The notes under the pieces were generated by a model that did no database searches, was not told the origin of the DNA, and saw only the letters and a program-made list of their open reading frames with translations. DNA of 64,000 nt from Eledone cirrhosa (Eukaryota). The translations under genes were made by a program, and so were the position numbers. The first letter of the stretch is position 1, and every line of letters begins with the position of its first letter. Shown here piece after piece: positions 1 through 64,000 of the stretch. The DNA is taken from the NCBI GenBank assembly GCA_964016885.1, contig OZ024742.1, forward strand, positions 126,976,001 to 127,040,000, read 5' to 3'.

Positions 1-46
1 AATATCGGTGTGTTGGATATCATATATTACTGAATAATGCAATAGT

Positions 47-344
47 CAGCTCAGGGTTTTGCCTGCTACTGTACCATGTAACTCAATACAACCTGTTTCA
101 TGGTCGAGAGGTCTGCGGCTAAATCAGCTTCCCCACCAAACCCTGGTCTGGTACGGAGGGTAATTAAATCCCCCAGCGGCACAAATAAAAGAGCTGTTAA
201 AAGGGACGATGAACTCCTTAGTCAACAGCCATTCACCCCAACTATGGGTTAAATAGTCTCATCAACCTACAATCGACCAAGTGTGGTGAGTACAACTATA
301 CTTTTGTCATGAAATCGGTGAAGGTCCTCCAGGGCTGCATTGGA

Positions 345-345
<1 letters not shown>
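47..345 (+). mobile_element. Dispersed repeat family X, copy 1 (retroelement-derived, unclassified)
   Basis: Shares blocks 'tgctactg(g)taccatgtaa', 'ccctggtctggt', 'gagctgttaaaaggg..gatgaactcc..gtcaac' with 3609-3790 (-) and 8195-8580 (+); ends at (TAG)n. Confidence 0.6.
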
Positions 346-375
<30 letters not shown>

Positions 376-589
376 TGTTAAAGGGTTCTGATGAACGTGG
401 TTGTAATGAAAGTGATGATCATGATGACGACGATGATGATGCAGCAGAGACAATGTATTTATAATACCATATGGACTTTTAATCCCTGGTCAATAAGTCA
501 ATTGGTTTGTAAGTTGGTCTAAACTGAACTGGTGATGGCGTTAATTTGTCTGCTGTGAGTGTGAATTAGATTTTGGTGACGGTGGGGGA

Positions 590-596
590 GAGAGAG

Positions 597-684
<88 letters not shown>
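590..684. repeat. (GA)n(GT)n microsatellite
   Basis: Direct dinucleotide run. Confidence 0.98.
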
Positions 685-686
<2 letters not shown>

Positions 687-1361
687 AAAGAGAGCATGTG
701 TATGGAGGAGAGGGAGATGTGTGCGTGTGATGTGTATTTGATTGTTAATGCGCAATGTAGTTCAGATGTGACCAAATGTAAAACCTGCTAGAAATAACAG
801 TCAAATCTAACGAAGGAAGGATACATCTGTTAATGTATTCCTGGATATAGAAAATGACTAGAACATCTTCGATCCTGTTTGTCTGCTTCATCATGGCTGA
901 CCTGGGGCTATACGAGAACAGCGACACAACAACAGCCAGGCTACAACAGCTACGCAGCAGCAGCAGTATCAGCAGTCACGCAGCAACGACTGCCACACAA
1001 CAATACCATTTTCAGGTTTACGTAGTTGTTGAAATTTGACACATTTAATTTGAAACCAACAGAATCCCACCAGCGGCGAATGGTATGATCAAAAATGAAA
1101 TCAATGATAATACTCTGAGGTAGATATAATCGATAGTTCTCTCACCCGAGAAAATTGAGGTATTGTATATCAGACATCAATATTTAATATTGATGTGTTA
1201 TGCGTATATCAGACATTAATGTTTAATATTTAGTTTTAATTTAGGCATATAGTATAAAGTCTGTTTCGAGCAAGGAGGTTCACAGGCTGGTGCATATCTC
1301 GGCTTTCGTGGCGTGAAGCGACTGAGAATACAAGACCCCGCCCCCTCTGCCTCACCCGATA

Positions 1362-1560
1362 TTTTAGGCATAAGACCAGCAAATTTGGGGAATTAGGGGA
1401 AAAGCAAAGTGGATTATATCAACCCCCAGTACATGACTTGTACATTATTTTTCGACCACGGAAGGATAGAGAGCAAAGTTGACCTCGGTAGGATTTGAAA
1501 TCAGAATGCAAGGAGTCAGAATAAATGTCGCATTGTCATTTTATTCGACGATCCATCGAC
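1362..1560 (-). mobile_element. Degenerate tRNA-derived SINE, family A
   Basis: 'tttttcgaccacggaaggata..gcaaagttgacctcggtaggatttgaaatcaga' is the reverse complement of the B-box plus family A core. Confidence 0.75.
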
Positions 1561-3608
1561 CAATTCTGACGCATGGTCTAGTAAATAGGGTGCTGATCGC
1601 AAGGTCGGGGGATCGATTCGCGAATTGAGCCGTGCGCAACGTCCACTCAGCTGAACGGTGAGTTGAGCTTACCACGCTCTGGCCTCTTGTGCGAGGTGGA
1701 GGATCTTGTTCTCCCAGACCCTTAACTCAACATCAAACCGGGATAAGCTCCGGCTGTTGTCCAACCCATGCTTGCATGGAAAGACGACGAATGGACAACG
1801 AATGCAAATGGAATTGAATAATGGAACGTATCTTATTTTTAAATACCGCCATGTTTGTGAATCCTACTCAGTTAGAATGACATTCGCCATTTTTGGTATT
1901 TCTCAACATTCAGCACTTAGATACCTATACTCACAGTCATACGGCAACACACACGTATTCCACTTGCTTCTTAACCGTATCTGTTAGCTGCCAAGGAATC
2001 TGATACCTCTATCGTAGACTCGGTCACCTCCCAACATTCCACACGATGCATTTTAACAGAAATATATATATATACTCATAACTGTTATAATATATGCTTT
2101 ATTTCTTTTGATGTATATTTTGCAAAGATATACCACTACCTGTGTTGTATATTAATATGTATGCAAATTCATTTAAAATCTGTGCTAATCATAGTAAGAT
2201 CACGCACGCCTTGGTCATCACCTGAACATATTTCAAATGTTTCTGTAGTATGTAAGAAATAGAGCAACGTCCAGTAGAGAAGCCAGCCAAAGCAAACGGC
2301 TCCGACTGCTTTTAACATGAGACGATAACGATATGGAAGGTAGTATAGTAATAAATAAAATAAATACATAAACACACACATTTATATATATATATATATA
2401 ACAACCAACTCAATTATTATATTTACATTAATATATATAACATTGAATAATGGGTGGTAGATAGAACGTAGAGACGGCGCCAGATTGGATGATTTAATGT
2501 ATTCTGTGTAATTAAGAAGGCGAATTAGCAGAGTCGTTAGAGCATCTGGTTTAATGTCTTGCAGTAAGCCTTCTGGATCTTTGCACTCTGAGTTCAAATC
2601 CCGTCTAGTTCAAGATCAGACTATTCTTTTGGAGTCGATAAATAAAATACAAGTCGATTGACAGAATCGTTAGAGCGCCGGACGGGATGACTTGAAGTAT
2701 CTCTTTCAGCCTGCAACCAAATAGATGCCAAACTATCAGTCCTTGCCTATTCCTTCGACAACGTAGGCAGCATGGAGAGAGATGAAATTCAGGCACGGGT
2801 GATTAATGGTCTTCCACAAACAACTTTGCCCGGACTTCTGCCTCGGAGGGGAAGTTTCTAGATGCAAATCCCATGCTCATTCGTGGCCGAAGGGGGTCTC
2901 TACATCCATATTTGTATTAAAATCGTTTTTGTAAGAGGGCGATAGAGATAGGTCTTTAAAGATACATAAAACGTTTATACAGACGGATGAACTAATGAAA
3001 CAACAGCAACTACACATCGTAGTGGCGTTGGACAGAAGAGGGGAGTGGTTCAGATACATTCTAGTGCAGGCGTATGAATATTGAGATCGGTGGTGTGAAA
3101 CCCGATTTGACAAACACCCTCACACACATGGAAAAAACTATAAATAAACGCCAATTAATGATGTAAATGGCTCCATTAATTTTTCATCACTATTAATATC
3201 TTATTGCAATTATATAGAAATATAATTACCATTCCTCTACAACCAAGCAACAGCAACAACATAACCAACATTCCACAGTCACACGTTTTACTTTTGTTTA
3301 TTGATGTAATAGTCTGTTACCATTGCTTTGTTTTACAATGTTTTGTTTGTTCTCGCAAGAATTTCGTTTGTTCTTGCAATATTTATTAAACAACAAAGCC
3401 TCCGCCTCCTCTGCAATAAATTAACAAAACATTTGTAATATTGCTAATGTATAATTTCAGAAGAAACAAAAAATGCACATCGTTGAACTGTTACATGAAA
3501 TAATTAAATGATTGAGAATTAAAATACAAACTGCTCAATGTGATCCTCAGTGTAATCTGTCGAACAAACGCTTTGTACTTTAAACAACGCGATATATGAA
3601 TTCAAAAC

Positions 3609-3790
3609 ACACGAGCTGTTAAAAGGGCCGTTGACTGGAGAGTTCATCCGCCCTTTTAACAGCTCGTGTTTTTTGTGCTGCTGGGGTTTCCTTTACCCTC
3701 CTCACCAGACCCTGGTCTGGTGGGGGAGCCGGTTTAGTCACGGCACCACGAAGCAGTTTGTACTGGGTTAGATAGTACCAGATAGAAGTA
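3609..3790 (-). mobile_element. Dispersed repeat family X, copy 2, with terminal fold-back
   Basis: Reverse-complement match to 47-345 and 8195-8580; perfect 20-bp inverted repeat 3609-3628/3650-3669. Confidence 0.6.
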
Positions 3791-4401
3791 TTAGTAGTAC
3801 AACATGCGCGTGTGCGCTCCTGATCTCTCAGAACTACATTCATTTATTGTTAATCTGGATGAAGACAATGTGGCCATGACCAACACAGGCCCATTACGTT
3901 TTGAGACTGTTGAGGCTGATGTTCGACGACTGTCGCGGAGAAACGGGAATTGGAGGAGGGAATTCTAGATGATAAAGGTGCTGTCGAGAAAGGATTGAGT
4001 AAAGTTGTTAATGTGCTCCATGGGAGGGGATGATGCATGAGGGTGACCACAGAAGGTTAGCAGAACTGGATATGTAGGCTATAAAAATATATAGGTAGAT
4101 TATCGGTGCAAAGTTATTGAATTCATATATCTACTACAAACATCCATCGACAACCTCCTCTACCACCCCCTCCCATGCTGCATATACACAACTATTCCCA
4201 ATCCTTTCTCCTCAGCACCTATCATCTAGAGTTCCCTCCCCCAATGCACTTTTTCCCGTAACATACGTGTATGTAATAGATATATACACCCATATGTATA
4301 GGTGAAATTCGTTGGATTTTCACCCCGAAACTCGATACCAACCAGGAGTACACCTGAACTTCCACCAGGAAATCTTTCGTATCATTGAAGTTTGCTTTGC
4401 T

Positions 4402-4442
<41 letters not shown>

Positions 4443-7400
4443 TTATCGACCACAAAAGAGTGAACATTAACTTTGGTGCGGTTCGAACTTAGAATGCAGA
4501 GTGTTGTATTCAATACATCAAATCATTTTATTGGACAGTCTAAACTCACGGCCAATTCACCGCCATTGTGCATGTAAATGCTACATTAATAAATAAAACA
4601 ATGGCAGTGAGAAGGAAACAGAGACATCGTTATAAAAATAAAAATCATCCAGACAAAGCCTAACTAAATTATTCAATAGTTAGAATACACACACAGGTAT
4701 GAGATGTTACAAAGGGCTAGGTATAGGGTGTTTGTAGTGGATGTAAAGAGAAGATATAATGGCAGGTTATAGGGAGACATAAGTGGGTGTAAAGAATGTA
4801 ATAATCTTTAGAAGGTGGAATGTTAAGTATTTATGTTGTTATTTTTATACAAAATTACAACAACTACAACACCAGCCAAATGATGTCGCTTTGGCTCACA
4901 CAGTAATATATATAATATTGTATGCTTATTTAAATATGTGTATGTATGTGGTGAGGGTTTCTTGTTCTTCGTTTTCCACCATCTGGTTTTTCAAACAAAC
5001 CTACTTCAGCTTATAAACACCCGTGTAAAATGGCATAGTTTTACCAATGCAAATGCGCGCACGCACACATACACCCCTATACAGTTTGAAGCATGCTATG
5101 TTGACATTACAGATTTAGGGAGCCCAAAATAGTTTTAAATGAGAACTACAAGTGTTTGGTAGCTGTATATAACAGCTACCACTATCTACAATCTGTTGAT
5201 GCTTTGTATAACACTGTTGTTGCTGCATGAAGCTAAAGACCTATCTACCTAAATAGCTACCTGCAGATACACAAATATATTGTCATTTGATCGTATGTTT
5301 GTTGAAATGACTAGGGTAAAGTTACTGTTAAAACATGCATGTTTATCTATATTGATAGGTAGGCAAAGAAACTAGATGTAATAATGGTTTCTAATTTTGA
5401 CGCAAAGCTTGCAATTTGGGGTGAGGTGAAAGTCGATTATATCAACCTAGTATTTGACTGGTACTTTAGGCTGGATTTGAACTGAGAATGCAGAAAAAAA
5501 AAAAATGGAAGCTATTCCGCTCTAATAACTCTCAATTCGACGCTCATTTAAATGTTATGCAAGGAGGGGAGATTAAATCAAACTCTCTACTTAACTGATA
5601 CTTTATTTTATCGATCCCGGACAGATGAAATATAAAGTGCCGAAATAAATACCGTAATGTCTTTCATCCGAGACTCTAAAGATTCTGCCAATATCTGCTT
5701 AATTAACATTACAAATAAAAAAGAAGTTATACAATGATGGAAAGATGGGAACAGGATCCCGTACTGCCGAACTCCACAGTATAATCGGAACGTCAGCAAT
5801 TCGTCTGAGGAAGACGGCCTGTGGGGTGGCTGTTGCAGCGGGTGTCGCTAGCTATTGTCCATGGAAATGTCTATGCAATTTTGTCCGGGGAGCGCAGCCC
5901 AAACACTACCCCGCACTAGGCCCAGAACCTATCACCCTTACCCCTCTTCCCTTTCTTCTGTTGCCCAAGAGTTCTTGCTTTCCCTCCTTTTCCTCTCATG
6001 TCATTTATAGTCCTTTCATCTACTTTCCATACAGCCAGATCTCTTCATCTTTACCGCTTTCCCTCATTATTTCATTTTGTTTTTACTCAGTTCAACCTTC
6101 AACAGACATCTCGAGAAGAAGCAATATCATTAATATTGATCAATTCTTTATTTCCCCCAAGGACAACGGATGTGGAAGTAGAACTTACAAGAGCGGTTGA
6201 GGGTTAGATAGAATGTATGAAAACAACATTATACAAAAAAAAGGAATAAAATGTAACTTCTCTATTTTGTTGCTTTATTGTATTGTTATTTTATTCTGTT
6301 GATTGTCGGGTGACATTCAGTTCGTTCAACCACTTATTATTCTCTTTCACTTTCTACATATTGTATGTCTACCTTGTGCTCTTAAATAAAACTCTTGTAA
6401 TATTTTTCCTTAATCTCCTAACACTCTGGAATGACTGTGACACCTTCTGTAATCCCGTTCAAATCACATAGTGTCCTCCGTACCAGTTTCATGGCTGACA
6501 ATCGAAGATGATGTTATATCTGGTATCTGTCGTAATTGCGTATCTGTTCTTTTGAGTAGATATTGTGAATATATGTATATATATATATATATATACACGC
6601 GTCAATGTCTGAGTGTTTGTGTGTGTTACTATGTGTATAAAGATATATTTTCCAAGGATTTGCAACAGATTAGAGATTATTATAGGTGAGGTTGAAGATT
6701 CACTTCCTGTATATTTGTCACACTGAGATGTTATTGGCAATTCTTATAGTTAAGAATACTGTTTTCGCCTAGTCTAGAATTACTTTCCTTCATAGAATTA
6801 GTTCCTGTCCTCATTGACAATGAATGAGTGCTACTGGTTTCTGATAACACAAACAATGGGATTATATAGTGGCAAATAAGAGTGAAGAGGAACTATCATT
6901 AACATAGTATCGGCCTCAGTACGCAGCGGTATTTAATTTATCAACTCAGAAAAGATTTATCAACTCAGAAAAGATGAAAGACAAATTTAGTGGGATTTTA
7001 AACTCACAACGTAAACTTACATTCTGTAAATACCATCAAGGTATCTTGTCTATCAGTCTATCGATTCCGCTTTACACGGCCTGACATGTGTAAACATACT
7101 GCATGAATAGAAAAATGGCGAATAATTTTAGAGGGCAGGGAAAGTCGATTAAATCGACCCTAGTGCAAAACTATCCTCTGCAGGATTTGGACTCAGAATG
7201 TAAAGGGCCGTAACTATGCCGCAAAACATGTTCGATGTCCTACCAATACTGCCAAATAGCCGTCCTTGCATGAATAGTAATTATAAACTCTTTAATAATT
7301 ACATCCAGTTCAGTTGACTTAATAAAGATTAGGAAGATTTGAAATTTCAATCGTAGTCATCAATATAGAGGTTCCTTTGTTTGTTGTGATTCATTATTAT

Positions 7401-8194
7401 AGTTATTTCCGTTGGGACGACTATATTTCAAATCTTTAATATTTCTTTTTACAGTTGGTAGTATATATTCTATATGCATGAACCTACAATTAAAAACGAT
7501 TAATCTCTCCTAAACCATCAAACCTGTGCTTATTCCGGATTTCATTTTTCAGCGGAGTTAAGCGTTGAATCCCAGCTATTCTTGGTACTTATTTTCAGCT
7601 GGGTGTATTTCAGTTAACTAGTCGAAGTTTCAGACGAAATTATATTTGGCACTAAGTTGGAGGGCTTATTTTGGCGAAATATTTCTGTCTATTTTTTTTA
7701 TTACACATTTTTTTTTATTTTTATTTTTTTTTGAATTCTTAAAAACTGTAAAGTAATTAATGTACTTCTAATTAGTTTGTACAGGTGAGACACAATCCTG
7801 CTGAAATATTTCTATTAAACATTGTATGCACAAATCCGTAGGTGCTCCGCAGTGATATACAGCGTGTCTTGGGTATTTTATACCTGATGGCACCCATCTC
7901 TCATAGAGTCTAAATACAGCCGATTTCTTCAAGAGAAAGAGAGGGATTAATAGAGAAAAAAGAGGCTGAATCGAACCGAGTACTAGACTGGTACTATTTT
8001 ATCGACTTCGAAAGGATGAAAGACAATGTTCACCTCGGTAGGATTTCAACACAGACAGTAGAGCTAGAACGAATAACGCAAAACAGTATATCCAAGGTTC
8101 TAACGACTCTGCCAATTCACCACACATTCGACAAATATGAAGAGTAAATATTTCAGTTGAAATGTTTTCTCTCTCTCTCACCTTCTTGCTCGAC

Positions 8195-8580
8195 GAGGCC
8201 GGGGTCATACTAAGCCCGCGAGAGAGAGGGATTCAGGTCAGGCTTCTGTCTGCTACTGGTACCATGTAATCCAATACAACTTGCTTCAAGGTAGAGTGGC
8301 CGGCTTTTCTACCAGAACCTGATCTGGTGAGGAGGATAAGTCGAATCCCAGCAGCACAAAATAACAAGAGCTGTTAAAAGGGTGGGTGAACTCCTCAGTG
8401 TCAACGGCCACCCCTTCCCCACCACCACAACTATGAGTTAAATAGCCTCGCCCAAACCGCAACGGGACAAACCTGAAGAATACGACTCCACTCCTGATGA
8501 CATGACCAAAACCAAACAGAAAGCGTTGCAGGTCAACCATGGAGGGGTTCCTGCAACAGAGTGAGAAAGCTCTGGATTGG
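8195..8580 (+). mobile_element. Dispersed repeat family X, copy 3
   Basis: Same conserved blocks as copies 1 and 2; followed by (TA)n. Confidence 0.6.
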
Positions 8581-8958
8581 ATATATATATGTGTGTGTAT
8601 ATGAGAGAGAGAGATTATAGTAAATGTGTGGTACCTCTACACCTAGGGTTTGTTGTATAATACATTCATAAACATTTTATAATACAATTTTATTTCCCGA
8701 CCGTTTCAGTATTATACTGAGACTATGGTTATTTTAACGTACAATTGATCACTTGCTTGTGTAGTCGTAAGTCTAATTTCGTGTAGTAAGTGTAACAGTT
8801 TGTGTCAAGACGGTAAAGGATTGTTAAAACACTCATAATATATTAAGACTATTTTACTTTTATTGTTCAGAAGTTTACACAATAAATACAGATAATATCT
8901 TATATTTAATATAAATGACTACAATGCAATATTTCATCTATTCTTTAAACAACTACAA

Positions 8959-9146
8959 TAATTGTTTCTACTTTTTGGCACAAGGCCAGCAATTAACCAG
9001 TGCATTACTGGTACTTTATTTTATCGAGCCCATAAGGATGAAAGGCAACGTTAACCTCGGCGGGATTTGAACTCAGAATGGCAAGGGCCGTAACTCTGTG
9101 CGTCAAAGCATGGCGTCCGACCCTCTACCGATATTGCCAATCCACC
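8959..9146 (-). mobile_element. tRNA-derived SINE, family A (young subfamily)
   Basis: Minus strand reads A-box TGGCAATATCGG, B-box GTTCAAATCC, core 'gcctttcatccttatgggctcgataaaataaagtaccagt', tail 'ggccttgtgccaaaaagtagaaacaatta'. The core resembles the Meta domain of MetaSINEs (from memory). Confidence 0.9.
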
Positions 9147-11002
9147 ATCGGTAGATAGATTACGTTGTGATTAAATGCATCGGGAAATTTATGGATATTT
9201 CAATGCAAGTGAAGGAAAAAATGGAATCCTCTTTTCATTGTGCTTAAATTCTAAGTTTTCCGTGATATCTGGAACGTTCCTTTCTAAGATGCAAACCAAT
9301 GGAATAATTTTTTTCCCTTTTGTATCGAAGACAAGCAATTGCCTATATTTGCAACTGTTTTCTTTTTCCTTTCACCGCACGTTCTCTCCTTTCGACTCCT
9401 CCTCCCGCGAAAGAACATCAAATGAAATCCAGAGAGTGCCGTGTGCAAATATCAATTGTTAGTTGGTAAGACAAAACAATGGAAAACATTATTGTTTGTG
9501 TGCATGCGTTTTGCAGTCGTTATAGTGACACAGGTTTTATTGAGCTGTCAAGGTAAGCAGCAATTTAGAAGACACAGATGAGTATCTCTCTCTTGTAAGC
9601 TTTCATCGTCAAGAAGAGTTTAATATACAGCAATTAGTCGGTCGATATGATAATCCTAGATTCATTGGGGACGAGAAAAAAGGTGACATATTTATAAAAT
9701 GTTAATGCGCGATTGTATGTTTCTGTTTGTGCAATTCTGTGCACAAACTAATCGTGGAGATTAAAAAAGGATAACAAATATTAATTCAGTTTCTCTCTCT
9801 CACACGCAAACATGCACAGGCGCGCACGCGGAAGAGAGAGAGATAGTAAAGTACAATTTTTTAAGAGGAAAACGTTAATAAACATAAAACTAACCTGCTG
9901 GCTACATAATCATATTAACAGTTTTAGATCAATACATTCATATCTTATAATATAAACAACACACAAGAGAGATTGAAAGAGTGGTAGAGAGCGCATAACT
10001 GAATTATTGATAGCACGTGACTGAAACTGGAGTTTTGATGGACGATGGTGGAGGTGTAATTAAACTTAATTTTCGTAAATTGTTTCACCTACCTATAAGA
10101 TTGTGTTCTGAGTAGTGGGTGACATGTATTGACAACAATCTCGTCTTTCATAGGAGTCAACAGTTAAAAGACTACCCGTACATTGACTAATAAAGATATG
10201 CTAGTATACTTGTGATTGTATCCGTGAAAGGGATTTTTAGTCTCACTTATGTAAACTAAGAAAAAAATAGACATTAGAGAGTGAGTTATATTTCTCCATA
10301 AATTATGTTTACAACGTTAAGAACTGGAGTATGACCAGTCATATGTGTCTTTATCAAGGAACAAATATTAGTTAAGATGTCGGAATATCAATTGCCGTTT
10401 TCTCTCCGTCCATGTTTCTTATGCAGACATCGATTTTCATATGATCAGGACAAACATTCAACCGTATCGATCATCATTTCCCTAAGAAAATAAATCTGAA
10501 CGACATTTTGGCTCCATAGAAAGAATAAATGCTTGTCATCGATCACATTGTGGCATTGATTATATGCAGTTCTTTCCTCAGCCTATAGATTAGAAATATT
10601 CGATTACACAGAACATTTGGGAATCACTAAAAGAGACAGTTAATCTATCGATAATCGAGGGCGACAGTTTTAAGAAATGCATATTTGAATATCATATTTT
10701 TAAATATAATGGGAATACTGTAGGTTTTCAAGACTCCATATCACTTGAACAATAACTCAATAATTCAAATATCTAATTGATATGAAGTCGCTCACCAACA
10801 CTGAAAAGAGTGTGGGGGGGGGGGGGGGCAGTATCATTTAGTACCTCCACCTGGCGAAGGGCTCATGAAGGTCACAACTTCTGTTATTGCTACCTTTTCT
10901 AATCAAAATATAATGCGACTTCATTTGTTTTAACGAATGTTTAGACGGTAATCATTTTTATTTCATAAAAGTTAAAAAGACAAAAATATAACTGGTGCAA
11001 AC

Positions 11003-11305
11003 TTCTCTTCTTCTTCGCCCACGTATTCATCCACGTATACTCTGGAAGCAGAGTCCTTAGATACGTTTTCCAGCGGGTCCTATCAGAAATAATCGTCTCC
11101 AAGCGAGACTAACTGAGCGGCTGTGTGTTATCAACTATCTTGCTCGTGGTCTACCTCTTGGCCTCTTGCAGATTGGCTTTGTCTGTAAAATCTCTCCTAT
11201 GCTTCTTTCCTTAGACATTCTAACCTCATAATCATAGTATCGGAGCTGTGATCTCTCCATGTGGAGAAGTAACGGCTCTACCCGAAGCACACTTGACTAG
11301 GATCA
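11003..11305 (-). pseudogene. RTE-clade LINE 3' fragment (RT C-terminal region), degenerate
   Basis: Minus strand translates 'RVEPLLLHMERSQLRYYDYEVRMSKERSIGEILQTKPICKRPRGRPRAR', matching the RTE/Expander-type LR(W/Y)xGH..RM..KRPRGRP..W motif. Confidence 0.75.
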
Positions 11306-13004
11306 CTACTGAACCGGTCACCAATCTGGTATCCCACCATTATGTTAATGAAGTAGTTCATTTAATATTCAGCCGCTCAAGTAGTAGAGAAATTTTATTT
11401 CTATTTAACAGCAGCCAAAGCAATCATATGATTTTAAGAATACGATTAAGTAATTAAACTAATCAAACATTAATTAGCATCTGTGAAAATGCATACTCCA
11501 CCAACACTAATGAGTCAACTAGGGAGGCTCTATGTGGTCGTTCGAAATGCTAGAAATACCTTCGATCATATCACAACATTCTCACTTTAAAAAAATTAAG
11601 AATACAATAAAAAATAAATAAACACATTTACAATGTACTTTGATTTAAAGGTCTATACACACCTAGGAAAATCGTATTTTACATTACGAATGCAATATAC
11701 ACAGACTGCATTATAAAATATAAATACCCCCTAAGCATTCGCCAAAACTGTTAGAAACTGCAGCCAAATGGCCCTCAAATTATACAGGTTACCGTTTAAA
11801 AAAGAGAAATGTAAAACATTGTTGTCTCTAATCGAGACGAAGCGACAGCGTATCTAAATACATATAAAAATGAGATAACTCATCGCTAGAACAGCCGTTA
11901 AAACAGCCAAATACTGTCAATGACAGTGATGGGCAAAAATGCCTCAGAGAACAGAGACTAGCGGGCAGTGGTCGACAAAGAGACAACTCAAGAGGTGGGT
12001 GCCAGGCAGATAAAATATATAAAAAAATTTAAAGAGGAGGAGGACAAGGAGAATTGCGTTGGCTCACAAAAGTGATTAGAAGAAGGAAACAAAAAAAGGC
12101 GATGTATAAGATAAGTTCACACACATATTCACCATCATCAGCTCTCAAACCAACAAATGGGTTTCGCACGATTTAATTTAGAGTACTATTTTAGAATGCT
12201 GGATCATGTAACAAAAAAATAAATCATTCTGCTGGTGTGATGTGTGTGTGATAAAAGAAACTGCGCGGATAGAAGGAAGAAAGAAGACATAAATAAGTAG
12301 AAAAGAACAGGACGGTGGACCCTAAGTTGTGGAGTCTGTCCTAAATAGGAAGCTAATCATAGTTATCTTAGTCATAGATACATCATGTCTGATGAATACG
12401 ATGATATGTTCTGGATTTGAATACCTAATCATGTAATCATACATGTTCATGATCCGAATCGACAAGATCCAACCTGATTCGCATACAGAGTGGAATGGAA
12501 CTCGTCAGATCGGAACAAGGAAACAATGTTTCCATTGGTCATTTCAATCGCTTGTACTATCTACCCCAATACTGATCTGATATATTATTTATAGATCTTG
12601 CAACCACACGATTGCGAATCCAATTCTCTAACTGCAGCATTTCATCCAACGTTATAACGACTCTGCCAAATCGCCTTCTTTTTAAATATGTTTTTTTTTT
12701 CGTTTTATTTTTATTTTTGCAATTATGAATTTGAAAAAAAAAAAAAAAATAGGATAAAATATATGAACTTTCGCCATTGAACGGTCTGTAGTTGAAATTA
12801 TATTGGGTTGACCCAGTGGTCAAATCTATCAAATCATATATTTTCAAACACGCTGGTCTACAGTTTACACCACATTTCCACCATCATTCTACGCACGCGC
12901 GTATGTGTTTGCAAAATGAAAGTAACTATATTTGGCTAACTCTGCCCTGTAGCCCATATATCATTTATCCTGTCAGAGAATGAAGATGGCGCCTAATCGA
13001 TACA

Positions 13005-13054
<50 letters not shown>

Positions 13055-14568
13055 CTGTCTGTGTGTACATCCATAGATGTGTCGAGATACAGAAATAGCT
13101 GGATGCATAAAATATATTTTCAAGTAATGTGTGTAGATGTATGTAAAGAGGGTCGTGGGGTTATGAATGTATGCTTAGCTATTTATTAATGTTGAGAGTT
13201 TATTTTCAAAACCATTAATTAATTATACGAGCTATTTTTATTTCAATTAAGACAGAGACGTTTCCCCCAAAGAGAAAAATTATCTGCCACTCCCCTAAAA
13301 GCTATAAAGAGTGTCACTAGTTAGTAACTCGACCTGTTAGACATAGCAACCAAATCTCCATCGAATCACACCCATTTGTTTTAAAATAATGTATGACATT
13401 GATGATACAGTCCATGAAGGTGGAGAGGTCACGGCTGAATGGATGGAGTATTTTTTCTCGTTGTTCTGCTTGGCTAGATTTGATATGTGAATAACCAGCA
13501 ATGATGATACATCACTGTATCACACAAGTAGGAACCTTGGAAGTCTATACAGTCACTCGACCTGCTATAAATAGCTGTCAAATATCTCTCAGATTAAGCC
13601 TTTTAAGGAAAAAAAATAAGACATTGGCTGATAATGGTTTCTAATTTAAACACAAGGGAAAAGTTGAATATATAGATCACAGTATTTGACTGGTACATTA
13701 TTTTATCCTCAGAAGGATGAAAGGTATAGTCGATGCTGGCAGGATCTGAACTCAGAGCGTTAAGAAATGAATAAATATTGCTAAGCATTTATTCAACGCT
13801 CTAATGGTTGACAATTTATCGCCCTAAAATTGGCTGATGATGAAGAGAAGGAATTACACTACGCCCGATGGGGGTGGTCATATTAAGAAAGTCTTTGATT
13901 ATAGGTCTGTTGAAACAAGACTGACTTGTTGCTAAAATACTAACACCACCAACACCCTACCACATTTCCAGTCTTGACCGACATTACTATTCTTCATTCG
14001 TTGTTTATATATATACCATTTCCACAAACACACATGCATGTATATATATATACATGTGTGAGGTTGTGTATGTGTAAATATAAGGATATAAATGTTTGCG
14101 TGCGTCCGAACAAATAACAGTTGAAACTTACATCTGTTACTATTATTGTAATTTCAAAAGTACATTCTCGTCAGATATTCGATTGTTCTGGAACCAACCA
14201 AAGCGAAAGTAGCGTAGGACTAACAATAACAACACAGAAAACACAGACAACAACAACAACATCAATAGTTACAACTGAATTGGTGATAATGATAAATCTC
14301 AGTTTGGCAATATGACATTAGCAAACAATATAAAAGTATAAAATATGGAGATATCTTGGTGGGTTTTATGTATGATAAATATATTGATGTTTTGCTCAGA
14401 AGCTGTCACTTAACTCTTTCCTCCATCATGTTAAAGCAAATTATACTTCACCCATCACTATTACTATCATCACTACTAACGTTACTACTACTATCACTAT
14501 TACCGCTTCTACCACTACACCGTAGACTATGTGGTATTTCCTTCCGCACTATCTTCTCCAATAATTCT

Positions 14569-14641
<73 letters not shown>

Positions 14642-14689
14642 CAGTTGATGAAAGTTGGTTCATTAAATAATCTTCAGACTTTTTCGTAA

Positions 14690-14744
14690 ACGGACCTAGC
14701 TGTCGAAACGGCCGGAGCTCAGCCGTCGGGGTCGTGACTCTTTT

Positions 14745-14746
<2 letters not shown>
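14690..14746 (+). mobile_element. Short (TA)n-associated repeat family Y, fragment
   Basis: 'cggacctagctgtcgaaacggccggagctcagccgtcggggtcgtgactcttttc' also occurs at 30228-30380 (-) and 32199-32358 (+). Confidence 0.75.
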
Positions 14747-14781
<35 letters not shown>

Positions 14782-14936
14782 GTGAATGACTAGAAATATT
14801 TAAAGATTTGTGTTTCTATGCGTCACATACACCACTTCTGTCTTTCGCGTGATTCCCTCCATCGATGCTTATGATGAAGCCAAACAGTGATATATTGAAA
14901 GTATATCACAGCGTCACACACACACACACACACACA

Positions 14937-15240
14937 GTGAAGGTGCATGGCTTAATGGTTAGAGCATTGGGCTTGCAATACAGAAGTTGTGAGTTCGATT
15001 CTCGGATCGGGTGATGTGTTGTATCCTTGAGCAAGACACTTTATTTCACGATGCTCCAGTTCACTCAGCTGTAGAAATGAGTTGCGACGTCGTTGGTGCC
15101 AAGCTATATGGGCCACTGCCTTTCCCTTGGACAACATTGGTGACGTGGAGAGGGGAGATAGCTGGTGGACAACATTGGTGACGTGGAGAGGGTAGATAGC
15201 TGGTCTTCAACAAACAAATCCTACCCAGGCTTTTGCTTCA
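14937..15240 (+). mobile_element. tRNA-derived SINE, family B (CORE-like)
   Basis: A-box TGGCTTAATGG, B-box GTTCGATTC, CORE-like 'ccttgagcaagacacttta..cactcagctgtagaaatgagt'; internal ~37-bp tandem duplication at 15128-15205. Related copies near 1560-1800, 18085-18330, 20710-20950, 24205-24430, 34336-34450 and 40106-40152. Confidence 0.85.
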
Positions 15241-15345
15241 CTCCAATGACATTCATCTAAGAAATATATCACGTACTTTCTCTACTAATATATTGAGAAA
15301 CGTATTAAACTGATCTCTTTCCGTTCTACTTCGGAAAACCATTAT

Positions 15346-15413
<68 letters not shown>

Positions 15414-15455
15414 TATAAATGTACTGAATCGTTTGCTTAGTTATTTCTGTTTACT

Positions 15456-15494
<39 letters not shown>

Positions 15495-15758
15495 GGGGGG
15501 GGGAGTAATAAAGTGGAGGTAAATAAATAAATATGGATTAGGATACTGAGAGGATTATCAGATAAAAGCGAGGAATACATTCGTTTCTAACTCAGTCCCC
15601 CGATTAATGCTAGATTAATTTAATCTAATCTAATCAACCTTGTACTGTAAAAGATTTGTACGGAAATACTAGAAATATTAGATATTTTATACTTTGTGAA
15701 TGATGCGGTGAAATATATACACATGTGTGTGTATGATACATACATACATACATTATAT

Positions 15759-15793
<35 letters not shown>

Positions 15794-15964
15794 TAGCACT
15801 TGGGTTAGAGTATTATGCGGGGTCATTGGCACTTATTGAGAGGAGAAAGGACCGGGGGGGGGGAAGAAAGAGGGAGAGAAAGAGTTGTAGAATGAGGAGC
15901 AGGAAAATAGGAGAAATACAGTTAACTGTCAGATTACACTTACTCATTGCTGATAAATATGATT

Positions 15965-16405
<441 letters not shown>

Positions 16406-19384
16406 TATGTGGAGAGAGTAAGAGAGATGATTTGTAAGATGTGGATTAATATCATTGATTCATTATATTTTATGTGGTAAAAATGCAACCTGGAGTAAAA
16501 AACATTCGCAAAGATTTCTTTTGAAAAGCTCCCATTTTTCCTCTACGTGTGTGTATTTAAGTTAGATAGATAAAATTAGTTACATAAAATTCTCTACAGC
16601 AAATCACCATATTGGACAGGAATGGCTTGGTAAGAAAGACTGATTATTTAGTGAACGACATATGATATATTGAAACTACATAAGAAAACAAACATTTGCA
16701 CCATGTTTGTTCTGTCTCTATCTCTTTCATCACTCGCTTGTTCTGTCTTTCTTTCTTTCTTTCAGTGCTGAAATCATGCTGAGTAACAGATGGTTTAGTA
16801 AAGCTAGTATCTTTATGATTACACTTGTTGAGTTGCAGCATAAGGAAACATTTTGGTAACACATACTCGCATACACATATACACGCACATACATATACTA
16901 TCTGTTTCGCTGTTAGAATTATTAGCGTTCCAACATACAGCTAGTAGATGCATGCTGCAAGCAACTGTAACCGGAAGCAGTAGTAACTTATTTTGGTACC
17001 GGAAGTAGACAATGTTCGTCTAATTGCAACTAGCATCTAATTATCATTTTCAAATGGTATGGCGTCGAAATAGCTTGTTGGATCTCATATTGCTGAGTTA
17101 AAGTCCTACCTATAATGTAGTGTAGCAATACTGATATCAAGGAATATTAGAGCGGGGTATTGGCAGAACCGCCAGAGCATCGGGGCAATGCTTTGTGGTA
17201 TTTGTCCTTTGTTTTACGTTCTGATTTGAAATATCGCTACGGAGTAGAGAAATAAATACAGTACCAGTCGGGTACTGGGGTCAATATAATCGAACGCCCA
17301 CCTCTCGCAACTACTGATTTTCTACCAAAATTAGAAACAAATATTAAGAAATACTATCTATTGAAAATACTTCTGTTTATTTTTCATAGTAAAATACTAT
17401 TAATTCTACAGCTTAGTCAGAAAAGGAATGGAATTCCCCATGACTCTTTTGGAAATGAAAAAATAACGCACCTTCAAACTGGCTCGACTTCTTGCAAACA
17501 AGTGGTCTCAGAACAGAAAGTGTCAAGGCAAATATTGCAAGAGATCCGTCACTAACGATTTCACCAGTTCCTCTCCGCAGATTTGTATTATATTTATTGA
17601 ACCAGGAAAGATGAAAGAGAAAGATAGGTTGTTCTCAGCTGGAATGTTTTTGATCCTAGGTCAACTTAATCAGGGTAAACCCGGGGGAGATATAATAATA
17701 CAGCTCCCACTGAGTGTCAGAATATGCAGCATGATCCTCATTTAGACTGAGCTATTGTTCTGTGGATTGTACCTGGTCGTTTGGGCCATCTTCTCCATTA
17801 AAGTTGACCTCGGGCTACACAACAAATAGTTATTTATCTCAAAGCCAGCTCTGGGCAGACTAAGATCAAGCCTTCTAAATTTTACTTCCTCGTTCTTATT
17901 ATCTTGCTGCATTTAAGAATACATCATCCTCCGTGTTCATTTTTAAAAATGATAGGACATGATTTGAAAGGGATTTGGCTCTTATGTTTAGCAGGTCAGG
18001 TAGAGTAGCTCCATGTAGGTTCAGCCGAGGATTCGATACGAATTTTTGCACCAAGAAAAAAAATCGTTAAAGTTTCTCCCAAGTCCTGAAGCACAGCGGG
18101 CTAGTGCTTGTATGGGTTTCATTAGCGTTAAATGAAAAAAGTACAAGACTCCTCTCTGGACGGGAAGCCATTCCATCGCAGTATTAAACCCCAGCTTCTG
18201 CTTGTACTCATTTTCTGCTGAGTAGACAGGAGCAGCGTGAGATAAAAAATTTTACTCAAGAACACAACGTACCCATAACATTATGATCACAAATCCAACA
18301 CCCTAATCACTAGGCCACGCGTCTTCACGTCAGCGAGTAAACGAATGTATGAATGCTTTCTAGCACTGTCACTAGACCAGAAATAGGAAGGCATGAGAAA
18401 GTCGATTATATCGATCGATTCCAGTACTTAACCATTACTTTATTTTATCGAACCCTGAAGAACAAAATACAAATTTGACCTTGGCAGGATTTGAACGTAG
18501 AACGTAGAAAGTCATAACTAAATACCGATGTTCTACCGATACAGTCATTCCCACCGCCCTAAGAATAGCAGTATAAATTAAAAGCCAGAAGTAGATAGGC
18601 TGTGAAAGCCCTCAAGACAGCAGTCGACTATTTATATAACAAACAATGTAGCTTAAAATAAACAAACTTTTCAAATAGTCATTATCGAATATCTCGTGTC
18701 TGTATCATATAGGATAATACTCAGATATAAAAAAATGCTTACCCACTTAGTAGTGAAAAGACCACACAAACATACAAACACGTGGCCTACACACCCACGT
18801 GGAAATGATCGATAATATGTTTAAGTAAAAGATTGGGAGCGAAGGCGTGTATTTGAGAGATAGAGAGAAATAAAATGCATGCGAGGTTGCAGTTTAGAGA
18901 TTTAAAATAAAAACTATTGATTTCCCTCCCAGAACTCAAAACACTTTGGTAATATAGTTGGTAAAAATTATATTTCAGTAGCTCACATCATAAACGTTAT
19001 ATTTAAAGTCTAAAGTGTGTCTCGAGTCCGGAGGCTCATCAGGCCGGTGTTTATCCCGGATTTCCATGGCTTTACGTGACTTATAGTACCTATTCTTTCG
19101 GTCATTACCCAAGTTTCATGACCATAACTAAGAGTTGCAACGAATGCTGTATTGAAAAGAGCGAATTTGGCTTATATACCTATCTCCATGAGAAAAAAAA
19201 AAGAGCAATATATTTTTCTTTTGTAACCTAAATATTTCATGTCAATTATACTTATTTAAGTGTTGCAATATAATACAAGGTTACCATAGTCCTCTTATCT
19301 ACTCTGTACATAACTTCAATAGCTGCTCTCTGCTGTGAAACAATTATAATAAATGCTATTGCAAATATAATCGTCAAAGATAAT

Positions 19385-19573
19385 TTTTCTACTTTTGGCA
19401 CAAGGCCAGCAATTACCCAGTGTATTACTGGTACTTTATTTTATCGACCCCGTAAGGATGAAAGGCAAAGTTAACCTCGGCGGGATTTGAACTCAGAATG
19501 GCAAGGGCCGTAACTCTATGCGTCAAAGCATGGCGTCCGACCCTCTACCGATACTGCCAATCCAATACTGCCA
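19385..19573 (-). mobile_element. SINE family A with 18-bp TSD
   Basis: TSD ATAATCGTCAAAGATAAT at 19367-19384 and 19574-19591; A and B boxes present. Confidence 0.93.
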
Positions 19574-19640
19574 ATAATCGTCAAAGATAATAAGAGTATA
19601 TCTTTTTGGTGGACACCCTGTATGTATGTATATATATATG

Positions 19641-19818
19641 CGAGGGGTGCTGAAAAGTTCCTGGTTTTGAGTAAAAGAAAATGCAGGAGGATCAGTTAAT
19701 TATGATTTTATTCAACATATCCTCCCTCCAAGATTCTCATACTCATTGCAGCGGTCCTTCTGTTTTTCTAAGCCCTGTAAAAAGGTCTCGGAAGGTTGGA
19801 CCTCTAACGAGGCCTCTG
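19641..19818 (+). mobile_element. Mariner-like DNA transposon left-end fragment
   Basis: Begins 'cgaggggtgctgaaaagtt' after a TA run, resembling mariner TIRs (TA-CGAGGG..AAAAGT); no right TIR seen. Confidence 0.55.
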
Positions 19819-20419
19819 GCAACACACATACTCACTGTGTGTGTGTGCAGTTTCCGCCTACCAAATTCCGTTCAGAAAGTATTGGTCAACCAGAGGCTAG
19901 AAGTATGTTACTGAGCAAACCTTTAAAACACACTCATGCTTGCGCCCTGATTGAGCAAACTTAATATCAAATTAATTGTTTCAGTTCCAAGAAAAAGAAA
20001 TTAACACTTTCTATTAAAGATTCAATGATGAAGCTAGTACCGCTATTTTTATTCACTGTCTATATTTAAGTTTCTAAATATTATTTACAGCAGTTAACAG
20101 ATCTTATTCCGTTCCACCTCTCTACGACTAAACTCTACAGACAATGGTCATTCAACACTTCTTACTGAAGGATCAACAGGAATTGGTACAATTATATTTA
20201 TTCATTTTCTATATTTAAATTTCTAAATAATAATATTTTCGGCAACAAAAAGATCTTATTCCTTTCTACTACTAGACTAATAAATTCTTTCTTTATTTAA
20301 TGTCGGCCTCGGACCTAGAGACTCATTATGACAGAGCTTATCTCAGTTTCGTGGTGTGTTAGCGATTAAAAGGATGAAGTGTTGGACCTCCGTTAACTTG
20401 ACGATGAGTGTTATAAGTG

Positions 20420-20680
20420 ATTTGATCAACGGAACAGCCTGCCCACGAAATTAATGCGTGACAGAACATTCTACAGACACGTGTACTAATGGAGAAAGGT
20501 TGGCTCTTTGAATTACAGGTAGAGTCCAACTGACGGGTTTCCAAATAGATTTCCCAAACCTAATTCCACTCACAAGGTCAACTTGAACCTATGGTAAATG
20601 ACAGCTGCCAAGATGATATAAAGTGGGGTGAACTCGGCCCTAATGGTTGCGAAATGAACTTATTAACTATTCAACCATGC
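20420..20680 (-). mobile_element. Degenerate SINE, family C
   Basis: Shares 'tttgaattac.ggt..agtcca..gacgggtttccaaa.ag' with 25175-25410; related to 55075-55350. Confidence 0.6.
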
Positions 20681-21296
20681 TGTCTAAATATGTCTGAAGT
20701 CTCTCTCAAGCTCAGAGGCTCATTAAGCTTCTGCTTATCCCGATTTCCCTGGTGTGAAGCGACTGAGTGTACAATCTTCCCCTTGGAGAGTCCATCGAAG
20801 GGTTAAACTCCCAACTATTGCTGGTACTCATTTTCAGCTGACTATAGTTGAGCAATGTGAAATGAAATATTTTGTTCAAGAACACACAACCCAGTCCAGA
20901 AATCGAACTCTCAACATTTTGATCGTAAGTCCAACATCCCTAACCACTGCGTCATTCTGCATATATGACATAATCGTTAGAGCGTCGAAGGAAAGGATAT
21001 ACTATATTTAGCTCCGGTCATTTACGTTCTGAGTTCAAATTCCACCGATGTCAAAGTTAACTTTTATGCCTTCAAGGCCGACTTTATGAACTGATATTAG
21101 TGTCATCTGGGTCTCTTCAAGGAAGACAATACGGGGGGGGGGGGGGTAGTGTAAATCTCCATGGACACTGTTTCCTTTGTGAAAGACGGAGACCTCCAAC
21201 CCCATTTTTATTACAGGCCTTGAAAATCATGATGTAACAATGTTATACAATTCCTATAATTAACATAATATAATTAATAGGCGACCAGTGTAGTCG

Positions 21297-21362
21297 GAAG
21301 AAGAAGAAGAAGAAGAAGAAGAAGAAGAAGAAGAAGAAGAAGAAGAAGAAGAAGAAGAAGAA
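21297..21362. repeat. (GAA)n microsatellite
   Basis: Direct; a similar run lies at 26533-26587. Confidence 0.97.
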
Positions 21363-21698
21363 AATCTGCATTCTTCTGATATTAAAAGCAAAATCTAACA
21401 ACTGTCTATAAAATAAATTTTATAGAAGGTGGCTTCAGAAAGTACAGCTACTACTGTATGCTAATTATAGATTCAAAGTTGTATCTAATTATTGGTGCTC
21501 TGGGTTAAGCTACTAAACGTTCAGATAGTAACCTTGAAAAGTTTACATTCCCGAACATAGAAATAAGACACTAATTCTATGTTGTGCTAATTCAATATGA
21601 TTTATAATACACACACACACATATACACACAGGCATTAGGCTAGCTGAGCATTCTCCGGGAAAACTTGTCTGGTACTTATTTTATCGAGTCTAAAGTA

Positions 21699-21920
21699 GG
21701 GCGGTGGATTGATGGCAGTATTGGTAAAGCGTTCGACAAAATGCTAACCAGTATCATTTTTACGAATTTCTACGTTGTGAGTTCAAACCCCTGTTGAGAT
21801 TAACTTTGCCTTTCATCTTCCAGGGGTTGATAAAATCAAGTGCCAGTCCGGTAGTGGGGTCAATATAATGGGCTTTCTGTTCGCCTAAGTTGCTGGCCTT
21901 GATCCAAGATTAGAAATGAT
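21699..21920 (+). mobile_element. SINE family A with TSD
   Basis: 'ggcggtggattg..gagttcaaaccc..ctttgcctttcatc' flanked by ttttatcgagtctaaa / ttttattgagtctaaa. Confidence 0.8.
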
Positions 21921-21936
21921 TTTATTGAGTCTAAAA

Positions 21937-22098
21937 CAATGTTTCTTAACCTCACATGCTAGTAATAACACTATCCCGATTCCATTACACACTCTCAATG
22001 GATAAGAAAAAAAAAATTAGTTTTCAGGATTGCTAGATCGATTTCATAAAAAGTAGCACAACATTTTCAAAAATCTAGTGGATTGTGTTAGAAACTAA
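21937..22098. mobile_element. Possible hAT/Charlie-like MITE, degenerate
   Basis: Ends 'caatgtttcttaacc' and 'gtgttagaaacta', flanked by gtctaaaa / atctaaaa (8-bp TSD-like). Confidence 0.35.
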
Positions 22099-22584
22099 TC
22101 TAAAAGGAAACTTGTGCTCACACAAGAGATTGAATGTGCTTAGTTGATAATTTAATATGGCATTGAATAAGATGCTTACTTTTAAAAAATTGTTTATAAC
22201 ATAAGCACAAAGCCAGTGATTTTGAGGGAGGGGAAAGTCGATTAAATCGACCCGAGTACTTTATACTATCGACCACGGAAGGAGAAGTGCAAAACTGTCC
22301 TCGGCGTGATATGAACTCAGAACATAAAGGGCAATAACTAAACTCAGCAAAGCATTTTCTTCAACGCTTTAACGATTCTACTAATCCACCGACTTCTTTA
22401 CCTCAAACAATTTAACATTAAAGTAGCAAATAATCAAAATAAAAAATGTAGCATGCAAGCTACAAAGGTCGAGTAAATCAGTGTTTCTACTCCAATGAGA
22501 CAATCTTAGTAGTGTTGTAAATAACAATATATTGCATAACTTCAACAAACATATATCAATTTAACATTAGTATCCTTAAATTCA

Positions 22585-22830
22585 TATGGCGTCAAATTCG
22601 TAGAGTCGTTGGAACGTCGGATACAATGCTTTGCGACATTCCTTCTCGTTCTTTGAACTTTGAGTTGAGTTCAAATCCTGCCTAGATCAACTTTATCTTT
22701 CGAGATTGGTAAGTAAAGTACCAGTAAATCACTGGGACTGATTCTCTCTCTCTGGAAGAAATTGATTATGTTCAGACTTGTTCAGTGGTGGGCTTTGCTA
22801 TGTTTCAATGTCCAAAACACGCCCCTATAA
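22585..22830 (+). mobile_element. SINE family A, long-tail subfamily, degenerate
   Basis: B-box 'gagttcaaatcc' followed by 'ctctggaagaaat', as in 51825-52143 and 52776-53090. Confidence 0.6.
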
Positions 22831-23784
22831 ATCCATCAGAAGTCCAGAGCCCTTGGCATAGAAAATCCTAAGGTTCCTAGATACAAAAAACCTTTCCCTT
22901 TGTTCAAACAATATTTTTCATCTTACGAAGCTCCAAAATTTACTAAATATTAAATATCCAAAGATATCTATGCCTAAAGCCAAGCTGGAACTCATCGGTC
23001 AATAATTATCCAGACGTACGTAAGTCTAGATGGGTAGTAGGTAATGTGACCAGAGGGATGTTTGCAATGCAAGCCTTGGATTATATCTCAGATGTGATAA
23101 AGAATGCGGGCGGTCCGAGGTTTACTTGGCGGAGATCCACAGATACGGAAAGGGAAAAACATGGAATCAATTAAAAAGAAAAGTAGATAACAGCATTGGT
23201 TTGAAGACTGCTGTGCTGAATCTATGTTCTGTCAGAAAGCCAAATGCGCCATGATGATGGAGTTTAAAATCAACGGAACATGCAGCTAGCAAAAGAACAG
23301 ATAATGACATTTTTATACAAATAATTTTTCAAACTAAAAATAGTTGGAATCTCTAAAATCGTCGAAGGTGGGATTTAAAATTAAGACATTTTATCTGACG
23401 CTCCAACTATTCTGTCATTCTCCCGTCGTTGTTAATTCATTATGAATACGACAAAATGAAAATACCCAAACAATTCTTTTCTCTTCAGCTGATCAGCACG
23501 TCAGTGTATTTATTATAAAAATATCCATCAGAAAGTATTGTTTTATTGAGAGAGGGAGTCGTACTCTCGCTTTGCTTGATAACAACTGTCATCGTTGTTG
23601 CTAACGATGCATGATGATGGATATGATGATTTCAACATATAGGATGAAAATAAATTAGAAAAATAAGTAAAACAACATGATTGATTAGTTAAAAGTTCAT
23701 TAAATTAGGTTAATGTCAGGAGAATGCCCAACGTGTAGTGATGGTGGTACTACTGCTACAACCGGCGCCACCATTGTTGCTAAT

Positions 23785-24000
23785 AATTGTTTCTACTTTA
23801 GGCACAAGGCCAGCAATTTGAAGAGAGGGGAAAGTCGATTAAATCGACCCCATTATTCACTGGTACTTTATTTTATCGACCCCGTAAGGATGAAAGTCAA
23901 AGCTAACCTCGGCAGGATTCGAATTCGGAACATAAAGAGACAGAACAAATCAGGTTAAGCATTTGTCCGATGCTCTAATGATTCTGCCAATCGACTGCCC
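23785..24000 (-). mobile_element. SINE family A
   Basis: Full head-core-tail match. Confidence 0.85.
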
Positions 24001-24995
24001 TATAATAAAAATAATAATAGGGTGAAATAAAATGAATTGCTCAAGAACAGAACGCAGCAGTCTGTTCAGGAATCGAACCGAAAACTTTACGATTGTATGT
24101 CAAGCATAATAACAATTATGCGATGCGGCTTTACCCGTAAAACTTAAGCCTGGACCACGGATAAACAACCTAGACCATATTGAGGAATGGATCTTCGTAG
24201 GTTTCAACGATTACTCTTCCAGTTGCTGGAACAGCCTACTTGTGAAATTAACACGTAAATGCCTGATAATTCCACAGACACGTGTATGATTAATACTATT
24301 CTCGAAGAGATACAGCGTGACAGTGTTTCACAAGGTTGGCACATTGAATTACAGGCATGACTCATGTTTGTCAACTGAGTGGAATGGAGCAATGTGAAAT
24401 AAAACATCTTGTTCAAAGACATAACGCGCTGAAAAGGGTCGTGGTCACTGCCCTTCCCCGTAAATAACAAGAAAAACAACTACAACAAACACAAAAATAT
24501 GGTAAGATAGAAGTTTCGTTGTGCAAATGAAAGAAAGCAGTGATCGACGAGAGTACACTTTCTGGATTATACAACACCTCATGGTGCCTATTCATGATTG
24601 AAAGGAGTGAGGCATCAAGAAAAACTGACGAGTCTTTACCATTCACAGAGAACAGATGATATTTTGATCATATAAGCAAACAGACACACAGAGAGACAGG
24701 CAGACAGACATACACGCAGAGAGACAAGCAGACAGATAGACAGACACGAAGGAAACAGACATACATACATACAGACAGACAGAGCCAGCTGTGACAATGG
24801 CAAACTGTTACGCATGTTTACTTTAAGTAACAATAGTGTTCAGTATTTTAGATATGATATGCGCTAACATACATACACACATAATCTAACACACACAAAC
24901 TCACATTCATGCACAAATGGAAATAACGTCACAAACAAATAGACATGCATACATTGAAACCTACATACACTCAAATATATATATATATAGAGAGA

Positions 24996-25035
<40 letters not shown>

Positions 25036-25174
25036 ATTTAAATGTAAGCAACGAAAAGAAAAGGGCCCTTAACTCAACACTTGTGGGAGTCATAGAGGCG
25101 CCGTTCCGACACACGGCCATATCTTGGTCGGATGAGTGTTCCCGTTGTTTCATCAACGAACCAGCCTAGGCATG

Positions 25175-25410
25175 AAATTAGTGTGTAAGTGGCTGAGCAT
25201 TCCATGGACACTTATACCCTTAATGTAATTCTCTAGGAGATTCAGTGGCACAGTGTGTGGGCTTGCCGTTTGAATTACGGGTTCAGTCCACCCGACGGGT
25301 TTCCAAAGAGTTTCTGTTTACTTGAGATTATGGTGGCCCAAGATACCACGCAGTGGGGTCGAACACGGGACCTAATCGTTGCAAAGCATATTCCTAAACC
25401 CCTCGGCCAT
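25175..25410 (-). mobile_element. Degenerate SINE, family C
   Basis: Minus strand reads 'cccgtgttcgaccccactgcgtggtatcttgggc' (B-box plus CORE-like block). Confidence 0.6.
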
Positions 25411-25772
25411 ACTGCATTTACATAATCGATAGGATGATCACAGCTGTAGCATATTTAATCAGGGTTGACCTAGGGCTAAACAACATTATCTGTTGTGAAT
25501 CTCTTCCTCACACTCCATTCACTTAATCCCCCTACCACTATCACTCACTCACCCTCTCTCTCTCTCTCTCCCTCTCTCTCTCTCTTCTTGTCATCCACCT
25601 CTTTCCCGTCCTTTTTTTACTCACTCTCTATTCGTAATTTTTTTTTCTCTACCTGTAACTCACTTTATCATTATTACTCTCTCCCTCCTCCCTCTTGTCG
25701 TGTCGACTTTTCTATCACTATTACCCTCTCTATATATCACTATATCACTGTTTATCAATCATTTCTCTCTCG

Positions 25773-25972
<200 letters not shown>

Positions 25973-26952
25973 GTTACTTTCTAAACAGAAAATCAACGGA
26001 CACATATTTAGCCAGGAATGTTTGAGTGAGTTCACACCAATTAACACCTCTGTGTCCTTTGTGTCAAACCAGCCACAGGTAGCCAACCAACCAGCCAGGC
26101 AGTCAGTCAACAGCCCTACCTGTCCACCCTGACAGCCAGTCAGCATGTTCTCCTGTCTACAGGTAGCTACAGGACTCGACTGCCCGTCCCACATTCATCC
26201 AGACATCTCGGCAACTATCTGAGCTGCTTGCCAGCCAGCCAACGACAAATCCAAGGCCGGCTAGAAATAGCAGTCATATCAAACTCAAACTACACAATAC
26301 CATCTTAATGGGACACATTGGATAATGTAGTCCGGGTTATACTACAAAACAGTTGGTTACATATTCAAATCTTCCAATAATCAATTACAGGTGCCAATAT
26401 AGATTTATATTCAGAGTGGAGTTCTCGCAAATTTCTCATTAGTTTAGGGTATATGTTTGCTTTTTAAAAATATTTAGCCTTTATGATACCAATCCATGAT
26501 AACATCCATGAACACGGCTGGTCTTGCTTGGAGAAGAAGAAGAAGAAGAAGAAGAAGAAGAAGAAGAAGAAGAAGAAGAAGAAGAAAGAATGTTCGGGAA
26601 ATTATGCTTCAGACACAGGATAAATTTTGTGAATGTTTGATATAGTAATAAATCCCTTCAAATTCTTGATTATATTTAATTATTCGAAGATCATAGGCAG
26701 TGTCTTTCGTTAGAATTATGTTAACAAAAGGGTAAACGTGCCTGCTGGGGAAATGATTTCTACAACGCAGGAGACTTTCTTTTCTCTGGTCCAGATCATG
26801 TCTGACGTTATTTATATATCGTACTGAGCTTTTGATAGGAATATTACATGTGTATTCCTTTATATATTACGGTGAGATTGCCGCCTACATCAGTGTAATC
26901 AACCATAATAATATGCCATGTGTATTTTGTATATTTATTATATATATATATT

Positions 26953-27024
<72 letters not shown>

Positions 27025-27429
27025 GTATATATATATATATAAATATATAAGACTTTAAAATGTACACACACAAGTATACACACACATACCCAGACCTGTT
27101 AAACCCTAAATACCCAAACGGAAAGTACCATGAAAAAGTGTCACAAAACGGGGAGAAATGAGCCAAAATATGGAGATTTTACATAATGAAAGCTATACAC
27201 ATTTTCACAAGAGAAGACATCCCAAAGGCTATTGCAAATCTCCCCGTCCGACGGGGAGAGTTGACAGGTCTCCTACCTCAGCCTAATTGCTAGAATAAGA
27301 AGGTCGCTTTAAAATCACTGAAGTCCTGAATTCTAATCCTAAATGTGTTCTGTATGTAATTGTATTCCAGATATAAATTACTACTATATAATTCTTATCT
27401 TTAACCACTTCCACGTTTCAATAATTAAT

Positions 27430-27568
27430 TGTTTCTATTTTTGGCACACGGCCAGCAATTACCCAGTACATTACTGGTACTTTATTTTATCGACCCCGTA
27501 AGGATGAAAGGCAAAGTTAACCTCAGCGGGATTTGAACTCAGATCGTAAAGGGACGTAACTAATAATT
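27430..27568 (-). mobile_element. 5'-truncated SINE family A with 18-bp TSD
   Basis: TSD CACGTTTCAATAATTAAT at 27412-27429 and 27569-27586. Confidence 0.92.
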
Positions 27569-27869
27569 CACGTTTCAATAATTAATATCATCTATAGGGC
27601 TTCTTTTTTGCTAACCAGATGTGAACAGATACCAATTGCCTACTTGATATACTGTAAAACCTGAAGAGCACTGGTGTACATGCAATGCTACAGCCAGTAA
27701 GCTAAACCATCTCACAGAAAAGAAACAATAGGTTTAAACCGTAGTTTGAAACCAACATGTCTCGTGGTGTAAAAAGGATTGAAGGAGAGGGAGGGTGAAT
27801 AGTGTATGTGTGAGAGAGAGAGAGATTGAGGGAGATTGAAAAAGAGACACAGGAAATGAGTGAGAGACA

Positions 27870-29270
27870 ATACGTTGCTCGGTCTTCCAAGGTTGTCTTC
27901 TTTCGCCTCTGGTGTATGTTGTGATTCTCCAGCCATTACTGTACAAAGTGGAGACGTTGCGTGGAGTCCGGCGCAAACTAGGATGCAAGAGATCCGTGTC
28001 AGCATATTCCGATGACGTCACCGTAGTGGTGTCGAACACCAAATACATCGAGGGGATCAGCATTACCTTGAGAGAGCGGGCCGGTTAAATTGCTCGGGAT
28101 CTTGTTCGTCTAGACCTTCAGATGGACAAAAACTGGGACGAGGTGACGAGCACGGTGGCCACCCTTATTCGCAAATGGGCTGAGACGAAATTATCCATTG
28201 CGTCCATTATCTACTATCGCATGACTGTCGGGCCTTGTCCTGGTCGAAGTCTGATTACACTGGAGTGTCTACTCATTCTCTTCTTGTGGAAGGGACGTCT
28301 TTCAAAGTTTAAGCGATCCATCTGCTTGCAACACCCACTGCGTTGAAGACTGGGCATGCCGTGGCTGATGATGTGCAAACATGCGCTGAGGTAGCGACAT
28401 CTCCAGCCTTTTCTTTACGGTGAACAAGTGTGATCGCCATTCACTAGACGCATTTTTAATCTGCTCGGCTTTGACAGAGCTGCAGTCCAGGGTCAAGAGA
28501 AGATAGAGAGGGAGTACTTGGAAACTGGAATGTCTTCAAGCGCTCACAACCCTCTGCCAACTGGACAGTACGATTGGTGGAAATTCAATCTTGGCGTATA
28601 AAGGGGGTTAGAGTCAGGCAAAAGCAACGACGTTCTTGGGGAGACTCTGGGCGTCAGCGAAAATCAACTAGCCACTCTTTTCCGGAAGACTTTTGGTCCA
28701 GGGTCATGGGTAACTTCCAAAAATCCCTGATCTGGCAGTGCTACCGGAGAGCATAATAAACTCCATAGGCATGGAAGTGTCATCAGCCAGGCCTACCCCA
28801 GATGGGTGTACTGCGACGATACCATCCTAGACGCACACGTCGAGTGTCCGAGATTTCCTGACTTGTAGGTTTATGTCGAATACCTGTTGTCACGTGTAGA
28901 AGAGCTCAGCTGAATCCATCGGGAAAAGCGCCATTTCATCTTCATTTAGCCAGGAAGGAAATTTTTATCAGTATGGAGGCCATGGCGAAATAGGTCATGT
29001 GGAGGATGCTTTTGAAAGGATTGAGGACAAGCATAAACGAGCCTGCTCTGAGTATACGACTGTAGATTTGGAGGACAACGGCGAGGAGGCACTTACCCTA
29101 GCGGTCAGGGTGACCATGGCTTTTCTCCACGAGTGACCCTTGGAAGTCTCCTCTATTGGGGAATTTGTTTTTGTTTGGATATTTTACTGATTTCTTTGTT
29201 TCCTTATAATTTCTTTAAACCCACACTGTATCGTCCAGTGACGTCCTTATTGTGTTCTTAGTATGAGCCC
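27870..29270 (+). pseudogene. Tx1/L1-clade LINE ORF2 fragment (RT to zinc finger, 3' UTR), heavily degenerate
   Basis: Frames give QGCLLSP, AYSDD, 'DKNWDEVT..KWAE', 'MGNFQKSLIWQCYR', homologous to the 45.4-49.0 kb and 50.0-51.2 kb copies; many frameshifts. Confidence 0.88.
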
Positions 29271-29830
29271 TCTAGCGGTGGATTGACAGTAATAGTAGAA
29301 CATCGGACATGCTTTGCGGCATATATTTACGGCCCTTTACGTAATGATTTCAAATCCCACCTCGGTAAAAAAAAGTACCACTAACACACAGGGGTTGATT
29401 TAATAGACTTTCGTTTTCGACCCAAATTGCTAGCCTTGTGCTAAATGTAGGAACTGGTATTATTGTTATTGATAGGTCAAATTCTATTGGTTAAAGCTGT
29501 TAACTTGCTTTTACAACTGCCGCTTTATGATATTACTGCTATTACTACTGCTGCTTCTGACTCATAACATCTTTCCCATGCCGTCTCGCCCTTTACTTTT
29601 ATGTATGTTGGTGTGTGGTTGTACTTTCGTGTATGTGAGTTTGTGTGTGGTTGTTCTTTCGTGTATGTGAGTTTGTGAGTGTGTCGTACGGTATCAGGTG
29701 TTCGTTATTATTTGCAGTGCTTTCAATAAGTTAGTATTGTGTTCTTTAAATACAGGCATGTATGTACTTCTGTACACCCAAAATTAAGAAGTCATCCATT
29801 TTCTAACTCAACTCTACCTTGCACACCTTC

Positions 29831-30014
29831 GGATTGGCAGTATCGGTAGAGGGCCGGACGCCATGCTTTGCAGAACAGTTACGTCCCTTTACGGACTGAG
29901 TTCAAATCCCGCCGAGGTTAACTTTGCCTTTCATCCTTACGGGGTCGATAAAATAAAGTACCAGTAATACACTGGGATAATTGCTGGCCTTGTGCCAAAA
30001 GTAGAAACAATTAT
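29831..30014 (+). mobile_element. SINE family A (young)
   Basis: A-box TGGCAGTATCGG, B-box GTTCAAATCC, core and 'gtagaaacaattat' tail. Confidence 0.93.
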
Positions 30015-30227
30015 AAACACACACACGCGTGCGCGCGCGTTTAGCTATAATGATTATATATAATAAACACACAAGCTTACATTTTACCTACCTCAATGGA
30101 CAAAGCGATTTTACGTAATCGTAACATATATATATAGAGCCGCCGAATTGACAGAGTGGTTAGAAGGTAGCATTGAAGAACATATATACATATATACACA
30201 CACACATATATATATATAGTAAAGAGG

Positions 30228-30380
30228 GTGTGATAAGATACCAGGTGGAGCATAACGCACCAGAGTACTCAATACTTAAGGTAGTAGAGTGGGTAATAGG
30301 AAAAGAGCCAGGACCCGCCGGCTGAGCTCCGGCCGTTTCAACAGCTAGATCCAAAAAGTTCGGGGTCCTGACTCTTTTCC
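30228..30380 (-). mobile_element. Repeat family Y with inverted ends
   Basis: 'ggaaaagagccaggaccc' (30299) and 'gggtcctgactcttttcc' (ends 30380) are inverted; (TA)n on both sides. Confidence 0.8.
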
Positions 30381-30391
30381 TATATATATAT

Positions 30392-30807
30392 AATCACCGG
30401 GAGAGATGACCCCTTAGCCTTTGTCAAGGCAGAATTCTAGGAGAAGGAAAACTCTGATATAACACCTGCAACCCTGATGGTATCCAATGATGCTGACTTG
30501 TTCTTCTTTTTGGTAAATATCATCTTGGTTAAGAGAGTGGGACTGGCTTTGTACAGTGCCTTTGCTCACTATAAAAGCTTCACGGCACAGGCATTGCTTT
30601 ATATCTGGAGATCTCTCTGCACTTGTCGTCACATGGTACCATGGGCCCAGCACGATGTGTCAATATTTGTCACAAGTGCAGTGTTTGTACCAGAGTTTTC
30701 AAGTCGCTGGCTGGACTAAAAAGTCGCACTCGTTTAGCGCATCGGTCGGGGTTCTCCTACATGGATATAAAGTAGTGGCCATACTCGAAAACGAGTTGGC
30801 AGCCACC
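30392..30807 (+). mobile_element. Repeat family Z (~450 bp, RTE 5'-UTR-like)
   Basis: Near-identical inverted copy at 35834-36290; contains 'tctaggagaaggaaaactctga', a motif recalled from RTE 5' regions; embedded in (TA)n. Confidence 0.8.
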
Positions 30808-30831
30808 ATATATATATATAGATACATACAG

Positions 30832-30873
<42 letters not shown>

Positions 30874-31090
30874 TGAGAGAGAGAGATTAAAAGTTAAAAT
30901 TAAATGCTCGCGTGTGTACAAACAGCTGCACCAGGAACACCTATACATTTGAAAATAGACATGCAAGTACGAGCGTATATTCCGTAGATCGCATAGAAAA
31001 ATCAAGATCAGAGATAAGACATTAATAAATAGTAACAAGTGTGTGTGTGTGTGTGTGTGTGCGTGTGCGTGTGCGTGTGCGTGCGCGCGC

Positions 31091-31156
<66 letters not shown>

Positions 31157-31645
31157 TGGTGGCGGTGTGTGTGTGTGTGTGTGTGATGGTGGCGGTGTGT
31201 GGATGTTGGCGGTGATGGTGGTCGTAGATTAGTTAATGAGTGAACTGAAAGAAACATGAATGGGGTGAGGTGTTGTTACAAGATGGATACGGAGACGTGA
31301 AATTGGCAGATTATCATCAAAAGACAGAGAGTGCTAGAAACATTGTATGTGTGTGTGTTTGTGTAGAGCGAGAGGAAGAGATCTGTAGAGAGTGAACTAG
31401 ATCAGTAGAGAGAGAAATGTAGATGCACAGAGAGAGAGAGAGAGATGCAGACGGATTAGTTTCTTATAAGGTGGACTTTCAATATAAACATGAAATAAAC
31501 TATAATGTTTATGTATATATATATATATATATATACATACACCCCCTGCTCTCACCAAGCGTGAAGCTAATAACACCATGTACCATTTACTCCTGTGTTT
31601 GTCTGTTTGTCATTTTGAACTACATATATATATATATATTTATAA

Positions 31646-31725
31646 ACATGGTGTCCCAGAAAATGTATATACACTTCAACAGCTTTCTAATAAAAGAGTG
31701 CATTCATTTTTTGGGACACTCTGTA
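31646..31725. mobile_element. Tc1/mariner-type mini-MITE (~80 bp)
   Basis: TIRs 'catggtgtcccagaaaatg' / 'cattttttgggacactctg'+TA; sibling at 57439-57520, half-copy at 19596-19622. Confidence 0.65.
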
Positions 31726-32139
31726 TATATCAATGTCAAACGACAACGAACAATAATACAACGACGCCGAAGTAGGGCAATAATAAAGAGAAGATAAATA
31801 AATAAAGGTTTAGTAGAGGAATAATGGATACAACAAATGTAAGAAAACCAGTTGAATAAGAAAACACAATGAACAACAAAAGAGAACAAAGATTAGACTG
31901 GTTGTTGTAAGGAGATCAAATTGTAAGTTAGGTGGGTTGGTTAAATATGATAGCCTGTGACGTAGATAACCAAGACAAGCCCCTGTTAAAAACACCTAGA
32001 AAATATTCACAATATTCATCAAGTAATTACAAAACTCATTGAAGACGAAAGATTTCTGTTGGTATGCATGTTGTATAACTTATACACATGCAGACACGTA
32101 TAACAATGAATTGTATTTTCTATAATTGAATGTGTATGC

Positions 32140-32198
<59 letters not shown>

Positions 32199-32200
<2 letters not shown>

Positions 32201-32358
32201 AAAAGAGTCAGGGCCCCGGCGGCTGAGCTCCGAACGGATCTAGCTGTCGAAACGGCCGCAGCTCAGACTCTTTTCCTATTACCCAGTCTACTACCCAAAG
32301 TATCGAGTACTCTGGTGCGTTATGGTCTACCTGGTTTCTTACCACTCTTTCGTTGTTA
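32199..32358 (+). mobile_element. Repeat family Y with inverted ends
   Basis: 'ggaaaagagtc' 32199-32209 inverted with 'gactcttttcc' 32266-32276; tail shared with 30228-30298. Confidence 0.8.
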
Positions 32359-32361
32359 TAT

Positions 32362-32438
<77 letters not shown>

Positions 32439-32500
32439 AGAGAGGGGGGGGGGAGTTTATTTATGTGTACGTTGATGTCACCTGTCATTAAGAAGACAAC

Positions 32501-32587
32501 GAGTCTGGTGAGCTAGCGATTCCAGAGTAGGGCAGAATCGATACTAATTGTACCTCGAGCCGATCCATCGCGAAACGCGCGTCACTC
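32501..32587 (+). ncRNA. Type I hammerhead ribozyme, degenerate core
   Basis: Stem I gagt/actc; core CTGGTGA (A6G); GAAAC-GCGC-GTC with palindromic stem III (acgcgcgt) and GUC triplet; AATAAA at 32595. Confidence 0.6.
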
Positions 32588-32628
32588 ACACGTGAATAAA
32601 CCTAATGATGTTATTTCATTCCTACCCA

Positions 32629-32682
<54 letters not shown>

Positions 32683-32995
32683 ATGTACGTTAGTTTATGC
32701 ATAATAAACTACATATAAATCTCGCTGTGGGTGTATGATGCTGTGTATGTATATATATAATAGTATGATCAGCATGAATGAGTATTAAAGACAATGCCAA
32801 AGAATTGGTGCAGTCGATAGCTAACGGAAAGTGAATTAAAATACAGATTTCTGGTAGAGGTAATAAACTAATTGTAATATATATATATATATATGCATAT
32901 ATATATATGTAACATATTTTGGGAGGAATTCATGCTGGTCATTAAATCGGTACTACTACTTAGCTACTGGTACATATATCATATTATTATTTCTA

Positions 32996-33101
32996 CCCGC
33001 CGAGGTTAACTTTGCCTTTCATCCTTACGGGGTCGATAAAAAAAAAGTATCAGTAATGCACTGGGTAATTGCTGGCCTTGTGCCAAAAGTAGAAACAATT
33101 A
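32996..33101 (+). mobile_element. 5'-truncated SINE family A
   Basis: Core and tail match. Confidence 0.88.
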
Positions 33102-33545
33102 TTTCTAGAAGGATCACAGATAAATGATACCTCCGAGCAGGATTTATACTGGCACTGTAAAGGGGAATAACTAAAAACAATAAATAAACGACATAAAACA
33201 TGCCTGTCGCTCAACGAGTTATACTATGGAACCATGAAATAAGGTACACACCGTCATAAAACATGCAGTTGAAATAAGAGAAAGGAATGTGTTAATGAGA
33301 GTACGGTAATGTTGTAGCTATAGAACACTAAATACTGCAGAGAATAACAGCGAACATGTAATGTAATCAAAGAACGTAGCGAACAAGTTAGTCGTAGTAG
33401 TAGTAGTAGTAGTAGTAATAGTAGTAGTAGTAGTAGTAGTAGTCAAATCTATGATCTAGTTCCTGATCACACAGTACGTATTTGTCTGTCTTATACAAAT
33501 TTTATACAGACACTATAGTGTATATATCAAAATTTACATGCACAC

Positions 33546-33580
<35 letters not shown>

Positions 33581-33887
33581 CTATATCTATATTTATACAT
33601 ACACACATTAGCGTGTGTATATGCATGCTATATAATATGTACCTCTGAATGTATACACTATAGTGTGTGGGTGTATATGTTTACACACTAAATGCCGTTT
33701 ATGCCTCTATAGCCTGGGCTTCCTGTAAATACATAAACATGTAGAATATATCTATGTTTATGTACACAAACACACTATATCGTATGTTCTGTATTAATGC
33801 ATATTATAGCATGTACCTCCGTAGTAATACAGAAATACTAGAGTGTGTAGAAATACAGAAATACTATAGCGTGTAGCTGTATACTAA

Positions 33888-34076
33888 TTAATTGTTTCTA
33901 CTTTAGGCACAAGGCCAGCAATTCACCAGTGTATTACTGGTACTTTATTTTATCGACCCCGTCAGGATGAAAGGCAAAGTCAACCTCGGCGGGATTTGAA
34001 CTCAGATCGTAAAGGGACGTAACTATACTGGAAAGCATGGCGTCCGACCCTCTACCGATACTGCTAAAATCCACCG
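33888..34076 (-). mobile_element. SINE family A (young)
   Basis: Near-identical to 52549-52730. Confidence 0.92.
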
Positions 34077-34335
34077 TGTATTTGTGTTTACACACAATGC
34101 AGTGTGTGCCTTTCTATGTATATATACATATTATAGTGCGTTCCTCTATACAGACATCGATACATATCTTCAGCTTCGTAGCAAAAAAACATTATGGTTA
34201 CAATCCCCCACTCCCACACATATAATATCGACAGTCGATCGACTCTCGTCAAATCGGACCGAGGAGACAGTGTTTCCATTGGTCTTTCCAATTGCTAATA
34301 CTATCTATCGGTTGAAAATTCAAGTAGAAGGTGCA

Positions 34336-34450
34336 ACATGAAATAAATTGTCTTGCTCAAGGACATAACGCATCGCCCGGTCCGGGAATCGAACAGACAA
34401 CCTCAGGTTTGTGAATCCAATTCTCTAACCACTTAGCCACACACCTTCAC
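34336..34450 (-). mobile_element. SINE family B head
   Basis: Minus strand reads 'tgaaggtgtgtggctaagtggttagag..gttcgattcccggaccgggcgatgcgttatgtccttgagcaagaca'. Confidence 0.85.
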
Positions 34451-34683
<233 letters not shown>

Positions 34684-34879
34684 AGGTTTGTGAATCCAAT
34701 TCTCTAACCATTTAGCCACACACCTTCAGATATAAACATATATATATACACATATACATACACATATATGTACATATATATATATAAACATATATATACA
34801 TACACATATATATATAAACATATAAATATACATATATATATAAACATATATATATATACATAAACACACATATATATAC

Positions 34880-35452
34880 AGCTGCTGGAATTAGTTGAGG
34901 AGAGGACTTCCTGTATTTGGGGGGCAAAGATTGGGAATACGGAAGATGATGTGGTTGAGAGGAAGAGCAAAGCCTGGGCGGCGTGCCACAGTTTTAGATC
35001 GGTGTGAAAGTCGTACCTTAATGAAGATCCGCCTCTTCATTGCTGTAGTGGAGTCTGAGACTTGGACACTGACCAAGAAACTCACTCAGATGGTGGGTGG
35101 CTGCTACACGAGAATGCTGAGGATGGCTCTGAACATTAATCAGTATACACTGAGGAGGAAGAACTCAGAGCTGTACGGGAGACTCCCAAAAGTCAGCTCA
35201 AAAGTGACACAGAGGAGACTGAGGTTAGCTGGACATGCTCAACGACATCCAGAGTTAACATTCCACTCAGTGCCCCCGTGGGAGCCCCTACATGGGCACA
35301 CTGGAAGAAGAAGACCAAGGTTAACGTATGTTGATGCCCTAAGGACAGGCACTGGTCTGTTGGAGACGCAGAACATGACCAGCGATAATGAAGGACAGAG
35401 ACCGCTGGAGAGAACTCGTCCATGGATCTCGGGAATTTTACCCGCCCTGGAT
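34880..35452 (+). pseudogene. RTE/RTEX-clade LINE 3' fragment
   Basis: ORF 34895-35458 contains '[60 protein letters not shown]', typical of the RTE RT C-terminus; ends in (ATAG)n. Confidence 0.88.
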
Positions 35453-35643
35453 AGATAGATACATATATATACAAACACATATATATAAACACATATATAT
35501 AAACACATATATATACACACATATATATAAACATATATATATACATACATATATATAAACATATATATATATATACATATATATATACGTATGTATGTAT
35601 ATATACATACATATATATATATATATACATATACGTATGTATG

Positions 35644-35675
<32 letters not shown>

Positions 35676-35833
35676 CATACATATATATATATATACATAC
35701 ATATATATATATATAGATACATATATATATATAGACATACATACATATATCCATACAGACATATATATACATACATATATACACATACATACATATATAT
35801 ACATACATATACATACATATATATATATACATA

Positions 35834-36290
35834 CATGGTGGCTGCCAACTCGTTTTCGAGTACGGCCACTACTTTATATGCATGTAGGAGAACCCCTACC
35901 GATACGCTGAACGAGTGTGACGTTTTAGTCCAGCCAGCGACTTGAAAACTCTGGTACAAACACTACACTTGTGACAATTATTGACACATAGTGCTGGGCC
36001 CATGGTACCATGTGACGACAAGTGCAGAGAGATCTCCAGATATAAAGCAATGCCTGTGCCGTGAAGCTTTTATAGTGAGCAAAGGCACTGCACAAAGCCA
36101 GTCCCACTCTTTTAACCAAGATGATATCTACCAAAAAGAAGAACAAGTCAACATCATTGGATACCATCAGAGTTGCAGGTGTTATATCAGAGTTTTCCTT
36201 CTCCTAGAATTCTGCCTTGACAAAAGCTAAGGGGTCATCTCTCCTGGTGATTTTGGATGGCCATTGATTCTTAAGAGCTCCTTTGGCCTT
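35834..36290 (-). mobile_element. Repeat family Z, copy 2
   Basis: Reverse complement of 30392-30807 with the same 3' breakpoint 'ggcagccaccat'. Confidence 0.82.
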
Positions 36291-36532
36291 TGTATGTATG
36301 TATATATATATGTATGTATATATATATATATACATACATACATATATATATATACATACATATATATATACATACATATATATATATATACATACATATA
36401 TATATATACATACATATATATATATACATACATATATATATATACATACATATATATATACATACATATATATATATACATACATATATATATATACATA
36501 CATATATATATATACATATATATATATACATA

Positions 36533-36587
<55 letters not shown>

Positions 36588-36765
36588 ACATACATACATA
36601 TATATATATACATACATATATATATACATACATATATATATATACATACATATATATATACATACATATATATATACATACATATATATATACATACATA
36701 TATATATACATACATATATACATATATACATACATACATATATATATACATATATACATATATAC

Positions 36766-36799
<34 letters not shown>

Positions 36800-36805
36800 A
36801 CATAC

Positions 36806-36842
<37 letters not shown>

Positions 36843-36883
36843 CATATAAATATATATACATATATATATATACATATATATAC

Positions 36884-36916
<33 letters not shown>

Positions 36917-37548
36917 AAGTAAGTAAGTAAAAAATTTAAAAAAAAATTTTTTTTTAAAAAGATTTTCTCATTTTACGTCTTTTATATTATTGTTCTGCAT
37001 CCTCCTGCATTGAACCACCTAGGTACTATGACATAACCTGTGTATTTGCTGGCATAGGCGTGCATCTGTGCGCTTATGTTAGTTGATATATTAAATTATC
37101 TATATTTATCTCCAAATCACTGATTTGTCGAGCAAACCTGCCAAAACCACTTCTAAAAAAATTTTTTTTGGGGGGGTGTTAGTAGGCGTCAGTCATCTTA
37201 CCATCCCATTCCTACTGACTAGTCTCTGTGTCACGTGATTGATTCTTTAGAATCGGCCATTTGACTAGAAACAGTGAGGATTTCAGTGCATGGAATTTAG
37301 TCCTCGCTAGCTATTCCATCTACCGAATTATTATTATTTTTACATGAGCCGCCAGTGTCCGCGCATTGCCTGGAGACTTAGCTGAGAATAGACTCCCTGA
37401 TGACGCAATGAATTCTCGACAGTTAGATTACGTAACTGTCTTTATCCCATTGCAGAAACTAATTAGTTGGAGTGAAAATTTAAGTAAGTAAAAAATTAAG
37501 AAAAAAAAATTTTTTTTTTAAAGATTTTCTTATTTTACGTCTTTTATA
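36917..37548 (+). mobile_element. Non-autonomous hammerhead-bearing element with terminal direct repeats (retrozyme/PLE pLTR-like)
   Basis: ~65-bp direct repeat 'aagtaagtaaaaaa..gattttct..ttttacgtcttttata' at 36921-36986 and 37482-37548; hammerhead just before the 3' repeat; flanked by TA tracts. Confidence 0.8.
37392..37473 (+). ncRNA. Type I hammerhead ribozyme with extended stem II
   Basis: Stem I actcc/ggagt; CTGATGA 37397-37403; stem II gcaatg/cattgc enclosing hairpin gacagtta/taactgtc; GAAAC-TAATTA-GTT with palindrome aactaattagtt; predicted cut after 37468. Confidence 0.82.
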
Positions 37549-37554
37549 TACATA

Positions 37555-37604
<50 letters not shown>

Positions 37605-37605
37605 C

Positions 37606-37734
<129 letters not shown>

Positions 37735-38017
37735 CATATGTATATATATATACATATACATATATATATATATATACATATATATATACATATATATATA
37801 TACATATATATATACATATATATATATACATACATATATATATATATATACATACATATATATATACATACATATATATATATATACATATATATATATA
37901 CATATATATATATACATATATATATACATATATATATATACATACATATATATATATATATATACATATATACATACATATATATATACATACATATATA
38001 TATACATATATATATAT

Positions 38018-38060
38018 ACGGTGCTGACGATAGCTAATAAGCTTGAAACTAGTACATCGT
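38018..38060 (+). ncRNA. Minimal type I hammerhead ribozyme
   Basis: Stem I acggtg/catcgt; CTGACGA; stem II agct/agct with aata loop; GAAAC-TA-GTA (palindrome actagt); predicted cut after 38054. Confidence 0.8.
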
Positions 38061-38334
38061 TCCTGTGTCAGTGTTGAACAAAAAGGTGACGTGGTTGCCT
38101 AAACACCGTACGGCGTAATTCAGGCTGTTTGCTTGTTTACAAAATGAAAACACACACACACATAGAGCAAACAACCAACCAGTAACATGTAAATAAACAA
38201 ATAAATAAACAAATATAAACACACACAGACAACCGGATGTAACACATGCGCAAACTAAACACACAAAACACACAAAAACAAGATGGCGTAGGACAGAACA
38301 AAGGAGAGGCACAAAAACAAAGAAAAGAATCCCA

Positions 38335-38377
38335 GTCACTGAAGAGGCCACAGAATGTGTGACGAAAGAACTTTGAC
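38335..38377 (+). ncRNA. Minimal type I hammerhead ribozyme
   Basis: gtca CTGAAGA g gccaca..tgtgac GAAA g-aa-c TT tgac; one stem II mismatch relative to the 39727 copy. Confidence 0.7.
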
Positions 38378-38529
38378 AATATATGAACAATCGTCTGGTT
38401 GTGGAACCAATCAACCAACCGGAAATTTATAAATTCCTAAATTTATAAATTTAATTTATAATAAATTGAAGTGAAAGCAACTGGTGCGTGTATTTCTTAT
38501 TGGCAACATGACCTTCCAAAATCATAACA

Positions 38530-38633
<104 letters not shown>

Positions 38634-38669
38634 TACATATATATATACATATACATATAATATATATAC

Positions 38670-38732
<63 letters not shown>

Positions 38733-39335
38733 TATATAATATATATACATATATATATACATATACATATAATATATATACATATATATATATACATATA
38801 TATATATACATATATATATATACATATATATATATACATATATATATACATATATATATACACATATATACATATACATATATATATATACATATATATA
38901 TAATATATATACATATATATATACATATACATATAATATATATACATATATATATACATATATACATATATATATACATATATACATATATATATACATA
39001 TATATATACATATATACATATATATATACATATATATGCATATACATATATATATATATATATATATACATATATATACGTATATATATATATACATATA
39101 TACGTATATATACGTATATATATATATACATATATACGTATATATATATATACATATATATATATACATATATACGTATATATATATATACATATATATA
39201 TATACACGTATATATATATATACATATATATATATACATATATACATATATATATATATACATATATATATATACGTATATATATATATATATATATATA
39301 TATACGTATATATATATATATATATATATATATAC

Positions 39336-39385
<50 letters not shown>

Positions 39386-39544
39386 GTATATATATACATA
39401 TATATATATATTGTTATACTTTGGGAGGGTCATGTTGCCAATAAGAAACACACGCACCAGTTGCTTTCAGTTCAATTTATTATAATAAATTTATAAATTT
39501 CTGGTTGGTTGGTTGGTTCCACAACCAGATAGTTGTTTATATAT

Positions 39545-39589
39545 AGTCATAGTTCTTTCGTCACACACTCTGTGACCTCTTCAGTGACT
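39545..39589 (-). ncRNA. Minimal type I hammerhead ribozyme
   Basis: Reverse complement of the 39727-39771 motif. Confidence 0.78.
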
Positions 39590-39726
39590 GGGAATTCCTT
39601 TCTTTGTTTCTGTGCCTCTCCTTTGTTCTGTCCTACGCCATTTTGTTTCTGTATCTGACACACACAGAAACAAAATGACGTAGGACAGAACAAAGGAGAG
39701 GCACAGAAACAAAGAAAGGAATCCCC

Positions 39727-39771
39727 AGTCACTGAAGAGGTCACAGAGTGTGTGACGAAAGAACTATGACT
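39727..39771 (+). ncRNA. Minimal type I hammerhead ribozyme
   Basis: agtca CTGAAGA g gtcaca-gagtg-tgtgac GAAA g-aa-c TA tgact; perfect stems I and II; CUA triplet. Confidence 0.78.
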
Positions 39772-40019
39772 ATATATAAGCAACTATCTGGTTGTGGAAC
39801 CAACCAACCAACCAGAAATTTATAAAATTATAAATTTATTATAAATTTATTATAATAAATTGAAGTGAAAGCAACTTGTGCGTGTGTTTCTTATTGGCAA
39901 CATGACCCTCCCAAAGTATAACAATATCGGTTTCAACACACGATTTCAGATAAAGAATCTTGCTAAACAAATTCAGAAACGATATATATATATACGTATA
40001 TATATACATATATATATAC

Positions 40020-40105
<86 letters not shown>

Positions 40106-40174
40106 GTGAAGGCGTGTGGCTGAGTGGTTAGAGAGTCGGATTCGCAATCGTGAGGTTGTGAGTTATATTTATAC

Positions 40175-40251
<77 letters not shown>

Positions 40252-40296
40252 TACATATATATACATATATATATATACATATATACATATATATAC

Positions 40297-40331
<35 letters not shown>

Positions 40332-40956
40332 CATATATACATATATATACATATATATATATACATATATACATATATATACATATATATATATACATAT
40401 ATACATATATATACATATATATACATATATATACATATATATACATATATATACATATATATACATACATATATACATATATATACATATATATACATAT
40501 ATATACATATATACATATATATATATATATACATATATATATACATATATATATATATACATATATATATACATATATATATACAAATATATATATATAC
40601 ATATATATATACATATATATATATACATATATATATATATACATATATATACATATATATATACATATATATATACATATATACATACATATATACATAC
40701 ATATATATATACATATATATATATATACATACATATATACATACATATATATATACATATACATATATATATATATACATATATACATATATATATATAC
40801 ATATATATATACACACATATATATATATACATATATATATACACATATATATATATACATATATACATATATACACATATATATATATATACATATATAT
40901 ATACACATATATATATATGCATATATACATATATACATATATACATATATATATAC

Positions 40957-40987
<31 letters not shown>

Positions 40988-41212
40988 CACATATATATAT
41001 ATACATATACACATATATATATATATATATATATACATATACACATATATATATAGATACATATATATATACATATATATATATATATAGATACATATAT
41101 ATATACATATATATATATATAGATACATATATATATATACATATATATAGATACATATATATATATACATATATATAGATACATATATATATATACATAT
41201 ATATATATATAC

Positions 41213-41257
<45 letters not shown>

Positions 41258-41258
41258 C

Positions 41259-41303
<45 letters not shown>

Positions 41304-41439
41304 CATATATATATATACATATATATATATACATATATATATATACATATATATATATACATATATATATATATACATATATACAATATATATATATACA
41401 TATATATATATACATATATATATATATACATATATACAA

Positions 41440-41473
<34 letters not shown>

Positions 41474-41594
41474 CATACATATATATATACATATATATAT
41501 ATACATATATATATACATATATATATACATATATATATATACATATATATATACATATATATACATGTATATATATATATACATATATATATAC

Positions 41595-41629
<35 letters not shown>

Positions 41630-41654
41630 CATATATATATACATATATATATAC

Positions 41655-41915
<261 letters not shown>

Positions 41916-41958
41916 GATATATATATACATATATATATATATATAGATATATATATAC

Positions 41959-42007
<49 letters not shown>

Positions 42008-42936
42008 CTAGCAGTAAAGCCCGGCGTTGCTCGGGGTCGCTCAGTAGCTGTGTTAAAGTTACAATGTTAAGTTTCTTTCTTGGCTTAAAAACTGTAGTGT
42101 CTACTGTGCAGACTTGCATGTGGTGTTTTTGATTAATATTCCCTCAACCAACAATATGCCTTATGAAGTTAAGAAAACATAACGATAACCCGAATGTTAT
42201 AACAAAAGAGGTTCTGGGGATAGAAACTGCACTGGTTATTTATTAACAAAGATCGAAAATGTAAACACTGCAACGCAGAGAAAAACATTAGCGTAACCAA
42301 ATTATCAGTTATGTCTGTCTGCACGCCTATATCACCTCTCTGCACGACTGTCTGTCTGCACGCCTATATCACCTCTCTGCACGACTGTCTGTCTGCACGC
42401 CTATATCACCTCTCTGCACAACTATCTGTCTGCACGCCTATATCACCTCTCTGCACGACTATCTGTCTGCACGCGTATATCACCTCTCTGCACGACTGTC
42501 TGTCTGCACGACTGTCTGTCTGCACGCCTAACGACGAAATATTTGCTTGTTTTACGTAGTCTTTAAATAGACTTGTTTTCAAGTAAAAATATTGTTTTAA
42601 AATGCTTTTAAATGGAAATGAAGCAAAACGGAAGCTTCGTGTATTGTGTTAATGTCATTTTAAACGCTGAGAAAGCCAGCGTAATTTTTTACGTAAGACG
42701 CTCAATGTAAACAGAACAAAGGGAAATAACTGATAACTTACGCTCAAAAATCGATACATTATATTCGATTTCGTCACATAGGGTGGGTCAATTTGAAATA
42801 TTTTGTTTCCGATGTCTTCGCTAGGGCTCAATGTACAAGTATAGCAATTTCGGTGCAATTCCGTCAGAGATTCTAAGAGGAGATGTGTGCCAAAAATCGA
42901 TAGACAGACAGACAACCACAGTTTTATATATATAGA
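42008..42936 (-). mobile_element. Non-autonomous Helitron
   Basis: Minus strand starts A|TCTATATATATAAAA..(GTCT)n and ends with hairpin CCCGAGCAACGCCGGG (42020-42035) followed by CTAG|T: canonical 5'-TC, 3'-CTRR and AT target. Confidence 0.88.
42312..42530. repeat. 37-bp minisatellite inside the Helitron
   Basis: Unit tgtctgtctgcacgcctatatcacctctctgcacgac, about 5 copies plus partials. Confidence 0.95.
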
Positions 42937-43194
42937 TATACATATATATATATATATACATATATACATATATATATATATACATATATACATATATATA
43001 CATATATATATATATATACATATATATGTATATATATATATGTATATATGTATATATATATATATGTATATATGTATATATATATGTATATATATATATG
43101 TATATATATATATATGCATATATATATATATGTATATATATATATGTATATATATATATGTATATATATATATGTATATATATATATATGTATA

Positions 43195-43247
<53 letters not shown>

Positions 43248-43372
43248 GTATATATATATGTATATATATATATGTATATATATATGTATATATATATATA
43301 TGTATATATATATGTATATATATATATGTATATATATATGTATATATATATATGTATATATACATATATATG

Positions 43373-43455
<83 letters not shown>

Positions 43456-43470
43456 GTATATATATATATG

Positions 43471-43501
<31 letters not shown>

Positions 43502-43537
43502 GTATATATACATATATATACATATATATATATATAC

Positions 43538-43583
<46 letters not shown>

Positions 43584-43693
43584 ATTTACATATATATATA
43601 TATACATATACATATATATATTTACATATACATATATATATTTACATATATATATATATACATATATATATATACATATATATATACATATAC

Positions 43694-43742
<49 letters not shown>

Positions 43743-43767
43743 CATATATATATACATATATATATAC

Positions 43768-43868
<101 letters not shown>

Positions 43869-43931
43869 CATATATATATATACATATATATATATACGTA
43901 TATATATATACATATATATATACATATATAC

Positions 43932-43962
<31 letters not shown>

Positions 43963-43975
43963 CATATATATATAC

Positions 43976-44028
<53 letters not shown>

Positions 44029-44045
44029 TATACATATATATATAC

Positions 44046-44076
<31 letters not shown>

Positions 44077-44121
44077 CATATATATATATACATATATATA
44101 TATACATATATATATATATGC

Positions 44122-44152
<31 letters not shown>

Positions 44153-44290
44153 CATATATATATATATACACATATACATATATATATATATATATATATA
44201 CATATATATACATATATATATATATACATATATATATATACATATATATACATAATATATATATATACATATATATACATATATATATAC

Positions 44291-44321
<31 letters not shown>

Positions 44322-44338
44322 CATATATATATATATAC

Positions 44339-44369
<31 letters not shown>

Positions 44370-44570
44370 CATATATATACATATATATATATACATATAT
44401 ATATATACATATATATATATACATATATATATACATATATATATATACATATATATATACATATATGTAGGAGGTGAGTTTTATTGTAGTACAATAAAGC
44501 AATGCAGATATCGGATAAGAAGCACTCTACAGTTTGTAGGACTGGCGTATACATAATATAAGATCAAAAG

Positions 44571-45020
44571 ATGGTTAAAAACATCTTTGATGCTAACGCC
44601 AATTACTATAATAACGCACTTTCTAAAGCCAGCTATCCAGACAAAATCAAATATAGTAAAGAAACAAATTCTAGAAAAACTTACAGTAGAATAATTAATC
44701 ATGATCATTCCAATAATTTTAATAAAAGACCTAGATACAAAAACATAATCTGGTATAATGCTCCTTTCTCCATCTCTATTAACAACAATATTCCTAAATT
44801 ATTTTTTAGTGCCTTAAATAAATGCTTCCCTCCCTCACATATCTATAGTAAAATATTTAACAAACACACCATCAAATTTTCTTATTCCACATCCTCCAAT
44901 ATTTTCAACATCATCTCTAAACACAACAATAAAATACTAAATACTAAATCTCTTCCTTCCAACATTGAATTTCATAATAACAGTAATAGTACTCCCGACG
45001 TCATTGTAACCCTAGGCTAA
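44571..45020 (+). pseudogene. Penelope-like element ORF fragment (RT thumb / linker before GIY-YIG)
   Basis: 'YYNNALSKASY..KNIIWYNAPFS..FPPSHIYSKIFNKHTIKFSYS..IISKHNNKIL' resembles the recalled PLE linker (IIWFNPPYS..KIFNRNTVK.SYSC..HNKKIL); 5'-truncated, ends just before the gap. Confidence 0.78.
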
Positions 45021-45063
45021 CTTCTGTAACCCAAATACAACGTCAACACAACTTCGCTAAATG

Positions 45064-45263
45064 NNNNNNNNNNNNNNNNNNNNNNNNNNNNNNNNNNNNN
45101 NNNNNNNNNNNNNNNNNNNNNNNNNNNNNNNNNNNNNNNNNNNNNNNNNNNNNNNNNNNNNNNNNNNNNNNNNNNNNNNNNNNNNNNNNNNNNNNNNNNN
45201 NNNNNNNNNNNNNNNNNNNNNNNNNNNNNNNNNNNNNNNNNNNNNNNNNNNNNNNNNNNNNNN
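45064..45263. other. Assembly gap (200 N)
   Basis: Run of N. Confidence 1.
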
Positions 45264-45416
45264 GCCTTACCTATAAGCTTACGGCAACGCGCCCTTGGGG
45301 CCTCATTTTGTCAATATATAATTTTATTTTCTCATTGGTTTTTATTCGTTAACACTAAATCATCAAAAATTACACACACACTCGCACATATAATATATAT
45401 AGAGATAGATAGATAT

Positions 45417-48400
45417 CTTTCTTTATTTGCCACAGGGGCGTACAAAAATGGAACATTACTAGACGTGATGGCGGGGGTTTTACATAAAAATAACTTTAAC
45501 GTTAATAAATAACAATAAACTATATATAATAAAATAGCAATTGAAATCCCCAGTAGGGGGGAACGTTACTGCAGGGTTGTTTTACACCCCGTGGATAGAA
45601 CACCTACAGGTTTATATACAGAGAAGGCCCATTCACTCGAGCCATTTTTGCCACATTCACCCACCTTTCAGAGAATTTGCTGGGGTGTAGCACCTCTCTC
45701 TCCACTCTCACATTCCTTCTGAAGTGGTATTTAAAGAAGAGGATAAGTTGTTGTCCGGAGAGAAAGGTGTTTGCCCTCCTTTAACCTCGTCCACCATATT
45801 ACCTCTTTCGCCATAGCCACCAGACAGAGGAAAACCGCCTCTCCTTCGTTCTTAAATGAAGGCGGTGAGGTGATCCTCACGATGGACTCGGCTGACAATT
45901 GGATGCGTCCCACACGTGACAGCAGCTGTTCGACATAATTCCACAGGTCGATCAACCCTGGGCACTGAACAATTGCGTGCAGAACGGTTTCGATGTCCTG
46001 CTCGCATCTTGGACAGGCCCTTTTGGCAGGATCTCTGCCAGGGCGTCCGTGCCTGTAGATTTTGTCTCGAACTGGTAGAGCTCCTCGGTAGCACTGCCAG
46101 GCCAGAGACCTCTGGAAGTTATCCATAGGCCCTGGACGGAAAGTCCTCCCGAACAGACTTGTCAGTTTGTCCTCCTCGATGCCTCGAGTTTCCTCGAGAA
46201 TGCCGTCGCACCTATCCTCCACTAATCCCCTATAGAATGTCGAAGTGGAGTCTCCGATGATTGCCATTTCCGCTTGGTAGAGGGCTGTGAGCGCTTGTAG
46301 GCACTCGGGGTGCCAGGCCCCCATTTTAGGTCTTCGCTTGACCCAGGACTGCAGCTCTGTTAGTGAGACGAGTTGTGGAAGAGCTTGTCTCACAAACGAC
46401 AGCCACACCGGTCCACCGGTCAGGAATACCTGGAGATGGCGTAGCCTCAGCGCATCATCAGCCACGGCATGCCCAGCCCTCCGTTAGAAGGGTATTGACA
46501 GCAGATGGATCTCCTCACCAATGGAGCCTGTTTATTTCAGAGGAACTTGAAGAGTAGGCGTTCCATTTTGGTAAGGTATTCGCGGAGGCAAGGCACGACT
46601 GTCAAGCAGTAGTAGATGACGGACGCTATGTAAGTGATCGCCACCTCCGCTCGACCTTTCAAGGAGATTTTGCACTCAGCCCACTTCTGGGTGAGTGCAA
46701 ACACCTTCGCCGTGACCTCGTTCTAGTTCTTGTCCACTTGGAGGTCTGGACCGAACCAGATCCCGAGCAATTTCACCGGTCCTTCTGTCTAGCGTCCAAC
46801 GACACTGTCGGAGGGAATGGGTTTGCCTCTCCATGTGCCGAGTTGCAAACCGACAGACTTGTTTGGGTTGAGTCTTGCTCCTGTCAACGTTTCGTATTCC
46901 TGTAATAGGTTGCCGATTATCCTGATTTCCGTGGTTTTCGACACCATTACGGTTATGTCGGTTATGCCGACGCTGCTTCCTGCAGTCCTGGTTCGATCGG
47001 GATGCCCTGCAACAGCTCCAACTTCCGCAGTAACTGCTCGAGAGTCAGTAGATACAGAATGGAGGAGAGAGGGCATCCCTGACGGATGGAACGCATTATT
47101 TGGAATGGCTCTGATAGGTAGCCATTCACCTTGACTGCCGAGCAGATGCTGGTGTGCATGGCAGCGATCCAGCCTCTGAAGACGGGACCGAAGCTGGCCG
47201 CCTTGAGAACTGCTTCCAAGTATTGATGGTCGACCCTATCAAATGCCTTAGACTGATATAAATTGGTCAGAGCCCCACCGAAGCCAGGTTTACACCCTAC
47301 CCTCTCTATAATGTATCGCATGAGGTGGAGGTTGTCGTGTATGGACCTGGTCGGGATTGCACACGTTCAGGCTTCCCCTACCAGGTTCTTGACAACAAGC
47401 GCCAGCCTTGCTGCTAACATCTTGGCCAAAATCTTTAACTCTGTGTTGAGCAGAGTTATGGGCCAGAAATTGCTTATCTCATCCCCCTTGTTCTTATCTT
47501 TCCTGATCAGCGTTACTACGCCTCTGCCTACAGAACTGGGAATCCTCCCGTTCTGCTTCCAGTTGCAGTAGACCGCTTCGAGGACGCCAGAGAATAAGTC
47601 TGACATGCCTATGTAAAAACTCATAGGGTAGACCATCTAAACCGGGTGATTTGCGTTTCCTGCAGAGGCCTAGGGAATCTTCTATTACGCTCGCTGTGAT
47701 CGGCCTTTCGCAGCTCTCCGCATCCGTGTTCGAGAGTCGCGGTACGCCGTCGAGGTAGGAGCTGAAGTCCATCACCTCGCTCGATGTACCGCTTTGCCAG
47801 AACAGTTGTGCAAAATGCTGCTGGAAGGCCGTGCACATCTGCTTGGATTCAAGTAGAATGCGTCCATCTTTGTCTTGCAAAGACCGAATTGTGCATTTGA
47901 TGCCACTTTTCGCCTCTGCCACTCGGGCCCAGCTAACAGCTTTGGCTCCCTCGTTTCTTATAGCACGTGTTCTACTTCTGACAATACAACCTTCGTGTTT
48001 CACGTTGAAGAACTGGTCTAGTGCCATTCTCGCCGCTAGCACGTCAGCTATACTGCCATTCCTAAGTGCCTCTTCTATTTTAGCTACCAGTTCCTTTTCA
48101 GTTTTGTTTTTTTTCTAAAGCTACTTCCTTGCTAAATGCTATCGATTCTATTCTAATTGCTCTCTTGAGAGAGCTCCACCACCTGTTGTTGACTATTGCT
48201 TCGTCAACTGGCACTTAACTAAGGTGCTAATCCGTTTACTGTAGGCCTTACGCGCCGGGAGCGATATGTTTAACTTCCAGTATCCGGGTCCCTGTCTATG
48301 TGTTCTATCAAGGTTGACTACGCAGGTGACTAATTTGTGGTCTGAATAGGCAACCACGTGCATTTGTGGACAGCTTCATGTTTCCTTATCATTATGTCTA

Positions 48401-48990
48401 ATTAAAAATCTATCTAAATACGATCTAGAAGACCCAGTGCGGTTCATCCACGTCCTCAATGGTGCACTTGGGAAGTCTAGTCGATATCTATCATTGGAAT
48501 TGGCTGATGAGATTTTTGAGGCTATTACACCCCCCTCTATTATCACAAGCTCCTACATAGTCCCAACGTGCGTCTAAGATGCCATTCCAGTCCCCCGCTA
48601 ACACTACGGAGCGAGACGTTCCAGGGAATGGCTCCAGATGCTTGAAGAACTCTGGTCGCGATGTCCCAGTCGGGGCATATACGGCCACCAGTCTGAAAGC
48701 TCCACCTTCACTACCATGCACGTCCAGGACCACCAGGCTGCCCTCCAGGTCCAAGTGAATCGTCTGTATTTTGAGATCTAAGTTTTTTCGAAACAGAACA
48801 GCAACTCCCCCTCCACCTCCTGGCTGACAGAGAGATGTGTAGATCTCAAAATCATCTAACATGGGAGTTAGCTGCTGCTTGTCGTGAATCCTGGACTCGG
48901 TGATGGCTATTACATCTATACAATGGGACCTGAGATCATTTAAAAGCTGGCCCTGTTTCCAGGACATGCCCAGGCCACGTACATTCAAAC
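45417..48990 (-). mobile_element. Tx1/L1-clade LINE, 5'-truncated at the ORF2 start, with 10-bp TSD
   Basis: AGATAGATAT at 45407-45416 and 48991-49000; AATAAA near the 3' end on the minus strand. Confidence 0.92.
45604..48990 (-). pseudogene. Disrupted ORF2: APE endonuclease, reverse transcriptase, zf-RVT
   Basis: NVRGL/ITES/VAVYAP/AGDWN (endonuclease); KSPGLDGLP, PITLLNTELKILAK, KAFDRVDH, IRQGCPLS (RT); CPRC..ETVLHAIVQC (zinc finger); several stops and frameshifts. Confidence 0.93.
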
Positions 48991-49760
48991 AGATAGATAT
49001 GTGCGTGTGTGATATTTATTCTTTATCATTAATATTAATATAAAAATAATAATTACTTTTTAGAGAAGTGCCTCAAATTTCATATAGTTTAGGGCAAGTG
49101 AAAGTCCGGCCCTGGTTTGGGACCAGGTAAAGACTCACACAGAGATGACCGGAGAACATCTCTCAGTAAGTTGAATCTGACAGGATTTAGAGTCCAGCTG
49201 ACTTCGCTTGTGTCACTATAACATTCTCAGGACTGGCATCAACATTGTACAATCTTATTTCGTCTTCTGCGCTCTGTAGGCTCGACAATGGAAGAAGTGT
49301 GTATGTGATCGTTGTATTTGCGAGAAATAGTAGAAATGTATCCCTCACCTCATTGTCTTAAAAAATGAAGAAAGGACGCATTTGAGAGGTTAGTCATAAA
49401 ACTGTCTGAAGGCAAGATGGTCACGAATGGATCTTCGCTGATCATAGGTCTGTTCAATCGTGGCTAACCTTAGACTAAACAACTTACATTTGTAGCCTTT
49501 CCAAAATAGTGATCCGTTATGCAAAATAGCAGCCAAATATCCCTCAAATCAAACCCTTCCCTCTCAAGGGAGGCAGAACAGATTATATGATGTATCCCTC
49601 GGTATATTTCCATAGCTGAAATACATTTGATTACAGATCTACTGGACCAGGGATGAAATGAAACTGGAATTGAATGGAATGGATATCCACCAGTTTCGAC
49701 GATGGGTGTTCAAGTTGTTCGATCAACGAAACAGCCTACATTCTACAAACACGTGGACTC

Positions 49761-50002
49761 CAGAGGCTTGACTAGGGAAAATAGCGCCTATGGCAAGCAG
49801 TGAAATTGCGCCCTTGCTCAATGGGCCTAATAATTTATATAAAAAGTTTAATAATCCAGCCATCATACGACCTCTCACCTATGATAATCAAAGGCAGATC
49901 ATATATCTGAAGTTTCTTTTTTCACATTCCAGCCATAGCTTGTCTGGCTTAAATAGAAAGTGCCCCTAGTCCACGTTACGGCCATACTCTAGTTACGCCG
50001 CC
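49761..50002. mobile_element. Possible MITE with degenerate CAGTGGCGTAACTAG-like TIRs
   Basis: 'cagaggcttgactagg' and 'ctagttacgccgcc'. Confidence 0.4.
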
Positions 50003-51240
50003 AAGGATGTCTTCTCTCGTCCTTGTTGTACTTATTGACTCTCGAGCCATTACTGCACAAACTGGAGACGTTGAAAGGGATCCCGCATGAACTAGGATGC
50101 AGAAGAACAGTGTCAGCTTATGCAGACGACATTACCGTAGTGGTGTCGAACGCCAAACACGTCGAGGCGATCGCACCACACTATGAGAATACGAGGTAGT
50201 GACAGGAGTAATGATCAACCAGGAAAAATCAGTAGGCCTGTAACTTGGCACCTGGAGAGGCAGGTAAATGCCGTCCAACAGCGTCGTCGGGCGCTGGACG
50301 GACGGACCGGTTAAATTGCTAGGAGTCTGGTTTGGTCCGGCCTTCCAGACGTACAAAAACGGGAAGGAGGTCACGAGCAATGTGGCTTCTCTCACCCAGA
50401 AATGGGCCGAGAGGAAGCTATCCCTGAAAGGTCGAGCGGAGGTGGCGAATGCGTACACCGCGTCCGTCATCTACTACTGCCTCACTGTTGTGCCTTGTCC
50501 TAAGCCTGCACCGGAGCGTTTGCTCTGTTTTGTGGAAGGGAGTGCTCCGATGGCCAGGTGGTTCATCTGCTGCCAACACCCGCTATGCGGAGGGCTGGGC
50601 ATGCCGTAGCTGATGATGCGCAGACACGCGCTCAGGCTACGACATCTCCACCTCTTCCTCGACAGTGATCAGGTGTGGCCGCCCTTTGCTAGACACATGT
50701 TTCCCCAGTTTGTCTCCTTGGCGGAGCTGCAGTCCTGGGTCAAGCGAAGACCGAGAAGAAATGCTTGGAGACTGGAATGTCTTTAGGCGCTTACAGCCCT
50801 CGACCAGTCGAGCAATACAATCGCTGGAAACTCCACCTTGGCGTTCATAGAGGATTAGTGGAGGGAAAAAGCAACGACGTCCTTGGAGAGACTCTAGGCG
50901 TCGACGAAAACCAACTAGCCAATCTCTTCGGGAGAACATTCGGGCCGGGGCCCATGGACAACATCCAGAAATCCCTGGCCTGGCTGTGCTACCGAGGAGC
51001 CTTGCCAGTTCGGGATAAACTTTACAGGCATGGAAGTGCCGTTAGTCGGGCCTGTCCAAGATGCGCGCAGGGCGATGAAACCGTCCTGCACGCACTCGTC
51101 CAGTGTCCGAACATTGCTGACTTGTGGGTTTATGCCGAACACCTGCTGTCGCGTGTAGAACGGATCCGGCTATCAGCTGAGTCCATCGTGAAAATTTCCC
51201 CGCCACCTTCCTTTAGCCGAGAAGGGCAGGAAGTTTTTTT
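50003..51240 (+). pseudogene. Tx1/L1-clade ORF2 fragment (RT to zf-RVT)
   Basis: AYADD at 50116, 'KWAERKLSLKGRAEVAN', 'CPRCAQGDETVLHALVQC'; homologous to and inverted relative to the 45.4-49.0 kb copy. Confidence 0.92.
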
Positions 51241-51294
51241 ATTTGATACACTCACCCCAAACGTCTATGTAAATAACCGTTAAGAGTATTAGGG

Positions 51295-51510
51295 GTGAGG
51301 GTGATGGGTTATCAAAATCGGTAGAGCATCGGACAAAATGCTTTGTAACGTTTAGTTTTGGCTTTTTACATTCGGAGTTCACATTTGGCCGAGGTCAATT
51401 TTGCTTTTCGTCCTATCAAGGTCTATAAAATAAAATACCAATAAAGTAATGAGGTCGATTTACTCAACTTCCCCTCTCCCAAAATTACTGACCTTGTGCT
51501 TATGTCCGAA
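51295..51510 (+). mobile_element. Degenerate SINE family A
   Basis: Head, core and tail recognisable. Confidence 0.7.
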
Positions 51511-51824
51511 ATATGAAGAACAATGGATGATAGAATCTAAAATAATTGTTATGTCAAATAAAAACCTTGTTCCAAAATATGTAATCCTTTGCCTATGTTA
51601 GAAATATTTATTATTAAATAGCTATATATCTTCTATTTGGGAATTTACTAACCTTCATTCCTCAAGTAACAAAATAAATTAATATTTTCATCAAAACTTT
51701 AATTTATTTCATTCTCTTTAAAATATTCACCTCTTCGGAATCAAATAGAATTACTGTGACCCTAAAATATTTAATGGAAATTGGGGTCATCCTTTTAACA
51801 GTTCGTTATTCTATTAATTAAGAC

Positions 51825-52143
51825 GATGGAATGACAGTCATTTGAATATCAGGTAGAATGCTTTGCGGTTTTCGTTTCGTCTCTGCTCTTTAGGTTCAAA
51901 TCCCACTGAGGTCAACTTTACCTTTCTTCCTTTTGATGTCTATAAAAGAAATGTACCAGTCAAATACTGGAGTCGATTCTTCCTCTATATCCCTTTCTCC
52001 CTTCCAATATGTCACTCACTCTATCCCTCTCTCGAAGAAATCTGCTGTATTCAAACCTGGAGAGATGGGTTCCGCCAGGTTTTAAAATGTCCTAGAAACA
52101 CTGTATGTCAAAGCGGACCCCCTACGACTTCCCCAGGAGTTAC
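51825..52143 (+). mobile_element. SINE family A, long-tail subfamily
   Basis: Tail 'gaagaaatctgctgta..cccctacgact..caggagtta' shared with 52776-53090 and 53116-53440. Confidence 0.75.
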
Positions 52144-52548
52144 ATATTTTATCAAGTTTTACAATCTTATGTTATAGAAATTGTTGAATAGATCAATTAG
52201 TCTCTTTTTTATGTTATTAGATTTAAAATCAATTAGTCATTTTTTTTGTATTTAGATCAGTCTTTTTATTTTTGTATTTAGATCAGTCTTTTTTGTGTTT
52301 TTAGATTTAAAATTATCGAAATTTTTCCCCAATGTTTTATAAAAGTTTTTCTTCTTTTTTCATCTTTCCGTTTTAATCCTTTAATTACGCCAAATAAAAT
52401 TGTTATTACAGTGACATTGGGCTATACATTTTTGACTCGATTTCAATTCCAAGAAAGTTTTCTGATTTCAATTTCGCTATGAATAACACTCGGGGAAAAG
52501 ATACACAGGTTATAAGAAATTCAGCTTCTTGTACATTGTAACAATTCA

Positions 52549-52730
52549 TTGGCAGTATCGGTAGAAGGTCGGACGCCATGCTTTCCAGCATAGTTACGTC
52601 CCTTTACGATCTGAGTTCAAATCCCGCCGAGGTTGACTTTGCCTTTCATCCTTACGGGGTCGATAAAATAAAGTACCAGTAATGCACTGGATAATTGCTG
52701 GCCTTGTGCCTAAAGTAGAAACAATTATTA
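52549..52730 (+). mobile_element. SINE family A (young)
   Basis: A and B boxes, core and tail. Confidence 0.93.
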
Positions 52731-52775
52731 ATCAGAAGTCTGCTTTCGATTGAAGTCCCTTATGTTTCTAATATA

Positions 52776-53090
52776 GGCGGCGAGTTGAATGATTTATAGT
52801 ATTCATTCCGGCTTTTTGCTCTCTGAGTTCAAATCTCACCGAGATCAACATTGCCTTTCATCCTTTCGAGGTCGATAAAAAAAGTACCAGTCTAGTACTG
52901 GGGTGGATTCTTCCTCTAAATCTCTTTCTCGTTTTTCTCGCTCTCACTTTCTATCTTTCTCTGGAAGAAATCTGCTGTACTTAAGCCTGATGAGGAATAG
53001 GCTCCACCAGGCATAGAATGCTCAAGAAATGGTGTATGTCAATACGACGCCCCTACGATTCTATCAGGAGTTATGGGACCATACATACAT
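52776..53090 (+). mobile_element. SINE family A, long-tail subfamily
   Basis: Ends in (CATA)n. Confidence 0.8.
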
Positions 53091-53115
53091 GATTCTAATA
53101 CGATGACGTAAGTAA

Positions 53116-53440
53116 TGTATGTATGTACCTGTAACACCTGATGGAGTCGTAGGGGCGCCGTATTAACATACAGAGTTTCTTGGGCATTTTAGACCTAGCG
53201 GAGCCCATCTCCTCTTAAGGTCTGAACACAGCCCATTTCTTCTAGAGAAAGAGGGAAAGTGATAGAAAGGAAGTGAGAAAGAGATACAGCGGGAGAATCG
53301 ACCCCAGTATTAGACAGGTACTTTTTTATCCACCTCGAAATGATGAAAGGAAAAGTTGACCTCGGCGGGAGCTAAGGGTCAGAATGAATACCACAAAGCA
53401 TTCTAGCCGACGTTCTAACAACACTGCAAATTCACTGACT
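53116..53440 (-). mobile_element. SINE family A, long-tail subfamily
   Basis: Tail-to-tail with 52776-53090. Confidence 0.8.
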
Positions 53441-53586
53441 GAAGTAAGTAATGAATGCCACTAAATCCCATAATCAATCTTCTTCGTTTGTGGCAACATT
53501 TTTAAAATAAGATTATTCATAAGGATTTAGGGTCCGTGACTTCGTTTCGATACTACGTTGTAATATATTCTGTTTTAAAACATAAT

Positions 53587-53710
53587 TGTTTCTACATTTG
53601 GCACAAGACCAGCAATTATCCCAGTGCATTACTGGTACTTTATTTTATCGACCCCGTAAGGATGAAAGGCAAAGTTAACCTCGGCGGGATTTGAACTGTT
53701 ATATACATTA
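53587..53710 (-). mobile_element. 5'-truncated SINE family A with 16-bp TSD
   Basis: TGTTTTAAAACATAAT at 53571-53586 and 53711-53726. Confidence 0.9.
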
Positions 53711-53808
53711 TGTTTTAAAACATAATGTATTTAACAGCTTTCAGTGCATTTTCGATTTCGTTTATTTTTGCCTATATGATGTGATTTATGAGGATAAGTT
53801 AATCTTTT

Positions 53809-53839
<31 letters not shown>

Positions 53840-54027
53840 GTAGATAAATCTACCAAGAGTTTACGGTAGTGTCCAATCCGTATGAAGAACTCAATGTATT
53901 CCGGATATCATAGAAAGAAGAGATGTAATGAAAATCCACTTTCGGTGAAAGATAAACGGTATACAGAGTCAAGATAAAATATTAAACAAATAATGAATAA
54001 ACAATTCCTTATATTAAACAAAAAAAG

Positions 54028-54182
54028 TTCATTATTTAACGATCGTTTCTAGGGCATATATGTGTTATAATTGGTATGCATATTCAACAGATCTATGTAC
54101 AAAATTATACAAAATTATACAAATTATCAAGATTAAATATACATACCTAACACATATATACGCCGTCTTCAGAAATAATGAA
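54028..54182 (-). ncRNA. Type I hammerhead ribozyme (mirror copy)
   Basis: Reverse complement of 54199-54353. Confidence 0.7.
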
Positions 54183-54198
54183 GTATATTTTAATATAC

Positions 54199-54353
54199 TT
54201 CATTATTTCTGAAGACGGCGTATATATGTGTTAGGTATGTATATTTAATCTTGATAATTTGTATAATTTTGTATAATTTTGTACATAGATCTGTTGAATA
54301 TGCATACCAATTATAACACATATATGCCCTAGAAACGATCGTTAAATAATGAA
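54199..54353 (+). ncRNA. Type I hammerhead ribozyme with very long stem II
   Basis: 10-bp stem I ttcattattt/aaataatgaa; CTGAAGA 54209-54215; stem II ggcgtatatatgtgtta/taacacatatatgcc plus ggtatgtatatt/aatatgcatacc; GAAAC-GATC-GTT (palindrome aacgatcgtt); imperfect closing pair at the stem II base. Confidence 0.72.
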
Positions 54354-54398
54354 CTTTTTTTGTTTAATATAAGGAATTGTTTATTCATTATTTGTTTA

Positions 54399-54441
<43 letters not shown>

Positions 54442-56719
54442 GCCAGCCTCTATCACTCGTTTTGCTAGTCAGCTCACGCGCGTACAGTCCTACTCTCACA
54501 CACAGAGGACAATACACTAACATTACCCCGCCAACCACAGTCATAGTCTGACTCGCATCACTATCTTCATACTTCCAAAAGACTGCTTCGCGTCCTATAG
54601 GAAAGAAGGAGCTCTTCTCAAAATTCAACGAATTTGAGAGGTTTACATGGCGTGACATCATATGTTCACAAGCTCTTTGTTTGCTCTCTGAGACCCTGGA
54701 CCGATATACAGGATGAAACCTGTAGGTCCTGTCCACATATATGCAATGACATTTCGTTCCTGTCGGTCTTTCAAAGAGTAGAGACGTCCGTCTGCTGTTT
54801 CTGGCATATCAAGTGACTACGTAGAAGAGTTCCCTTTGGCTGGCTGTATTAGCTATGGATCTTTATAGGATTTTCCTGGTATGACAACATAGAATAGCGG
54901 AATGAACGAGCAGAGAAGGAACAAAGAAATCTCAATGATTGGCTCTTGAACTCGTTTATTTGTGTGTAGTTTTAAATGGATCATGGCCACACCCGAATGA
55001 CTCATTCATTATACAGAAAAACCTCTATACTTGGGTGTATACGTATGAGTAGCTGTACTCACACATATGCCCACAGTGTGACCGAATGCTTAAGATGTTC
55101 GATTTGTAATCAGGATTTCCCACGTTCGATCCAATTGTGTAGTATCTTTGGCAAGTTTCATTTACTATAGCCTCGATTTAATCCAAGTGAAATTGGGTTG
55201 ATAGAAGCCGTGTAAAAGATCGTCGTTTGAATTGTAATTCGAAAGTCCAAACTTCTCACAAACTTCGTCATGTTGATTCTGCCTGAAGATTACGTTAAGG
55301 GTACTTGAGTCTGAGGAACGCTCAACCACTTATCATCATCATTGTTTGACTGCAGTAGCAGACAGCCACAATCCTCCTGATTCGTTGTAGCTTTCATAAT
55401 CCATGGTTGGGAGATTAACCCTGGCCTTCGGTAAAGTTTAAATCCCAAGGCAGGATGTGATCTCAGAACGCAATGAACCAGAGCTTTTACCGCAAAGCAT
55501 TTCACCCGGCGTTCTAAAATGTCTGCCAATCCACCACCGTGGACTAGTACTTTATTTTATCGATCACGAAAGGATGAAAGGCAAAATTGACTTCGGTGGG
55601 ATTTCCACTCATAGTTTAAAGAGACAGAATAATAACCAGAAGATCAGCGAACCTAGCGACTCTGTTAATTTGCTAATATCAGTCATCTATACGTTAATTA
55701 ATCAGCAGTAATCGTCGTGGAAGCCGATAGAGATCTATTCACTTATTCCACAAATCATGCGTGTATGTTCGAGTATCTGAACGCATCCATATCATGCGCC
55801 GTACTGCTATTGTAATTCAAAGGGTCAACTTTGTCACAAACTGTGTTTGTGGAATGCTCAGTCATTTACAAGTTCATTTCAGGAGCAGCCCATTCAGTTG
55901 ATCGAATCAACTGGAACATTCATCGTCACAACCAATAGAGGCCCAATACACTTTTGTGACTATATGGTTAAAAAGTCCGCTTTGTATCTACACAAATTCA
56001 ATCCCACTGTGCGACACTTTAAACAAACGTCTTCTACTGTAGACTCAGAATGACTAAAGCTTTGTGAGTGAAAGTTCGTGGACGGGATCTGTGAGGAATA
56101 GTAGTGGGGACAGTACCTGTAGTGGTAGACTTAATTGATCATCCAAGTTACTACCACTTGGCTCTTGGGTGTCTTTTTCTTCCTCTACCATTCACACAAG
56201 CCTTAAAAGGGCTCATAAGTGCTTACTCTCATTAATAAATAAAAACTATATAATATTCACTTTCTTTTTGTTTTAAGTTCAAATCTTGCCGAAGTTGGGT
56301 TTACTTCTTATTTTTTCGAAGATCTTTGCATAAACAATTTTTACGCAATAAACAAGTATTATACTGATTTGTTTCTTCTGATTCTATCATACTCTGTGAT
56401 CCTACAATTTATTTGAGGAAAATGGGCTCCTGAATTTAGGACTCTAACGGAATATAAATAGTCTCACATGTACACTCTACTTCAGCTTGTCAACCAAACA
56501 TATAGACTACTGCCCGGGATGTAGGGTGGTTGCTGCAGTGAGTGTCACTGGCTATTCTGGGCAGCTATTTTGTATGCAATGCGCAGCTGAAGCATACTGT
56601 TTGGGATAGGGTGTGCAGTCTATCGCCTAGTCCTCACTTTCCCTTCTTTCATTGCTTAATTTCTCTCATTTTTGCCAATTTTTCTCTAGTTTTCCTTTCA
56701 CTATTTATTTTTGTTTAAG

Positions 56720-56930
56720 AGCAGTGAATTGGCAGTATCGGTAGAGTGTCAGACAATATGCTTTGCGACTTTACATTCTGAGTTAAGTTCAACCGAAGTT
56801 AGCCTTGCGTTTCATCCTTTCGGGGTCAATAAAATAAAGTACCAGTAACGCATTGGGGTTAATTTAATCGACTCACCCCCACCCCACCCCCCAAATTGTT
56901 GGGCTTGTACTAAAAACAGAAACCAATATT
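56720..56930 (+). mobile_element. SINE family A
   Basis: A-box TGGCAGTATCGG, core and tail. Confidence 0.8.
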
Positions 56931-57293
56931 TATTTTTGTGGTAAAAATTATGAAACATGAAAATATAAGAATCCTAAATAACTAATAACATTCGAATGCT
57001 ATTCTCGTCTGCTGAAATGTAGACGCAACAGCTCTGTAGAAAATGGAAAATATATATACTGCATATTAAACATCAAAACAGTCGCACAATGAGATCGACA
57101 ACCGAACCATATCATAGCAAAATGTACTTCCTAACCACACAGCAACGCCTGTAACCATATGTGGATATATATTTCTACACACTCATATCTATACCAAACA
57201 TACACGCACATATCAAAAACTCAACATATGCACTCACACACACACATACACATATATATATATATATATATATATATGTGTATATATATATAT

Positions 57294-57520
<227 letters not shown>

Positions 57521-57869
57521 TATATATACATTCATCTACAGACCTAGAGACAATCATACCCAAGGCTTCAAACAACACACACATCAAACACATATTCACA
57601 GGCCTGTCAAATACGTATGCACTTAAACATGTTTATATACCCACACACATACACACTCTCATTCACAGACACACATGCACGTCAAATATACATCATTACC
57701 CACACATATACAGACAATTTATTACACATGCCTACACACATCTCTGTTCACATACGGACACGCATTCATAACTACATAACTACACACATGTACTTACACA
57801 TTTACACATGCTCACATGCAGAGATACCCAACCGCAGAGTTATATAAATACACACTCACGCAGAAACAT

Positions 57870-57953
<84 letters not shown>

Positions 57954-58490
57954 CATACACACACGCGCGCGCGCGCACACACAAGACTCCAGCACAAATA
58001 TTCACACACAAATACACATACACACTCAGGCAGTCACATGAAATGGCACACACACATACACACATATATATACACACACACACAAGCGCGCGCGCACACA
58101 CAAGACTCCAGCACAAATATTCACACACAAATACACATACACACTCAGGCAGTCACATGAAATGGCACACACACATACACACATATATACACACACACAC
58201 AAGCGCGCGCGCACACACACAAGACTCCAGCACAAATATTCACACACAAATACACATACACACTCAGGCAGTCACATGAAATGTCACACACACACACACA
58301 CACATACACACACACACACACAAACAAGCACACTCTCACATACAAATATATAAACCACCCACAAGCGATCACATGCAATTGCTCCCACACACACACAAGC
58401 ATAGATACACGCAAACACAATCACATACATTCGCACACACCCCTACACACATACGCACTCACACATATACACAAACGCAATCATATGCAG

Positions 58491-58564
<74 letters not shown>

Positions 58565-58640
58565 GCGCGCGCGCACACAAGACTGCAGCACAAATATTCA
58601 CACACAAATACACATACACACTCAGGCAGTCACATGAAAT

Positions 58641-58679
<39 letters not shown>

Positions 58680-58725
58680 ACAAGCATAGATACACGCAAA
58701 CACAATCACATGCATTCGCACACAC

Positions 58726-58781
<56 letters not shown>

Positions 58782-59256
58782 GCGCGCGCACACACAAGAC
58801 TGCAGCACAAATATTCACACACAAATACACATACACACTCAGGCAGTCACATGAAATGACACACACACACACACACACCCACACACATACACACAAGCAT
58901 AGATACACGCAAACACAATCACATGCATTCGCACACACCTACACATACACACACACACCTACACACACACAAGCGCGCGCACACACAAGACTGCAGCACA
59001 AATATTCACACACAAATACACATACACACTCAGGCAGTCACATGAAATGTCACACACACACACACACACATACACACACACACACACAAACAAGCACACT
59101 CTCACATACAAATATATAAACCACCCACAAGCGATCACATGCAATTGCTCCCACACACACACAAGCATAGATACACGCAAACACAATCACATACATTCGC
59201 ACACACCCCTACACACATACGCACTCACACATATACACAAACGCAATCATATGCAG

Positions 59257-59326
<70 letters not shown>

Positions 59327-59402
59327 GCGCGCGCGCACACAAGACTGCAGCACAAATATTCACACACAAATACACATACACACTCAGGCAGTCACATGAA
59401 AT

Positions 59403-59441
<39 letters not shown>

Positions 59442-59487
59442 ACAAGCATAGATACACGCAAACACAATCACATGCATTCGCACACAC

Positions 59488-59545
<58 letters not shown>

Positions 59546-59813
59546 GCGCGCGCACACACAAGACTGCAGCACAAATATTCACACACAAATACACATACAC
59601 ACTCAGGCAGTCACATGAAATGACACACACACACACACACACCCACACACATACACACAAGCATAGATACACGCAAACACAATCACATGCATTCGCACAC
59701 ACCTACACATACACACACACACCTACACACACACAAGCGCGCGCACACACAAGACTGCAGCACAAATATTCACACACAAATACACATACACACTCAGGCA
59801 GTCACATGAAATG

Positions 59814-59847
<34 letters not shown>

Positions 59848-59883
59848 ACAAGCATAGATACACGCAAACACAATCACATGCAT

Positions 59884-59950
<67 letters not shown>
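57870..59950. repeat. Compound CA-rich minisatellite with higher-order repeat
   Basis: Recurring ~60-bp block 'caagact(c/g)cagcacaaatattcacacacaaatacacatacacactcaggcagtcacatgaaatg' separated by (CA)n; a ~765-bp unit is repeated (58281 vs 59047). Confidence 0.92.
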
Positions 59951-59951
<1 letters not shown>

Positions 59952-60099
59952 ACTCATATATACACAGTAACACACATATGCACATCATAAAAGTACAGGT
60001 TCACCAAACTTCTCAGTCGAGTAATCTGACGACCATCTGAGATTTATATATTTCAGTGAGTAGAGAGATAGAGAGAGGGAGAAGGAGTGAGGGAGAGGG

Positions 60100-60130
<31 letters not shown>

Positions 60131-60196
60131 GAGTGAGTGAAAGAACGTTACCAATGTTAATTCATAGTTGGGTGGAGAATCTGAACAATTCTGAAA

Positions 60197-60417
60197 TATG
60201 TATGTATGTATGTATGTATGTAAGTATGTATGTATGTATGTATGTATGTATATATGTATGTATGTAAGTATGTAAGTATGTATGTATGTATGTAAGTATG
60301 TATGTATGTAAGTATGTATGTATGTATGTATGTATGTAAGTATGTATGTATGTATGTGTGTATGTAAGTATGTATGTATGTATGTAAGTATGTATGTATG
60401 TATGTATGTAAGTATGT
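60197..60417. repeat. (TATG)n with TAAG variants
   Basis: Direct. Confidence 0.97.
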
Positions 60418-60760
60418 TTTCTCTTTCTCTTAATTTCGAGTATATTTTTTTGACCGGCCACCTTCCTGGTGGCAAGGTTGTAAAAGAAAAGAAATTGTCA
60501 TCCCTTGAATCGCAAGAATGTTTTGCATATTTTGAAGGTGCCAGCTATCGCAGCCATTTGTAGACTATGAATTAGGGAGCTGCGCTTTTTGTCCGCAAAT
60601 CCAAGTTCAGTCATACTTTGGTCCAAGCGGGTTGGTATATAACCCGTAGCACCAATAATGATGGGTATGAAGCTAAAGGTGTATCTTGGATACTGGATTT
60701 GTAAGCTCATCATCAATGGTCCGTAGATGTCCTCCTTCTCCTGTATTTTTCTGACAACGT
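60418..60760 (-). pseudogene. R4/Dong-like non-LTR retrotransposon 3' end (REL endonuclease tail, stop codon, 3' UTR)
   Basis: 'KIQEKEDIYGPL..FIPIIIGATGYIP..LQMAAIAGTFKICKTFL' resembles the R4/Dong C-terminus (EK..KY..L..V.P.V.GALG..LQKAA..G...I.R..L); stop at 60498-60500. Confidence 0.78.
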
Positions 60761-60761
60761 T

Positions 60762-60797
60762 TATGTATGTATGTAAGTATGTATGTATGTATGTATG

Positions 60798-60828
<31 letters not shown>

Positions 60829-60937
60829 GTATGTATGTATGTATGTATGTAAGTATGTATGTAAGTATGTATGTATGTATGTATGTAAGTATGTATGTAT
60901 GTATGTATGTATGTAAGTATGTATGTATGTATGTAAG

Positions 60938-60968
<31 letters not shown>

Positions 60969-60981
60969 GTATGTATGTATG

Positions 60982-61012
<31 letters not shown>

Positions 61013-61101
61013 GTATGTATGTATGTATGTATGTATGTAAGTATGTATGTATGTATGTAAGTATGTATGTATGTATGTATGTAAGTATGTAAGTATGTAT
61101 G

Positions 61102-61132
<31 letters not shown>

Positions 61133-61345
61133 GTATGTATGTATGTATGTATGTATGTAAGTATGTATGTATGTATGTATGTAAGTATGTATGTATGTAT
61201 GTATGTATGTAAGTATGTATGTATGTATGTATGTATGTATGTATGTATGTATGTATGTATCTATGTATGTATGTATGTAAGTATGTATGTATGTATGTAA
61301 GTATGTATGTATGTATGTATGTATGTATGTATGTATGTATGTATG

Positions 61346-61376
<31 letters not shown>

Positions 61377-61429
61377 GTATGTATGTATGTATGTATGTAT
61401 GTAAGTATGTATGTATGTATGTAAGTATG

Positions 61430-61460
<31 letters not shown>

Positions 61461-61521
61461 GTATGTATGTATGTATGTATGTAAGTATGTATGTATGTAT
61501 GTATGTATGTAAGTATGTATG

Positions 61522-61552
<31 letters not shown>

Positions 61553-61645
61553 GTATGTATGTATGTATGTAAGTATGTAAGTATGTATGTATGTAAGTAT
61601 GTATGTAAGTATGTATGTATGTATGTATGTAAGTATGTAAGTATG

Positions 61646-61676
<31 letters not shown>

Positions 61677-61713
61677 GTATGTATGTATGTATGTAAGTAT
61701 GTAAGTATGTATG

Positions 61714-61744
<31 letters not shown>

Positions 61745-61861
61745 GTATGTATGTAAGTATGTATGTATGTATGTATGTAAGTATGTATGTATGTATGTAT
61801 GTGTGTATGTAAGTATGTATGTAAGTATGTATGTATGTAAGTATGTATGTATGTATGTATG

Positions 61862-61892
<31 letters not shown>

Positions 61893-61901
61893 GTATGTAT
61901 G

Positions 61902-61932
<31 letters not shown>

Positions 61933-61977
61933 GTATGTATGTATGTAAGTATGTATGTATGTATGTATGTATGTATG

Positions 61978-62008
<31 letters not shown>

Positions 62009-62085
62009 GTATGTATGTATGTATGTATGTATGTAAGTATGTATGTATGTAAGTATGTATGTATGTATGTATGTATGTATGTATG

Positions 62086-62116
<31 letters not shown>

Positions 62117-62125
62117 GTATGTATG

Positions 62126-62156
<31 letters not shown>

Positions 62157-62333
62157 GTATGTATGTATGTATGTATGTAAGTATGTATGTATGTAAGTAT
62201 GTATGTATGTATGTATGTATGTAAGTATGTATGTATGTATGTATGTAAGTATGTATGTATGTAAGTATGTATGTATGTATGTATGTGTGTATGTATGTAA
62301 GTATGTATGTATGTATGTAAGTATGTATGTATG

Positions 62334-62364
<31 letters not shown>

Positions 62365-62365
62365 G

Positions 62366-62396
<31 letters not shown>

Positions 62397-62681
62397 GTAT
62401 GTATGTATGTATGTATGTATGTAAGTATGTATGTATGTATGTATGTATGTATGTATGTGTGTATGTATGTAAGTATGTATGTATGTATGTATGTATGTAA
62501 GTATGTATGTATGTATGTATGTAAGTATGTATGTATGTAAGTATGTATGTATGTATGTATGTATGTAAGTATGTATGTATGTATGTATGTAAGTATGTAT
62601 GTATGTATGTATGTATGTAAGTATGTATGTATGTATGTATGTAAGTATGTATGTATGTATGTATGTATGTAAGTATGTATG

Positions 62682-62712
<31 letters not shown>

Positions 62713-62961
62713 GTATGTATGTATGTATGTAAGTATGTATGTATGTATGTATGTATGTAAGTATGTATGTATGTATGTATGTATGTAAGTATGTATGTAT
62801 GTGTGTATGTATGTAAGTATGTATGTATGTATGTATGTAAGTATGTATGTATGTGTGTATGTATGTAAGTATGTATGTATGTATGTATGTAAGTATGTAT
62901 GTATGTATGTAAGTATGTATGTATGTAAGTATGTATGTATGTATGTATGTATGTAAGTATG

Positions 62962-62992
<31 letters not shown>

Positions 62993-63074
62993 GTATGTAT
63001 GTATGTATGTATGTAAGTATGTATGTATGTATGTATGTATGTATGTATGTATGTATGTATGTATGTATGTATGT
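60762..63074. repeat. ~2.3-kb (TATG)n array with TAAG variants
   Basis: Direct. Confidence 0.98.
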
Positions 63075-63131
63075 ATATAAATATATAAATATACATACAT
63101 ACACACACACAGAGACAGCGGCTCTCACACA

Positions 63132-63247
<116 letters not shown>

Positions 63248-63335
63248 CGAGTAAAATACCCTAAGAAACAAGAAAAAATGAGTAGCTGTAATTATTCATG
63301 GCGTTCTACTATAGTTACACAGCCATATATATATG

Positions 63336-63385
63336 ACAAGCTGAATGAGTTGGGGGTCCAAACCCAACGAAACTTAAGTACCTGT
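63336..63385 (+). ncRNA. Type I hammerhead ribozyme variant (CUGAAUGA core)
   Basis: Stem I acaag/cctgt (one mismatch); CTGAATGA; perfect stem II gttggg/cccaac; GAAAC-TTAA-GTA (palindrome acttaagt). Confidence 0.68.
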
Positions 63386-63408
63386 TTATGTCACTGCTGT
63401 AATTATAC

Positions 63409-63468
<60 letters not shown>

Positions 63469-64000
63469 ATAATAATAAATTTGAAGACTAAAATCCAAAG
63501 AGGGATAAGGATAAATATATATCAAATATATAAGAACCGTAGAGCAAATATTTATATATATATATATATATATATATTGTAAGCAGGGAAAAGCGGACGT
63601 AAAATGATGATGATCATGATGATGATGATGATATAAATACAAATAAAATTATCGAGAATCGGAACTTCGGCCCACGAAATAACGAAAAACAATCTTCGAA
63701 ATGTGTGGCAAAGTGCTCAATGGTTCGGATAAACCAGAGCTATATACACTCATTGTGTTCTGAGTTCCAATCGCGCCGAAGTCAACCTTAATCGTTCCGG
63801 TTTTAAAAAAAGCTAGTAAAGTACTTTGGTTTGGTTTAATCGACTTTTTCTTCCACTCAAATTAATGGCATTGTACTAACAATGCTTATTATATTGGTTT
63901 TGTATAACATAACACATAACACTCCATGTGTTGAACAACATGCCTTCCAGTGTTTAGTTATAAACATTTTTATAAGTTTTGATTTCAAATCCCGGTGAAT

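Follow-up and report, generated by a model that had tools for sequence, protein, structure and literature searches.

The element at positions 36917–37548 is very probably a 5′-truncated copy of a young, non-coding hammerhead repeat (the ribozyme being predicted), which was copied into a TA microsatellite by the reverse transcriptase (RT)-endonuclease of a Penelope-like element (PLE) acting in trans. Unless a locus or contig is named, coordinates refer to the window, i.e. the whole 64,000-nucleotide stretch of DNA that was analysed. By every testable feature, the repeat, here called family A, is to be placed among the animal non-LTR retrozymes, with cleavage being predicted and circular RNA presumed for it. 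The features of the insert and its surroundings were as follows.

36293–36916, no strand: left TA/TACA microsatellite (target).
36917–37548, + strand: one-armed, 5′-truncated insertion of approximately 1.1 units of non-coding family A (non-LTR retrozyme).
36917–36987, + strand: 5′ partial repeat, starting 13 nt past the cut position of the preceding unit, an ordinary truncation point.
36984–36987 and 37102–37105, + strand: the ATAT of the short end and the ATAT of the long end of the family, respectively.
36988–37105, + strand: ‘tail’ of 118 nt separating the two fixed sites of the 3′ end, conserved among families A, B, and C.
37384–37417, + strand: possible tertiary pairing of 37384–37389 (upstream of stem I) with 37412–37417 (internal loop of stem II), read from the alignment.
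37392–37473, + strand: type I hammerhead motif of the PLE type, predicted cut after 37468.
37392–37396 with 37469–37473: hammerhead stem I.
37397–37403: hammerhead core CUGAUGA, followed by an extra C at 37404.
37405–37410 with 37448–37453: hammerhead stem II.
37418–37440, + strand: distal hairpin of stem II, a perfect 8 bp (37418–37425 with 37433–37440).
37454: extra A, followed by GAAA at 37455–37458.
37456–37467: hammerhead stem III, palindromic; GUU, with the predicted cut after 37468.
37481–37548, + strand: 3′ repeat, terminating at the fixed short 3′ end of the family; its final ATAT is common to the target tract (presumed priming site).
37545–38018, no strand: right TA/TACA microsatellite (target).

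When the two ends of the insert were aligned, the last 68 nt proved to be a repeat of the first 71 nt, with 37481–37548 matching 36920–36987 at 91% identity over 67–68 nt and a period of 561 nt. The results thus confirmed the terminal direct repeat with a period of approximately 561 nt that an earlier note on this DNA had described, and its further observations on the insert also held: no ORF of ≥150 aa lies inside it (those of that size touching it mostly run through the TA tracts), TA tracts flank it on both sides, and stem II carries an extra perfect 8-bp hairpin. The two repeat copies differ in the count of AAGT (three versus two), in the lengths of homopolymers, and at one position by a T/C change; the AAGT difference is ordinary for family A, where 20 of 68 adjacent units differ in this way. 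The ‘terminal direct repeat’ arises because reverse transcription starts at a fixed site approximately 80 nt downstream of the cut and ran slightly more than one unit.

The exact 23-mer directly after the cut was found in 2,063 genomic copies and its reversed control in none, showing that the hammerhead-bearing unit is not a product of chance. A DNA search of the 3.0-Gb genome, whose coding PLEs point to an animal host, gave 2,067 candidates, with full-length matches 95–100% identical among the 40 scored, and 1,170 exact short 3′ ends abut (TA)n genome-wide. The copies range from monomers up to satellites of 88+ units. Family A is a young, high-copy, dispersed, and independently amplified non-coding family of more than 1,000 copies; the independent amplification proposed in the earlier note, as against a single copy, is borne out by the counts of 23-mers and short ends. 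Sister family B gave 1,766 candidates in the DNA search, and sister family C came to light through a tail motif lying 3.8 kb from a GIY-YIG match; both have a unit of approximately 520 nt, and the shared-tail motif occurs 7,931 times in the genome. Among the sequencing runs listed for the unit, none was recorded as RNA; four contig sets of unrecorded type contain it in fragments. Related units, sister-family pieces included, were also observed in two other organisms (contig sets X5 and X6), and the family group appears, from these sequences, to be older than the host species or common to its relatives.

Insertion anatomy was analysed in an unbiased sample of 54 family A loci, taken from the first 100 matches on contig C1 with the 23-mer required in each. 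The results showed that the 3′ ends fall at two sites, approximately 80 and 200 nt past the cut and 118 nt apart, and that each fixed end is an ATAT merging into the target tract; the five other ATAT positions of the unit rarely or never serve as 3′ ends. Approximately half of the loci consist of two arms joined head to head, and every two-armed insertion (26/26) has a short end on one arm and a long end on the other (P = 1.5e-8 at even odds). The same pairing was found in 13/13 insertions of the first, similarity-ranked family A sample, in 16/16 of family B (a sample selected for a long end), and in 8/8 distinct insertions of family C, giving 63/63 for the three families together. Another 24 of the 54 loci were scored as one-armed and 4 as lacking a clean end; among the latter, L101, L145, and L156 are two-armed by eye and obey the rule, and L148 was cut by the fetched region. 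No head-to-head short–short pair was present among the first 100 short ends listed, which included three tail-to-tail pairs. At G000:C1:139513356-139513423 and C1:142713861-142713928, a single short TA tract separates two short 3′ ends in tail-to-tail orientation, the spacing being equal at the two loci.

As read from the sample, approximately 22 of the 26 head-to-head junctions join unlike positions, so that priming from both target strands fits better than fold-back on an antisense template (PMC3846280; here and below, a cited paper stands for those portions of it that were available). The length of the cDNA is variable, from less than 0.1 to approximately 4 units, and arms longer than one unit run on into another unit (68 adjacent-unit pairs). 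This layout, with two fixed 3′ ends, scattered 5′ ends, and head-to-head arms, is the anatomy of PLEs. A tail on one end only has been described in the available portions of PMC8557442 and PMC3846280; the qualitative asymmetry of the tails is already published, and the strict pairing of short and long ends with shared haplotypes did not appear in quantified form in the literature searched. Neither family A nor strict end pairing was reported in the literature searched, which lay outside subscription papers, Repbase, and bioRxiv supplements, where the family may be catalogued.

The earlier note had made hammerhead cleavage responsible for the 5′ end of the insert, and this, its key inference, mostly fails. 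The end lies 13 nt off the cut, and 2,019 of 2,063 sites read through the cut. The 85 5′ ends tallied in the unbiased sample, a few of which belong to sister-family fragments or to split arms, occur throughout the unit, with 13, 16, 13, 9, 13, and 21 ends in six 95-nt bins and two exactly at the cut. Genome-wide, the G three bases before the cut is missing in 44 of the 2,063 sites versus 15 in a control window seven bases upstream, and after dropping the rows that retained the two intervening bases, there were 25 5′ ends at the cut versus 6 in the control (P = 9e-4), an excess judged against this one control window. Thirty of these cut-site rows were fetched and comprised 19 true ends, 9 point changes, 1 deletion, and 1 duplication. 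Thus, 5′ ends are enriched approximately 4-fold at the cut, an effect that is real but small, as it concerns only about 1–2% of the ends. Some templates ended at the cut; the palindrome at this position could itself stall the enzyme and give rise to the excess.

For the copy in the window, it could still be argued that cleavage set the 5′ end and that 13 nt were then lost, given the genome-wide excess at the cut and the 4 of 85 sampled ends that lie ≤12 nt past it. However, approximately 2 of 85 ends are expected by chance in such an interval, many of more than 1,000 insertions will start this close, and the genome-wide excess sits at the cut itself. We consider this explanation improbable; the 13-nt offset is explained by chance.

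The hammerhead itself, which the earlier note had predicted with a cut after 37468, stands as a motif on account of the 23-mers past the cut and of covariation in stem II. In 12 hand-picked related rows from the three families, pairing held in every one of the 156 cells of the 13 pairs, and two pairs had changed on both sides, one of them being C-G, G-C, or A-U depending on the family and the other U-A or G-C; the shuffle control of this alignment is not a probability. The core was conserved in the 477 motifs that the fetched loci yielded, a number in which overlapping loci are counted more than once. The 82-nt motif of family A folded better than 200 of 200 shuffles (z −3.99), its minimum-energy fold having the core paired with stem III and the junction not formed; the monomer is accordingly predicted by the folding model to misfold. 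For families B and C, the predicted fold is the junction, but with weak z values (−1.3 and −0.6), and the distal hairpin of stem II is swapped for a different hairpin capped by a UUCG loop. An Rfam scan of the window gave no match at the gathering score, hammerhead included. The complementarity between 37384–37389 and 37412–37417 is kept in families A, B, and C with no compensatory change, and a tertiary pairing is thus possible as a prediction. All three families have kept the extra A before G12, which is atypical for a hammerhead. Four traits of the family A motif agree with the hammerheads of PLEs (PMC4209133): a base added before G10.1, pairing of G10.1 with C11.1, a long helix II, and a helix III that is palindromic.

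To compare haplotypes within and between insertions, we used 207 unit pieces from 80 loci. Units within one arm differed at 40 of 2,237 polymorphic cells (1.8%) and opposite arms at 27 of 1,598 (1.7%), whereas different loci differed at 35.6% of polymorphic cells. The low difference within insertions indicates that each insertion derives from one uniform unit and that its two arms share a source, either a single RNA or a single donor. In addition, the existence of many uniform haplotypes favours a unit-length intermediate, as in the published model (available text of PMC7229834). Together with the arms that enter another unit, the one-unit haplotypes agree with the earlier suggestion that the insert represents approximately 1.1 rounds of a tandem or circular template of approximately 560 nt. 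The template, favoured to be of unit length, may have been circular, and we lean slightly towards the view that the unit-length RNA was circularised. Only 2 of 114 locus-private variants occur in all units of their locus, and the haplotype test therefore does not part a circle from a young homogeneous tandem donor. A few loci (L104 and L118) contain units of different haplotypes within one arm, possibly reflecting a switch between two RNA templates.

It is also possible that mobilisation was driven by a PLE but that in every case the template was a linear transcript of several units, made from a homogeneous tandem copy, with no circle being formed. An intact internal cut site is present in 13 of the 19 arms that start at the cut, which suggests that some events, at least, drew on linear multimers cut only in part; the genome contains tandem copies as well as arrays of 24 to 88+ units; and in vitro, unprocessed RNA was the main PLE substrate and the ribozyme was dispensable (available portions of PMC11167929). 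On the other hand, the many haplotype classes, each uniform within its insertion, would need repeated unit-length bottlenecks, and those differences inside a locus that are seen again at other loci are single sites without linkage. Linked variants of the arrays were, moreover, not passed to dispersed copies, at least in the three long arrays examined (others may exist). We therefore regard an exclusively linear template as a genuine possibility, though one with well below an even chance.

These three arrays have 34, ≥88, and ≥24 units (L191–L193, L194–L199, and L202–L203, respectively). They carry periodic shared variants, indicating that they grew from single insertions by unequal exchange, and the largest shows a periodicity of approximately 7 units and a recurring unit with a 115-nt deletion. 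Of 14 tested variants common in the arrays (non-CpG-type or array-specific), 13 were found in 0–1 of 112–160 dispersed units and one in 3 dispersed units, and a fifteenth was a family-wide polymorphism. As their common variants are nearly absent from dispersed units, these arrays are not supported as donors of the dispersed copies. The recombination signatures of the long arrays would suit a satellite that spread at the DNA level, through extrachromosomal circles or a Helitron-like rolling circle, with the ribozyme-like motif as a passive component. However, the copies bear marks of retrotransposition, namely 3′ ends at fixed sites, 5′ truncation at random, arms joined head to head, and a target common to coding PLEs, and the long arrays themselves retain two-armed insertion ends where these are in view; spread at the DNA level is thus extremely improbable.

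A search for an autonomous PLE with the same pLTR, as the earlier note had suggested, found none among two intact Neptune-like families (N1 and N2), the best 30 GIY-YIG loci, or the family C loci. N1 (38,631 candidates, open frame of up to 1,257 aa) and N2 (6,458 candidates, many frames of 1,217 aa) share only low-complexity sequence with families A and B. They target the same TA tracts as family A and have tails of approximately 55–60 nt versus 118 nt. In a coding Neptune-like family with a 60-nt tail, anatomy and target are the same, and 4/4 two-armed copies with both ends clean pair a short with a long end. The label ‘Neptune’ for N1 and N2 rests on a C-x4-C-x2-C linker and TA targeting rather than on a tree. 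Pfam searches gave RVT_1 for N2 (E 3e-5, below the cut-off) and GIY-YIG for N1 (E 6e-5, above the cut-off); the whole N1 and N2 proteins had no Pfam match, and the matches in PDB were weak RT ones only. No partner was seen around the best 30 of 150 scored matches of the GIY-YIG family search (10,596 candidates), no linked ORF at 30 family C loci, and no PLE frame in ten non-TA 5′ flanks (protein search and reading by eye). The tail motif near the GIY-YIG match was considered as a link to the driver and rejected, being an unrelated neighbour. Since no cross-mobilisation between PLE types was found in a rotifer (PMC3846280, available portions), N1 and N2 are themselves doubtful as drivers of family A.

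Because the ribozyme, the tail, and the target of the insert are all of the PLE type, it might be taken for the ordinary pLTR of a 5′-truncated coding PLE, the case that the earlier note had named as refuting its proposal. One family B copy (L057:980-1790) is in fact fused to N1, the junction with its 3′ kilobase having a microhomology of 4 nt. In L057, however, the repeat is situated upstream of the coding piece, with a long end on either outer side, and since a later deletion explains the fusion as well as a template switch does, it was rejected as proof of a driver. Furthermore, arms longer than one unit enter another unit, and PLE-protein searches over the fetched loci of families A, B, and C revealed no reading frame leading into the unit. 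This explanation is largely refuted and in our view highly improbable.

Several other coding elements and fragments were observed. In the window, a 5′-truncated N1 pLTR at 38139–38530 (+) has its own minimal hammerhead (core 38339–38373) and ends at the N1 short end in the next TA tract, and a two-armed head-to-head N1 pLTR insertion at approximately 39410–39985 has its short end on the minus arm and its long end on the plus arm, with the same change at the cut triplet in both ribozyme motifs. LINE-type fragments in opposite orientations lie at 45731–46480 (−), 48494–49015 (−), and 50693–51280 (+), with zf-RVT found twice and an AP-type endonuclease domain. At L218–L224, N2 has near-identical 1,217-aa frames with an asparagine-rich low-complexity region and a short 3′ end just inside the ORF start; N2 is apparently very recent. 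A 344-aa frame at L257:1596-2627 (+) resembles the C-terminus of a further PLE with a different endonuclease signature and no Pfam match. Near family B copies, the flanks of L042 and L047 contain frames that by eye look like the restriction-like endonuclease end of a non-LTR element.

With regard to class, each unit of family A has one type I hammerhead and no coding capacity, and the family is dispersed and multi-copy, as are non-LTR retrozymes. It has no true LTR, the terminal repeat being a partial tandem of variable length, and the LTR retrozymes of plants, whose LTRs carry type III hammerheads, were rejected since the motif is of type I. Like the animal non-LTR retrozymes (PMC7229834; bioRxiv 10.64898/2026.07.22.740005), family A is a non-coding tandem unit with a GC content below 50%, occurs alongside PLEs in thousands of copies, which take the form of monomers, dimers, and long arrays, and has a palindromic helix III such as has been reported to require dimers. 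Its 560-nt unit is above the 170–400 nt of PMC7229834 and inside the 51–972 bp of bioRxiv 10.64898/2026.07.22.740005. Unlike these retrozymes, it has a PLE-type ribozyme with a long branched helix II and the extra A before G12. The earlier description as a retrozyme-like, undescribed element is thus correct as to its likeness to retrozymes, whereas ‘undescribed’ applies to the family and not to the class, which both sources describe. In the available portions of these sources, retrozyme copies are not mapped for PLE tails, for arms joined head to head, or for targeting of (TA)n.

Animal non-LTR retrozymes are now argued to be non-autonomous PLE derivatives (bioRxiv 10.64898/2026.07.22.740005, available text), and the copies of family A display what would be expected of these: two fixed internal 3′ ends, 5′ truncation, partial tandems, an inverted 5′ arm, and a microsatellite or AT-rich target common to the coding PLEs of the genome. 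EN+ PLEs of the Neptune type (PMC8557442; PMC3846280; PMC11167929) likewise show 5′ truncation, partial tandems, an inverted 5′ arm, a one-ended tail, a microsatellite bias, and a hammerhead upstream of the 3′ end; unlike them, family A has no ORF, and its tail is 118 nt as compared with 30–40 nt in print. Non-autonomous Chlamys elements, e.g. MRC1 (PMC8557442), are also non-coding PLE passengers with pLTR-like, multi-copy head-to-tail insertions but differ from family A in having 3′ ends similar to those of their autonomous partners, and a canonical hammerhead is absent from most Chlamys. The satellite-2 type repeats of newt and axolotl (as described in PMC7229834) share with family A a hammerhead-bearing tandem satellite and a weak palindromic helix III. 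Unlike satellite-2, family A consists mostly of dispersed short insertions, its arrays being secondary and retaining retro-insertion ends.

The following cycle would account for these results. Copies of two or more units would be transcribed, and the hammerhead is predicted to cut part of the RNA, for which the genome offers indirect support. Unit-length RNA would then probably, by a narrow preference, be circularised. A PLE protein would nick (TA)n and prime cDNA at one of the two fixed AUAU sites; the ends are observed, and priming is suggested by PLE biochemistry. The cDNA would run a variable length and stop anywhere, as the observed ends indicate, in this insert after 1.1 units, giving the apparent terminal repeat. 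Where both target strands are primed, one cDNA would start at the short and the other at the long site before the two are joined head to head, the pattern being observed and the coordination presumed. A few insertions would later expand to satellites by unequal exchange, consistent with the periodic shared variants. What speaks against a PLE acting in trans is that no coding PLE sharing sequence was found among the families and loci searched, together with the atypical extra A and the predicted misfolding of the family A monomer.

In vitro, two internal RT start sites define the PLE tail, both AT-rich strands are cut and extended, and a dimer is predicted (PMC11167929, available portions). We tentatively suggest, while considering it on the whole unlikely, that an asymmetric PLE dimer nicks both TA strands and uses a single circular retrozyme RNA for the priming of both cDNAs, with the short site invariably taken by one subunit and the long site by the other and both rolling round the circle, the driver having no sequence in common with its template.

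The class of retrozymes is already known, and family A itself is a catalogue entry. Its value is that of a natural data set on the enzyme by which animal retrozymes are moved: PLEs had earlier been implicated in this role through co-occurrence and pLTR similarity, whereas the copies of family A carry the PLE insertion signature itself. The strict pairing of short and long ends, the common haplotype of the arms, and the junctions, most of them non-palindromic, set limits to the ways in which PLEs could produce tandem and inverted inserts, and the family shows dispersed retro-insertions seeding satellites of 19 to >49 kb. If the asymmetric dimer were true, family A would provide genomic evidence for twin-primed rolling-circle retrotransposition, and the tails, tandems, and inverted arms of PLEs would be explained in one step.
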